From contig OX597827.1 of assembly GCA_951406725.2 (NCBI GenBank), positions 26,350,001 through 26,414,000 of the forward strand: a DNA stretch of 64,000 nucleotides, read 5' to 3'. The stretch comes from Octopus vulgaris. Its lineage: Eukaryota. Positions 1 to 64,000 of the stretch are shown piece by piece. Positions within the stretch are counted from its first letter, which is position 1. Each line of letters opens with the position of its first letter. The position numbers and the translations under genes were made by a program. The notes beneath the pieces were generated by a model that worked only from the letters and a program-made list of their open reading frames with translations, had not been told where the DNA came from and did not search any database.

Positions 1-140
1 AAAAAATATAGTGTTTTAATTTTTGGATAAATATATTTATCTTGTTACGAAAAATCATTTTTGGATTGAAACATCAAGTGAGGGTTTATGTTCCCGACAA
101 TTAGTCAAATGTTTAGCTTTGGGTTAATCTTGATAAAGTA

Positions 141-470
141 GAGTGGCACTCCGTCGGTTACGACGAGGAGGTTCCTAGTTGATCCGATCAACGAAACAGC
201 CTGCTCGTAAAATTAACATGCAAGTGGCTGAGCACTCCGCAGACACGCATACCTTTAACCTGGTTCTCAGGAAGATTCAGCGTGACACAGGATGCGACAA
301 GGCTGGCATTTTGAAATACAGGTACTACATATTTTTGCCAGTTGATTGGAATGGAGCAACATAAAATGAAGTGTCTTGTCCAAGGTCACAACTTGCTGCC
401 TTATATCGAACTCACGACTTTACGATCGTGATTCAAATAGCCAAAACACTAGGCCACGCATTTTCACCTT
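141..470 (-). mobile_element. tRNA-derived SINE, family C
   Basis: Collinear with 57104-57402 (gcactccgtcggttacgacg...gtggctgagcactcc...aaggctggc...gaactcacgactttacgatcgtga...cactaggccacgc). Minus strand starts with a tRNA-like head with A/B-box-like segments. Confidence 0.8.
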
Positions 471-663
471 GATTAAGTGGGATTATGTTGAAAAGTTTTC
501 TATATGGAATCACTCCGTCTCTCCTTTTGTTCTGCATGAAAACCAGTTTAGTGTCCTTAAATTTCCAACATTGTCGACACAAGAAACTAGAGATTTGAGG
601 GCAAACTTCAATCGATTATAGCGGTCCCAGTATCCTACTAGTACATTCTTTTATTAAACTCAT

Positions 664-1057
664 GACGGCGAGCTGGCAGAAACGTTAGCACGTCAGGCGA
701 AATGCGTAGCCGTATTTCGTCTGCCGTTAAGTTCTGAATTCAAATTCCTCCGAGGTCAACTTTGCCTTTCATCCTTTCGGGGTCGATTAAATAAGTACCA
801 GTTACGTACTGGCCTCGATATAATCGACTTAATCCGTTTGTCTGTTCTTGTTTGTTCTCTCTGTGTTTAGCACCTTGTGGGTAGTAAATAAATAGATATT
901 TTGTCTGTTGTTACGTTCTGAGTTCAAATTCCGCCGAGGTCAACTTTCATTCTTTCGGAGTCGATAAATTAAGTACCAGTTGCGTACTAGGATCAATCTA
1001 AAAGACTGGTCCCCTCCAACCAAAATTTCGGGTTTTGTGCCAAGAGTAGAAAAGATC
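664..1057 (+). mobile_element. SINE family A (OK-like octopus SINE, name tentative), dimeric copy
   Basis: Head ggcgagctggcagaaacgttagcacg, B-box-like gttcaaattcc, core ctttgcctttcatcctttcggggtcga; the core recurs at ~910-980. Imperfect TSD ttttattaaactcat / ttttatcaacctctt. Confidence 0.85.
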
Positions 1058-1139
1058 ATTTTATCAACCTCTTAGAAACTTGCGCTCTGTAGGATACGAA
1101 CACGGATCATTGATAAACAGAATAACTTTAAGTCATCGT

Positions 1140-1330
1140 TAGAGCATCGGAAAAATGTATTGGCGTATATTTTGGCTCTTTATATTTTGAGTTCAAATCT
1201 CAACTTGGTCACCTTTCTTTTTCATCCTTTTGGAACCGGAAAAAAATTAAGTTGACAATATGCTGCGATCGATATCATTGACTAAAGCCTCCTCTAAAAA
1301 TTGCTTGCCTAGAAACTAAATCAGAGATTG
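1140..1330 (+). mobile_element. SINE family A, degenerate
   Basis: Diverged core gagttcaaatctcaacttggtcacctttctttttcatccttttgg. Confidence 0.55.
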
Positions 1331-2461
1331 TTATTTATTCCGTCTCGGCATCTTGTACGCCTTCGAAAGTGAATGGGCATCGGAAATTTAGTTGAATCTA
1401 GGATATTACTGGTTGGGCTGAAGATAACATTCTCCCTTTCCCCCAACTGTTAAGAAGGCTCTGAACAGGGTCAGAGACACTGCCATTCCTGGGCTTTTTT
1501 TCTTTACCGTTTAACGACAGAGAGAATCGCAGTGCTCTAGCCTACTCTATTTTCAGGAAAACTGAAACTCTGACTAAAAAGTGGGCCGAATTCGTGCAAC
1601 AGCCTGGATTCTGCTAGATACACCCAAGACCAATCTACGCGACAGATTAAAGCTTTCGCTTGAGAATTCTGAACTGAAAGTCTTGGAAGAAATACTGCAA
1701 AGCACCTCGTCTAACGTATCAAGTTCACCAATCCATAAGTCTCAACTGGTTCTTCATTTTATGGATACTGAAAGGATGTAAGATAAATATTTCCTCAGCA
1801 GGATTTGAACATACAGCTTAGAAAACCAGAAGAAGACTTCGCTCTTACACTTTAGTGGTTCTATTAAATCGTTGCCTAAACTATTAAATTCAACGAAGCA
1901 AAAGTAAATACTGTTACACAACTTAGTACAAATCTTTAGCGTTTCTGACAACATACTAAACACTATCATTAATGTTCTAGCATCAATTTTAAGTACTAAC
2001 GACACCGATTTTCATCAAAGCTCGTTGACTATCCACAATTCGTATTGATATATTGATATCAGATGTAACAGAGTCCATGAAAACGAGTGGTGGAATGCGT
2101 CGGTAAAACTTGTATTCGGAATTTTAAAAAAAACGGCAAAAACAGTGCTTTAAAACTATTATCGAATTTATCAAAAGATGCGTTGCTGTGTACATTGATC
2201 AGCGATAGGCAGGAGGAATTTGAAGTATTTTAGGCGTTTCTGCTGAGTACTACAGTATGAAGAAGTTCTCTGAAGAACTTAGGAATACTGAAGTGAAAAC
2301 AATTTAGTGAAAAATATGATGTGATTTGATCAGCCAGCTTCCTGATGTACAGTGAAATCATTGTTATTTAGTTAACATGTAACCTCTGATCAAACTGAAT
2401 CATGGTCAAAGGTATTTTGTCCCTGAGAATGTTTTCTTCCTTTCTTATTTCTTATTTCATT

Positions 2462-2670
2462 ATTGCCCACAATGAGCTAAACATAGAGGGGACAAACAAG
2501 GACAAAGGGATTAAGTCGATTACATCGTCCCCAGTGCGTAAATTTATCGACCCCGAAAGGATGAAGGGCAAAATCGAACTCGGCGGAATTTGAACTCGGA
2601 ACGTAACGACAGACGAAATACCGCTAAGCATTTCGCCCGGTGTGCTAACGTTTCTGTCAGGTCGCCGCTT
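2462..2670 (-). mobile_element. SINE family A
   Basis: Reverse complement of family A head and core (cgaccccgaaaggatgaagg...ggaatttgaactc...gctaacgtttctg). Confidence 0.85.
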
Positions 2671-2744
2671 TCCTTTCTGCTGTACAATGCACCACAACAA
2701 TGATAACCACTGTGTTTATGTCCTGATTTTTAAAAAAATACACG

Positions 2745-3370
2745 CGGGCGTGGCAGTGTAGTGAGATGATTATTTTCCTTTGCACCTTAGGCAAGTAACT
2801 TCTATTATAGCAGTGAACCGACCAAAGCCTTGTGAATGGATTTGGTAGACGAAAACTGAAAGGAGACCTATATGAGGAACTTACTTTCAAAACAGTATAA
2901 GTTCATATTTGGTCGATTTCATGATAACTATTAAATCACAATCTGCAGGCTGCTGCCTCAACACACTTGAAATTTTCTTCAGTCAAACTGGGATAGATGC
3001 CACATATAGAGAGGAGGCGAATCTTAATCTTCCAATCAAAACCAGATTATTCAAATTGTTGCTTTAAACAATTACTCATAAATACTTACGATGCATAGAT
3101 CTGGTTTTGAAAGTAAACTCTTCATATATACATGTAGGTATGTATGTGTGTATCTGTCTTTGTGTCTGTATTTTTGCCCCACTACCGATTTCCAACTAGT
3201 GTTGGTGTACTTACGTCCCCGTAACTTAGCGGCTAGGTAAAAGACACCGATAGAATAAGTACAAGGCTTGAAAATGGTATTGGGGTCGATTAATTTGACT
3301 AAAAATTCTTCAAGGCATTGCTCCAGCATGGCCGCATTCAAATGACTGAAACAAATAAAACATAAAAACA
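2745..3370 (+). mobile_element. SINE family B (CORE-type, OR-like, name tentative), split into 5' (2745-2870) and 3' (3140-3370) parts
   Basis: caccttaggcaagt...gaccaaagccttgtgaatggatttggtagacg matches the family B 5' half; ccagcatggccgca...aaatgactgaaacaa matches the 3' half. Confidence 0.7.
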
Positions 3371-4059
3371 TTATTTTGAGATAGAATTCTCAACTATTTT
3401 AGCATACAGAGTGTCCACATTGCGGTGCCCTTAATGGTTCGTTGAATTATGAGGGTGTGTGTCCGAGTGTCAGGTTTAGAGCCTATTTTCCGAGACAAGT
3501 CACCGAATTGAAGTTTCCTTTCAACTTGACATCTAAATATTTAGCCACTTCCTATCAACATTAGACGTTATATTTATGTTATATTTATTATTGAATCTAT
3601 GTCTACAGCCAATATCATTTAATATCTATCGATCTGCCACTTTAATGATACACTGCATTATTATCATTCAGTCTAAATAAATGGCCAATAAATCATTTGA
3701 TATCACTTTTTCAAGATGTGATTTGCGATAGCCAGCCTTAGGATAGTTGACACGTAAGGTCAGCTATTGATTCGATATACATTTCCTTTCGGCTATTGTG
3801 TCGTAAGGTATACGGTACATTAAAGTTTAATACTTTATGGCCATCGCTAATGTCGTGTCCACCATTTCAAATGTTATCGAGTTTATTTTCAAACATGAGT
3901 AAATATTGTCAGGCATTTGAGCAACAATATACTTGGTGTGGTCTTTCACTCAGATTTATCTAACCGAAAGATTAAGTTCCAGATTTATAATTTTGATTCT
4001 GTCTACTGATTCTATTAGATCTGTAATGTGCCAGTTTCTACAAATTCTAAACTCTAATA

Positions 4060-4500
4060 TACGAGAGGGTGCGGAAAAGTTCGTAGCTTTGGGTAAAGGA
4101 AAAAAAGCAGATGCAGGAGGATCAGTTAATTATGATTTTATTCAACATATTCTTTTTTAATCTAGACACAAGGCCAGAAATTTTGGTGGGTGGGGCCAGT
4201 CAATTAGATCGACCCCAGTACGACCTCGAAAGGGTGAAAGGCAAAGTCGACCTCGACGGAATTTGGACTGAGAACATAAAGACAGACGAAACACCGCTAA
4301 ACATTTCGCCTGGTGGGCTAACGTTTCTGCCAGCTTCGCTGACTAATTTTAATCAACATATTTCGTCTCTCAGATTCACACATTTATTGCAGCGGTCCTT
4401 CAGTTTTTCTAAGCCCTGTAAAAGAACTAAGAAGATTGGGCCTGTAACCAGGCCTTTCGCGGCACCCTTAAGTCAAGAGGTTTTTAGCGCCATCTCGTAG
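4060..4500 (-). mobile_element. mariner transposon remnant (transposase C-terminus and probable TIR), interrupted by a SINE
   Basis: Minus strand reads GLEKLKDRCNKCVNLR..YVE*, like mariner transposase C-termini. TIR-like tacgagagggtgcggaaaagtt at ~4060. Confidence 0.6.
4152..4345 (-). mobile_element. SINE family A with 17-bp TSD
   Basis: Family A core, flanked by attttattcaacatatt (4135-4151) and attttaatcaacatatt (4346-4362). Confidence 0.85.
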
Positions 4501-4629
4501 TGTAAAGTACAAACTAAGGAATTTAAATCACTTGAAACCCATTTCTTGGACAGACAAATCTTGGATAAACAATTCTTGGACAGAAAGTTCTTGACAGACA
4601 ATTCTACAACTTACAACTTGGTTTCTTAT

Positions 4630-4846
4630 CTCTTAGTTGTTTCAGTCATTAGACCGTGGCCATGCTGGAGCATCGCCTTGAAGAATTTTTAATTGACTCG
4701 GGTACTTATTTTTTTGAAGCGTGGTACTTATTCTATCCGACACTTTTACCGAACTGCTAAGTTACGTGGACGTAAACACAACGACACTGGTTGTTAAGCA
4801 GTGGGGGAGGACAGACATAATGATAAACACGCACACACACACACAT

Positions 4847-4884
<38 letters not shown>

Positions 4885-5040
4885 GCTATGGGCTTCTTTC
4901 AGTTTCCGTCTACCAAATCCATTCACAAGTCTTTGGTGAACCCATGGTTATAGTAGAAAACACTTGCCCAAAATGAAACGCAGACTGATGGAGCTGGAAC
5001 CACGTGGTTTGGAAGCAAACTTCTCACCACTGCGCCTATC
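4630..5040 (-). mobile_element. SINE family B
   Basis: gtttcagtcatt...ggccatgctggagca...ttctttcagtttccgtctaccaaatcc...cacttgcccaa; collinear with 22320-22750 and 53395-53793. Confidence 0.85.
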
Positions 5041-5489
5041 TTGAAATATTTACTATGAATCTCAAGAACGGAGGCTTTCGTCATTTTGTATAACTGATCC
5101 CTACTTCGTTTCTGTTCACAATGAATCAAAGCTCTGGACTCAGTAATTGTTTCCACAAACATAGATAAAAACTCAACTGATAGTCATCCTTAATTCACTC
5201 ACCAACCTCAAGGACCAAATACTTGCTGCTTCCCCTCTCTTTGCCATTATGTGTCGGGACTACGATGGCCCTTTTCTCACCATACATTAAGTAGTTACAA
5301 ACCACTCCACGTATTTCAACGCATATATTCTCAACAAAGGCGGTGCTCCAGCAAAACCACAGTCAAATGACTGAAACAAGGAAAAGAGAAAAGAGTAAAC
5401 TAAATTCAGGAGAATGTTTGAATTCCAAATTAAAATAATTGCTTTTGTCATATGACATTAAAGTTAATAGGCATAAATTTCATATTATT

Positions 5490-5680
5490 TTCTACTAAAA
5501 GCACAAGGTCTGAAACTTGGGGAAGGGGGACTAGTCAATTATATCGACCCCAGTGTTTCACTGGTACTTAATCTATCGACCCCGAAAGGATGGAAGGAAA
5601 AGTAGACCTCGGCGGAATTTGAGATCAGAACGTAAAGGTGGACGAAATGTCACCAAGCAATTTATCCGGAGTGCTAATAT
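5490..5680 (-). mobile_element. SINE family A
   Basis: Reverse-complement core atcgaccccgaaaggatggaagg...ctcggcggaatttga. Confidence 0.8.
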
Positions 5681-5707
5681 AAATTTCGTAATATTAATTT
5701 TCTCCGA

Positions 5708-5925
5708 GGGTGGTGAGCTGGTAGAATCGTAAACATACCGGAGAAAAAGTTTAGCATTATTTCGTCTCTCTTTACGTTCTGAGTTCAAATATCACCAAAT
5801 CCGACTTCGTCTTTCTTCCTTTCGAGGTCAATAAAATAAGTACCAGTTAAAAATTAGAGGCAGTGTATTTAACGACCCCCTCCTCCGAAATTGCTTTCCT
5901 TCTGCCAAAATTAGAAACCGATATT
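5708..5925 (+). mobile_element. SINE family A
   Basis: ggtggtgagctggtagaatcgt...ttctgagttcaaat...aaataagtaccagtt. Confidence 0.8.
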
Positions 5926-6513
5926 AATTTTCCCCGTCTAAAGCATAGTTTAGTACCTCTTTGTCAAATTACAGTAAATTTAGGTTTTAGGCCTTCATTA
6001 TTTGGTAAATATTTCCCTAGAGAAATATACCAACAACTCCCAGAGATAATAACCAAAATGTGCGACATTAAGATAGACTTTTCCTGTCAGAATATAAGAG
6101 CTATATACTCTTGACAGAAAATCAATTCAATTATTTAATACAGTTTTTTTTTTTTAGGTGTATATAATGTTAATCTTATTTGTGATAATTCAGTAGTAAT
6201 CTTTTATTTGTAATTATGATGCCTGATTTACGATCATTCTAAAGTAATCTTTTATTTCTAATTATGAAGCCTGTCTGCTCTCAGACTGTAAATATATCGG
6301 CAGATTAACCCTGGAATAATTGCACACGCCTGTTGCTGTCTGCTTCGTCAATTTGGTGTTTCCGTTCCAAGATCAATCTGCTGCTATGACAACGTACAAT
6401 AATTGTTACTTCCCAAGCTTACTGATAGATGAAAATTTATTTTACACGGTAAAACTATTCTGTAAGTGGGGCCCTATATTTCTTCGCCTTTCTATGCTAA
6501 TTATCCAGGTCAG

Positions 6514-6514
<1 letters not shown>

Positions 6515-6587
<73 letters not shown>

Positions 6588-6595
6588 CATTATTA
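6515..6595. repeat. (TTA)n microsatellite
   Basis: Direct inspection. Confidence 0.95.
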
Positions 6596-6974
6596 TATAC
6601 TGTGACATGAATCTGATCGCTATGTGTTACTTTATTAAGATAATAAGACACAGCAGAACACTTCTAGTTCTCAGTGTTGCTCTGCTGACTCATTACCGAT
6701 GTTAATTAAACTTCAGGGTGGATTACAGCAAGTGTCATGCGTCAGACATTTTTCATTTTACTATTACATGTATTTATGGTCAAAACTTGCCGAAACATCT
6801 TTGTTGCACATCTGTCTCCTGGCGATCAAATAATCACCAGTTCTGAACTGATTTGATCAAATGCAGCTCTCTGTTCCTCCCTCTGCATGTGCAGCCTTGA
6901 GTCAATGTAAACATTAGATAAGACAGAACAACATGGATAATAAATACAATTATATATACATATGCACGTACACA

Positions 6975-7138
<164 letters not shown>

Positions 7139-7199
7139 ACACGTGTTTAGACAACAAGCACGGACAATCCAGTACAATTTGTTTCAGACCTCTCATATT

Positions 7200-7376
7200 C
7201 TTTCCTACTCTAGGCACAAAGCCCGAAATTTTGGGGGAGGGGCCAGTTGATTAGATCGACCCCAGTACGCAACTGGTACTTAATTTATCGACATCGAAAG
7301 GATGAAATACAAAGTTGATCTCGGCCGAATTTGAACTCAGGACGTAAAGACAGACGATTCTGCCAGCCCGACGCCT
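7200..7376 (-). mobile_element. SINE family A, internally deleted
   Basis: ctactctaggcacaaagcccgaaattttgggggagg...gaatttgaactcag...ctgccagcccgacgcc. Confidence 0.8.
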
Positions 7377-9224
7377 AAGCCTCTCATATTTTGCCGGGTT
7401 TCTTTGTTCAGCGATATATTTTCGCAGCCTTTATTGAATAAATAATTACTATAATTATTCGGATGGATAATCAACATTGATCATTGAACATGTTTGTTAT
7501 GCCAGCATTTAATTAGCTTAACACGTACCCGTTTGCAGACTGGACTGCGGTTCTCCTCCACTCTTTGCGTTTCATTGTTTCCTCTATCTTTCTTCCACTT
7601 ACCCTTTTGACAGAATTCCACTTTTTCCTAAAATTCTCCACGCCCTGTAGTTCATGGTTTTCTCAATCTCGTTCTTCCAACTCTTCTATTATTTCGGCGT
7701 CTTCATAACGACGATGCTATTTCTACGGTTTCTTCGTTTCTGCTACTGACATTAAAAGACAAAATATATTTTTAACTAACTCATTTATATTACAACAATG
7801 CGGAAGCTTCGATAAGATGTGAAATAAATCATTTTAAAGGCGAGTCTCGAAGTGGATACGGCTATAAATGATAACATGTAATACAATAGTTTAAAAACGC
7901 TTTGTATGAAAAACAAAGACTGAAGGCTTTTTGCAAGACTTAGCTGAGACTCCTTTTTATCCTCCAGTCCATTTGAAATAAAATACACACTAGTCAATGA
8001 TTATGAAAGACTCAATTAGAAATGATGTACCGACAATTAGTCAAAATTCAGGTTTTTTAATATATAATAGTTTTCGAACTATTAATAGATGTTTAAAAAA
8101 GGTAGAGATCTGTTCTGAAAGAATGCACCCTATGCCATGAGTTTTCCGTCTTTTAAGATTTATTTAGGTTTAATATTAGCAGCTAAATCCATCTCAAATC
8201 ACACTCACTGTCTTAGAAAGATTCGGGAAGATAAAATATGGAATTGGTTATCTAGTTTAATTATCATAAAAGTGCTAGTCGTGAATTAACATCAATGTCT
8301 AGAGCTTTAAGCATCTATAGTGACGCTTCTTATTTGAGTAGAAGTATAGTTCTGATAAAACATCGATATAGATTATTGAAGTGGAATGGAAAATAATGCT
8401 CAGTTCAGCAGATACAACGGAATAAATGATCGATGGTAGATTTGTCTTTCACCGCTGTGCATATGTACGTATGCATATGTAGGTATATATATTTGCAGTA
8501 AAAAAATCTTTACCATGTCCTCTGACAAAGTAATTTGTAAAGACTATGTTACTTCTAAAATCTCATTCATTTTCTTATTTTTTCTAACGCTTGTTGCTCA
8601 TCATTCTCTATTTGCAAAAGTATGGCTGTCCGGTTGACAAGTTTCGTTTGTAAATACGCGGTGTTGGTTTAGGCTGTCTCCTACTCGTCAGTAACTTTAA
8701 ACAACATTTTAATATCGTAAACACGAGTCGTAGAAATATTTAAGAGCGAAATTTGGAAGTGAGTAAGAAGAAAGAATCCTGTTGAATTTTGTGGTGTAAG
8801 AGATATGTTAGACAGTCCCTGCCACAGCAAAATCCATGCTAGTTGGAATTTAGGAACTTGTGGATCTCCAGGAAGCCAGTAATTCTTGATCTTACCACTC
8901 TTTCGAACACTTTAATGAATTACGGGCATGAATGAACATCATGTATTTACAGTCTGTATGTCTTTAACAGACGCCACGAAGTTCGAAATGTTTAGGTCAG
9001 ATCTTTATTTTACATCTTTTATTCTTTAATTCTATTTCTTTCAATCATTGGAATGCGGCCATACTGGAACACCGCCTTGAAGGGTTTAGTCGAACAAATG
9101 TACGGCAGTAGTTACTCTATCGGCCTATTTTACCGAACCGGTGGTTGTGGGTAAACACAAGGACAAAGGTACACACACATGCGTATTAGCAAATAAATAT
9201 GTAAGATATGTATGTAAAACTTAG

Positions 9225-10700
9225 ATACGTTTCGACCAAAGATTGGTCCAGGCCATGCCAAACTTACAGTACCACCTCATAGGATTATCTAAATCTTTTT
9301 AAAGTCAAGTTTTGTGGTATAATGGTCTATTCGAGTAGGAAGTTCTTGTTGAGTGAGTTGTATCCAGATATAAGTGGCTTATTTGGTACTCCTTGAAGAA
9401 ATTTGTCCAGATTCCATTTAAAGGTGATGGGATCCTTTTCCTATTTGATATATTTTGGAACAATGTTAAATAGAACAGGTCCTGTTGAGGAAAATAAAAT
9501 TGTGTTGCAGTGTATTAATGTGTTGTAATCCTGAATCGCGTAAGGGAAGTATGGCCCATGGTCCTAGCCTTGGATGAATTTTGGAGCTAATATCGAGGTT
9601 GCTTGGGTAACGCTGGCGGTATAGTCTCCACATCCTGTAAATCCTGTATCGCTCGCGGCGGCGCTGCAGAGAGTAGAGTATCAAGGCATTAAGACGGTTC
9701 CAGTAATCGAGATCAGTCATGCCCTTAATACGTTTAGTGAATGCCCTCTGGGTTGATTCAATTTTCGAGATGTTTTGTTTTGTATGGGGAGACCACAGCA
9801 GGCAGCAGTATTCGAGGTGTGATCGTACAAATGAGAAGTAAAGTGGAATGATGACATCTTGTTCTCTGGACCGAGAGGTTCTTAGATCCAGGAGCTCATC
9901 CTACGTGCTACGTTGACTTTATTGTTGATGTGGACACTCCAACAGAGATTGTTATCAATAATTACTCCTAGGTCTCTGATATTATTAGATGCTGTGAGAG
10001 GTTTCCATAAAGGAAGAGAGTATGGTTGTTTTAACATAATCTTTTTCCCAAAATGCATCAGTTTAAGTTTTCCTTCGTTTCGTTGCATTTTGTTTTTGTC
10101 TGCCCATTGACTCACCAAATATAGATCAGACTGGAGCTGAGTTCGGTTTTCTTCTTCATTGGTGATTTGCTGGAGCTTAGTGTTATCCGCGAATATTCTC
10201 ACTTTGCTGTGTTTTACGACGCTGGGAATGTCGTTTATATAGATTATAAAGAGGAGCGGGTCCAAGGTAGACCTCTGGGGGACACCACTGGTGACTTATG
10301 CTGGGCTTGAGTGGACCCCATCGACCACAACATATATTCTGTTCTCCAGAAAATACTCAATCCAGTGTAGAAGTTTTCCACGGATTCCAACATTTGCCAA
10401 TTTTAAGATTAAGATATTATCATCAACTCTGTCGAACGTTTTACTGAAGTCAAGATATATGACATCAGAGTTCGAATCTGTTCCCAAGGCTCTAAGTATA
10501 TCCTCAATGTGGTGTAAGACCTTAGACAGTTCCTGCCACAGCGAAAGCCATGCTGGTTTGAATTGAGGAGTTTCTAGATGTCCAGGAATCCTGCTATCCT
10601 TGATCTTATCATTCCTTCAAACACTTTAATGATATGAGTGAGATTGGAGGATAGTTGACTGCGTGGAATCTGTTTCCCTGTTTGAAAACCGATAAACATG
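9225..10700 (-). mobile_element. CR1-group non-LTR retrotransposon, 5'-truncated, degenerate reverse transcriptase
   Basis: Frameshifted RT motifs DVIYLDFSKTFDRV (10296-10487) and PLLFIIYINDI...IFADNTKL (9882-10265); C-terminal YWNRLNALILYSLQRRRER (9466-9720); 3' stem-loop gaccaatctttggtc. Confidence 0.9.
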
Positions 10701-10746
10701 GAGGTATATAAATGTGTGTATGTGTGTATACACACACACATATGAA

Positions 10747-10782
<36 letters not shown>

Positions 10783-10850
10783 CTCATATACATATATATA
10801 CATATACATACGCGCACACACAGACACATATGCATATATATATATATAAT

Positions 10851-11060
10851 TTAAAGAAGAGATTATAAATTCTCAAACGCAGGATAGTGCTAATAATATA
10901 GCTTGAACAGGATAAACTACCCTTATTTTGCAGAAAAAGGTGGTGGAGGCCAGCTATGAGGCCGTCAACACTTTTTTCTGCAAAATAAGGGTAGCTTATC
11001 CTGTTCAGGCTATATTATTAGCACTATCCTGCGTTTGAGAATTTATAATCACTTCTTTAA
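10851..11060. repeat. near-perfect inverted repeat (about 101-bp arms, 8-nt loop)
   Basis: 10851-10951 pairs with 10960-11060 with about 7 mismatches or wobbles. Confidence 0.95.
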
Positions 11061-11139
11061 CTTTCTAAGACATCTCAACGCTTCTAAAGCAAACTTCGTT
11101 TGTTTTTTTACTTTCATCATAATTTGAATATAGATATAT

Positions 11140-11308
11140 TTTTTCTTTATTTTCTCACTTTCTTTTCTCTCCTTGCTTCTTTCTGTGTTCGCTTCTGTGG
11201 AAGAGCGTAGGCTCGAAACGTTAAAGACTAAAGTGTTAAACTAATACATCTGTTTGTTGTCTACACCACCTGTCTTCGTCTTTTGCTTTTGTGTGAATTC
11301 TCCCCCTA
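11140..11308 (+). mobile_element. PLE-type short repeat with degenerate minimal hammerhead motif
   Basis: ctgtgga-a-gagc-gtag-gctc-gaaacgtt at 11195-11222; same family on the minus strand at 16610-16750. Confidence 0.55.
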
Positions 11309-11323
11309 CACATACACACACAA

Positions 11324-12540
<1,217 letters not shown>

Positions 12541-12906
12541 ACATATATATATACATACGAATGTCTTCTTTCAGTCTCCACCTATAAAAATCCACTCACA
12601 TGGTTTTTGTCAGCCCATGGGCTATGCAAGAAGGCCTTTGCTCTAGGACCACGCAATGGGACTCGATCGAAGGCATAATCCCTCAGAAGCAAGCTTCTCA
12701 ACCGCTAAGTTTCCCCATAACCATACACGGACGACTGCTTCCAATATACAGGTCTTTGTTAATATATTTGTCTCCTTCGAGCAATCTGCTTACATCTCTC
12801 TTTAGGTGTCTATCTAAATACATCTCTATATATTTGTGCTAAACTGATAAATCTATTTACGTCTAAATACACACATGCATATAAATAAATAGATATATAT
12901 GTATAT

Positions 12907-13147
12907 ATAGAATGGTTGTATACTGTCAATCTAACAAGAACGTGACAGTAGGGGGTACACCACCGCTGTATAGCCCTAGGAAGCATCGAACGCCTCCTGA
13001 TGGCTTTGACACATTTTTCCCTGTGTCCTTATATACATATACGAAGGGGAGACAAACACCCCCGGCTGCCGAAACTGCCGCTATACAGCGGTGGTGTACC
13101 CCCTACTGTCACGTTCTTGTTAGATTGACAGTATACAACCATTCTAT
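12907..13147. repeat. perfect 68-bp inverted repeat with 105-bp spacer
   Basis: 12907-12974 is the exact reverse complement of 13080-13147. Confidence 0.95.
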
Positions 13148-13197
13148 CGCTGCACCACTGTACATGTCTCTACGAGATATTTAGAAATTCAATATTT

Positions 13198-13267
<70 letters not shown>

Positions 13268-13415
13268 CATATACATATATATTCGTATATGTGTATATAT
13301 ATAAATATAAGTGCGTGTGAGCGTGTGCGTGCATGTCTACGTGAGTGTGTGTGTGTGTGAATAAATAGATACATGTGTGTACAAAAAAATTATGTCTGTG
13401 TATATATATATATAG

Positions 13416-13461
<46 letters not shown>

Positions 13462-13516
13462 GCACATATATATATACACACGCATATATACATATACATA
13501 TATGTATGTATGTAAG

Positions 13517-13558
<42 letters not shown>

Positions 13559-14497
13559 TATATAGGTATATATGTATGTATGTATGTGTATTTATATATA
13601 CACACTGATGTACGCTTATATTTCCATCATTTTTCTTTCATATCATCTTGTTGCCGTTCTGTACATTACACATATATTAATTGTTGATTTCATTCGAATA
13701 CTACGTTATTATATTTATTTCAGCGCAATAGCAGCCATAAAACAAATTGCTCTTCTCTCGCTTTTTTTAAAATTTTATTTTATTTTCCTTACCAAACATA
13801 TTTTATCGCAGGACACTTACCTTACTCTATCTGTCTCTTTATCAGTTTTGTTCGTATGCATCCCACTAGAACACTACTATTAATTGTTCAATTTTCTCTA
13901 TGGCTATTTCAGGGATGGACGAGCAATTTGTTTTGTTCGGAAAAACAAGCAGTGTCTACATAAAATATTTCATATGTTGAGCAAAAAAATATTTAACTGT
14001 TAATCACCAAAACATTATGGTTGTCTATAACGAACTTACACGTCAAGCTATAGCGAACACATACAGAGCTATAAAATAAAGATTAGGATGAAAATAAATG
14101 TAGACCTTGCTCTATAACAATTCGGATATCGATCCGTTGATCTGCTACACAACACTCAACATACGTATACACGTATGTAAGTGTATATATATAAACATAA
14201 ATACATATGTGTGCGTGGGTCTGGGTGTGTGTGATGTGTGTTTGTGCGTGTTTGTGTTTAGGTCCACGTGTCTTTGTGTGTACGTGTGTATATATTAATC
14301 TGTACTCGAGTATGTGTGTATAGTTATATATACGTACATATGTATGTATATTTATGTTTGTATATATATATATACATATATATACATATATATACATATA
14401 CTAATACAACTATATGCATGTGAATATAAACATATATATATATATATATATATATCGTATATATACATATATATATATATATGTACATAAATATACG

Positions 14498-14591
<94 letters not shown>

Positions 14592-16407
14592 GCGAATATA
14601 AAGACCATCAAACATGAAATTGACAGATCACCCAATATTTTTTCAGTAGAGTACCATATTTTATTTTCTTAAGAAATATGACAGTTACTTCGACGTGTCG
14701 TCTATGTAATTCCTTATGTGTGTATGTGTGTCTGTGTTTGTGTGTGTGCGTGTGTGTATGTGTGTATCTGCATGTGTGTATATATGCGAATATATATATT
14801 TGTATGTGTATGTGTATGCTTACATACGTACAGTTATATATTTTCACGTATACGTACATATGAGTATAAATTATTAATGTAAATAGCAATGATAAACACC
14901 GCTATATGGATATATACGCAGAGTTTGAGATAGATAGGTATATAAAGAGAGACGGATAGAAACAGCAGGAGGGTGGGGGTGGAGAAAGAGAGAGGGAGTG
15001 TGTGAAAGAGAGAGAGAGAGTGGGAGGAAGTACAATTTAATAGTAGATATCAGACTATAAAGCCATTGATATCTGTCTTGAAAACTATTGATATGGATCT
15101 CTTAACAATAGTTCTATGTTATTGTATTGTTATAACTATGGTGGTGAGGGTGGCGCGTTCTATTGGTGAACAGCTATCGCACTTTAAGATACATTATTAC
15201 TGAAATAAAGATATACATCTATAACAAATACACATCTGTCGTAATAAAGATATCAATCAATAAATACATGAATATATTGATCTACATTCATATATATTTT
15301 TATAAGAATTTGCTTTAATGCCTTTCTTTTTTCCTTGCGTTCTCATGTTTTATTTCTTGCTTCATTTACCGGAAATTTTATTTATGTAATCTGACAGCCA
15401 TTATGTGAACAACTTACTTAGGCATCGATCGAAACTGCACAAAGAAGAGGCAACGAAGGGGCTCCTAATTGGCCAATGGACCTGTTAGCAATCACAGATT
15501 GCTTTCTTTAAAACCGAGGGACTCTTGTGTAATGCTATCTTCTCGCGTCTTTTTGAAGGAAGGTGCGGTCATTTCTTAGATATTTTACGTCATAAAGAAG
15601 CCTTTTGATTCGGGCTGACAAGACCAACACAACAAGGAAATCATTCTAAGACCGGATCCTCTTTCTTGCATATTCGACATGATCGAAGTAAGCAAATACT
15701 GCGTTGAAGCCTAAGACTCACAGGGCTGATTATCCGCTTTCTATCGCATATACGTGACAGAAGGCAAACATTTCCTCTGAACGGGACGTCAATCGAATTC
15801 AGTGTTACTGATTTGTAGTTGAACGCACTTGAGCAAGGTTAAAGGGCATGTTAGAAATACTAGTCAAATTTCCTTCAAGTCACACCAGCCATCACGATCG
15901 ACCACCGGCTCTATTAACTAAGGGACAGATTTACTCCTGTGACACATGGGAAGGTTTCCCTTCACCAAATGATACCACATGTGATAAGTGGGCCCCAACA
16001 GAACACATATCACTATAAAGTCAGTAAAAAAAAAACGTTTTAGAAATGCAATCATTTTGCCTCTGCCTCACATGCGCACACAAGCGAAATTGCTTAAGGT
16101 TTCATGACATTGGATTTACAAAGTTTTATGTTCTTTTGTTTTCCATAACACTCCTTTACAATTCCTTATTAATGTTTCCATTGATTATTTATTAGCAGCT
16201 TTCTACTCATCTGACCAAACGATTGTCGTTTTCCGATTCCACACATGTTTATTTGAATTATTGTTTCGTGAATGAATTTGCTTACGCCTTCAATTACCTG
16301 TCCAATGTCGTGATTTCAATTTTCGTCTAAGAAATTAGGCATTGTAAAGGAGGCTGGGAGAATCCCCGCTCCCGAGTATTGCCAAGTGCCTCACCTATAT
16401 ATATACG

Positions 16408-16477
<70 letters not shown>

Positions 16478-16609
16478 TATATATGTATATATATGTATGT
16501 TTATATATATGTATATATATATACACATACTTACAAATATATATATATATATATATGAATATATATGTATGTATATATGTATGTATGTATACATGTATGT
16601 ATTATTTGA

Positions 16610-16750
16610 AATTTATAGAAAAGCAATAACCGAAGACAGGTGTATGAACAACAAACAAGTGTATCAGTTTGACACTGGGGAAAGTGAGAAAGTCTTTTAT
16701 GTTTCGAGCCTAAGCTTTTCAACAGAAAGAAATTATAGAAAATAACCAGA
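16610..16750 (-). mobile_element. PLE-type short repeat with degenerate hammerhead motif
   Basis: Minus strand cttt-ctgttga-aaagc-ttag-gctc-gaaac-at-aaaag; downstream sequence homologous to 11230-11300. Confidence 0.55.
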
Positions 16751-16866
16751 GAATTTTAAAACATTGTTTATTTAGCAACATACGGAGTGTTAAGCAATGG
16801 TGGAGGAACAATCATAGACATAGAAACATACATACACACTCACACATACACACACACACGCATATA

Positions 16867-16931
<65 letters not shown>

Positions 16932-17014
16932 GTACGTATATGTGAATATATATATACACGTACGTATATGTGAATATATACATGTATGTGTTCATGTAAA
17001 TACATTGTGTGTTT

Positions 17015-17053
<39 letters not shown>

Positions 17054-17158
17054 GGACCATAGACACAGGCATACAGTGTAAGAAAGTGGTGTCGTAGCGA
17101 TACATTTTCACAGTGAGTACAAGGTTAATACATTTATGCGAATGCATATTAACATCTG

Positions 17159-17265
<107 letters not shown>

Positions 17266-18470
17266 GGTTAAGCGATCCATTTGCTGTCAACACCCGCTAA
17301 ATGGAGTGCTAGGCATGATTTGGTTGATGATGCGTAGACCTGCGCTGAGACTGCGACATATCCGGCGCTTCAAAGACGACGGTGAACAGGTGTGGTTGCC
17401 GTTTATGCAGCGCGCTTTCCCGCAGGTCGAACTGTAGTCGTAGATCAAACAGAGACCGAGGTTAGGCGAATGACACCGCAAGTGCCGCAAGTGCCGCCTT
17501 GCTCTCAAGCAACTCTGCCGTCCGGGACCAAACTTGCGCGACTTCAGTCCCACAAAGACGTTCTATAGAGGATTAGTGGAGGAGAGGTGCGACGACGTTC
17601 TCGGGCAGAATCTGGGTGTCGACAAGGAATACCTGACCCGCCTGTTTAGGACAACTTCAGGGTCGGGACATATGGACAATCACCAGAGGTCACTGGCCTA
17701 GCAGTGTTATCGAGAAGCATTACCTGTTCGGGATAAGCTCTACAGGAACGGTTCGAGACACACCGGACCGACATGCCCGAGATGCGGTCAGAGCGACGAA
17801 ACCATTCTCCACGCACTCGTGCAGTGTCCAACCATTGCGGTTCTGTGGGCTTATGCCGAACGGCTGCTGCCACGTGTGGCACGAGTTCGCTTGTCAACCG
17901 AGTCTGTCGTGAAAATTGCTCCGCCACTTCCTTTAACCGGGAAGGCAAGGCAGTCTTTATCGTAGTGGTGACCATGGTGAAAGAATGTGATGGTGGACAC
18001 GAGCGAAAGTTTTGGAGACAAACACTTACCTCTCTGGCCAATTGCTCGCCAACTTTTTCAAGTACCATTTGAAAAAGAAGGTGAGAATAGAGAGCTAAGT
18101 TTTGTCTTGTGAAAGTTTCAATAAAAGTTGGGTGAATGTAACAAAGATGGTGCGTGGAAGTGACATAAACACTTTGACCATGATCCTGTAAATGGAAAAG
18201 AGAGAGAGCACTTTGCTCTCATGTTTATTCCCTCTCTACCTGAGGTTACCGTGGTCTTTCCCGTAGGCTTTTCTTTCCACGGATAGACATAATCTTGCTT
18301 TTTACATTTAAAAATTTTTCTGTGATACATGATCCCTTTTGATTTCCTTTTCTCACAATCCCTGTTAAATCGGAATTTTATTTTTCTCCTATTTTTCTAT
18401 TTTCGAAAAGAAAAGCTCTACATTGTAGTTTGTCCCCGCTTTGTTCAGCCCTGTGTGGCTAATAAAGAAA
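17266..18470 (+). mobile_element. L1/Tx1-clade LINE, 5'-truncated ORF2 C-terminus and 3' UTR
   Basis: Plus strand reads EALPVRDKLYRNG...TCPRCGQSDETILHALVQCP..LW (CX2CX8HX4C zf-RVT, 17774-17827) with stops. Ends aataaagaaa. (CTAT)n on both sides. Confidence 0.85.
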
Positions 18471-18471
18471 C

Positions 18472-18896
<425 letters not shown>

Positions 18897-18899
18897 GAT

Positions 18900-19065
18900 A
18901 TATGCGCAGTAGAAACAATACTGTACTCTATAGTTTTTGAAATTATTTTTATAATTTGTATATATTTATTTTGTTATAAACGCAAAACATAACCACGGAA
19001 GAATCAACGTAAGCTTCAGTAATGAGCCGCGATAGATGAACCGCGATATGGCGTGGGATTACTGT
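18900..19065. mobile_element. Tigger/pogo-like terminal fragment
   Basis: gaaccgcgatatggcgtgggattactg followed by TA resembles a Tigger-type right TIR; no left TIR found. Confidence 0.4.
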
Positions 19066-19454
19066 ACATATATAAACATGTGTGTCTATCTGTACCTGCG
19101 TGTATGCTATGCATTATTACGTACATACATATACATCCTATACATAAATATACATAAACACCTTATGAGACTGAGTCTATAATATCACTGTTATATAAGA
19201 AATCAGAAAACACGAAACTCCATTCGCAATCACGATGTAGTTTCATTCCTTTCCCCCACCTCCAACGCTATCGTCTCCAGACATCTATTTTTGATGGAGC
19301 TATATATTAATGGTCTTCGGAAAATATGGATATATTCCAAATTAATCAATACTGGCAATATTTGGGCCCTTAATGACTCGATCCTGTTCTAATCTTGAGA
19401 TTAAAGATAATCAATGGTTTTCCTTTGTTTTTTTTATTTACTTTATGTAAAAGC

Positions 19455-19485
<31 letters not shown>

Positions 19486-19892
19486 CTTCTTCTTCTTCTT
19501 CTTCTTCTTCTTCTTCTTCTTCTTCTTCTTCTTCTCCTTCTTGTTATTATTATTATTATCATTATTCCACGCATTTAACATTAGGCTTAAGTGGTAATAT
19601 ACGTTTTAGTATCTTTAATGTCGCTGATAGTAACTTTGTCGTTGTTGTTTATTTATCAATCACCTTTGTCATTTCTATGTTGTTGTTGTTGTTGTTGTTA
19701 TTTATGTTCTACTTAGTGATGGTTATCAAAACTTCTGTCTTTGATAACTGATAATAAAGTAAAACAAAACAAAACAAAACAAAAAATATCCGCATCAATA
19801 AACGGATACTTAAATTTTTTATAAATTCAACAAGAAAAAAATAATCACCCCCTACTTATACTCATACTACAATTCACATTGCAGTAAATGAT

Positions 19893-19901
19893 ATCATCAT
19901 C

Positions 19902-19963
<62 letters not shown>

Positions 19964-19977
19964 CATCATCATCATCA

Positions 19978-20011
<34 letters not shown>

Positions 20012-20195
20012 CATCATCATCATCATTATTATTGTTATTATTATCATCATCATCATCATTATTATTATTATCATTATTATTATTATCATCATTATTATTA
20101 TTATCATTATTATTATTATCATCATTATTATTATCATTGTTGTCGTCGTCGTCCTCCTCCTCCTCCCCGTCATCATCATCATCATTATCATCATT
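19893..20195. repeat. compound (ATT)n/(ATC)n microsatellite
   Basis: Direct inspection. Confidence 0.95.
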
Positions 20196-20379
20196 ACTGT
20201 TATCTTGCGTTTTATTGCGTTCATTTCTTTATCGTGCGTCATAAATTTCTTCCTCAACATACTTTGGAAAATAAAATCGTCCAACAAAATGTTTTGTGAG
20301 ACGACCAATCTAAATTAACCATGTGTTGCTACAATATTATATGTATTTAAAAAAAATTTTTTTCTTGAATTAGCATTGT

Positions 20380-20720
20380 TTAATGAATCTGATCAATTTT
20401 GTCTTCCGGTTGGCTGCTAGAGAGAGGTTAAGACAATTATCGTAGAAACAGCTCTTATTGAAACACAAACACGCGTTGATGGCCATCCTCTTACCTCCAG
20501 ACAATAAGCCTGTCCGGTTCCTTAATGGTATGTCAACTTTGGAATGTCTTTGACTCTTGTAATTTCCTCCCCTTCTCATACAAAGCTGCTCACCATTACG
20601 ATTTGGTAATAGTTACACATCCTCGAGAAGCGGTGAATATTGTATATAATTAATATACCTGTGCTTGTCGACGTTCATATACATGCTACTGGTCACTGTG
20701 AAGAATTTCTCTTGGATCAT
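20380..20720 (-). mobile_element. possible piggyBac-like transposase remnant
   Basis: Minus-strand fragments YMNVDKH (cf. MGGVD) and NACLCFNKSCFYD (cf. C-terminal Cys-rich domain); heavily degraded. Confidence 0.25.
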
Positions 20721-21529
20721 TTTTGGTTAATTACTTCACTCTTAATTTAATGTCACTCTTCGATGAATGTTGCTTCAAAAATTTTATCTCGTGCTTCGGG
20801 CAAATATGAAACTGGATTCCATTAGATGGGAGTGTTTTTGAACCTACGAAGATACACTGTAAAATGGCGATGACGTAGTTAAGCTTCAGGCCTCGGATTT
20901 TTTTCTGTTATTCTTTCTACGAATCTTAAATCATAAAGAAATGTATGGTAATCTTTCGTGCTCGCCTTCGCTGTATTTCCTTTCATTCAAACACAAAACG
21001 AAATAAGCAAATTGTTTGTGTTTTTATGCTAAGATTAATAGAAAGTACGAATGGAAAGTTTTCCAAAGGTAACCTTGAATATGGCATTTTGCTAAATGAA
21101 TAAATAATGACTTGTTGCGATGTAGACCTATTAGCTGATGTCTACAAAACAACAAGAGAGACGAGATCTACTTTAAAAGCAATTCACCTCAGCTGACCTC
21201 GGTTGTTAGGCGGTGTGTGTTACTTCTTGAGTGTCTTTTGAATCAATCTTTACAGATATATAATAGATAATGAATTCAGAATAAAAATAGAGTCGAAATC
21301 CTTTTGTCCTGAAGGTAAGTATTTTTTTTTATTTAATTCTACCCAACATACTTTATTTTATGCAGTCTGCACTCTTTGCTTTCACAAACTGTTTCGTGCT
21401 TTTATCCCGATAAGATTGACAGAATGCACGAATATAAAGGTTCCCAAATATAACCTGGAATACGGTAGTATGCTGAAAGAATGAATAACTACTTGAGGGA
21501 ACTGACCTTTTCACTGTTGACAACACAAC

Positions 21530-22285
21530 AATATCTTATCCGCTTATTATTGTCTAAATCTACATCAATTTTCATTGGGCAAACTTATAGTAAAATGTCT
21601 GTAGAGAAAAAGAAGGACGTGATGATAAACGGAGATCTGGTCTGATGGGTTCTTTAGAATAAACGCTGATATAAACACTCGAGGATCAGGTGGGGGTTAG
21701 GGTTGACCAAAACAGTATGTTATAAGGCTAGTCTTCAAAACAAAGCTGTTCATGACCCAGCCTGTTACAGACACGGAATGAGTTTTCTTGTTAGGGAAAT
21801 GTGCCATCATGAAAAATGGTTGTGCATTTCATTTGATACACTCTAAACACACTACCGAAAATTTTTTGTTTCCTTAAACATGATACACCTAATAGGGCAT
21901 TATTCAACATATCCTTCAGAGATTGTGATGTTCTTTATAGCGATCCAAACGCTAATCGAGAGATTTCTTTATCATGGTTCATTTTCCAAACAAGAAACCT
22001 ACTCTCTACCTCTATTTCTAATCCCTTGGTGAAAACTACAAACCAAAGATCCGATACAATGGTCATGGACAACATGGGTTTGTGTAATAGTCTTACACTA
22101 CACTACACTGTCCAATAAGTACCACCACCTGATCCTAAGGATATTAAATGAGTTTACTACGCAGCATCCCTTCACATCAGACCTCCGTTTATCTTCCTAG
22201 CCTCATTTATTCCTATAGGTACTATCCTATATATCTTCACTCTGAATAACAGCTATATCACTAGCTTATTCGGATAAAGAATATC
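21530..22285. mobile_element. old MITE-like element with degenerate ~170-bp inverted repeats
   Basis: gataaacggagatctgg...ggatcaggtgg (21620-21695) mirrors ccacctgatcc...cagacctccgtttatc (22120-22195); weaker similarity extends outward. Confidence 0.55.
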
Positions 22286-22319
22286 AGCAAAGCTACGCAT
22301 TCCCTTCATCCTAGACATC

Positions 22320-22750
22320 TGTTACTCTTTTACTCTTTTACTTGCTTCAGTCATGTGATTGTGGCCATGCTGGAGCACCGCCTTTAGTCGAGCAAATCGA
22401 CACCAGGAATTATTCTTTGTAAGTCTAGTACTATCGGTCTCTTACAGGGACGTAAACACACCAGCATCGGTTGTCAAGCGATGTTGGGGGGACAAACACA
22501 GACACACAAACACATACACAGACATACATACATAAATATATATATATATATATATATACTTATATATATATATATATATACATATATACGACCGGCTTCT
22601 TTCAGTTTCCGTCTACCAAATCCATTCACAAGGATTTGGTTGGCCCGAGGCTATAGTAGCAGACACTTGCCCAAGGTGCCACGCAGTGGGACTGAACCCG
22701 GAACCATGTGGTTCGTAAGCAAAGCTACTTACCACACAGCCAATCCTACG
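22320..22750 (-). mobile_element. SINE family B, near full length
   Basis: CORE-like acacttgcccaaggtgccacgcag; tRNA-like head on the minus strand; internal CA/TA tract. Confidence 0.9.
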
Positions 22751-23084
22751 CTTATTAAATTATAAACAGAAAGATAGAAGTGACGTCTTAAATTTTTATT
22801 GACAATACATGATACAGACTATTCTTTAAAGACTCGTACCTTAAGAAAGACAATTACGTTAATCTTTCCTTTTTTCTGCTCCCGTTGTAGACTTTAAACA
22901 CACAACTGAGAGTTCCGGAAGGAAAGCAACAATAAGTAAGAGAAAATTAGTTGCATTAACAGAGTTGTTCCGGATAGTGTATTGTTATTTTAAATTCTAA
23001 ACTTATTTCAACACGTCATGCTTATCCACCTCAACAAACACACGCACTGTTGTATATGCATATAATTGTATGTGTGTATTTTTA

Positions 23085-23138
<54 letters not shown>

Positions 23139-23211
23139 CTATCTATCTGAATCCATCTACACAAGCACACACACAATATATGTAGATACATGGAAGAATA
23201 AACACACATAA

Positions 23212-23273
<62 letters not shown>

Positions 23274-23467
23274 ATATATATATATATATATTGTTATATT
23301 TCGGAATGGTCATATTGCCAGTTTAGCCAATATTTAAACGTACTATATATATATATATTCATGTAGCATATGAGTGTATATATACATGTGTGCGTGTCTG
23401 TATATACCTGCACATAAATGTATGTGTGTGTGTGGGGGGGCATACGTACATCTATACATATACACTT

Positions 23468-23677
23468 TTCTACTGAAGGCACAACGCCCGAAATTAAGTG
23501 GGAGGTGAACTTTCGATTAGATCGACCTCAGTACGTAAATGGTGCTTAATAAATCGACCCCGAAAGGATGCTAGGCAAAGTCGACCCCGGCGGAATTTGA
23601 ACTCAGAACGAAAAGACAAACGAAATACTGCTAAGCATTTCGCCAGGTGTGTTTACGTTTCGGCCATCTCGCCGCCT
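23468..23677 (-). mobile_element. SINE family A
   Basis: Reverse-complement head and core. Confidence 0.85.
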
Positions 23678-23988
23678 TGATTTATACATATATCAACGTA
23701 TCTCTATAAGCAGGAGGTCATTTCAAAAAACAGAAGATCCCTCAGAAGTTAGGGAGTGATCTGAAACCGATTCTGACAGCGCATGCGTAAAGCCGCCTCT
23801 TTTAAGATCGTGGTAGATGTCGACCGAGCTAGCTCGTGGGAATTCATTTAAAATATTTCAAGAAATTGGTGTCAAAATGAAACATTAATTCTATCGAATA
23901 GCGTTTCAGGATGAACACCTGAAAGACTAATTATAAAACGAACTAATTGCTTTAGCAGATCACATACATAAACACACACACACACACG

Positions 23989-24026
<38 letters not shown>

Positions 24027-24050
24027 GGATTATATATATATATGTGTATA

Positions 24051-24106
<56 letters not shown>

Positions 24107-24122
24107 TATACACATACATATA

Positions 24123-24168
<46 letters not shown>

Positions 24169-24325
24169 TCGCCATACTAATATGGCATTCTTATAAATAA
24201 GAATAAAGCTGTCCGCTTATTAGCTCCATGAGGCCATCGCCTTAAGTTAGCTATTTGATACACAAACTGTATCCATATAACCTTCGAACAAGGGAGGTCA
24301 GTCGCTCCACACTACTTGACCGGCA

Positions 24326-24367
24326 GCTACAGACGCGTTTCGGGGTATTGCCCCTTTTCAATGCAGC
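24326..24367 (-). ncRNA. minimal type-I hammerhead ribozyme, inverted copy
   Basis: Exact reverse complement of 24560-24601. Confidence 0.75.
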
Positions 24368-24559
24368 GTAGCCAGCCAGTAGGTGTCGCTTCTGACAATC
24401 TCTGTTCGATGGTTTTATTTACCTAGTTTCGGTGGAATACATCCACTTGTTTTCAATAATAGAAATATTAAAATTACTAAGTCTCTCTAAAAGAGAACAG
24501 CGGCAGCGTTCCCGGAAAATAATAGAGATTGTCAGAAGCGACACCTACTGGCTGGCTAC

Positions 24560-24601
24560 GCTGCATTGAAAAGGGGCAATACCCCGAAACGCGTCTGTAG
24601 C
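24560..24601 (+). ncRNA. minimal type-I hammerhead ribozyme (U3-A8 core variant)
   Basis: GCUGCA-UUGAAAA-GGGG(caaua)CCCC-GAAAC-GC-GUC-UGUAGC: 6-bp stem I, 4-bp stem II, palindromic ACGCGU stem III, GUC cleavage site after 24595. Confidence 0.75.
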
Positions 24602-24828
24602 TGCCGGTCAAGTAGTGTGGAGCGACTGACCTCCCTTGTTCGAAGGTTATATGGATACAGTTTGTGTATCAAATAGCTAACTTAAGGCGATGGCCTCATG
24701 GAGCTAATAAGCGGACAGCTTTATTCTTATTTATAAGAATGCCATATTAGTATGGCGATAACTATTATTTTCCGGGAACGCTGCCGCTGTTCTCTTTTAG
24801 AGAGACTTAGTAATTTTAATATTTCCAT

Positions 24829-24895
<67 letters not shown>

Positions 24896-24929
24896 CAGAA
24901 CTAAATATACGAATATATATAGATAGTGG

Positions 24930-25190
24930 TGTGTAGGCCCATGGCCAAGTGGTTAGAGCAGCAGACTCGTGGTCGAGGGATAGCGGGTTCGAATCTCAGA
25001 CCGGGCGATGTGTGTGTTTATGAGTGAAAACACCTAAGCTCCACGCGGCTCCGGCAGAAGGTAATCGCGAACTTCTTCTGAATCTTCCGCCACAGCTTTC
25101 TCTCACTCATTCCTCCTGCATCTTGCAGCTCATCTGCGACGAACCGGCGTCCTAATGAACCAGGCGTGGCTTGAGAAGGAACAAACAAGT
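24930..25190 (+). mobile_element. tRNA-derived SINE, family D
   Basis: A box tggccaagtgg, B box ggttcgaatct; homologous to 44670-44945; ctgcgacgaaccggcgtcc resembles a V-SINE-type domain. Confidence 0.8.
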
Positions 25191-25663
25191 GGTGGAAGCA
25201 GGGCGAGATTAAATAGATTATGGGAATAGTTAGCAAGATATATAGATACCTATAGTTTCAGAAACAAGAAATTTGAACCCAATAATATTCGTTGTCTCGA
25301 AATCTTATTTGCAAACACAATACTGTCGCACTGCTTTCTAGGTTCAACATTTAATCAAGAATTTTTCTCAAATATTCGCACAGCGGCTTTTGGAGTGTCT
25401 ATCGAAAAGTGCGATTTACAAATCCATCGCCAGAGTTTCGAAACACTTGAAATATTCTAGATCGAGTAGTTTCGGCAGCGGGTGTTGCAGTGCATTGTGT
25501 TTTGCAGCAGCACAACATGATTGCAAGTCCAGTATGCCTAAGTTTTTTTCTAATAATTCCTTGCCGTTTGTGATTATACATACATACACATACATGCACA
25601 CATACATGCGCACACACACACGCACACGCACACACACACACATACGCACACACACACACACAC

Positions 25664-25700
<37 letters not shown>

Positions 25701-25917
25701 TGATATATTCGTCTCTTTCGTCTGATATCGATTAAAACTTCTAATAAGCGATATCTTAAAAGAGATGTTTTATTTGAGTGGCTACGAATGTGTATGTGTG
25801 TATAAAATACATTATATATGTATATTTATATACATGTACAATATATATATATATATATATATATATACGTAAACATACATATATATATAAATATTTGTGT
25901 ATATATACATATATAAA

Positions 25918-25967
<50 letters not shown>

Positions 25968-26009
25968 TATGCATATACATACATATATATGTGTGTGTGT
26001 ATGTGTGTG

Positions 26010-26077
<68 letters not shown>

Positions 26078-26305
26078 CAATTATCAGAGCCGCAATGTGA
26101 CTTATTGATATCCAATGTAATAGAAATAATAGAGATCGCGTTTAATATCCTTGGCTGTCCATTAAATAGACACTAAAATGTTTCGACAAAGTATGTTTTC
26201 GGTGTTGTTGTTGTTATTTTGTTTTCTTTCTTTTTATCGTTATGAAATCAAATTCTACAGATATAGAATGTGAGTATATGCGTTTGTGCGAGAGTATACA
26301 TATAC

Positions 26306-26339
<34 letters not shown>

Positions 26340-26412
26340 ATATACATACATACACATATATATATATACATACATATATACATATATATAATACATATAC
26401 ATACATATATAT

Positions 26413-26513
26413 ACACACACATATATATTTATAGATATATATACAGAAATATTTATAAGTATATATATGTATATATATCTGTATATATATATGTACATAT
26501 ACATACACACACA

Positions 26514-26567
<54 letters not shown>

Positions 26568-26748
26568 CTTCTGTGTGTATGTATCTATATATGTATGTAT
26601 GAATGGATAGATGGATGGATGGATATATATATATATATGCGTGTGTGTGTATGTATATGTACATATATATATACAGATATATATACATATATATATATAC
26701 TTATAAATATTTCTGTATATATATTTATAAATATATATGTGTGTGTGT
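26413..26748. repeat. fold-back inverted repeat (~110-bp arms) in low-complexity DNA
   Basis: cagaaatatttataagtata...ctgtata...gtacatatacatacacacacacgc is mirrored at 26633-26748. Confidence 0.85.
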
Positions 26749-27381
26749 TTATATATATATGCACATATAATGTATATACTTTGTTAATTACATACGTATA
26801 TGTTATGCATATTCATACTTATATTATATATTGTCCATATAATGTGTATATAATATATATAACCACGTATGTACGTCTCTGTGTACCTGTGTTGGTGAAA
26901 ACGAGTGAATATGTGTTTTCTAATGTCTCCTCTTATCGAAGCTTCTATTTATGTTTTACAAATATCTTTCCTACAAATGCTATTAACTATTAACTATTAT
27001 GAATTCATAGAACACTGCTTTATTTCAGTTTTATCTCCCTCTAACTTTCACTCCCTCACCTTCACCCCGTCCTTCTTCTTATCTCACCCTATCGCACTCT
27101 TACCCTCTGTTTCTCTGTCTCTCTCTCTCTCTCGCTGTTTCTCTCTAACTTTATCTCTGTTTCTATCGATTTCTATCCCTCCCACACACACACTTCTGTA
27201 CTACTTGTCTTGTTGCTATCTATGCTTATTGATTTATCGACCCGCCGAGTTCATCGTATATAATTGAACACTGCGATCACATTACATGCAAAGCAGTCGT
27301 GCGGTTTTGTACTGTTTATTTTTTGTTGGTTTATTATTATTTTCTTCTCTTGTTTATGACTAGAAAAAATCTATATATACA

Positions 27382-27502
<121 letters not shown>

Positions 27503-27533
27503 GTATATATATACATATATATATATATCTATA

Positions 27534-27577
<44 letters not shown>

Positions 27578-27841
27578 TATATACATATATACATACACAC
27601 ATACATACACATAATACCTACATATATACATATCTAAATGTGTGTGTATATGTTACAAATCTTTCCTTCAAAGAAGACATTACTACATGACTTCATCTCA
27701 AAGTCTTCCGACATCCACCATTTATCCATTTATCTTGGATTTTTTCTTCTATTTTTCACTATAACTTATGTGCATTCTCTTGTATTGTAATTTCGCCCAG
27801 ACAGTCTGTGGTTGGTGTCTGTTTCCTCCTCCATCCTTCTT

Positions 27842-27992
<151 letters not shown>

Positions 27993-28042
27993 TAGTATTA
28001 TTATTATTATCAACATCATCATCCTCATCATCATCATCATTA

Positions 28043-28079
<37 letters not shown>

Positions 28080-28129
28080 GATTATTATTATTATTATTAT
28101 CATTATTATCATCTCTGTTATTATTATTA

Positions 28130-28685
28130 TCTCTTTATCACAGGTTTTGTTGGAGCTCCTGGAGTCTTGCAAGCGTAACGGGCTTGCTAGCCGCAGTCTA
28201 CGGTCCCATGCTCTCCGTTCTTTTCACGTATCTAATTATTTCCTGATTATTCTGGCCGTGCCAAACAGTTAAATATTTTATAACAGTTCTACTGGCTACT
28301 ATATTCCAATTTCTTTTGTATTCCTTTTGATGCCTTCTGATACTGTACCCAAAGACCCAATAATAATTGGCATTATCTTCACCTTCTACATTTTTCAGAG
28401 CCGGGCTATTTCCTACTTAAGTGGGATGTATCGAACTATCTTTTTTCTTTCTTCTTGACTATTCTTGGGTCAAAGCGGCATGCAACATCAACCATATAAC
28501 ATATGTGGTGCACCCTGTCTACCAATGATAGTTTTAGACTGTTACACTCTAGCACGTGATCTGTTTGGATTGGGCAATCCCAAACGATTTTACTAGTCTC
28601 GGACTTTTCACAAAGTTCCAATCTAACACTTTCGCTACTTGATCGTGTCACCAAAACTTGTAGTGATTTTGAGAAGTCTAGGGCA
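28130..28685 (-). mobile_element. Dong/R4-type RLE non-LTR retrotransposon 3' fragment in (TTA)n
   Basis: Minus strand KIVWDCPIQTDH...ICYMVDVAC..D...IMPIIIGSLGTV; long ATT tracts on both sides. Confidence 0.8.
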
Positions 28686-28693
28686 TTCTTCTT

Positions 28694-28839
<146 letters not shown>

Positions 28840-29143
28840 TATGATTATTATTATCATTATTATTATTATCATTATTGTTATCATTATTATCATTATTATT
28901 ATTATTATTATTATTATTAGTAGTAGTAGTAGTAGTGTTGGAAGTCGTAGTGGAATTAAGGATGGTGGTCGGGGTGGTCGTCGTGCTGTTGGTAGTAATA
29001 TTGATATCATCTTAAGTCCCCGTAGATATAGGTATGAATACACACACACTCTTCTCCCCGCGACATATATATATATATATGTTCATATACATATAAATAT
29101 GTAAATATTTGCACACCCACACATAGACACTCATACATCCATG

Positions 29144-29179
<36 letters not shown>

Positions 29180-29185
<6 letters not shown>

Positions 29186-29675
29186 TGCGACAAGAATGCA
29201 AAACATCCGGACAATTAGGTGATACAAAAATGGGACACCAAAACATCCAGATAGACGATACAAAGAAAACAAGGACGGGCCACTCCAAGTTTTCTTTCCT
29301 CAGTCAAGTAGCAGATTATCTTCGCAATTTCGGCTGATTATACTCGAGATTGCACCAATCTGGCCAGCTCCAAAGAAAAACTAAGCTATGAGCATTAGAT
29401 TCCTTAGAAGAAAGCAGCTAATGTATACAAAATGAAGGACGAAAAAAAACGGACAATGCTACACAAATACAATAAAAATAGTAACAGGACATAACAACGG
29501 GTGTCTTTCGATTAAAGACGAATTAAATTAAGCTGGCGTATGTGGAAATGAAGCATTACGGCAGGAATACAAGATTTCACAAACACAGGGAGGAATATCG
29601 ATGTTGCATGGAAAACGGCCATTCCCTTATATCTTCTCGCATCATTCCAGACTTACTCAAGAAATATGTTTAACA
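29180..29675 (-). mobile_element. PLE-like repeat fragment between (TA)n/(CA)n tracts
   Basis: Shares cagatagacgatacaa...acgg..ca...tcagtcaagt..caga with 45030-45195; family assignment is inferred. Confidence 0.4.
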
Positions 29676-29845
29676 CACACACACACACACATACATATAT
29701 ATATACACACGCACACACATACATATATATATGTACATATATATACAGGTATATATATACACATATACATACATATATACACATATACATATATATATAT
29801 ACACATACATATATATATATATATGTACATATATATATATATATA

Positions 29846-29892
<47 letters not shown>

Positions 29893-30032
29893 ATATGCGT
29901 ATATATATGCATATATATATATATGTACATATATGTGCGTGCGTATATATATATATATATGTACGTGTGTGTGTGTGTGCGTGTGTGTTAAACAGATTTC
30001 TTGGGTAAGGCCGGAACGATGCGAGACGATAT
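29629..30032. repeat. inverted repeat (46-bp unique arms) enclosing a CA/TA/TG microsatellite
   Basis: atatcttctcgcatcattccagacttactcaagaaatatgtttaac versus the reverse complement of ~29987-30032; 6 mismatches. Confidence 0.9.
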
Positions 30033-30239
30033 GAAGTAAAATAAAAAGGGAAACCAAAAGAAAGTCTTAGTTTTTCTCTATATTTCTCTATTTCGGAGTG
30101 TCTCCTTCTTCAAGACCTGCGGACAAGCAAGGAATGGAAGAAAGAGCCGTTGCTCAGATGTGCAAAGTAGAAAGGTGATATACGCAGACTTTTGTTGCTA
30201 TAGTAACCAATCTGCTTCATGTAGCTCTTTTCTGTTATT

Positions 30240-30570
30240 TATGGCTGGCTTCAGTTTGTTTGAAGGACATCCTCCAAGATTCTGAGATTGGCTCCATTGC
30301 GTTTGTGTGGTTCTGATGGATACTTTGAAATCCTGTGTCTGGCACTTCTATAGGTGATTTCTTGATCGAAGTGTCTCTGCGCAGGTTCTTCGATTGTAAT
30401 CTGCAGTTTCCCAGTGCTGCTTACAGCTAAGTACATCGTATACCTCGTTTTGAAGTCTTTCATTGGGTTGTTACGTAATGTGGCCCAGACATAGCTCTCT
30501 TCTTTCTAGATAGACGTTTCTCGTGGTTTGGCAGGTGTGCACCATTTGTATTTTGAGTCCCTCTCTGCAG
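30240..30570 (-). mobile_element. RTE-like LINE C-terminal remnant
   Basis: Minus strand LGHIT*QPNERLQNEVY resembles RTE WLGHV.R....RLPK.V.Y. Confidence 0.45.
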
Positions 30571-30571
30571 C

Positions 30572-31110
30572 TCCCCAGTATGTTCAGACCGGACAATCAA
30601 GGCAAATAATCCAAATATTGTTGTGAAAGACAAAAGCAATAAAGTCTGTTTATTGATTGGCATGAGCATACAACGTGACCATAATATCTCGGCAAAATAA
30701 TTTGATAAGAAAATATAAAGACTTGCTAATCGAAATCGAAAAGATGTGGCATCTCAAGACGGTTACAATACCAGTGATTGTAGGAGCACTCGGAACGGAG
30801 AAGTATTTAAGAATGATTCCTGGCTTACCATTCATGCAGGAAGTGCAAAAGATTGTCTTAACTGGTACATCACACGTATTGAGGAGAGCATTGTCGCTGT
30901 AACATTTCATTTATTTTTCCGCCTTTATTTAGTCGGTTTACTTTTCAATTTTTCTCTCTTTCTTTCTTCCTTTTTTCTCTGTCACATGACTTCGTAAATG
31001 GACAATTTGTGGTGTTTATTTTAATGGCCTACCAATGTATACAATGCGTTTCTCTGCCCTAGGTGTCAGAAAGACACTCGGCAAGACATGGAAACAGGAT
31101 TGAAAGAAGC
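30572..31110 (+). mobile_element. Dong/R4-type 3' fragment, subfamily 1
   Basis: KYKDLLIEIEKMWHLKTVTIPVIVGALG; 3' UTR matches 32690-32860. Confidence 0.9.
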
Positions 31111-31169
31111 TGATAATGAGAATGATGATGATGATGATGATGATGACGATGATGATTATTAATAATAAT

Positions 31170-32095
31170 AAAGCCAGGAAGTGAGCCTAGGTAAATGCCC
31201 AAAATGACTAAAAGCCGAAACGGAAGAACTGATTCTCGCTCACAAATCAATGTCTGACTACAAACAATGATAAAAACAAAATAATGTCCAGTCCTTGCCA
31301 GGTCTGAATATATATATATACAAACACGACAAAATAAGCAGTTATATCCATTGGACACTATGTTAACATTACAACATCAGAACTGAGAGCAGGTGGTATA
31401 AGCATGTGCTAAGCAAAGTACAAGACAATGATCAGGCCGCAATCATCTGGGATATTCCGGTTCAAGCGGACAAAGAAATAAAATTGGGGATAAAAAGCAC
31501 CTCCTTACTGATAGACATTGCAGTCCCTTCTGATCAAAATATTGCAAAAGAATGAAGTGGAAAAATTGTCGAAGTACAAAGACCTCGAAATTGAAGTATT
31601 GAAAATGTGGGACGTGAAAGTAAAAACAATACCAATAATAATTAGAGCACTGGACATGATAAAAAATCATTTGAACAAAAATGTAGAAGCCATACCTGGA
31701 TCCTCAACACTACACACTGTCCAAAAATAATAGTCCTGCTCGGGACAACCCATATCCTACGCAAGATATAGTCAATCCAATAATACAACCTAAACAAAGA
31801 AACCTACAAATACAAGACACACTCTATAGAGCATTTACAAGTAAAATAAACTCCCACTAGCAATCCAAAACAACAAAGCATTAAACATTCAAGACACAAT
31901 ACAAGCAGAAACACAACAAAAGACAGCACCACACCTAAAGGAAAAGAAGCTAACACAATACTGTACCGGAATGAGTTCGCAGCCACCCAACAGCAGAAAC
32001 GAACACAGAATGCTACACACCGACCTAGCAATACGGAAGTGTAGCAAGTTATGTAATAGAAATTTGCCACAATCTACTAAATATTGAACAGTTAT
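31170..32095 (+). mobile_element. Dong/R4-type 3' fragment, subfamily 2
   Basis: IIWDIPVQAD...LIDIAVP...EVEKLSKYKDLEIEVLKMWDVKVKTIPIII; ends at (TAA)n. Confidence 0.8.
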
Positions 32096-32116
32096 ATGAT
32101 AATAATAATAATAATG

Positions 32117-32192
<76 letters not shown>

Positions 32193-32858
32193 GTGGAGTA
32201 TAAATTAAGACATGACAGAGTTGGCCAATATCTACACTGGCTAATAAGTCGGCATTACAATATCAAAACTGCCGACAAGTGGTATAATCACCACCCTGAG
32301 GCTGTAACTGACGGAGAAAATGTAACCATTCTGTGGGACTTTCCAGTACATACAGACCGAACCATCAAGGCCAATAAACCAGATATTGTTGTGAAAGACC
32401 AAAACAATAAAGTTTGCTTATTGATCGACATGAGCATCCCCTGTGATCATAATATCTCAGCGAAAGAGTTTGACAAGCTCAAAAAATATAAAGACCTACT
32501 CATTGAAATTGAGAAAATGTGGCATCTCAAGGCGGTTACAATACCAGTGATCGTAGGAGCACTAGGAATGATCAAGAAGGGAACCGAAAATTATATGAGA
32601 ATGATACCTGGCTTACCATCCCTGCAAGAAGTGCAAAAGATTGTCTTAACTGGTACATTACACGTATTGAGAAGAGCATTGTCGATGTGAGAACTGTTGC
32701 TGCTCATGTATTTTAATTTAACTTAAAAAAAAAAAATGAACGAACTATTGAGTTTGGTTTAATGGCCTACCAATGTATACTATGAGTTTCTTTGCCCTAG
32801 GAGTCGGGAAGACACTCGGCAAGAAATGGAAGCAAATTTGAAAGAAGAAAAAAAAAAG
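32193..32858 (+). mobile_element. Dong/R4-type 3' fragment, subfamily 1, with open RLE domain
   Basis: 165-aa open frame RHDRV...ILWDFPVHTDRTIKANKPDIVV...LIDMSIP...KLKKYKDL (PD..D restriction-like endonuclease); begins directly after (TAA)n. Confidence 0.93.
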
Positions 32859-32880
32859 TAATAATAATAATAATAATAAT

Positions 32881-33351
32881 TCCAGTACATACAGACCGAA
32901 CCATCAAAGCCAATAAACCAGATATTGTTGTGAAAGACAAAAAACAATAAAGTTTGCTTATTGATCGACATGAGCATCTCCTGTGATCATAATATCTCGG
33001 CGAAAGAGTTTGACAAGCTCAGAAAATATAAAGACCTACTCATTGAAATTGAGAAAATGTGGCTTCTCAAGGCGGTTACAATACCAAATTATATGAGAAT
33101 GATCCCTGGCTTACCATCCCTGCAAGAAGTGCAAAAGATTGTCTTAACTGGTACATCACACATATTGAGAAGAGCATTGTCGCTGTGGGAACTATTACTA
33201 CCCATGTAGTAATAGTTTTTTAACTTAAAAAAAAAAATGAACGAACTATTGAGTTTAGTTTAATGGCCTACCAATGTATACTATGAGTTTCTTTGCCCAA
33301 GGAGTCGGGAAGACACTCGGCAAGAAATGGAAGCAAATTTGAAAGAAAAAG
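32881..33351 (+). mobile_element. Dong/R4-type 3' fragment, subfamily 1
   Basis: Near-identical to the preceding copy, with a short internal deletion; (TAA)n on both sides. Confidence 0.92.
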
Positions 33352-33409
<58 letters not shown>

Positions 33410-33411
33410 TG

Positions 33412-33480
<69 letters not shown>

Positions 33481-33865
33481 GTGTTAATTGAAAAAGAAAG
33501 CAAACGATGCTGGATCATAGATATAGCATTCACAGCTGGCAACAAGGTATGCGATCAGAAAGAAAGAACAGTCGATAGATATGATGAGTTAGCTTGGGAG
33601 GTTAAGCAGTTGTGGTCCATGAAAAAGGTGGTAGTAGTACCAATAATTGTCGGAGCCCTGGGAACAGTGAGTAAAAATCTTGAAAATTGCATGAAAGAAA
33701 TAGGGGCTGTGTAATAAGGGTGGAGCACTTGCAGAAAACAACACTGCTTGGAACAACTCGAATACTCCAGAAGGTGCTCGAAAAATAAGTGGTGTTACCT
33801 TATTTCACTTGTAGTGAACAGCTGGCACCGTAGTACCTCTCCGGTGATAGAAGATGTGCAAAGAC
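33481..33865 (+). mobile_element. Dong/R4-type 3' fragment, subfamily 3
   Basis: CWIIDIA...ERTVDRYDELAWEVKQLWSMKKVVVVPIIVGALG; (TAA)n on both sides. Confidence 0.88.
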
Positions 33866-33927
<62 letters not shown>

Positions 33928-33929
<2 letters not shown>

Positions 33930-34470
33930 GCCCTGATGCAGTACCAGGCAGTGGCTCTCATGGCTTCTGATTTTAACTGATTCGAAGTGTTATCATGTAT
34001 ATTGTTTTGTCTTGGTATAAAAGATGGGCCACAGCAAATATTCTGCTCAATACCACAGATTTGCTTGTCAGTTGTGTGACCTTAACCCGTTGAGCATGTC
34101 CCTTAGTGGCTGACGATCACGAGCAGAAGTAGTGGGGAAGCATCATAGCCATGTGTTGAGAGGGATTTTTTGGCGTTTGAATAATTCACCTCTGGAAACA
34201 TGGGTGTTTCGTTCAACATCCTTGAACAACCCTTATTCAGGGACCTTTTGAGCGGGATGGGTTACTCGACTAGAAGGAAATTCTAACTGGGCCCCACCTG
34301 CAAGGTCATGTGTTGTTTATCTTGATATGAGATCACCATGTCGCGCACATATGGTTGTGATGAATGTGCCTAGTTTACCCTTATTAGACGGGTAGTCATG
34401 ATGGGTATACTGGGCTTTGTATATTTGTACCCCAGTGTCACTTTGAAGGCATGCACTGCTCTCTCACTCA
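33928..34470 (+). mobile_element. non-coding ~540-bp element inserted in (TAA)n
   Basis: Clean (TAA)n flanks; 5' 26 bp repeated at 42691-42716; partial inverted copy at 48886-49113 abutting (TTA)n. Confidence 0.75.
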
Positions 34471-34491
34471 ATAATAATAATAATAATAATG

Positions 34492-34579
<88 letters not shown>

Positions 34580-34739
34580 GATCTTTTCCGAGTTTTATTC
34601 AGAGATCTCAACTAACAGTAGGTCGTATATTTTACGTTGGCTGTTACATATGAACAGCAACGCTATAATTTTTAGGAAGGACAGCAGAATCCAAGATTCT
34701 ATTAAACCTCTTATATTTCGGTTTTGAAAATGTTTTTAA

Positions 34740-34900
34740 GCGAATCAGGTATTTTCGGGTTGACAATATGTTCCCATGAGAACAGTTTTCTTTAATAATT
34801 CTAATACTTTGGGGGTTTTCTGGTATTTGGCCATTGTGTTTAGCCATAGTTTATTACTCGCAAATCTCCAATGATAGATGCAGTTGTCATTTTTAGATGC
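34740..34900 (-). mobile_element. Dong/R4-type degenerate fragment
   Basis: ELLKKTVLMGT matches the LQKTVLLGT-type terminus of the other copies. Confidence 0.5.
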
Positions 34901-35442
34901 CACATTTTTTATTAACTTTAAATTTTTATTTCTTTTGGTATTTATTATTATTATTTCTATTTTTATCTTCATCATCATCATCATCAGCATCATCTTCATC
35001 GTCGTCGTTGTCGTCGTCGTCATCGTCGTCATCATCATCACCATCATCATCACCCTTTTCAAAATTTTAATTCACGGCGGACGGTGAAGACGTCATTTAC
35101 AGTTTGACACCACCTACAAAATATTCAATACGATTTCTATCAAAAATTTATCGCATACAGATACATTCCTATCGTTTGGAGTTTGCCCCGTCAAATGTTA
35201 TCCAAGAGAAGAAATAAGATTTTATTCTGTATTCGTTATTTTTGTGCCTCACGTTACAGACATACGAAACATCATTACAAATAGGTACTCTGCATTTTAG
35301 GAAGAGTACACACAAATAAGATAATATAACTTTAGTAACCATCATTTACTTAGAACTTACGTATCCGGTGCAATATACTTTATATTTCATTGTATCCAAT
35401 AGAAATTTCAAATCCAAATAATATACAACAATTCTATTTCCT

Positions 35443-37050
35443 AGGCACAGGCGTGGTTGTGCGGTAAGAAGCTTGCTTCCCAACCACATTGTTCTGGGCT
35501 CAAGTCCCACTGCGTGGAACTTTGTGGGGGGTGTCTTCTATTAGGTTGTCACACATGAAATATCGTATTTGAAAGGTAACAATAAAATGTTTCAGAAGTG
35601 TTAGAGAACTAATTGATTTAATCAAAGTATGATCCATGTTCATTTATGACGGTTACACACCGTTTCTTTAAGTCAAATATTAGATCTTTAAACAAAATTC
35701 ATCTTTTGCTGTGATAAACTTTCTGAATGCTTCAATTACTCCTCTTTTCTATTTAAGAATGTTTTATTGCGTATGAAAAGCTCAAAATTCTTAAATAAGT
35801 GATGATCAATAGCAGAGATATCATGGGAATAGGGAGGATGTTGCAAAATCTCGACTTTGCAACTTTTGGACCGTAGCTTGGGAAGCGTGAGGACGTGCAT
35901 TGTCGTGGAGCAAAATTGGGCCATTTCTATTCCCTAGTTTGGGTTGCTTCTTTTTCAAATTCCCTGCATACAATCATTTTCCTGGCAATACGATGTTGCT
36001 GTTACCATTTTCCCTTGTTGCAAACGTGAAAAATAAATAACTCCTTTCGCAGACCACCATACAGTGACAACTAACTTTTTAGGGTGCAATGGTGTCCTGT
36101 TCTCCTGCTGTTATCAAAGAGTATCCATTTCTCATCACATGAAATGATTCGATGCAAAAATGTTCTTTTCCCAGTCGAGAAAGCAATAAGGATCACACTT
36201 CGAGGCGTCTGTTCTTTCTGAATCTCGTTCAGTTGATATGGAAAAAACCTATCCTTTTGCTTGAATTTCCCAATTTTTTACAGGTGCCCAGAAACCGTTG
36301 TGCGAGATGTTTGGAGTTCTCTGATGAAAGTTTTGTAACCTTTGTTCTTGGATCTTGTTCAACCAAAGCATTTAATCCATCATGCCGAGTGATTTTAGCC
36401 TACCCTTTGGTTTAATTTCAAGGATATCATCTGAACGAGATCTTTGGAACCATCTCTGAACAGTTCTGATGTCAACAAAACCATTACCAAAGGCCCGCTC
36501 GATATTCCGTAGAGCTTCTGCAGCAGAGTGACCCAGCTTGTACTCATACGAGAACATCACTCAACATAATTTTGTTGTTATCATTTTCATAAGGTCCGTG
36601 GGTGCGCATTTTGTTTACCAATATCATTCGGAAAGAAAAAGAGTGAAGATTAAATGCAATGTTGTAAATAATTAGGTTTTTAAATGACTGAAATAACAAA
36701 TAATTAAAAATGCAGCATTTCATTGTGACAACCTAATACTATAGCCTCGAGCCGACCAAAGCATTGTAATGGATTTGGTAGAGGAAAACTGAAAGAAGCC
36801 CGTCGTACGTATATATTTCTATATGTATTTATGCGTGTGTATCTGTGTTTGTCCCTCCAGCATCACTGGACAACCAATGCTGGTTTGTTTATGTCCCCGT
36901 AACTTAGTAGTTCTGGAAAGAGACTGAAAGAATAAGTACTAGGCTTATAAAGAATAAGTCCTGTGGTCAATATCTTCAACAAAATCCTTTTAAGGTGATG
37001 CTGCAGCATGTTTGCAGTCAAATGACTGAAAACATGTAAGAGAGTAAAAT
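35443..37050 (+). mobile_element. SINE family B split by a mariner insertion (35443-35540 and 36737-37050)
   Basis: Consensus gtgtcttcTActatagcctcg (intact at ~45655) is interrupted exactly at the TA. Confidence 0.9.
35541..36736 (-). mobile_element. mariner (Tc1/mariner) DNA transposon, near full length, pseudogenised transposase
   Basis: TIRs ttaggttgtcaca..atgaaat at both ends, TA TSD (35539-40, 36737-38); HTH YEYKLGHSAAEALRNI...TVQRWFQR; HPPYSHDISAIDHHLF (YSPDLAPSDYHLF-type motif). Confidence 0.95.
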
Positions 37051-37387
37051 AAAAATCCATATATATTTATCTATAAGTTATTTCGATTTGCAAATCCGAT
37101 GTGCATAAACCGTTTTGCAAAGACAGATTTTGATACAAACAGATAAAAAGTCTGTAATCATATACCATTATTTACTTTTACATTAAATTAAGGGTATACG
37201 ACTTAGGGGTCACTGAACTTCTATCAAGTCGTAGAAATTGCCTTGTTATTACCGTTCAGGTTCAGATCATCCTTGATTAAACAGACCAATTACCTAAGAC
37301 ATTCCTCCCATGAACAACACATCTTTTCCTTAAAATAGTTGTACACAGAATGTTATTTTAGGAAGATTTTACTTATATTAATAGAAT

Positions 37388-37422
<35 letters not shown>

Positions 37423-39280
37423 TTGTATATAACTTCTCCATTGTTTCCAGGTGTTTTAGTACTGGTCAGGAGATAGTAAAGCCTCTGAAATAAGATGTTA
37501 CGACCGTGACTGACCCATCGTTCATGATGTAAGTCGAAATACTTTATCTAATGTGTCATTTCATCATAATTCTAAAGAGAGTGGCGTATGATTCGAGATT
37601 TGGCTGTAATGTCTTGCAGATTGGTGGACCAAATAGTGGCTTTATCTTCTGATGCATTTCTCAATGGAACAAGTATTGTCAATCTCTTGATCCGACTGTT
37701 TATTGCCTCACACTCGCAATTACCAGCGCGATACGTTGTTTTTAATTCTTAGAGCATTAGTCGTGAGAGTAGTTGGGAAATATGCTGATTTGTAAAACGG
37801 CAGACAAATTACCATTTGTCTGTTTGGAAGATTTTCGAAATCAGTCTTTGAGATATGCTGTTAAGTCGCAGACATTGTGGAACTTGTTAAGCTATGAAAT
37901 CGCTTAAGAGATTTTTGTCTAACTTATTTAAAATATTTGTTTTTATTGTAAGCAAATGTCTGCACCTAAAACGCCAGAGTTCTTCGTTAAGCAGGAGAGT
38001 GAAGATCCAGCCATAACAAGGATATATTGAGAAGATTCCGTCTTGTAATTCCAAATATAAATTGCTTGCAAATCCATCAATTTTCTAAGATAATAGGATC
38101 TGATCCATGTCAGATATATACCCAAACAATTTTAATGATATGACAGAGAAAGGAGATTTTTAGATTAGTCATAATACGTGCAAACACTGAATTATTAGTA
38201 TTCATAAATGGGAAGGACAGATTTAAATTTGAAGAGAAAAAGACCGTGTAACATGCCTGCCTTGTTCAAGAGTGTTAGAAACTTACGTCATGTGAATTGG
38301 TTTCTAATGAGAACAGAATCAAAATCAAGTTCTCTTGGTACTGGTTTACACATTCTCTACCGCTGACGCTATGATACAAAAAAAGACTCATTTAAATATT
38401 GGTCTATTTCGATGGCATCAACATGGCTGAAACATTAGCTTCCTCAATTTAATTACTTCAAGAATTTAATTCCGCTTGAATTGCATACGAATCGAATTCT
38501 CATCTCTTTTAATTCCTTTATAAAATAGTTCCATTGTTACGATAGCGGTTTAATAATGAACACAGCATCTTTGCTGAAGACTGAGTCTTCTACTGCAGTT
38601 AATCTCCTTTGGGTCGGGCGAGGATATCTGGTTTAGAATTTCGCTTCAAAACTACATGCTTTTCTTTTTATTCAGTCCAACTGCACACCACATCGGCGAA
38701 GTGTCTTCTACCATAAACATGGATGAATTGCAGATTTGTGAGTAAGAGTCGAGAAATGGAGGCTGTTATGAAGCAAATTGGAAAGATCGTTTCTGTTCTT
38801 GCTTGGTAAACTACCTGATCCCTTGGAGATTTCAGCAAGAGACACTCTTGGAAATAAGACCAACCATCTAAGTATGCGTCCCTATCGTTTTGTAGTTCCT
38901 GAAAATATATAGAGATCCCTTACTCCTGTTGCTAAGTTAAGTAACATATAATTGTGTGCTGTGTGTGTGTGCGTTTCTCTGTGTATGTGGGGTTGTGTAT
39001 ATGTATGTATTTATGTCTGCATGTATGTATGTATACACTCCATTTCTTACTTATTCACTTATATTTTCTCTTTAGACGGTGAACTTTTCCATATCCGCAA
39101 ATGTTTTCACAAATACAATTGCACTTCACATTTGAAGCTCCGATGCAGCTCTTGGGTGATACACAAGCACACAACTATGAGTGCATTGCACCTTGTAACA
39201 GAAACAACTGTAAACTACTGATGTCCATTACATAACTTCTTCTTCCCTTTTCATTGATATATATGTATATATATGAGTAT

Positions 39281-39340
<60 letters not shown>

Positions 39341-40567
39341 ACAATACACAATACACAGGCGTTATTACCGTTATACCAGGATTTTAAAACTACATAAAAA
39401 GTATAAAATGTTTGAACCATAGAGTAAAACAGATGAAATAATATATCTACAAATTTACGAATAAAGTAATTTGCACTCAGACCCTGCAGCTAAATCAAGT
39501 GTCTAACATCTTTCACTCGAGTTTGTTGACTTATTACAATGCAATATATTTATTCCAACCATTAGTGCGATAAATACACTTAGCCGTTTGACCTTGCTGG
39601 TAAGCTCCATACTTCAACTGGCAATGCATATATTGTCTTCACAAACAGTTCATAAAGTTGAATAAGTTTTTCTCTTCAATTTGATGGAAATCAATATTAA
39701 ACTATTTTGTGTGTGAGTCGGGGATAATTTTCCTGCAACAGTTTCGGATTCAATCCTTTATTTGAAATCTCTTCTGTTCCGTGCATATTCCGTAGGCCAG
39801 AAATGCACTTTGAAGATTAATTATCGACGCATGTTGCATTGTTGCCATCGATTTCTTCCATTTCAAAATGGAGATTTGGTCTTGAAATTGTTTTGAATAA
39901 AAGTCCTTTCAAAAAGAAGCAGACGCGGGTTTTTGAAGCAAAATGTTTTGTTTGCAATTTTACTTTTTCAAGCTGACGATTTGCAGTTGCGATCGGAATG
40001 TGTGCATTTATGTGAGCCTGTGTATGTGTGTGTGCGTATGTGCATGTGTGTGTGTGGGGGTGCGTGTGTGTGTGCGTGTGTGCGCGTCTGTGTGTGTGAG
40101 TGTGCGTGGGTGTGTGCGCGTGTGTGACTGCGTATGTGTGCGTGTGCGCTGTGTGTAGGTGTACGCGTGTGCTTTTAACTTCGCTTCTTATTAAATTAAG
40201 AGATTTTTGTTCAATTATCGTACAATTGATTGAATTTTTTCAAATCACCCGCATCCAGCAGTGTGATTGCTAAGTACTTGCAGTTTTCTTGTAGTTCAGT
40301 GGACAAGACAGAACTATCCTCTCCCTCCTGGATGGTACGAAGTACACCTATTTCATGGAACTACTTGCTGTCAGGACAAGAAAAATATCCCATTTATAAC
40401 TCCTGGAAGGAATTATATTCGAGATTGCACCAGTAAATGAAGCAATGACCAATTAAATGGGGTCACACCACAGCGGATACAAAACAGCATTCTGGACCGC
40501 TGTGATTGAGTCCTTCACACATATCATAAATCATATTTCATCCACTCCTAATCCTGTCTAAATCTCG

Positions 40568-40935
40568 GATGGTCTGCAAATAAATACTATATGCGCTCAT
40601 TTAGTCTTAGATGCCCTAAAAATACTATAAGCACTGCTGCAACCTAGGAAACCCTCCAAGGGCTAGAGGCTCTATCCCAACCTCAAGTGCCCTATAAAAA
40701 CCGTAAGCCTTAACATAGTCTCGGATGCGTCGCAAAGACGATAAGCGTTGTCTCAGTGTTGGACGCCTTGCAAAGACTATAATCACTGTCCAAATCAGGG
40801 ACACCCTGCAAAGGTCATAGGCTCTGGCCCTTCCTCATGTACTCTATAAAAACCGTAAACCTAGTCCCAGTCATGAATGCGTTACAAAGACCATAAGCAC
40901 TACCCCAGTCCCAGATGCCTTGCAATGAATAAGAC
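40568..40935. repeat. 38-bp minisatellite (~10 units) with 152-bp higher-order repeat
   Basis: Units start at 40610, 40648, 40686, 40724, 40762, 40800, 40838, 40876, 40914; approximate consensus gatgccctgcaaagaccataagcactgtcccagtctcg. Confidence 0.85.
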
Positions 40936-42034
40936 CCCTCCAAAGACCAAGTGAGCTGGATGACCTAAAAGACCATATGTGCTGTCTTTCTTGTCTAACT
41001 AAAATGTAACACCTATCAGGAAATATAGCCTCGTAGAAGAGAATCTGTCGATCATTCCTCAGTTAAGTCTCCGAGAGACCACGCTGTCCATTCGGCCACT
41101 CCAACACTTGTCCTTTCAATTTACTGTTCTTTTTTCCAGCGAATAATATTGTCTGTCTTCCTTCAGACATCATTTTATGAAACTTTACTGAGATTTCCTT
41201 TGATCATTAAATACATCCAATATAACATATATTGAATGTAACCACTTGAGACACTTTAAGTAGACTTGACAACAGTTTTTTTAACTTTTTTATTTCCCTA
41301 TTCTTATTTTTTTTCCCATTATCGCGACTAAACATCTCAGTGTTGATTATACGAATACAATAACTTAACTCTTATGCTATGGTGAGACGCACACCAAACA
41401 CTCGTCAATCCAGCTCAGCTCCTTCTGCTGTTGCTACGACAAAAACCTACGGGATGAAGAAACAAAATGAACGATGTGACGATAAAAGTAGAAGCATACT
41501 TCATAACGTTTATTGCTGAATGCTCTTTGGAGACAGAATCGTCGGTGTTCAGCTTGAATCAATAACTACCATGAAACAGTTGGCAATTCCATTACTATAC
41601 ACAGGCAAGCACACACACATACAAGCATGCTAACACATGCAGTACGCACAAACACACACACACCGTAGCGTGAACACGCTATCTTTAAGATAGCGTGTTT
41701 GTCGATGTGATATCAAGGCATTAAGAATTCAATTTGAAACGGACATTTTGGTCTTTGATTTGAGGCGAGGGATAACTATGGACATTTGCTACGGTTTGAT
41801 AGACCACGTCAGTTTAGTATCGTCTAAAAATGTTACGAATAATTTTGGGTTGAGATGATTTGCATAATTACTGATAAAATTAAATGAAACGATAGGATGA
41901 GTTGGATAATTAATTTAAAGGATTAATGGGGGCGAGATTATCATGCACTTACAGTACCTCCTTAATGGGACGGACAGGGAGCTAAACAACAACCATTATC
42001 CTCCACCTCTTCATCCACTCCTTCCTACTACTAC

Positions 42035-42069
<35 letters not shown>

Positions 42070-42075
42070 CTGTAG

Positions 42076-42132
<57 letters not shown>

Positions 42133-42164
42133 TTACTGCTGCTGCTGCTGCCGCCGCCGCTGAG

Positions 42165-42235
<71 letters not shown>

Positions 42236-42236
<1 letters not shown>

Positions 42237-42672
42237 TGCCGATACACACAGATAGAGAAATTAAGGCCAAAACACCAGATATAGTTGTCAGAGATCATGA
42301 AGGAAAAAAATGCTTTCTAATTGATGTATCAATACCAGCAGATGACAACGTTTCTCTAAAAGAAATGGAGAAACTTTCAAAATACAAAGACCTAGAAATA
42401 GAGGTAACTCGAATGTGGGATCTAAAAACAGAAACAATCCCTATCATAGTAGGCGCATTAGGTATAATAAAAAAAATATTCAGACAAATACATAACAAAA
42501 ACATCAGGACTTACAAATATATATAACATACAGAAAATTGCACTCATCCTACGCAAAACACTTTCAATACAGTAATCATCAGAGCACCACAACAAATCAC
42601 AACACATACCCAAGGCACACAGAGCTGCGCTTGGTAGTGAAATAAAAGCACGTGATAAAATAAAACTACTGA
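42236..42672 (+). mobile_element. Dong/R4-type 3' fragment in (TAA)n
   Basis: MPIHTDREIKAKTPDIVV...FLIDVSIP...EKLSKYKDLEIEVTRMW...IPIIVGALG. Confidence 0.9.
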
Positions 42673-42800
42673 ATAATAATCATAATTAAAATGCCCTGAT
42701 GCAGTACCAGGCAGTGTTGATGTTCGCTAGTTGTATCAACCATTAAGTACCGTTATCTGTTGCTGCTACAGTAGTAGTAGTGGTAGTGGTAGTAGTAGTG

Positions 42801-42837
<37 letters not shown>

Positions 42838-43516
42838 AAAGAGGAGGAGGAGGAGGAGGAGGAGGAAAGTAGTAGGAGTAGTAGTTGTTTTCGTTATTCG
42901 CATTCTTCTTGCTCTTCTTCATCTCATCAACTCCCGAAGGACACATGGAATGATCCTACCACTTCATGGACAATCATTGTTTCTGCTGTTCTCGCTACTA
43001 AATCCGTCGGTGGTGGTGTTTATTATTATTGCTGTTGCTGCGGTTGTTGTCCTTGTTGTTGTTTGTAACATCGACGCTTTTATTTTGGGCGAGTATTATT
43101 TTTTGTGAACTCCTATACATGAAAGCAAGTCTCTTCAAATTTGTTGTACTTGCTATTATTACGATTATTGTTGTAATTACGATTATTACTATTATCACTG
43201 TTCTTGCTGTTATTACTGTTCCTGCTGCTATAAATGTTTCTACTGTAATAACTGCTGTTGATCTTATTGATGCTATTATCGTTATTGCTGTTATTTTGCT
43301 GCTTCAGTTATTACCGTTATGGCTGTTATTGTTTTCGTTTCTGTTATTACTGTTATTCCTGTTATTACTCTTATTGCTGTCAACTCTGTTATTTCTGCTA
43401 TTGTTGTCATTTAGGTCATTGCTATTAATGATTTTGCTGCTGTTATTTCTCTTATGGCTATTATTACAGATACTGCTGCCGATTTCTGTTGCTCCTACTT
43501 CTCTTATAATTACTAC

Positions 43517-43920
43517 TGGCAAGCTTACAGAATGGTTAGCGTACTAGACGAAATACTTAGCGGTATTTCGTCGGCCACTGCGTTCTGAGTTCAAATTCGG
43601 CCAAGATCGACTTTGCCTTTCATCCTTTCGGGGTCGATTAAATGAGTACCGGTTACGCACTGGGGTCGATATAATCGACTTAATCCGTTTGTCCTTGTTT
43701 GTTCTTTCTGTGTTTAGCCCCTTGTGGGTGGTAAAGAAATAGGTATTTCGTCTGCCGTTACGTTCTTGTGGGCAATAAAGAAATAAGAATCGTTAGCATT
43801 CGCCTGTCACTCCGCTCCGAGTTAAAATACCGACTCCTTTCGGAGTTGATGAATCAAAAGTACCAGTGAATCACTGGCGTCAATGTGATCGACTTTCCTC
43901 TGCCCCCAAATTTCAGAAAA
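43517..43920 (+). mobile_element. SINE family A, multimeric copy
   Basis: Head, core and tail followed by partial re-starts. Confidence 0.8.
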
Positions 43921-44669
43921 GATTATATTAAGTGCTGTTCTTGGTACTAACTTTCCAGGTTGACGCCATTGCTGCTGCTGCTGTTGTTAATGGTGTTGTT
44001 GTTGTAGCACTTGTCATAGTTGTTGATATCTCTTGCTTGTTTACATCGCTTGTTTGTTTCTTTCTTTCTTACTCGTCGCCATCGTTGCAACTCTGCAGTG
44101 TAGCAGTCAGTATGCGAGTGTCTACAGAGACAATCAACCACGTTCTACGACGACGTGACTCACGTTTGACGTTATGGGTGTTTATTGAATTAGCGCCAAA
44201 TTGGAACAAAACCAACATGTCAGAACATCATCGTGGAGAGGAGGACGAAGAGGAGGGGAGTCAGAATAATAGAGAGGGGGGTTAATAATCCAGCTATGGT
44301 AATAAGGTTTACATAATTGTAAAATTCGTATATGTTATTATGAATGCATGTGTGCGTGTATGTACGCATGTGTGTATGTGTGCATGCGTGTATGTATGTA
44401 TGTATGCATGCATGTATGCATGCATGTATTATGTATGCGTGTATGTATGCGTGTATGTATGCGTGTATGTATCTACGCGTGTATATATGTATGTATGTAT
44501 GTATGTATGTACGTACGTACGTATGTATGTATAGCTGGATGGATGGATGAATATATGTACGTATATATATATATACATGTGAGTGCGTGGTATGTGCACA
44601 TACATCTATGTATGCACACACACACGCACACAGACACACACACACACACACACGCACACACATATATAA

Positions 44670-44945
44670 CTGTGGAGGCCTAGTGATTAGAGAAGCGGAC
44701 TCGCGGTCGAGGAATCGCGGGTTCGTATCTCAGACCGGGCGATGTGTGTGATTATGAGCGAAACACCTAAGCTACGGCAGTAGGTGATGGCGAAGTACTG
44801 CTTACTATTTCGTCTCAACGTTCCCCCATTCAAGCTCACATGCGGTGGACCTACGTCCCATCTAGGTGGGGAACCTATACGCCGAGGAAACCGGGAAACC
44901 GGCCCTTATGAGCCAGGCATGGCTTTAGAAGTAATAAGCAACAAC
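44670..44945 (+). mobile_element. tRNA-derived SINE, family D
   Basis: Homologous to 24930-25190 (tctcagaccgggcgatgtgtgtg, aaacacctaagct); (AAC)n tail. Confidence 0.8.
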
Positions 44946-44948
44946 AAC

Positions 44949-45026
<78 letters not shown>

Positions 45027-45288
45027 ACAGAAACGCAATAGAGTACAATAAAACATTCTCTCAGATAGACGATACAAGGCGGACAAGAGAAACAACAATT
45101 AGAAGGACGAGCAAAAAATGACGGGTCATTTGTGGTCTTCTTACATCAGTCAAGTCCCAGAAGTCACGACCGTTTTAGGCAGCTACACTTCTTATATATA
45201 CCAAAGTAAGGACTTGACAGAGAAAGATGAGCAGAGAGGCATACACACACACACACACTCACACAGACAGACAGACAGACAGACAGAC

Positions 45289-45331
<43 letters not shown>

Positions 45332-45569
45332 CGCATATATGAATATTAATGGAATGTGGGAGTGTATGGAAAGACCACAAACAAGCATGGAACAGGGAAA
45401 TGCCACAAATGGGACACCCCGAAACAAGGTGGAAGGCAAAGGAAATACGGCCATCGTGTACTTAGGACAAACGGAATGAACTTCACAATACTAGAAATCA
45501 AGAGGAAATCATTAGTTGATAGAACCTTTATAGTATATAAAATTTCACCCAGACGAAAATTAGGAATAG

Positions 45570-45930
45570 GTGCAGGTATGGGTGTGTGGTAAGATGTTTG
45601 CTTCTTAATCACGTGGTTCCATGTTCAGTCACCCTACGTGGGAACTTGGGCAGGTGTCTTCTACTATAGCCTCGAGCCGACCAAAGCCTAGTGGGTGAAT
45701 TTGATTGACGGAAATTATATACCTGCGTATGTCGTTGTATTTATGTTTGTCCCCTACCTTCGGTTGGCAGCCGATGTCAGTGTGTTTACGTCTCCGTAAT
45801 TTAGCGATTCAGCAAACGAAACCGATAGAATAAGTATTAGGCTTACAAAAATGATAAGTACCAGGATCGATTCATTCGATTAAAATTTCTTCAAGATGTT
45901 GCCCCAGCATGGCCTGAATAAAAAGATAAA
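45570..45930 (+). mobile_element. SINE family B
   Basis: gtgtggtaaga...cttgggcaggtgtcttctactatagcctcg...ccccagcatggcc. Confidence 0.85.
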
Positions 45931-47615
45931 AGAAGATAAAAGGCAATGATCGAAGCAAGAAATTACAGAGACATTATTCATTAATCACAAACAAAATAAG
46001 AACGCGACTGATGATCTATTAAAACTGTGGATCAAAATTCAAGTAGTCACGTGATTCTTTATACAATCATATCATCCATTACTCTTTCTTACAGGAAAGA
46101 GTTTTAAAAATTTTCACGATGAAGATGAGGTATTTGAAAGTTACGAAATATTGCTTTCGTATCGATAGACCGTATTCAGATTTAGTACAGCCAAACTCAT
46201 ACGTGCTCACTCAAACAGATTATTGTTCTCTAATATGTTAGGTATTATTTCCTCTCTTGTATTTCGAGAACTTCAAAAAGTTATGAACACAATTATTGTT
46301 TCTTCTCCATATATGAACAAAATATAAAATGACATGTTTTAAATGGTTTTAAAGTAGCAATAAAAAAAAGGCATATAAACTCACTAACGCACGTACAAGT
46401 ACATGAATACCCATATATATATACATACTATACATACACACATGTACATATGTTCATACGTTACTACATACACATAGGAACATAAAAACATTGAAAGAGC
46501 TATTTAATTCTATTGTTACTAATAAAATACTAAAATAAAATTATCAAAACAAAGCGTGTGTTAGTCCTCTGGTAGAAAGAAAATGATGTAAGTGAAATAA
46601 GATGCTTAAGAAATCACAAAACAAATCTTATTTGAAGTCATGACAGGTTAGAAAACCCCATTAATGCTGGTTAAAAAAACATTATGTCAACCGATTCGAA
46701 GATAAATAAGTTGCTTGCAGTAATAAAAAGAAGGGGGAAAAATCAAATGAAATCAACGTGATAAAGTCGATAATTTCTTGTAGTAATCTTCAGGCCAGTG
46801 AGTGCTGTTTAAAGAAACTAATCAATAACGGCCGAAAATATAATCAAGATGGAAGTATCTAATCGAAGATGAATATTCCATCTTTATATAATGTATCAAA
46901 TGAGGTGTGTGACAGTTTGAGATGAGATTAGCTTATTTTCAAAGAGCTAAACGTTCAACGAAGCTAATAAGTCGTGTAAAAACGTGATGCCTAAGATATT
47001 ATCACGTAATGTTAGGTGGAACAGCTGCTTCGGTGTGGGCATCTAAACATAGATTTCTACCGATTGGATGTAGGAGACTGCAAAAATAATGGTACGGTGA
47101 AAACTTGGAATAGAAAATTCATTGATGTAGTTCGTTTCTCTCCATTAGAAAGAATATTATGGTGAATGCAACTAGTCTGCGGTGGTGGGTTAGAAGCGGG
47201 CGGATAGAAATAAATTCGCTAAGCAGCGTGTAAAAGGATTTATTTAGTGGTATGAGATGTAAAGACAATCGTTTGATAAATTCTTTTCCAATCAATTCTA
47301 CCAGGTGACTCCGTCAGTAGGTTATCTCACCAACTAATGTTATGATAGTACTTGCCAAATTCTAAAACCAGTGGAATTGGAATTAGGTAAGTGCCTAGAT
47401 GCAATGAAATATCTGTCATTCATAATAGTATCTTCCTACGTGCATCACAGTTTCTACTTCCTTCACGTGACTATTCATTAATTAGTGATCGATGGAGACC
47501 ATGACTTTCGCTACGGAGCTGATTGATTTATGCGCCAGGGAATGGATGATAAAACTGATTCTGTCCGAGAAATAATGTCCACATGTAGTTTGCCATATTA
47601 CTTTTGGCAAAGACT

Positions 47616-48005
47616 GCGAGCTGGCAGAATCGTTAGCACGCCGGACGAAATGCTTAGCGGTATTTCGTCTGTCGTTACGTTCTGAGTTCAAATTCCGCCG
47701 AGGTCGACTTTGCCTTTCATCCTTTCGGGGTCGATTAAATGAGTACCAGTTACGCACTGGGGTCGATGTAATCGACTTAATCCCTTTGTCTGTCCTTGTT
47801 TGTCCCTCTGTGTTTAGCCCCTTATGGTTAGTAAGGAAATAGGTATTTCGTCTGTCTCTACGTTCTGGGTTCAGATTCCACCGAGGTCGACTTTGCTTTT
47901 CATCCTTTCGGGGTCGATAAATTAAGTACCAGTTACCTACTGGGGTTGATCTAATTGATTGCCCCCTCCCCTAAAATTTCGAGCCTTGTCCCTAGAGTAG
48001 AAAAC
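47616..48005 (+). mobile_element. SINE family A, dimeric copy
   Basis: Same two-part structure and junction as 664-1057. Confidence 0.9.
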
Positions 48006-48245
48006 GATACTACTTTTTGTGCCGGCAGGCTGTTTTGTAGAGTTCGTAACTGGTTTCTTGACTTTTGTGATAAAGTTTTCTGATAAAGGTGCGCCATAAC
48101 TGCTTCTTCTTAGCAAACTATTCCAAAGTTTCTGCGTCAACGATCAAAGATCCCAATATCATTTTCAGGTTATTCTGGTATTTCTTATAATTTTTTACCC
48201 TCACAGTGTTCCTCTCAAATGTAGCAAACTCGCCATGAAGAATTT

Positions 48246-48288
<43 letters not shown>

Positions 48289-48885
48289 AGAGTATAAGAA
48301 TCTTTAACAACGATGTATGTATTGATGGGAGATGGAGCACAAATGTCTCTGAGCCCTGCCTTGCACTTTTAATATCGAACGGTCTTCAGAATCACGTGAT
48401 GTGAAACTGTTTCAGCCATCTGACATGTCTTCTTGAAACAAATGACGTGTCACAGGCAAAGAGACATTTGTACGACTGAGTGGCAGTCATTGTGCTTGAT
48501 AGCGATGACGATGCTTCCCCCATTGCTACCAAGCAATTGGCCGGTCAAAATGAACTCGGGAAATTAAAACGGGAAAGGGAACATACATACATATATTCAT
48601 ATATAAACACACACATATACATACACGCATACATACATGCATACATAGATATATACGTATGTACGTACGTATATACATACATACATATGTATGTACGTAT
48701 GTACATATATATGTATCTACCTATGTATGTACATACATATTTATGTACGTACGTAGATAGTATATATGTATGTTTGTGTGCGTGTAAGTATGTGTGTATT
48801 TATATGTGTGTGTCTATGTATGTATGCATGTATGTATATTTGAATGTATGTATGTATGTGTATATGTATATATGAATGAATTATC

Positions 48886-49113
48886 GAAACCCCAAAGAAT
48901 TCCTCTCAATATGCACCCCTACTGCTTCTACTCATGATCAGAGATGCATATATCGTCAGCCACTAAGGGACATGCTGAACTGGTTAAGGTTAAATAAATC
49001 TGTTGTACTGAGCAGAATATTTGCTGTAGCCCATCTTTTATACCAACACAAAACAATATACAGGGTTACAAGTCCAATCACTTAAGATCAACAGCCCTGA
49101 GAGCCAGTGCCTG
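48886..49113 (-). mobile_element. partial copy of the (TAA)n-associated non-coding element
   Basis: tcgtcagccactaagggacatgct and gagcagaatatttgctgt are reverse complements of segments in 33950-34180. Confidence 0.75.
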
Positions 49114-49180
49114 TATTATTATTATTATTATTGCTTTTGTTGTTGCTATTATTATTATTGTTATTATCATTATTATTAAT

Positions 49181-49365
49181 GCGGTGGGCTGGCAGAATGG
49201 TTAACACGCCGGGTTAAGTGATTAGCAGCATATAGGTTTTCAGTTCAAATTCCGCCGAGGTCGACTATACATTTTATTCTTTCGGGGTCGATAAAATAAG
49301 CTCCACTTCAGCACTGTGTACCCCCTCCCTCGAAATTGCTTATCTCGTGCCAAAGTTTGAAACCA
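49181..49365 (+). mobile_element. SINE family A, degenerate
   Basis: gcggtgggctggcagaa...gttcaaattccgccgaggtcgact. Confidence 0.75.
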
Positions 49366-50119
49366 TTGCTATCTTATTTGAAATAGATTTCTCGGCACTT
49401 TCTAGCTGATCTAACAATCATTTGTAGCCTCCCATGCTTCCTCTTCTGAAGAAAATTTATTGGAACTCAATAATATACGTGATAATTAGACATTTGATTA
49501 TTAATCATGGAGTAATATCTAAAACTGTAAATTTCATAATATTATGTTACATCTAAAATTGAAGATTTATTTTCATGTCAAGTAATCCGCCGAATGGACA
49601 TATTAGTTTCTTGCAAAACTTGATTGGCCCAAATTGTAAATAATTCAATTTGAATATTCATAGCAACAACTATTTGCAATCAATGTTAAAAGCGATTGTG
49701 AAAACCAAAGCGGGATTATTTAATTGTTTTGGACGATGCCACGTGAAGTTCGTTGCTTGCAGACTTTTATGTTGGCTTGTATGTATATATGGACACACAC
49801 ATATGCACACCATACACTCACACACATACACAACACAACACACACAGATATATATGTATATATGTATGTATATATGTATGTATATATATATATATGCATA
49901 CATATATGTATATATATATATATACAAATACATATAGATGTACATACACATATATACGTGTGTGTATTATGTATGTATGTGTATATACATACATATATAT
50001 ATATATGTATATATGCATATATACATATATATATGTACCTATACATATATATATATATATGTATATATAGATATATATATGAATATATACATATATATAT
50101 ATGTATCAATACATATATA

Positions 50120-50189
<70 letters not shown>

Positions 50190-50559
50190 TATGTATGTAT
50201 CTATCTATACTTATATGTATGTCTGCGCATTGTGAAATAATATACCTGTTAGTCAGCTGTCGATATGTAGCATTAAAGTTTCGAGAAGTAACTCTTTGAT
50301 AAATTGGAATGATCAAATTCTTCTAATGCCTGACTGTCTACAGATTTAAATGAAAGAAGAATTAATGAATTGAAATGGCTAGGGTATATATAGCAGATTT
50401 AACGCTACTGTATAATCTCCCGTGGTTCCTCTTACGAAGAAAATATTTTCGAACACAATAATATATATGACAATAAGACAGGTTTGTATGTGTGGTAAGG
50501 AAGGATAAGAGCGCGAGGTACTAACCCCCAGACTGTAAGATCAATCCCAGGCAGGGATT

Positions 50560-50760
50560 TGAAAAATATCATCAACAGAGAAATAACATCAGCAACATAG
50601 CTTAGGAATGAGGACAGTGCACCCCATTCTTTAAATAACGGTTGGATTCGAGATTCCACAAGAACACCTGATGAAAGCTGGAGAGTACATCAACCGGAAC
50701 GTTGTGATAAAAACAAAGAAGATAGGGACACCTATCTGTACATTGTAAATAATGTGCAAT
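50560..50760 (+). mobile_element. PLE-type end with degenerate minimal hammerhead (50663-50708)
   Basis: aacac-ctgatga-a-agctg...caacc-ggaa-cgtt-gtgat, ending at (TA)n. Confidence 0.55.
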
Positions 50761-50789
50761 ATATATATATATATATATATACTAATGTG

Positions 50790-50896
<107 letters not shown>

Positions 50897-51296
50897 AATA
50901 ACTAAAGGTGGCAATGATTGTATACAATCTTATATAGTGTCTTCTTTAACACGAGCTGCAGCCACGCTATTTCTTCACTCTGCTCTTATAATAATCATCA
51001 TCAGTCTCAAACAGATAAAAAGTAGAAGAAAATTGGTAATATTTTCAAATATCTTTTCTTATGGTATTGATTATTTTATCGTGTTTTGCTATGGTTTTAT
51101 TTATTTTTTATTTACTTTTTTCGTGTGAGAGTAGTCCAAGACCATGTGAACATTTCTGGTAAACAACAGAAGCATTTCACAAAGAATTTATTCTCTTTGT
51201 TATAAATAGAAAGAACTACACAGAATTGACATTCAATGATTTTTCTGGCGAAAAGCAAAAAAACGAAAAGGAAAAAATACAAATTAATCTAAAAGA

Positions 51297-51378
<82 letters not shown>

Positions 51379-52254
51379 CAAATAAAAAAAGTACATTAAA
51401 ACAAATCGATTAATCGAAAGTGACCTTTGCAATTTGTTGCGTTTAAATGTACTCTGACCTTTAGAGAGATTCTAGTAATTTGTTTTTCGAAGTTAATTTG
51501 GGGAAAAGAGAAGAAAGAGAAAGAAAAGAAGGAGAGAGAATGAAAAACAACGAAATTTTCGTAATATAATCACAATTTTAAGTGATCATATATAAATATT
51601 TGTAAGCAAAATTTTTACTTTCTCCACATATTTGCAGCTACTACATATTTCAAGTATAACAAGATATTTTCGGTTATTTGTCATCATCAGGATCATCATG
51701 ATCATAATCATCATCATCATACAGAGGAAATATAATATTTTCTCAAGCACAGAAAATTTACGGTAGAGGAAGATATGGTATTGAAACGTTTATAAATTGT
51801 ACTCGAGTTACAATTAAAGAACAGACATTGTCACTGATCATTTTAACAATGAACCGAAAATAGTTCAGTAAAAAGAATAGAAATGAAAGTGAAATTATCA
51901 TTGTGCAAATATGTATGGTTATAGGGTTAAGCAATTTACTCTACATTCACATGATTCCGGGTTCGACTCCACGAAATGCACCTTTTTCTATGCAAGTATA
52001 GTCTATGAACATTCATGCCATGGCCTTGTGAATAAAAACTGATAACTAGAAATTAAGCGAAAACTCGTTGGATAAGTATGCATGAAAGCATTTATGTCTG
52101 TGTGTGTGTGTGTGTGTATGCATGTATTTGTGTGTGTTTGTAAGTGTGAATTTGTGTGCGTGGGCGTGCGTATATGCATACTTAGGGTGCCTGTGTATAT
52201 GAAAGGTAATGGCGAAAGTTACTAGAATCGGTGCTTTGAAACCAATAAAATGCG

Positions 52255-52332
<78 letters not shown>

Positions 52333-52336
<4 letters not shown>

Positions 52337-52647
52337 ACAATTAAGGATAACTTCTTAATAAGGAATCTTAACAAGAAATTATCAGGTAGTTAGCGTGAAA
52401 AAACCTCATAAGAGAAAAGAATTCGAAAATAATTTTTCCTTTTGAACATATTAATTATATTTATATTGTATAGAGGGCATTATTACACATAAATGCCTCA
52501 CACTAAGAGGGACATAAGTCATTACTACCAAAATTACACTAATCATACCTAATGCAGTTCTTTAAAGCAAGACATTTAAAAAATGAATTTAGTTCTGTAT
52601 CACCTGTGATTTCACATTTAACGTTTATGTGTAATAATGCCCTCTAT

Positions 52648-52655
<8 letters not shown>
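52333..52655 (-). mobile_element. PLE-like fragment with a 32-bp inverted terminal duplication, within (TA)n
   Basis: 52462-52493 is the exact reverse complement of 52624-52655. Confidence 0.55.
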
Positions 52656-52706
<51 letters not shown>

Positions 52707-52731
52707 TAGATAGGTAAAGAGATACATCGAG

Positions 52732-52782
<51 letters not shown>

Positions 52783-53294
52783 CAAACAGACAGCCAGACA
52801 GACCGTCAGACAGATAGAAAGATAGAGAGATAGAGAGAGAGAGAGCGAGCGAGAGAGAGAGAGTGAGATAGAAGCACGTCTCTAAGAGAAAGCACAAGGG
52901 TACCCACAGCTACAATGACTGACTTGAACTCGGCAAAGTTGAAAGGCAACCAAATATTAGAACTCGAGCCTCACTGATCCTATTTATCTGACAGAGAACA
53001 TGTAGAGGTGGATGGGGCGACTTTGCACCTTGTAGGGGTCTCACGGTTCTTTTGTGTATAAGAGAGAAGGAGCCAAGTATGAGCAGTACTTCGGTTTATG
53101 CTCTTTCGACCCCAGATATCGGCACCGATAGAGAATTGAATGCAGAGAGCGTCGAAACATAATTTTTGAGTATTACATGCGAAACCCCCAGCCAAAGGGA
53201 TAAGAATATTACAGAAAAACACGCTCACACACACACATACACGCGCGCGTACTGTATGTATATGTATATGCATATGTATATGTATATAAATATA

Positions 53295-53793
<499 letters not shown>

Positions 53794-53867
53794 ATATATA
53801 CATATATGTATGTATGTATGTATGTATGTATATATGTATATTGATAAAAGTACTTTTCCGATGGCCG

Positions 53868-53928
53868 GATAACTGAAGAAATGGCAGCGTAGTTTTCCAC
53901 CTCGGCATCCGAAACTCGGAGTTTTATC
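53868..53928 (+). ncRNA. type-I hammerhead-like motif in a ~125-bp insert in (TA)n
   Basis: GAUAA-CUGAAGA-(31 nt)-GAAACU-cgg-AGUU-UUAUC: 5-bp stem I, canonical core, 3-bp stem III; stem II base imperfect. Confidence 0.55.
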
Positions 53929-53963
53929 ATGGCTACCGAATATTTGTCACATGTTACATTTAA

Positions 53964-54003
<40 letters not shown>

Positions 54004-54168
54004 GTATATATATATAAATAGAGAGAGAGAGGGGGAGGGAGAGTGGCAATGAGATATAAACACGTACTTATGTATATATGTATGTATGCATATATCTATC
54101 TATATATATGTGTGTGTGTATGTATATATATATGTATATATGTATATTGATCAAAATAAAATAAAAAC

Positions 54169-54240
<72 letters not shown>

Positions 54241-54873
54241 TACTGAAAGAGGTAACATACATTGTGGTGATGGGAAAACGCAGATTTGTTCACACAGTTC
54301 AAATTCCCAGAAAAACGTCGAAACTCTATAACAACGAAGAAAATTGATTCCAGGAATATATTATTTAAGAGGCTGTCATGGTTTTCTACAGCATTTCATA
54401 CGTAATACTACGACCATTATATAATAATGATTTCTAATATAGATACAAAACAATTAGTTTGCTGAAAAGAGCTTTGATTTCGCTAAGAATGTGGGGGTGT
54501 TTATTCCTTTTCCCACACAGTTTATCACTGGCCTGCGTGAAAGAGAATTGTTTCCAATCTAGAAGCAGCGATTCAAATTCTATTTGATTTATAATGAGTC
54601 GTCATCTAAATAATATTTATATTTACAAAGTCATTTTCGTAGTTGACATTTAACAAAGTAATAAGTAATAATTGTTTTCCTTTTTTTCCCTTCTCTGTAA
54701 TCGCTAATTTAAACTCAGGAAATAAAGTTCTTTAATTATGAATATATGATCTGATTGCATTAATTTTAATTTTCATTTAAATGTATACTGGTGAAGGTCG
54801 ACTCTTAGATTTTCAACGATTAGAGAGAGGCTTAAATTCATTAGAATTATTAAGTTAATAATTGATAATATAA

Positions 54874-55107
54874 GGCGGTGAGCTGGCAGAAACGTTAGCA
54901 CGCCGGGCGAAATGCGTAGCCGTATTTCGTCTGCCGTTACGTTCTGAGTTCAAATTCCGCCGAGGTCGACTTTGCCTTTCATCCTTTCGGGGTCGATAAA
55001 TTAAGTACCAGTTACGTACTGAGGTCGATATAATCGACTTAATCTCTTTGTATGTCCGTGTTTGTCCCCTCTATGTTTAGCCCCTTGTGGGCAATAAAGA
55101 AGTAAGA
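54874..55107 (+). mobile_element. SINE family A, near-consensus monomer
   Basis: Full head, core and tail ending aataaagaa. Confidence 0.92.
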
Positions 55108-56453
55108 ATTATTAAGTCAATAACAACGTATTTAGTGACCTATGCATAAAAAAAAACGTTTAACTAGAATTAAATATGGAAAATAAGATAGGTTAAACGA
55201 CTATTGTGTTCTAGATAAATACAAGAAAAATTCTGGACATATTTCTGTCTTATAACTGTCTTATCAGCGAGAAATAGCTTTAACCATATTTTGTTTCTTA
55301 AACGCATGGAAACCATTTGTAATACAGAAACAGAAAACCACAATGAAAAGACTGTGAAATAAGATTATTTACGACTTTGAAACATTCAAGTCAGTTCAGA
55401 AAGTCTTCTTGTCTACAAAATAAAAGAAAATTATTGAATTACATTAGGACACCGTCTCACAAAAGTCCGTGTTCGAATAGATTACAGGTGTTTCATTAAG
55501 TTCACATCTCTCCACATAACCTAAATAATAGGCAGATATTTGGAAACACGATAGTTCTGATCACTGATATATATCTCATCCCTGTCGTTATTAATCCATC
55601 AGGTCAGCCTTAGACGAGCGCACCTGTAATCAACGATATAATAACCAACCGTATAATACTTTCTTTGCGTGTATCAGAGACTAAGTTATCCAATGTTACC
55701 TGTCATTTTTTTCTTTCGTTTCTTCAAGTGTGTGAGTTTAAAGATTTCTCGCTACTGTTTCTACCATGTCGAGTAAGCGAGTAAACATCCGCCTATTAAT
55801 TCATTGGTCTCGTTTAACCACAAATCATTTTTTATCTAATTTAAGATAAAAGATCTTTTAACCTTTTAGCCAAGGCGTTCCCAAACCAGGCATATGTTAC
55901 TGTGGAGGCCGAACTACATAAGTATTAGTTTCAAATATCGGAAAAGGCCTTGCCTCAAAAGTTTTTCGGGCAGCCTGCTATCTATAGCAACCACATTCCT
56001 GTTACATGGTTGATGTTTTTATTTTCTTTCTATCTTTTTTATTTATTTATTTATTTTACAAATGACATGTCCACAAAATTCACGCTTAGAATCTGGCTTC
56101 ATCTGGTGTTATACTAAAAGAGACTAACCCAAGAATCCGGCCTGTGGAATTGAACATCGAATCTCCTTGTAGCGAAATCAGCTTCTTCTCCAGTCCTCCA
56201 CATATGTACACACACATACATTCATGTGTGCGCGCACGTGTGTGTGTGTGTGTGCTTGCATGTGCATGCATGTGTGTGTTCATATATATGGTATACATGT
56301 ATGTATGTACTTCGGGTTGTATGGATGGGTGGATGGATACTAATGCGTGTGTCGGTGTGTAATTGTGTGTGTATGTACATTTATAAATAGGTATGTGTGT
56401 TTCAATTTCTGCACTTCCCTCTCTCTCTCTCTCTTTCTTTCTTCCTTTCTCGT

Positions 56454-56491
<38 letters not shown>

Positions 56492-57064
56492 CCTAAGTAT
56501 ATATGTATATGTGAGCATTTCCGTGTAAACTGTGCGATTGGCCTACATCTGGCAGTTATACTCCGCCTTTAACATCAAGCTGGTAATAGGTGCATCCTTT
56601 CAATTGCTTATTAAAATCTGCTTCATTATATCATCGCATCTGTAATGCATGCAAAACAATTCTGCGAAGAATTTCGGTTAACATTCCGCCTTCTTTCACG
56701 GCACAGTTACGTTAGATTTTAATGGGTTACAAGGCATAAAAATATTCATAGATCAAAATTTGCATATTGGTGAATACATTATTGTGCATGTCATATTATC
56801 AAAAGAGTTTTCGTCACGTTTGTATGTAATCGATATTGCACAGACATAATGCAATGCATTTATGAAAATTTTATTAAAATGTGTGCGTGTGTGTATATGT
56901 GTGTTTGTGTGTAAACATAGAAAGAGAGAGGGAGCGAGAGAGAGAGAGAGAAAGAGAAAGATTTAGATACATAGATTTACACCTAATTACGCATCTACAT
57001 ACATATACATATTCATACATATATATTTATGTGCATACGAGTATGTGCGTAGATGGATGTATGC

Positions 57065-57103
<39 letters not shown>

Positions 57104-57105
<2 letters not shown>

Positions 57106-57402
57106 AGCACTCTGTCGGTTACGACGATGAGGCTCCAAGCTGATACGGTCAATGGAACAAGCTTCCTCGTGAATTTAATGTGCAAGTTGCTGAGCACTCC
57201 ACAGGCACATGTATCCTTAACGTAGTTCTTAGGGAGATTCAGCGTGAGACAAAGTGTGACAAGGCTGGCCCTTTGAAATACAGGTACAACTCATGTTTGC
57301 CAGCTGAGTGTACTGGAGTAATGTGAAATAAAGTGCCGTGAATTGAACTCATGACCTTACGATCGTGAACAGAATGCCCTTTACCACTAAGCCACACGCC
57401 TT
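57104..57402 (-). mobile_element. SINE family C
   Basis: Collinear with 141-470. Confidence 0.85.
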
Positions 57403-57491
57403 CCTACAGACATACTCACATATATACGGATACACACACACGTGTTTGCCTGTGTGTGTGTGTAGTATGTATATATATATATATATATATA

Positions 57492-57830
57492 GTTAATCCA
57501 AACAAGAAAACACAAAAAACACAACAACACGAGGACGTGGAACAAATATAGTATTATTGGACGCTCAGGAAAGACGGAAAGAAGGACGTTTAAACGTTTG
57601 GAGCGGAGCCTTCGTCGGAAACATAGGAGAAGGAAAGATCCAGAGAAGGGAAGACAGAGGAAAAAATCGCCAACGATACTCACGAGGTCACATTATGAAA
57701 GACCGGAAGGAAATGGGTGAAGAAAGGTGCTTTCAAAGACAGGAGAGTGGTTCTATCAAAGACAGGAGAGTGGTTCTGTCAAAGACAGGAGAATGGTAGA
57801 GGAGGAGGAATGTGTGTTTAAGTGTGGATA
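57492..57830 (-). mobile_element. PLE-type end with degenerate hammerhead motif (57588-57622)
   Basis: Minus strand gttt-ccgacga-aggc-tcc-gctc-caaac-gtt-taaac; abuts (TA)n. Confidence 0.45.
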
Positions 57831-58249
57831 TGTGCGTGCGCGGTGGTCTGCGTGTGCGTGTGTGTGTATGTGTGTATGTGTGCAATGATGACACGCGTGT
57901 GTGTGTGCGTGTGTGTGTGTATGTGCGTGTCGTTGTGGCTGTTAAACAAAACGTGTTGTAGTGCTAGTAGTGTGAAGGTCGAGGAAGAAGAAAGGAGGAA
58001 GAAGGAGTGGTGCCTTTTGTCTCTACCACAGGTCAGTACTGCCAGTTTGAAGTATGTGTGTGTGTGCGTGTATGTATATGTATCGTGTGTGTGTTTTGTT
58101 TGTAGTGTGTGTGTGTGTGTTCGTGTGTGTATGCGTAGAGTTTGGGTGTGTGGCGAATAACTGTGCTTTACTTAGTGTATGTGTGCGGGTGTGCTTGTAC
58201 GTGCGTATGTGTGTGTATATATGTATGTATAATTGTGTGCCGTGTGTAT

Positions 58250-58291
<42 letters not shown>

Positions 58292-58489
58292 ATTAATGAG
58301 AGAAGACAAAAAGCGCCTGCCGATTCTTTGCTTCTCTAACACATTATTTCTTACACAAAAAACACACCGAGGTACTGAGCCTCTTACTTCCGTTTTTACA
58401 ATTATTGGACTTAATATTCCATTTACAAATTAAAACATTATTAGTTTTTACACAAAAAAACAGACCGAGGTATTGAACCTCTTATTCCG

Positions 58490-58750
58490 TGGTGAGGGAA
58501 GTATTGGCTCCTTCTCCATAACCGCAGGCACCTCGTTTCCTCCCGCAACCCTCTTATCCCTCGGAGAGCAACCATTGTTGCTCCCCTTCTTCCTTTTTCT
58601 CCCCTTTTTTTAGGAGAGGTCACTCTCTCCTCCTCCATCTCTCCTTCCGGAGGAGGAGGGGGTACTTTCACAACTAACTGCTCCAGGACCCTGCTCTGAT
58701 CCTTGGGATAGTTCTTCTTAATGTAGCCAGGCTCCAGGTACTGGTGAACG
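58490..58750 (-). pseudogene. LINE ORF1/gag-like fragment with decayed CCHC zinc knuckle
   Basis: HQYLEPGYIKKNYPK aligns to ..CxxxxHxxxxCP; each Y is one transition from C or H; followed by a Pro/Glu/Lys-rich linker. Confidence 0.5.
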
Positions 58751-58940
58751 TAGTTCTCAGGGAGATCTCGAAACATCTTTACGTATCGGGTAAATATATA
58801 AATAAATTTCGGGCGTCTGAACCAGTTGTAGAACCTTTGTTGTGTCTATAGAAGATTAGGGTTCGTTTTTCGAAAGCGGTGTGTCGACTTTTCTCTCCAA
58901 AGGTCTTTTCTTCTTATTTCATTATTTATATACTATTATC

Positions 58941-59150
58941 GGTGGCGAGCTGGCAGACACGTTAGCGCGCCGGGCGGAATGCTTAGCGGTATTTCGTCTG
59001 CCGCTACGTTCTGAGTTCAAATTCCGCCGAGGTCGACTTTGCCTTTCATCATTTCGGGGTCGATAAATAAAGTACTAGTAATCGACTTAATCCGTTTGTC
59101 TGTCCTTGTTTGTCCCCTCTATGTTTATCCCCATCTGGGCAATAAAGAAA
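58941..59150 (+). mobile_element. SINE family A
   Basis: Full head and core; tail ending aataaagaaa. Confidence 0.9.
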
Positions 59151-60623
59151 TATTATTAACAGCTTTATATGCTCCGAGAATATTCCAAAAAAGAATTATT
59201 TCACATGCTGTTGAAAGTTTATATATTCTAGAGTTGTCGGTAACTTGCAATGTTTTATAAATTAATAGATTCAACTTAGATTATAGATTTCAAATTTAAT
59301 TGAAACTTTAATTATTTGGGTGATGAATGTCATCTGTAAGTCTATTATTATCACTTGTAAACATTAACGTTTCGATTAACGAATGGCAATTTTATTGGAA
59401 AGAAAGACGAATTTGGAATGCATCAAAATCATCTTTCCGAAGATACTTGTAAAACGCTTTTGCAACAGATATATTTTAACAAAGACTGGTGTCGCTACAA
59501 GAAATTTGCTCATTAAATTCCATTTAATTAGTTAATTTATCGCAAGTATAAAATAATAATTGTTTCCATGTAATTTAATTTGTAAATGTGAAATTACATA
59601 ATTAATTTTAGAATTATTATTGAGCAAAATATTTATGTTAATATGTGTGTGAATTCGAAGTATTATACTTTCATTCTGCTATTGGTTTTTCATTCCACAG
59701 GTTCATTACTTTATGTCTCTCACTAATAGTAACATGTTTATAGGACTCTAAGTTGTTCCGGCAATCTATTTTATTATATTAAAGCTTTCGAAATGGAAAA
59801 CATTCGGGAGTTTGTAGAAATGCATTGCAATTTTTATAATGGAATTTCAGTGGCGATGGGGACTGGGGAGGGAATAAGCTTTAGTTAACTAGTTTCAATT
59901 TAGGATCAGTTTGTCAATAACAGACACGTTGGAAGACACAGCAGCACAGAAAGATAGATAGAACATGTTTCTTCATGTTGACAAACAAATCCACATCCTA
60001 AATACAAGATACAATGCGATTATAACTAGAATACTTTTTCTTTTAAATTGCACGGTTTCGTGTGAATGTATAAAATACTAAAAAAACGTAGAGCAAATTG
60101 AATCTACTTCCAGTACTGATGCGAAATGAATGGGTGTAGTGATTGAAACGGAACTTAAAAGTTCAACGCGTATGTTTTTATCATTGCCTAATGATTACAT
60201 CTCTGTACTGATCTTTTCCCCTTTATCCTCTCTTTTTATTGCATATAAGCTATGCTGATGTGTAGACTTATAGTTATATGTAATTGCTTTCTATTCGTGC
60301 TTTCGTAGCTTTTAAGAAAACGAATATACATACATTTATGCATGTATATATTTATCTCACTATCTGTATAAATGTTAATGTAGGTATTTTCCTAAACGCT
60401 ATACAAGCATCTGACAGTGTCAGCATATTAAATATGCGTAGATTTATTACAATACAAGGATCTATCTATATACATACCTATCTATATCTGCGCGCGCGTG
60501 TGTGTTTTGTGTGTGTATACATACATATAATATATAAATGCATATTTTATACAGAAATGTATGTATCTTGTGTGCACATATATATAATCTAAACATGCAT
60601 ATTTTATAACGAAATGTATGTAT

Positions 60624-60684
<61 letters not shown>

Positions 60685-61125
60685 ATGTATATAATATACA
60701 TTTATATACATATACTGTGTGTGCATAAATTCATATATATATATATATATACAGGGATGGATGGATGAATGTATTATTTTCTTAAAACATAATACATATT
60801 TTTGCATGTTATATCCACGTGTCTCTACTCATGTGTAAATATATATGTCTACGAGCATCTTCACATCCGCCTGTCTGTACATATGTATTTATGAATATCT
60901 GTCTGTGTATGTATGTAGGTGTGTGCACGTTTGTGAGTGTGTATGTATGTAGGTGTGTGCACGTTTGTGAGTGTGCTTGTATAGTATATATATATATATA
61001 TATATTGTGTAATAAATAAAATATATGCATACATACATATATGTACGTACCTACATCTACATGTATATATGCATATATAAATATATGTACGTGAGTACAG
61101 GACACCACAAATAGACGTATATTTG

Positions 61126-61179
<54 letters not shown>

Positions 61180-62453
61180 TGTGTGTGTGTGGATATATAT
61201 AAGTATAATTATATTTATTTTTTCTATATAAAATATACATATGCATATGGAGCAATATGTACCCATATATGTAATGGTTTTGTGCATTTTCGCGATTCAT
61301 TTTCGATGCATATCCCTTTGCATGTACAGGAGGTGTTTGTACATATAAGCATATATAAATACATGAGTGATTGTCTGTGTGTCGTGTATGTATGTGCATG
61401 TGCATGTATGCATATATGTGCATTTACATCTCACATTCCCTGCCTGCTCCTTCACATACCGGATTTTTATTGCCACTTTTTATTGCTCCTCTCTGTCTAC
61501 CGGCTCGTCTCTGATACGCGTTTGTTGTATTCATAAAATAATATCTTTTTGAATGCATATTGATATAGATATTTTCATGTGCATATATGCACGCATTAAT
61601 GTGCATTCATGTATACATGTGTGCGTCAGAAGTTCTCTATTTTTGTACGTGTATATATATTTAAATATATTTATTCATACTGACATTTGCATATATGAAT
61701 GAATTAGTAATTGTGTCTTTTTGCAGTGATGTAGCATTCGGAATTCAGTGTCTGCCTTGCGCGAAACCACACGTATCTTATTTCTCAAAAATTTCCTGAA
61801 AATGTGTTGACTTCAAGAAATTTGCAATCAATTTTTCTACAACTTAGAGTAACCCATGTTAGACCGAAACCACGCCAAATCTTTCTCCACCTTGCTTTGT
61901 AGCGTGTAAACTATCTTCTTCTTGTCTTATTTAGAAGGAATTTCTTAGAACTAATAAATATAAAGTTCATCATTAGCTGACATTCAAGGAAATTATTGAA
62001 TAGGAGCAGATCAACAGTGAACTACACCTGGACCCACCACGACATGCTGACTCTTATAAAACACAAACCAATAAGGTTACCTGGGATTATCTAGACATAC
62101 GAACACCTAAATGCATGCCAATTTCCTCAGTCATATATTTCTCAAGTTGTGGTATACGAAGCAAGTCATTTCCATCGACTTGAGCAATAATATATATATA
62201 CATATACGGCAAGAACAAAATGAAGGGGATCAGCTGTTATATATTATATTATGTCTAATTATTTATTTTAAATAATTATGAGAATATATATACATGTGTA
62301 AAGATTGAGGTTTAACATATAAAGTACCAGTAATTTCTAGAATAGAGAAAGAACAACAGTTTCTTACAGCTCTTTCTGCCAAGAGGTCTCAGTACTCCAC
62401 ATGTTATTTCCATCTTTTTAGTGTTGGATTCACAACCTCTAACTCTCTTTGAA

Positions 62454-62534
<81 letters not shown>

Positions 62535-63083
62535 ATGGTGGGATGTATATATGGCACCTTTCCGTAACTTCAATTCTTTTGCTATCACGTTGAGCATATT
62601 TGAGTGATGCAGAATACGCAATGAATAATAATGATGTGGCAAATTATAGGAAGCTCTGGTTTATCAGACACTCGATTTCATCCGTAAACAAATACTACTA
62701 AAGTCTTAATGTCAATTAAATACTCAGAGTGAAAAGACACAGAATGTTATCCTGTTATATACCACTGAAATTATTAAGTGTCCTTAGCAACCACCTTCCG
62801 GTAGTTGCTACCTAGTTTGAATCGCCATAGTCAAAACTGACGTGGAATTCATTACCTGTGTAAGTGTGACTGCGTAGGAGTGTGTATCCGAGTGTGCAGT
62901 TGTGTGCAGGAGAGAAAAGATGACGTAGAGTGTGGGTACATAGAAAAATACATCTATATCTATACACGAATATATATGTGTATGTAAATGGATATATACA
63001 TATGTTTGTGCGTGTATATATATATATATATATATAGTGCGTGTATATGTATGTGTATATACATAAATACATATATATACACA

Positions 63084-63132
<49 letters not shown>

Positions 63133-63521
63133 ATAATTATATATATAGATTAATGGATATATAGATAGAAAAATGGATAGTTACATATGTGTTTGTATGT
63201 GTCTGATGTATATATAACATCATAGTATGTCATTACGCGTGTGAAATAAATAGAGAAAGAAAGAGAGTAACGAAGAGAAAGAATGACTGAGACACGTGGA
63301 GCGAGAATCTCTTCATTGAAAAAAAAAGTATTGGATTTTGTTATCCAATATAATGATCTAAAATTGAAATATTGTTAATATCACAATCTGATAATAGAGC
63401 TAAACTTTCACACTAATGATCTGAAAATTTTAAATTTAACATTCAGCCAATCAGAAACAAGTTATATAATGATATCCACCTCCTCATCACTATTCTCTCT
63501 CTATATATATATATATACATA

Positions 63522-63606
<85 letters not shown>

Positions 63607-63618
63607 GTATATGTATAC

Positions 63619-63667
<49 letters not shown>

Positions 63668-63742
63668 ATGTATATATATACATATATATATATATATATG
63701 ATATTTTGGATTGCTTCTCATGACATCAGCAATATATTCATG

Positions 63743-63786
<44 letters not shown>

Positions 63787-64000
63787 CATGCATATACATA
63801 TACGCAATTGAATGTTTACATGTATTTGTGGGTTAGGGTTGTTAGTGTGTTTGTAGATACAAGCACATACATTCATACATACAAATATATATATATATTG
63901 CATATATACAAACGTATATTTAAGATTGTACGTGTCTATGCGTCTGTATGTATGTCTGTGCCTGTGCAAGACTCATGTGCTCAGAGGTATATATGTCTAC

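Follow-up and report, generated by a model that had tools for sequence, protein, structure and literature searches.

Two opposite-strand copies of a 360-nt unit lie between (TA)n tracts in the window, the whole 64,000-nucleotide stretch of Octopus vulgaris DNA that was analysed. We regard it as quite probable that this inverted pair is a dead-end insertion from a family of non-LTR retrozymes, made with the reverse transcriptase (RT) and endonuclease of an autonomous Penelope-like element. The evidence comes from the anatomy of the locus, from a type I hammerhead motif carried by each copy and from the abundance of the unit in public sequencing runs.

An inverted pair of the 360-nt unit

The two arms were delimited by an inverted-match search. 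The left arm (24162-24525, minus strand) is one full lap of the unit and reads, from 24525 to 24162, segment B (24456-24525, 70 nt), segment S (24404-24455) and segment A (24162-24403). Segment S is present in a single copy in the window and was covered in all four public runs that were aligned. The right arm (24524-24831, plus strand, 308 nt) consists of A (24524-24765) continuing into B (24762-24831). The two copies of A form an exact inverted match of 242 nt. The copies of B differ by one mismatch and include an exact inverted match of 64 nt (24462-24525 versus 24762-24825). When the right arm, taken from 24521 to 24831, was compared with the doubled 360-nt unit (24521 to 24162, minus strand), 309 of 311 positions were identical. 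One of the two mismatches, at 24523, lies just outside the joint; the other, at 24826, is the only one within the 308 nt of the arm. The segment orders on the two strands and the single mismatch in about 310 paired bp, both of which the initial annotation had read from the letters, were confirmed by these matches.

The arms meet 5′ to 5′, and the 3′ end of each runs into a (TA)n target tract (24010-24164 on the left and 24829-24895 on the right). At the inversion joint (24521-24525) four of five nucleotides match from 24521, and the AG microhomology that had been noticed within this (TA)n setting was found at 24524-24525. Pure tracts of (TA)8 or longer make up 2006 of the 64,000 bases of the window. 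Because both ends lie inside (TA)n tracts, no target-site duplication is readable. Non-microsatellite direct repeats of at least 10 nt, and hence LTRs, were absent from 24140-24850, and no further copy of the unit was found elsewhere in the 64-kb window. From one difference in 308 nt and a published rate, the age of the insertion would be about 0.5 million years or less, a crude figure that arm-to-arm conversion would bias.

With microhomology at both ends allowed for, the left arm is 359-364 nt long, which is one exact lap of the unit. The chance that a random stop would fall within this 6-nt range is about 1 in 60, a post hoc estimate for one locus. The right arm continues for 66-70 nt past the point where the left arm has its 3′ end. 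Since B follows A in the right arm and not in the left, the right arm is no simple mirror image, and A must have been continuous with B in its template.

Microsatellites and short interspersed repeats are frequent throughout the window. A copy of one interspersed repeat (24943-25109, found also at 44677-44832) begins about 50 nt past the right TA tract; it is probably a SINE, unrelated to the unit, and has a motif that we take to resemble a tRNA B-box. A near-perfect palindrome of 216 nt (10848-11063), also unrelated, adjoins a TA tract, has no hammerhead match and may represent either a miniature inverted-repeat element or a further retro-insertion in inverted form. An older self-inverted repeat with arms about 76% identical is located at 12907-13147.

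A type I hammerhead motif with a U3-A8 core

A descriptor of the type I hammerhead that accepts either C3-G8 or U3-A8 matched once in each arm, at 24560-24601 on the plus strand (predicted cut after C24595) and at 24326-24367 on the minus strand (predicted cut 3′ of 24332). These were the only matches in the 64 kb, and none was obtained in 30 shuffled windows or in 3000 shuffled units. In the right copy, the core (24566-24572) is followed by stem II (24573-76/24582-85), GAAA (24586-89) and a palindrome (24589-94), so that the UUGAAAA core with its U3-A8 pair and the palindromic stem III stand where they had originally been placed. Helix I has 6 bp and is extended beyond internal loop 1 by 7 bp or longer (24550-24609, plus strand). 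Helix II has 4 bp and a 5-nt loop, with no extra nucleotide before it, and helix III has 2 bp that together with a 2-nt loop make up the 6-nt palindrome. Loop 1 has its 5′ U at 24557, and the last base of loop 2 is the A at 24581; U and A at these positions are the bases named for loop-loop contact in the available text of PMC2632901.

As described in the accessible part of PMC4209133, the minimal build has a helix II of 7-8 bp, a helix I of 4-5 bp and an extra nucleotide before helix II. By these definitions the architecture seen here is, as judged from sequence, that of the canonical metazoan type I and not that of the Penelope minimal type. The minimal type I hammerhead of the initial annotation thus stands in its coordinates and its type, while the word "minimal" does not agree with the canonical helices.

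A search with hammerhead models had also been proposed as a check, and the models of Rfam 15 gave no match to the motif even at E ≤ 10. At this threshold Rfam returned 43 matches over 2001 bases and one over 111 bases, none of which reached the gathering score. Those to miRNA families were rejected, as they merely reflect the long hairpin and the microsatellites. The change from C3-G8 to U3-A8 is natural and reported as active in vitro (Perreault et al. 2011, PMC3088659, in the part available), and about 1,300 U3-A8 matches are given for Schistosoma in the accessible text of PMC4209133. As far as the listed variants go, the U3-A8 core is family-wide. The palindromic helix III was kept in one diverged contig (run X6, loose end 24348) with both of its central bases changed, as compared by eye. 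The exact 25-base ribozyme pattern had no match in viral contigs and none in metagenome contigs. Looser patterns gave at least 120 viral loci (51 of 64 parts) and at least 116 metagenome loci (21 of 64 parts). Since none of the 120 and none of the 116 passed the hammerhead descriptor or blastn against the unit, these loci are chance matches.

The circular unit is predicted to fold strongly in the sense orientation (z −7.8), and the antisense also folds well (z −7.1). In the folded circle the pair probabilities are 0.94-1.0 for helices I and II and 0 for helix III. When two copies were cofolded, the minimum-energy structure was a strand-swapped double hammerhead, at −55.7 kcal/mol versus 2 × −24.8. 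Helices I and II are predicted to form in the monomer, and helix III only through a strand swap of the palindrome between two copies; the dimer dependence suggested in the initial annotation is borne out by these predicted structures. A ribozyme of this kind would be expected to cut tandem transcripts and to stay quiet in a monomeric circle.

The distribution of sequence variants on this fold was analysed next to its antisense control. Among the 28 rows of the variant table, 18 above trace depth in run X3 were scored, and 14 reach at least 3% of depth. On the sense fold, 7 of these 14 sites are unpaired, 5 keep their pair and 2 break it, versus 6.5 breaks expected for the same transition/transversion mix (P = 0.009, an optimistic value given the depth weighting of the sites and their linkage within subfamilies). 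The antisense control gave 5 breaks versus 6.2 expected (P = 0.35). Common variants spare the sense-strand fold. None of the 14 sites falls inside the 42-nt ribozyme, which alone is not significant (P = 0.13). Five of the 14 changes listed for the diverged X6 contig break pairs when scored against the unchanged partner strand, a count that is uninformative since the partner strand is outside the aligned part.

The family in public sequencing runs

Public sequencing runs, 24 of them listed, were surveyed with 37 sampled words, and four were aligned to positions 24156-24530. The unit was present in 20 of the 24 (14 studies, 7 organism labels), with 0.73-0.92 of the 37 words; the run with the highest share may derive from the sample that was assembled. 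Contigs fitting the unit numbered 2201 and 1845 in the two DNA runs, and 996 and 736 of them, respectively, were at least 99% alike. The head-to-tail joint, at which the sequence passes from 24521 to 24162 and so goes back 360, was detected in all four runs aligned. Together with the A-B continuity of the right arm, this joint agrees with the earlier proposal that the template was a circle or a tandem array of a unit of about 360 nt.

The 360-nt unit has a GC content of 41.7%, and the longest ATG-started frame in a tripled unit is 38 aa. Because A leads into B, B into S and S back into A, there is no gap for an ORF. The share of contigs continuing into unlike sequence was 0 in both DNA runs. 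The loose ends listed for these runs read as unit variants, and a rare ORF-linked copy may be among the 204 further ones. No tRNA gene was found in the window, which leaves a tRNA-derived SINE reading of the unit without support.

The self-closing unit, with its absent ORF gap and with no DNA-run contigs that continue into unlike sequence, speaks against the arms being 5′-truncated pLTR remnants of an autonomous Penelope-like element, joined to the usual inverted upstream copy, with no independent retrozyme involved. This alternative would account for the inverted copy, the tail-like extension and the (TA)n target, all of which are Penelope traits. It is also compatible with what the available part of PMC4209133 describes for truncated Schistosoma elements, namely U3-A8 cores and hammerheads paired on opposite strands at a distance of 100-700 bp, and with the 31 recently active Penelope-like families of O. 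vulgaris (PMC13282606). Its ribozyme, however, would be expected to have the long helix II and the extra nucleotide after position 9 that are absent here, and the only RT matches, in 2 of the 10 ORFs tested, are weak ones to Pfam RVT_1 about 14 kb off. We consider this explanation improbable.

The summed contig depth in run X3 was about 0.42-1.49 million over bins 24169-24506, a value that is not a copy number; if single-copy depth is in the tens, it would suggest roughly ten thousand copies. In the same run, depth over 24404-24493 (B and S) was about 0.9-1.5 million, versus 0.4-0.9 million over A. The excess could come from copies with B twice or ending in S, or from AT-rich relatives.

Among the other copies of the unit, one stops at 24163 and one at 24290, each next to TA repeats, and one stops at 24457 next to a different sequence. 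Adjacency to (TA)n was therefore seen at both flanks of the present locus and at two other copy ends and was not seen at one other end, the number of ends being small. Two other opposite-strand joints were listed in the family. The window's own inversion joint was not among the joints listed in the four runs, where all DNA-run records listed have a depth of at least 47.7, so that a single-copy joint may be hidden. Its absence is what would be seen if the family were real and the inversion an assembly or library artefact, a fold-back chimera of two copies, and short-read assemblies are known to have difficulty with complex insertions of Penelope elements (PMC8557442, in the portion available). 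Such a chimera is hard to reconcile with arms that are permuted and not mirrored, with flanks that are not mirrored and with the base at which the arms differ, or with the existence of other opposite-strand joints in the family. The alleles of A are common to both arms, including at 24393 an allele that is in the depth minority in both DNA runs, as expected for one template. An artefact is in our view very unlikely.

In run X6, two contigs, at depths of 33.8 and 33.9, share 30 nt with each other at either end and together form a closed cycle of 362 nt. A circle, an array and dispersed copies that overlap would each account for such a cycle. Short contigs do not separate arrays or circles from dispersed 1.x-mers with overlaps, and tandem same-strand hammerheads were therefore not seen directly. 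The X6 cycle and the cover in runs marked "RNA?" were rejected as signs of expression or of circles, because the kind of run is a guess and trace DNA looks alike. There was no RNA run among the listed runs containing the unit, and "RNA?" contigs cannot show strand, level or circularity. Taken as a whole, the data support a family that is young, abundant and non-coding, bears a hammerhead, is continuous head to tail and is flanked by (TA)n.

Proposed insertion mechanism and relation to known elements

In the mechanism that we favour, tandem source loci would be transcribed, and the transcripts would be cut into 360-nt monomers and ligated to circles, as happens with the retrozymes of coral, mussel and axolotl. 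Each strand of a (TA)n tract would be nicked by a Penelope-type endonuclease, and from the two 3′ ends so exposed cDNA synthesis would start at sites of the unit that end in TAT, one at the end of A and the other at the end of B. There are 14 TAT-ending sites in the unit. The two cDNAs would then be joined through the AG microhomology, in a manner similar to L1 twin priming.

The predicted cut site is uninterrupted in both arms, with 72 and 236 nt on either side in one arm and 194 and 170 nt in the other. The template was therefore either a multimer that had not been cut or a circle closed again by ligation, and not a ribozyme-cut linear monomer. The one-lap stop of the left arm fits a circle, or a transcript whose 5′ end coincides with the beginning of B. 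Since each strand has a single hammerhead, no monomer or circle can be released from the locus itself, and a transcript across it is predicted to form a hairpin of about 245 bp. The retrozyme- or Penelope-like family of the initial annotation is thus retained as abundant, young, non-coding and (TA)n-flanked; the minimal type of ribozyme is not.

Twin priming is a mechanism of L1 and other LINEs, and a retrozyme-type unit might have been moved in this way by a microsatellite-targeting LINE (Dong-R4 or Hero), or might be mainly a DNA satellite. Both Dong-R4 and Hero are listed as recently active in O. vulgaris, where recent insertions number 1129 for Dong-R4 versus 336 for Penelope-like elements, and partner homology for the unit was not found. 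We nevertheless rate this possibility as quite improbable, given that the unit owns no poly(A) or simple-repeat tail and that its copies end at several unit positions (24162/3, 24290 and 24456/7). Animal retrozymes have been linked to the pLTRs of Penelope elements by published phylogenetic work (bioRxiv 10.64898/2026.07.22.740005, in its available part).

No partner element was recognised at the locus or among the published sequences compared. No ORF with RT and GIY-YIG was present at the locus. The published hammerhead and 3′ end of Hydra-1_Obim, compared by eye, are unlike those of the unit, and the 15-base ribozyme motif is absent from the accessible portion of the supplement of Craig et al. 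(PMC8557442). A weak AT-rich likeness of about 20 nt (about 24184-24203, minus strand; by eye, unscored) to the last 30 nt of the Naiad_Ovul consensus was noticed and may be due to chance. No host exons were recognised among the 10 ORFs tested with Pfam.

LINE remains were seen at several places in the window. A broken fragment with weak RVT_1 matches lies at 9466-10616 (minus strand). Others, mutually similar by eye and beside trinucleotide tracts, lie at 32193-32690, 33343-33714 and 42164-42526 (plus strand), and there is a local duplication among LINE fragments at 32341-33380. The best organism-named match of a LINE fragment was to Octopus sinensis, with 72% identity at rank 42 of the 120 matches listed; the other organism named was a cnidarian. 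A GC-rich, decayed coding-like stretch at 17330-18070, two frames of which had no Pfam match, contains by eye a CxxC...H...C motif. This motif is typical of the C-terminus of L1/Tx1 LINEs.

Metazoan non-LTR retrozymes are described in the available parts of PMC7229834 and bioRxiv 10.64898/2026.07.22.740005 as non-coding units of 150-450 bp with a GC content below 50%, and the mussel retrozyme unit has 350-390 nt (Cervera and de la Pena 2020, PMC7229834). As far as the accessible texts describe them, non-LTR retrozymes share with the octopus unit the short non-coding monomer with one type I hammerhead each, the head-to-tail continuity, the many dispersed monomers and a strongly self-paired circle with free ribozyme helices, the latter being a prediction for the octopus. 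By the same texts the octopus unit differs in its U3-A8 core and in a locus that is an inverted pair and not tandem. Cleavage and circles have been shown for published non-LTR retrozymes, whereas the octopus unit is known from its sequence and predicted fold. Only one of nine retrozyme dimers tested in the available part of the bioRxiv study was cleaved. On sequence-level features the unit agrees with a non-LTR retrozyme, and it would work like one.

With the Penelope pLTR hammerheads, in the portion of PMC4209133 available, the unit shares the U3-A8 covariation, the palindromic helix III for dimer folding and the opposite-strand pairs. Its likeness to Penelope-like elements as presented in the accessible part of PMC8557442 extends to the inverted 5′-truncated copy joined at the 5′ end, the tail-like extension and the (TA)n target. 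Unlike them it has no ORF, its ribozyme appears canonical and not minimal, and its extension is 66-70 nt as against tails of 30-40 bp. According to the same part of that article (Craig et al. 2021, PMC8557442), octopus carries the (TA)n-targeting Hydra and Naiad families. The natural core-covariant hammerheads in the available text of PMC3088659 also have the U3-A8 core, and palindromic stem III in repeat-type ribozymes; in contrast to those cases, the variant here belongs to an abundant animal retroelement family missed by the Rfam 15 models. Retrozymes have been published as non-autonomous Penelope derivatives (Li, Clavereau and Pollet 2026, bioRxiv 10.64898/2026.07.22.740005, in the part available). 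An autonomous/non-autonomous Penelope pair is described from Chlamydomonas in PMC9977147, the available portion of which gives no insertion anatomy.

No cephalopod retrozyme family was found in the literature searched on octopus or cephalopod hammerheads, retrozymes and Penelope-like elements, in which only Craig et al. 2021 was relevant. The words octopus, cephalopod, squid, inverted and microsatellite have no occurrence in the main text of PMC7229834. The family may already be contained, under another label, in the supplement of that article, in those of the 2026 preprint or in the O. vulgaris repeat library (PMC13282606). It is likely a new family of a known type of small animal retroelement, the retrozyme. 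Since the kind of element, the U3-A8 core and the inverted arrangement have each been published, the surprise is modest.

The mobilising enzyme of animal retrozymes and the circular-RNA template stand as proposals in the available parts of PMC7229834 and bioRxiv 10.64898/2026.07.22.740005. Both could be tested directly in the genome with a family as young and abundant as this one, whose insertion ends can be read, through one-lap arms, inversions and the lack of ends at the cut. The family would extend retrozymes to cephalopods, and it indicates that standard models can miss a whole hammerhead family. We put forward, tentatively and with more doubt than belief, a fuller picture: a young octopus retrozyme family of about ten thousand copies that Rfam models and other searches built on the standard core miss on account of its fixed U3-A8 core, and whose insertions record Penelope-type priming from both TA strands on circular RNA for one exact lap. 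If this is true, the locus would be a DNA footprint of the circle-template step proposed for the mobilisation of retrozymes and Penelope elements. Inverted pairs would then also be a source of long double-stranded RNA in octopus, an animal with heavy A-to-I editing.
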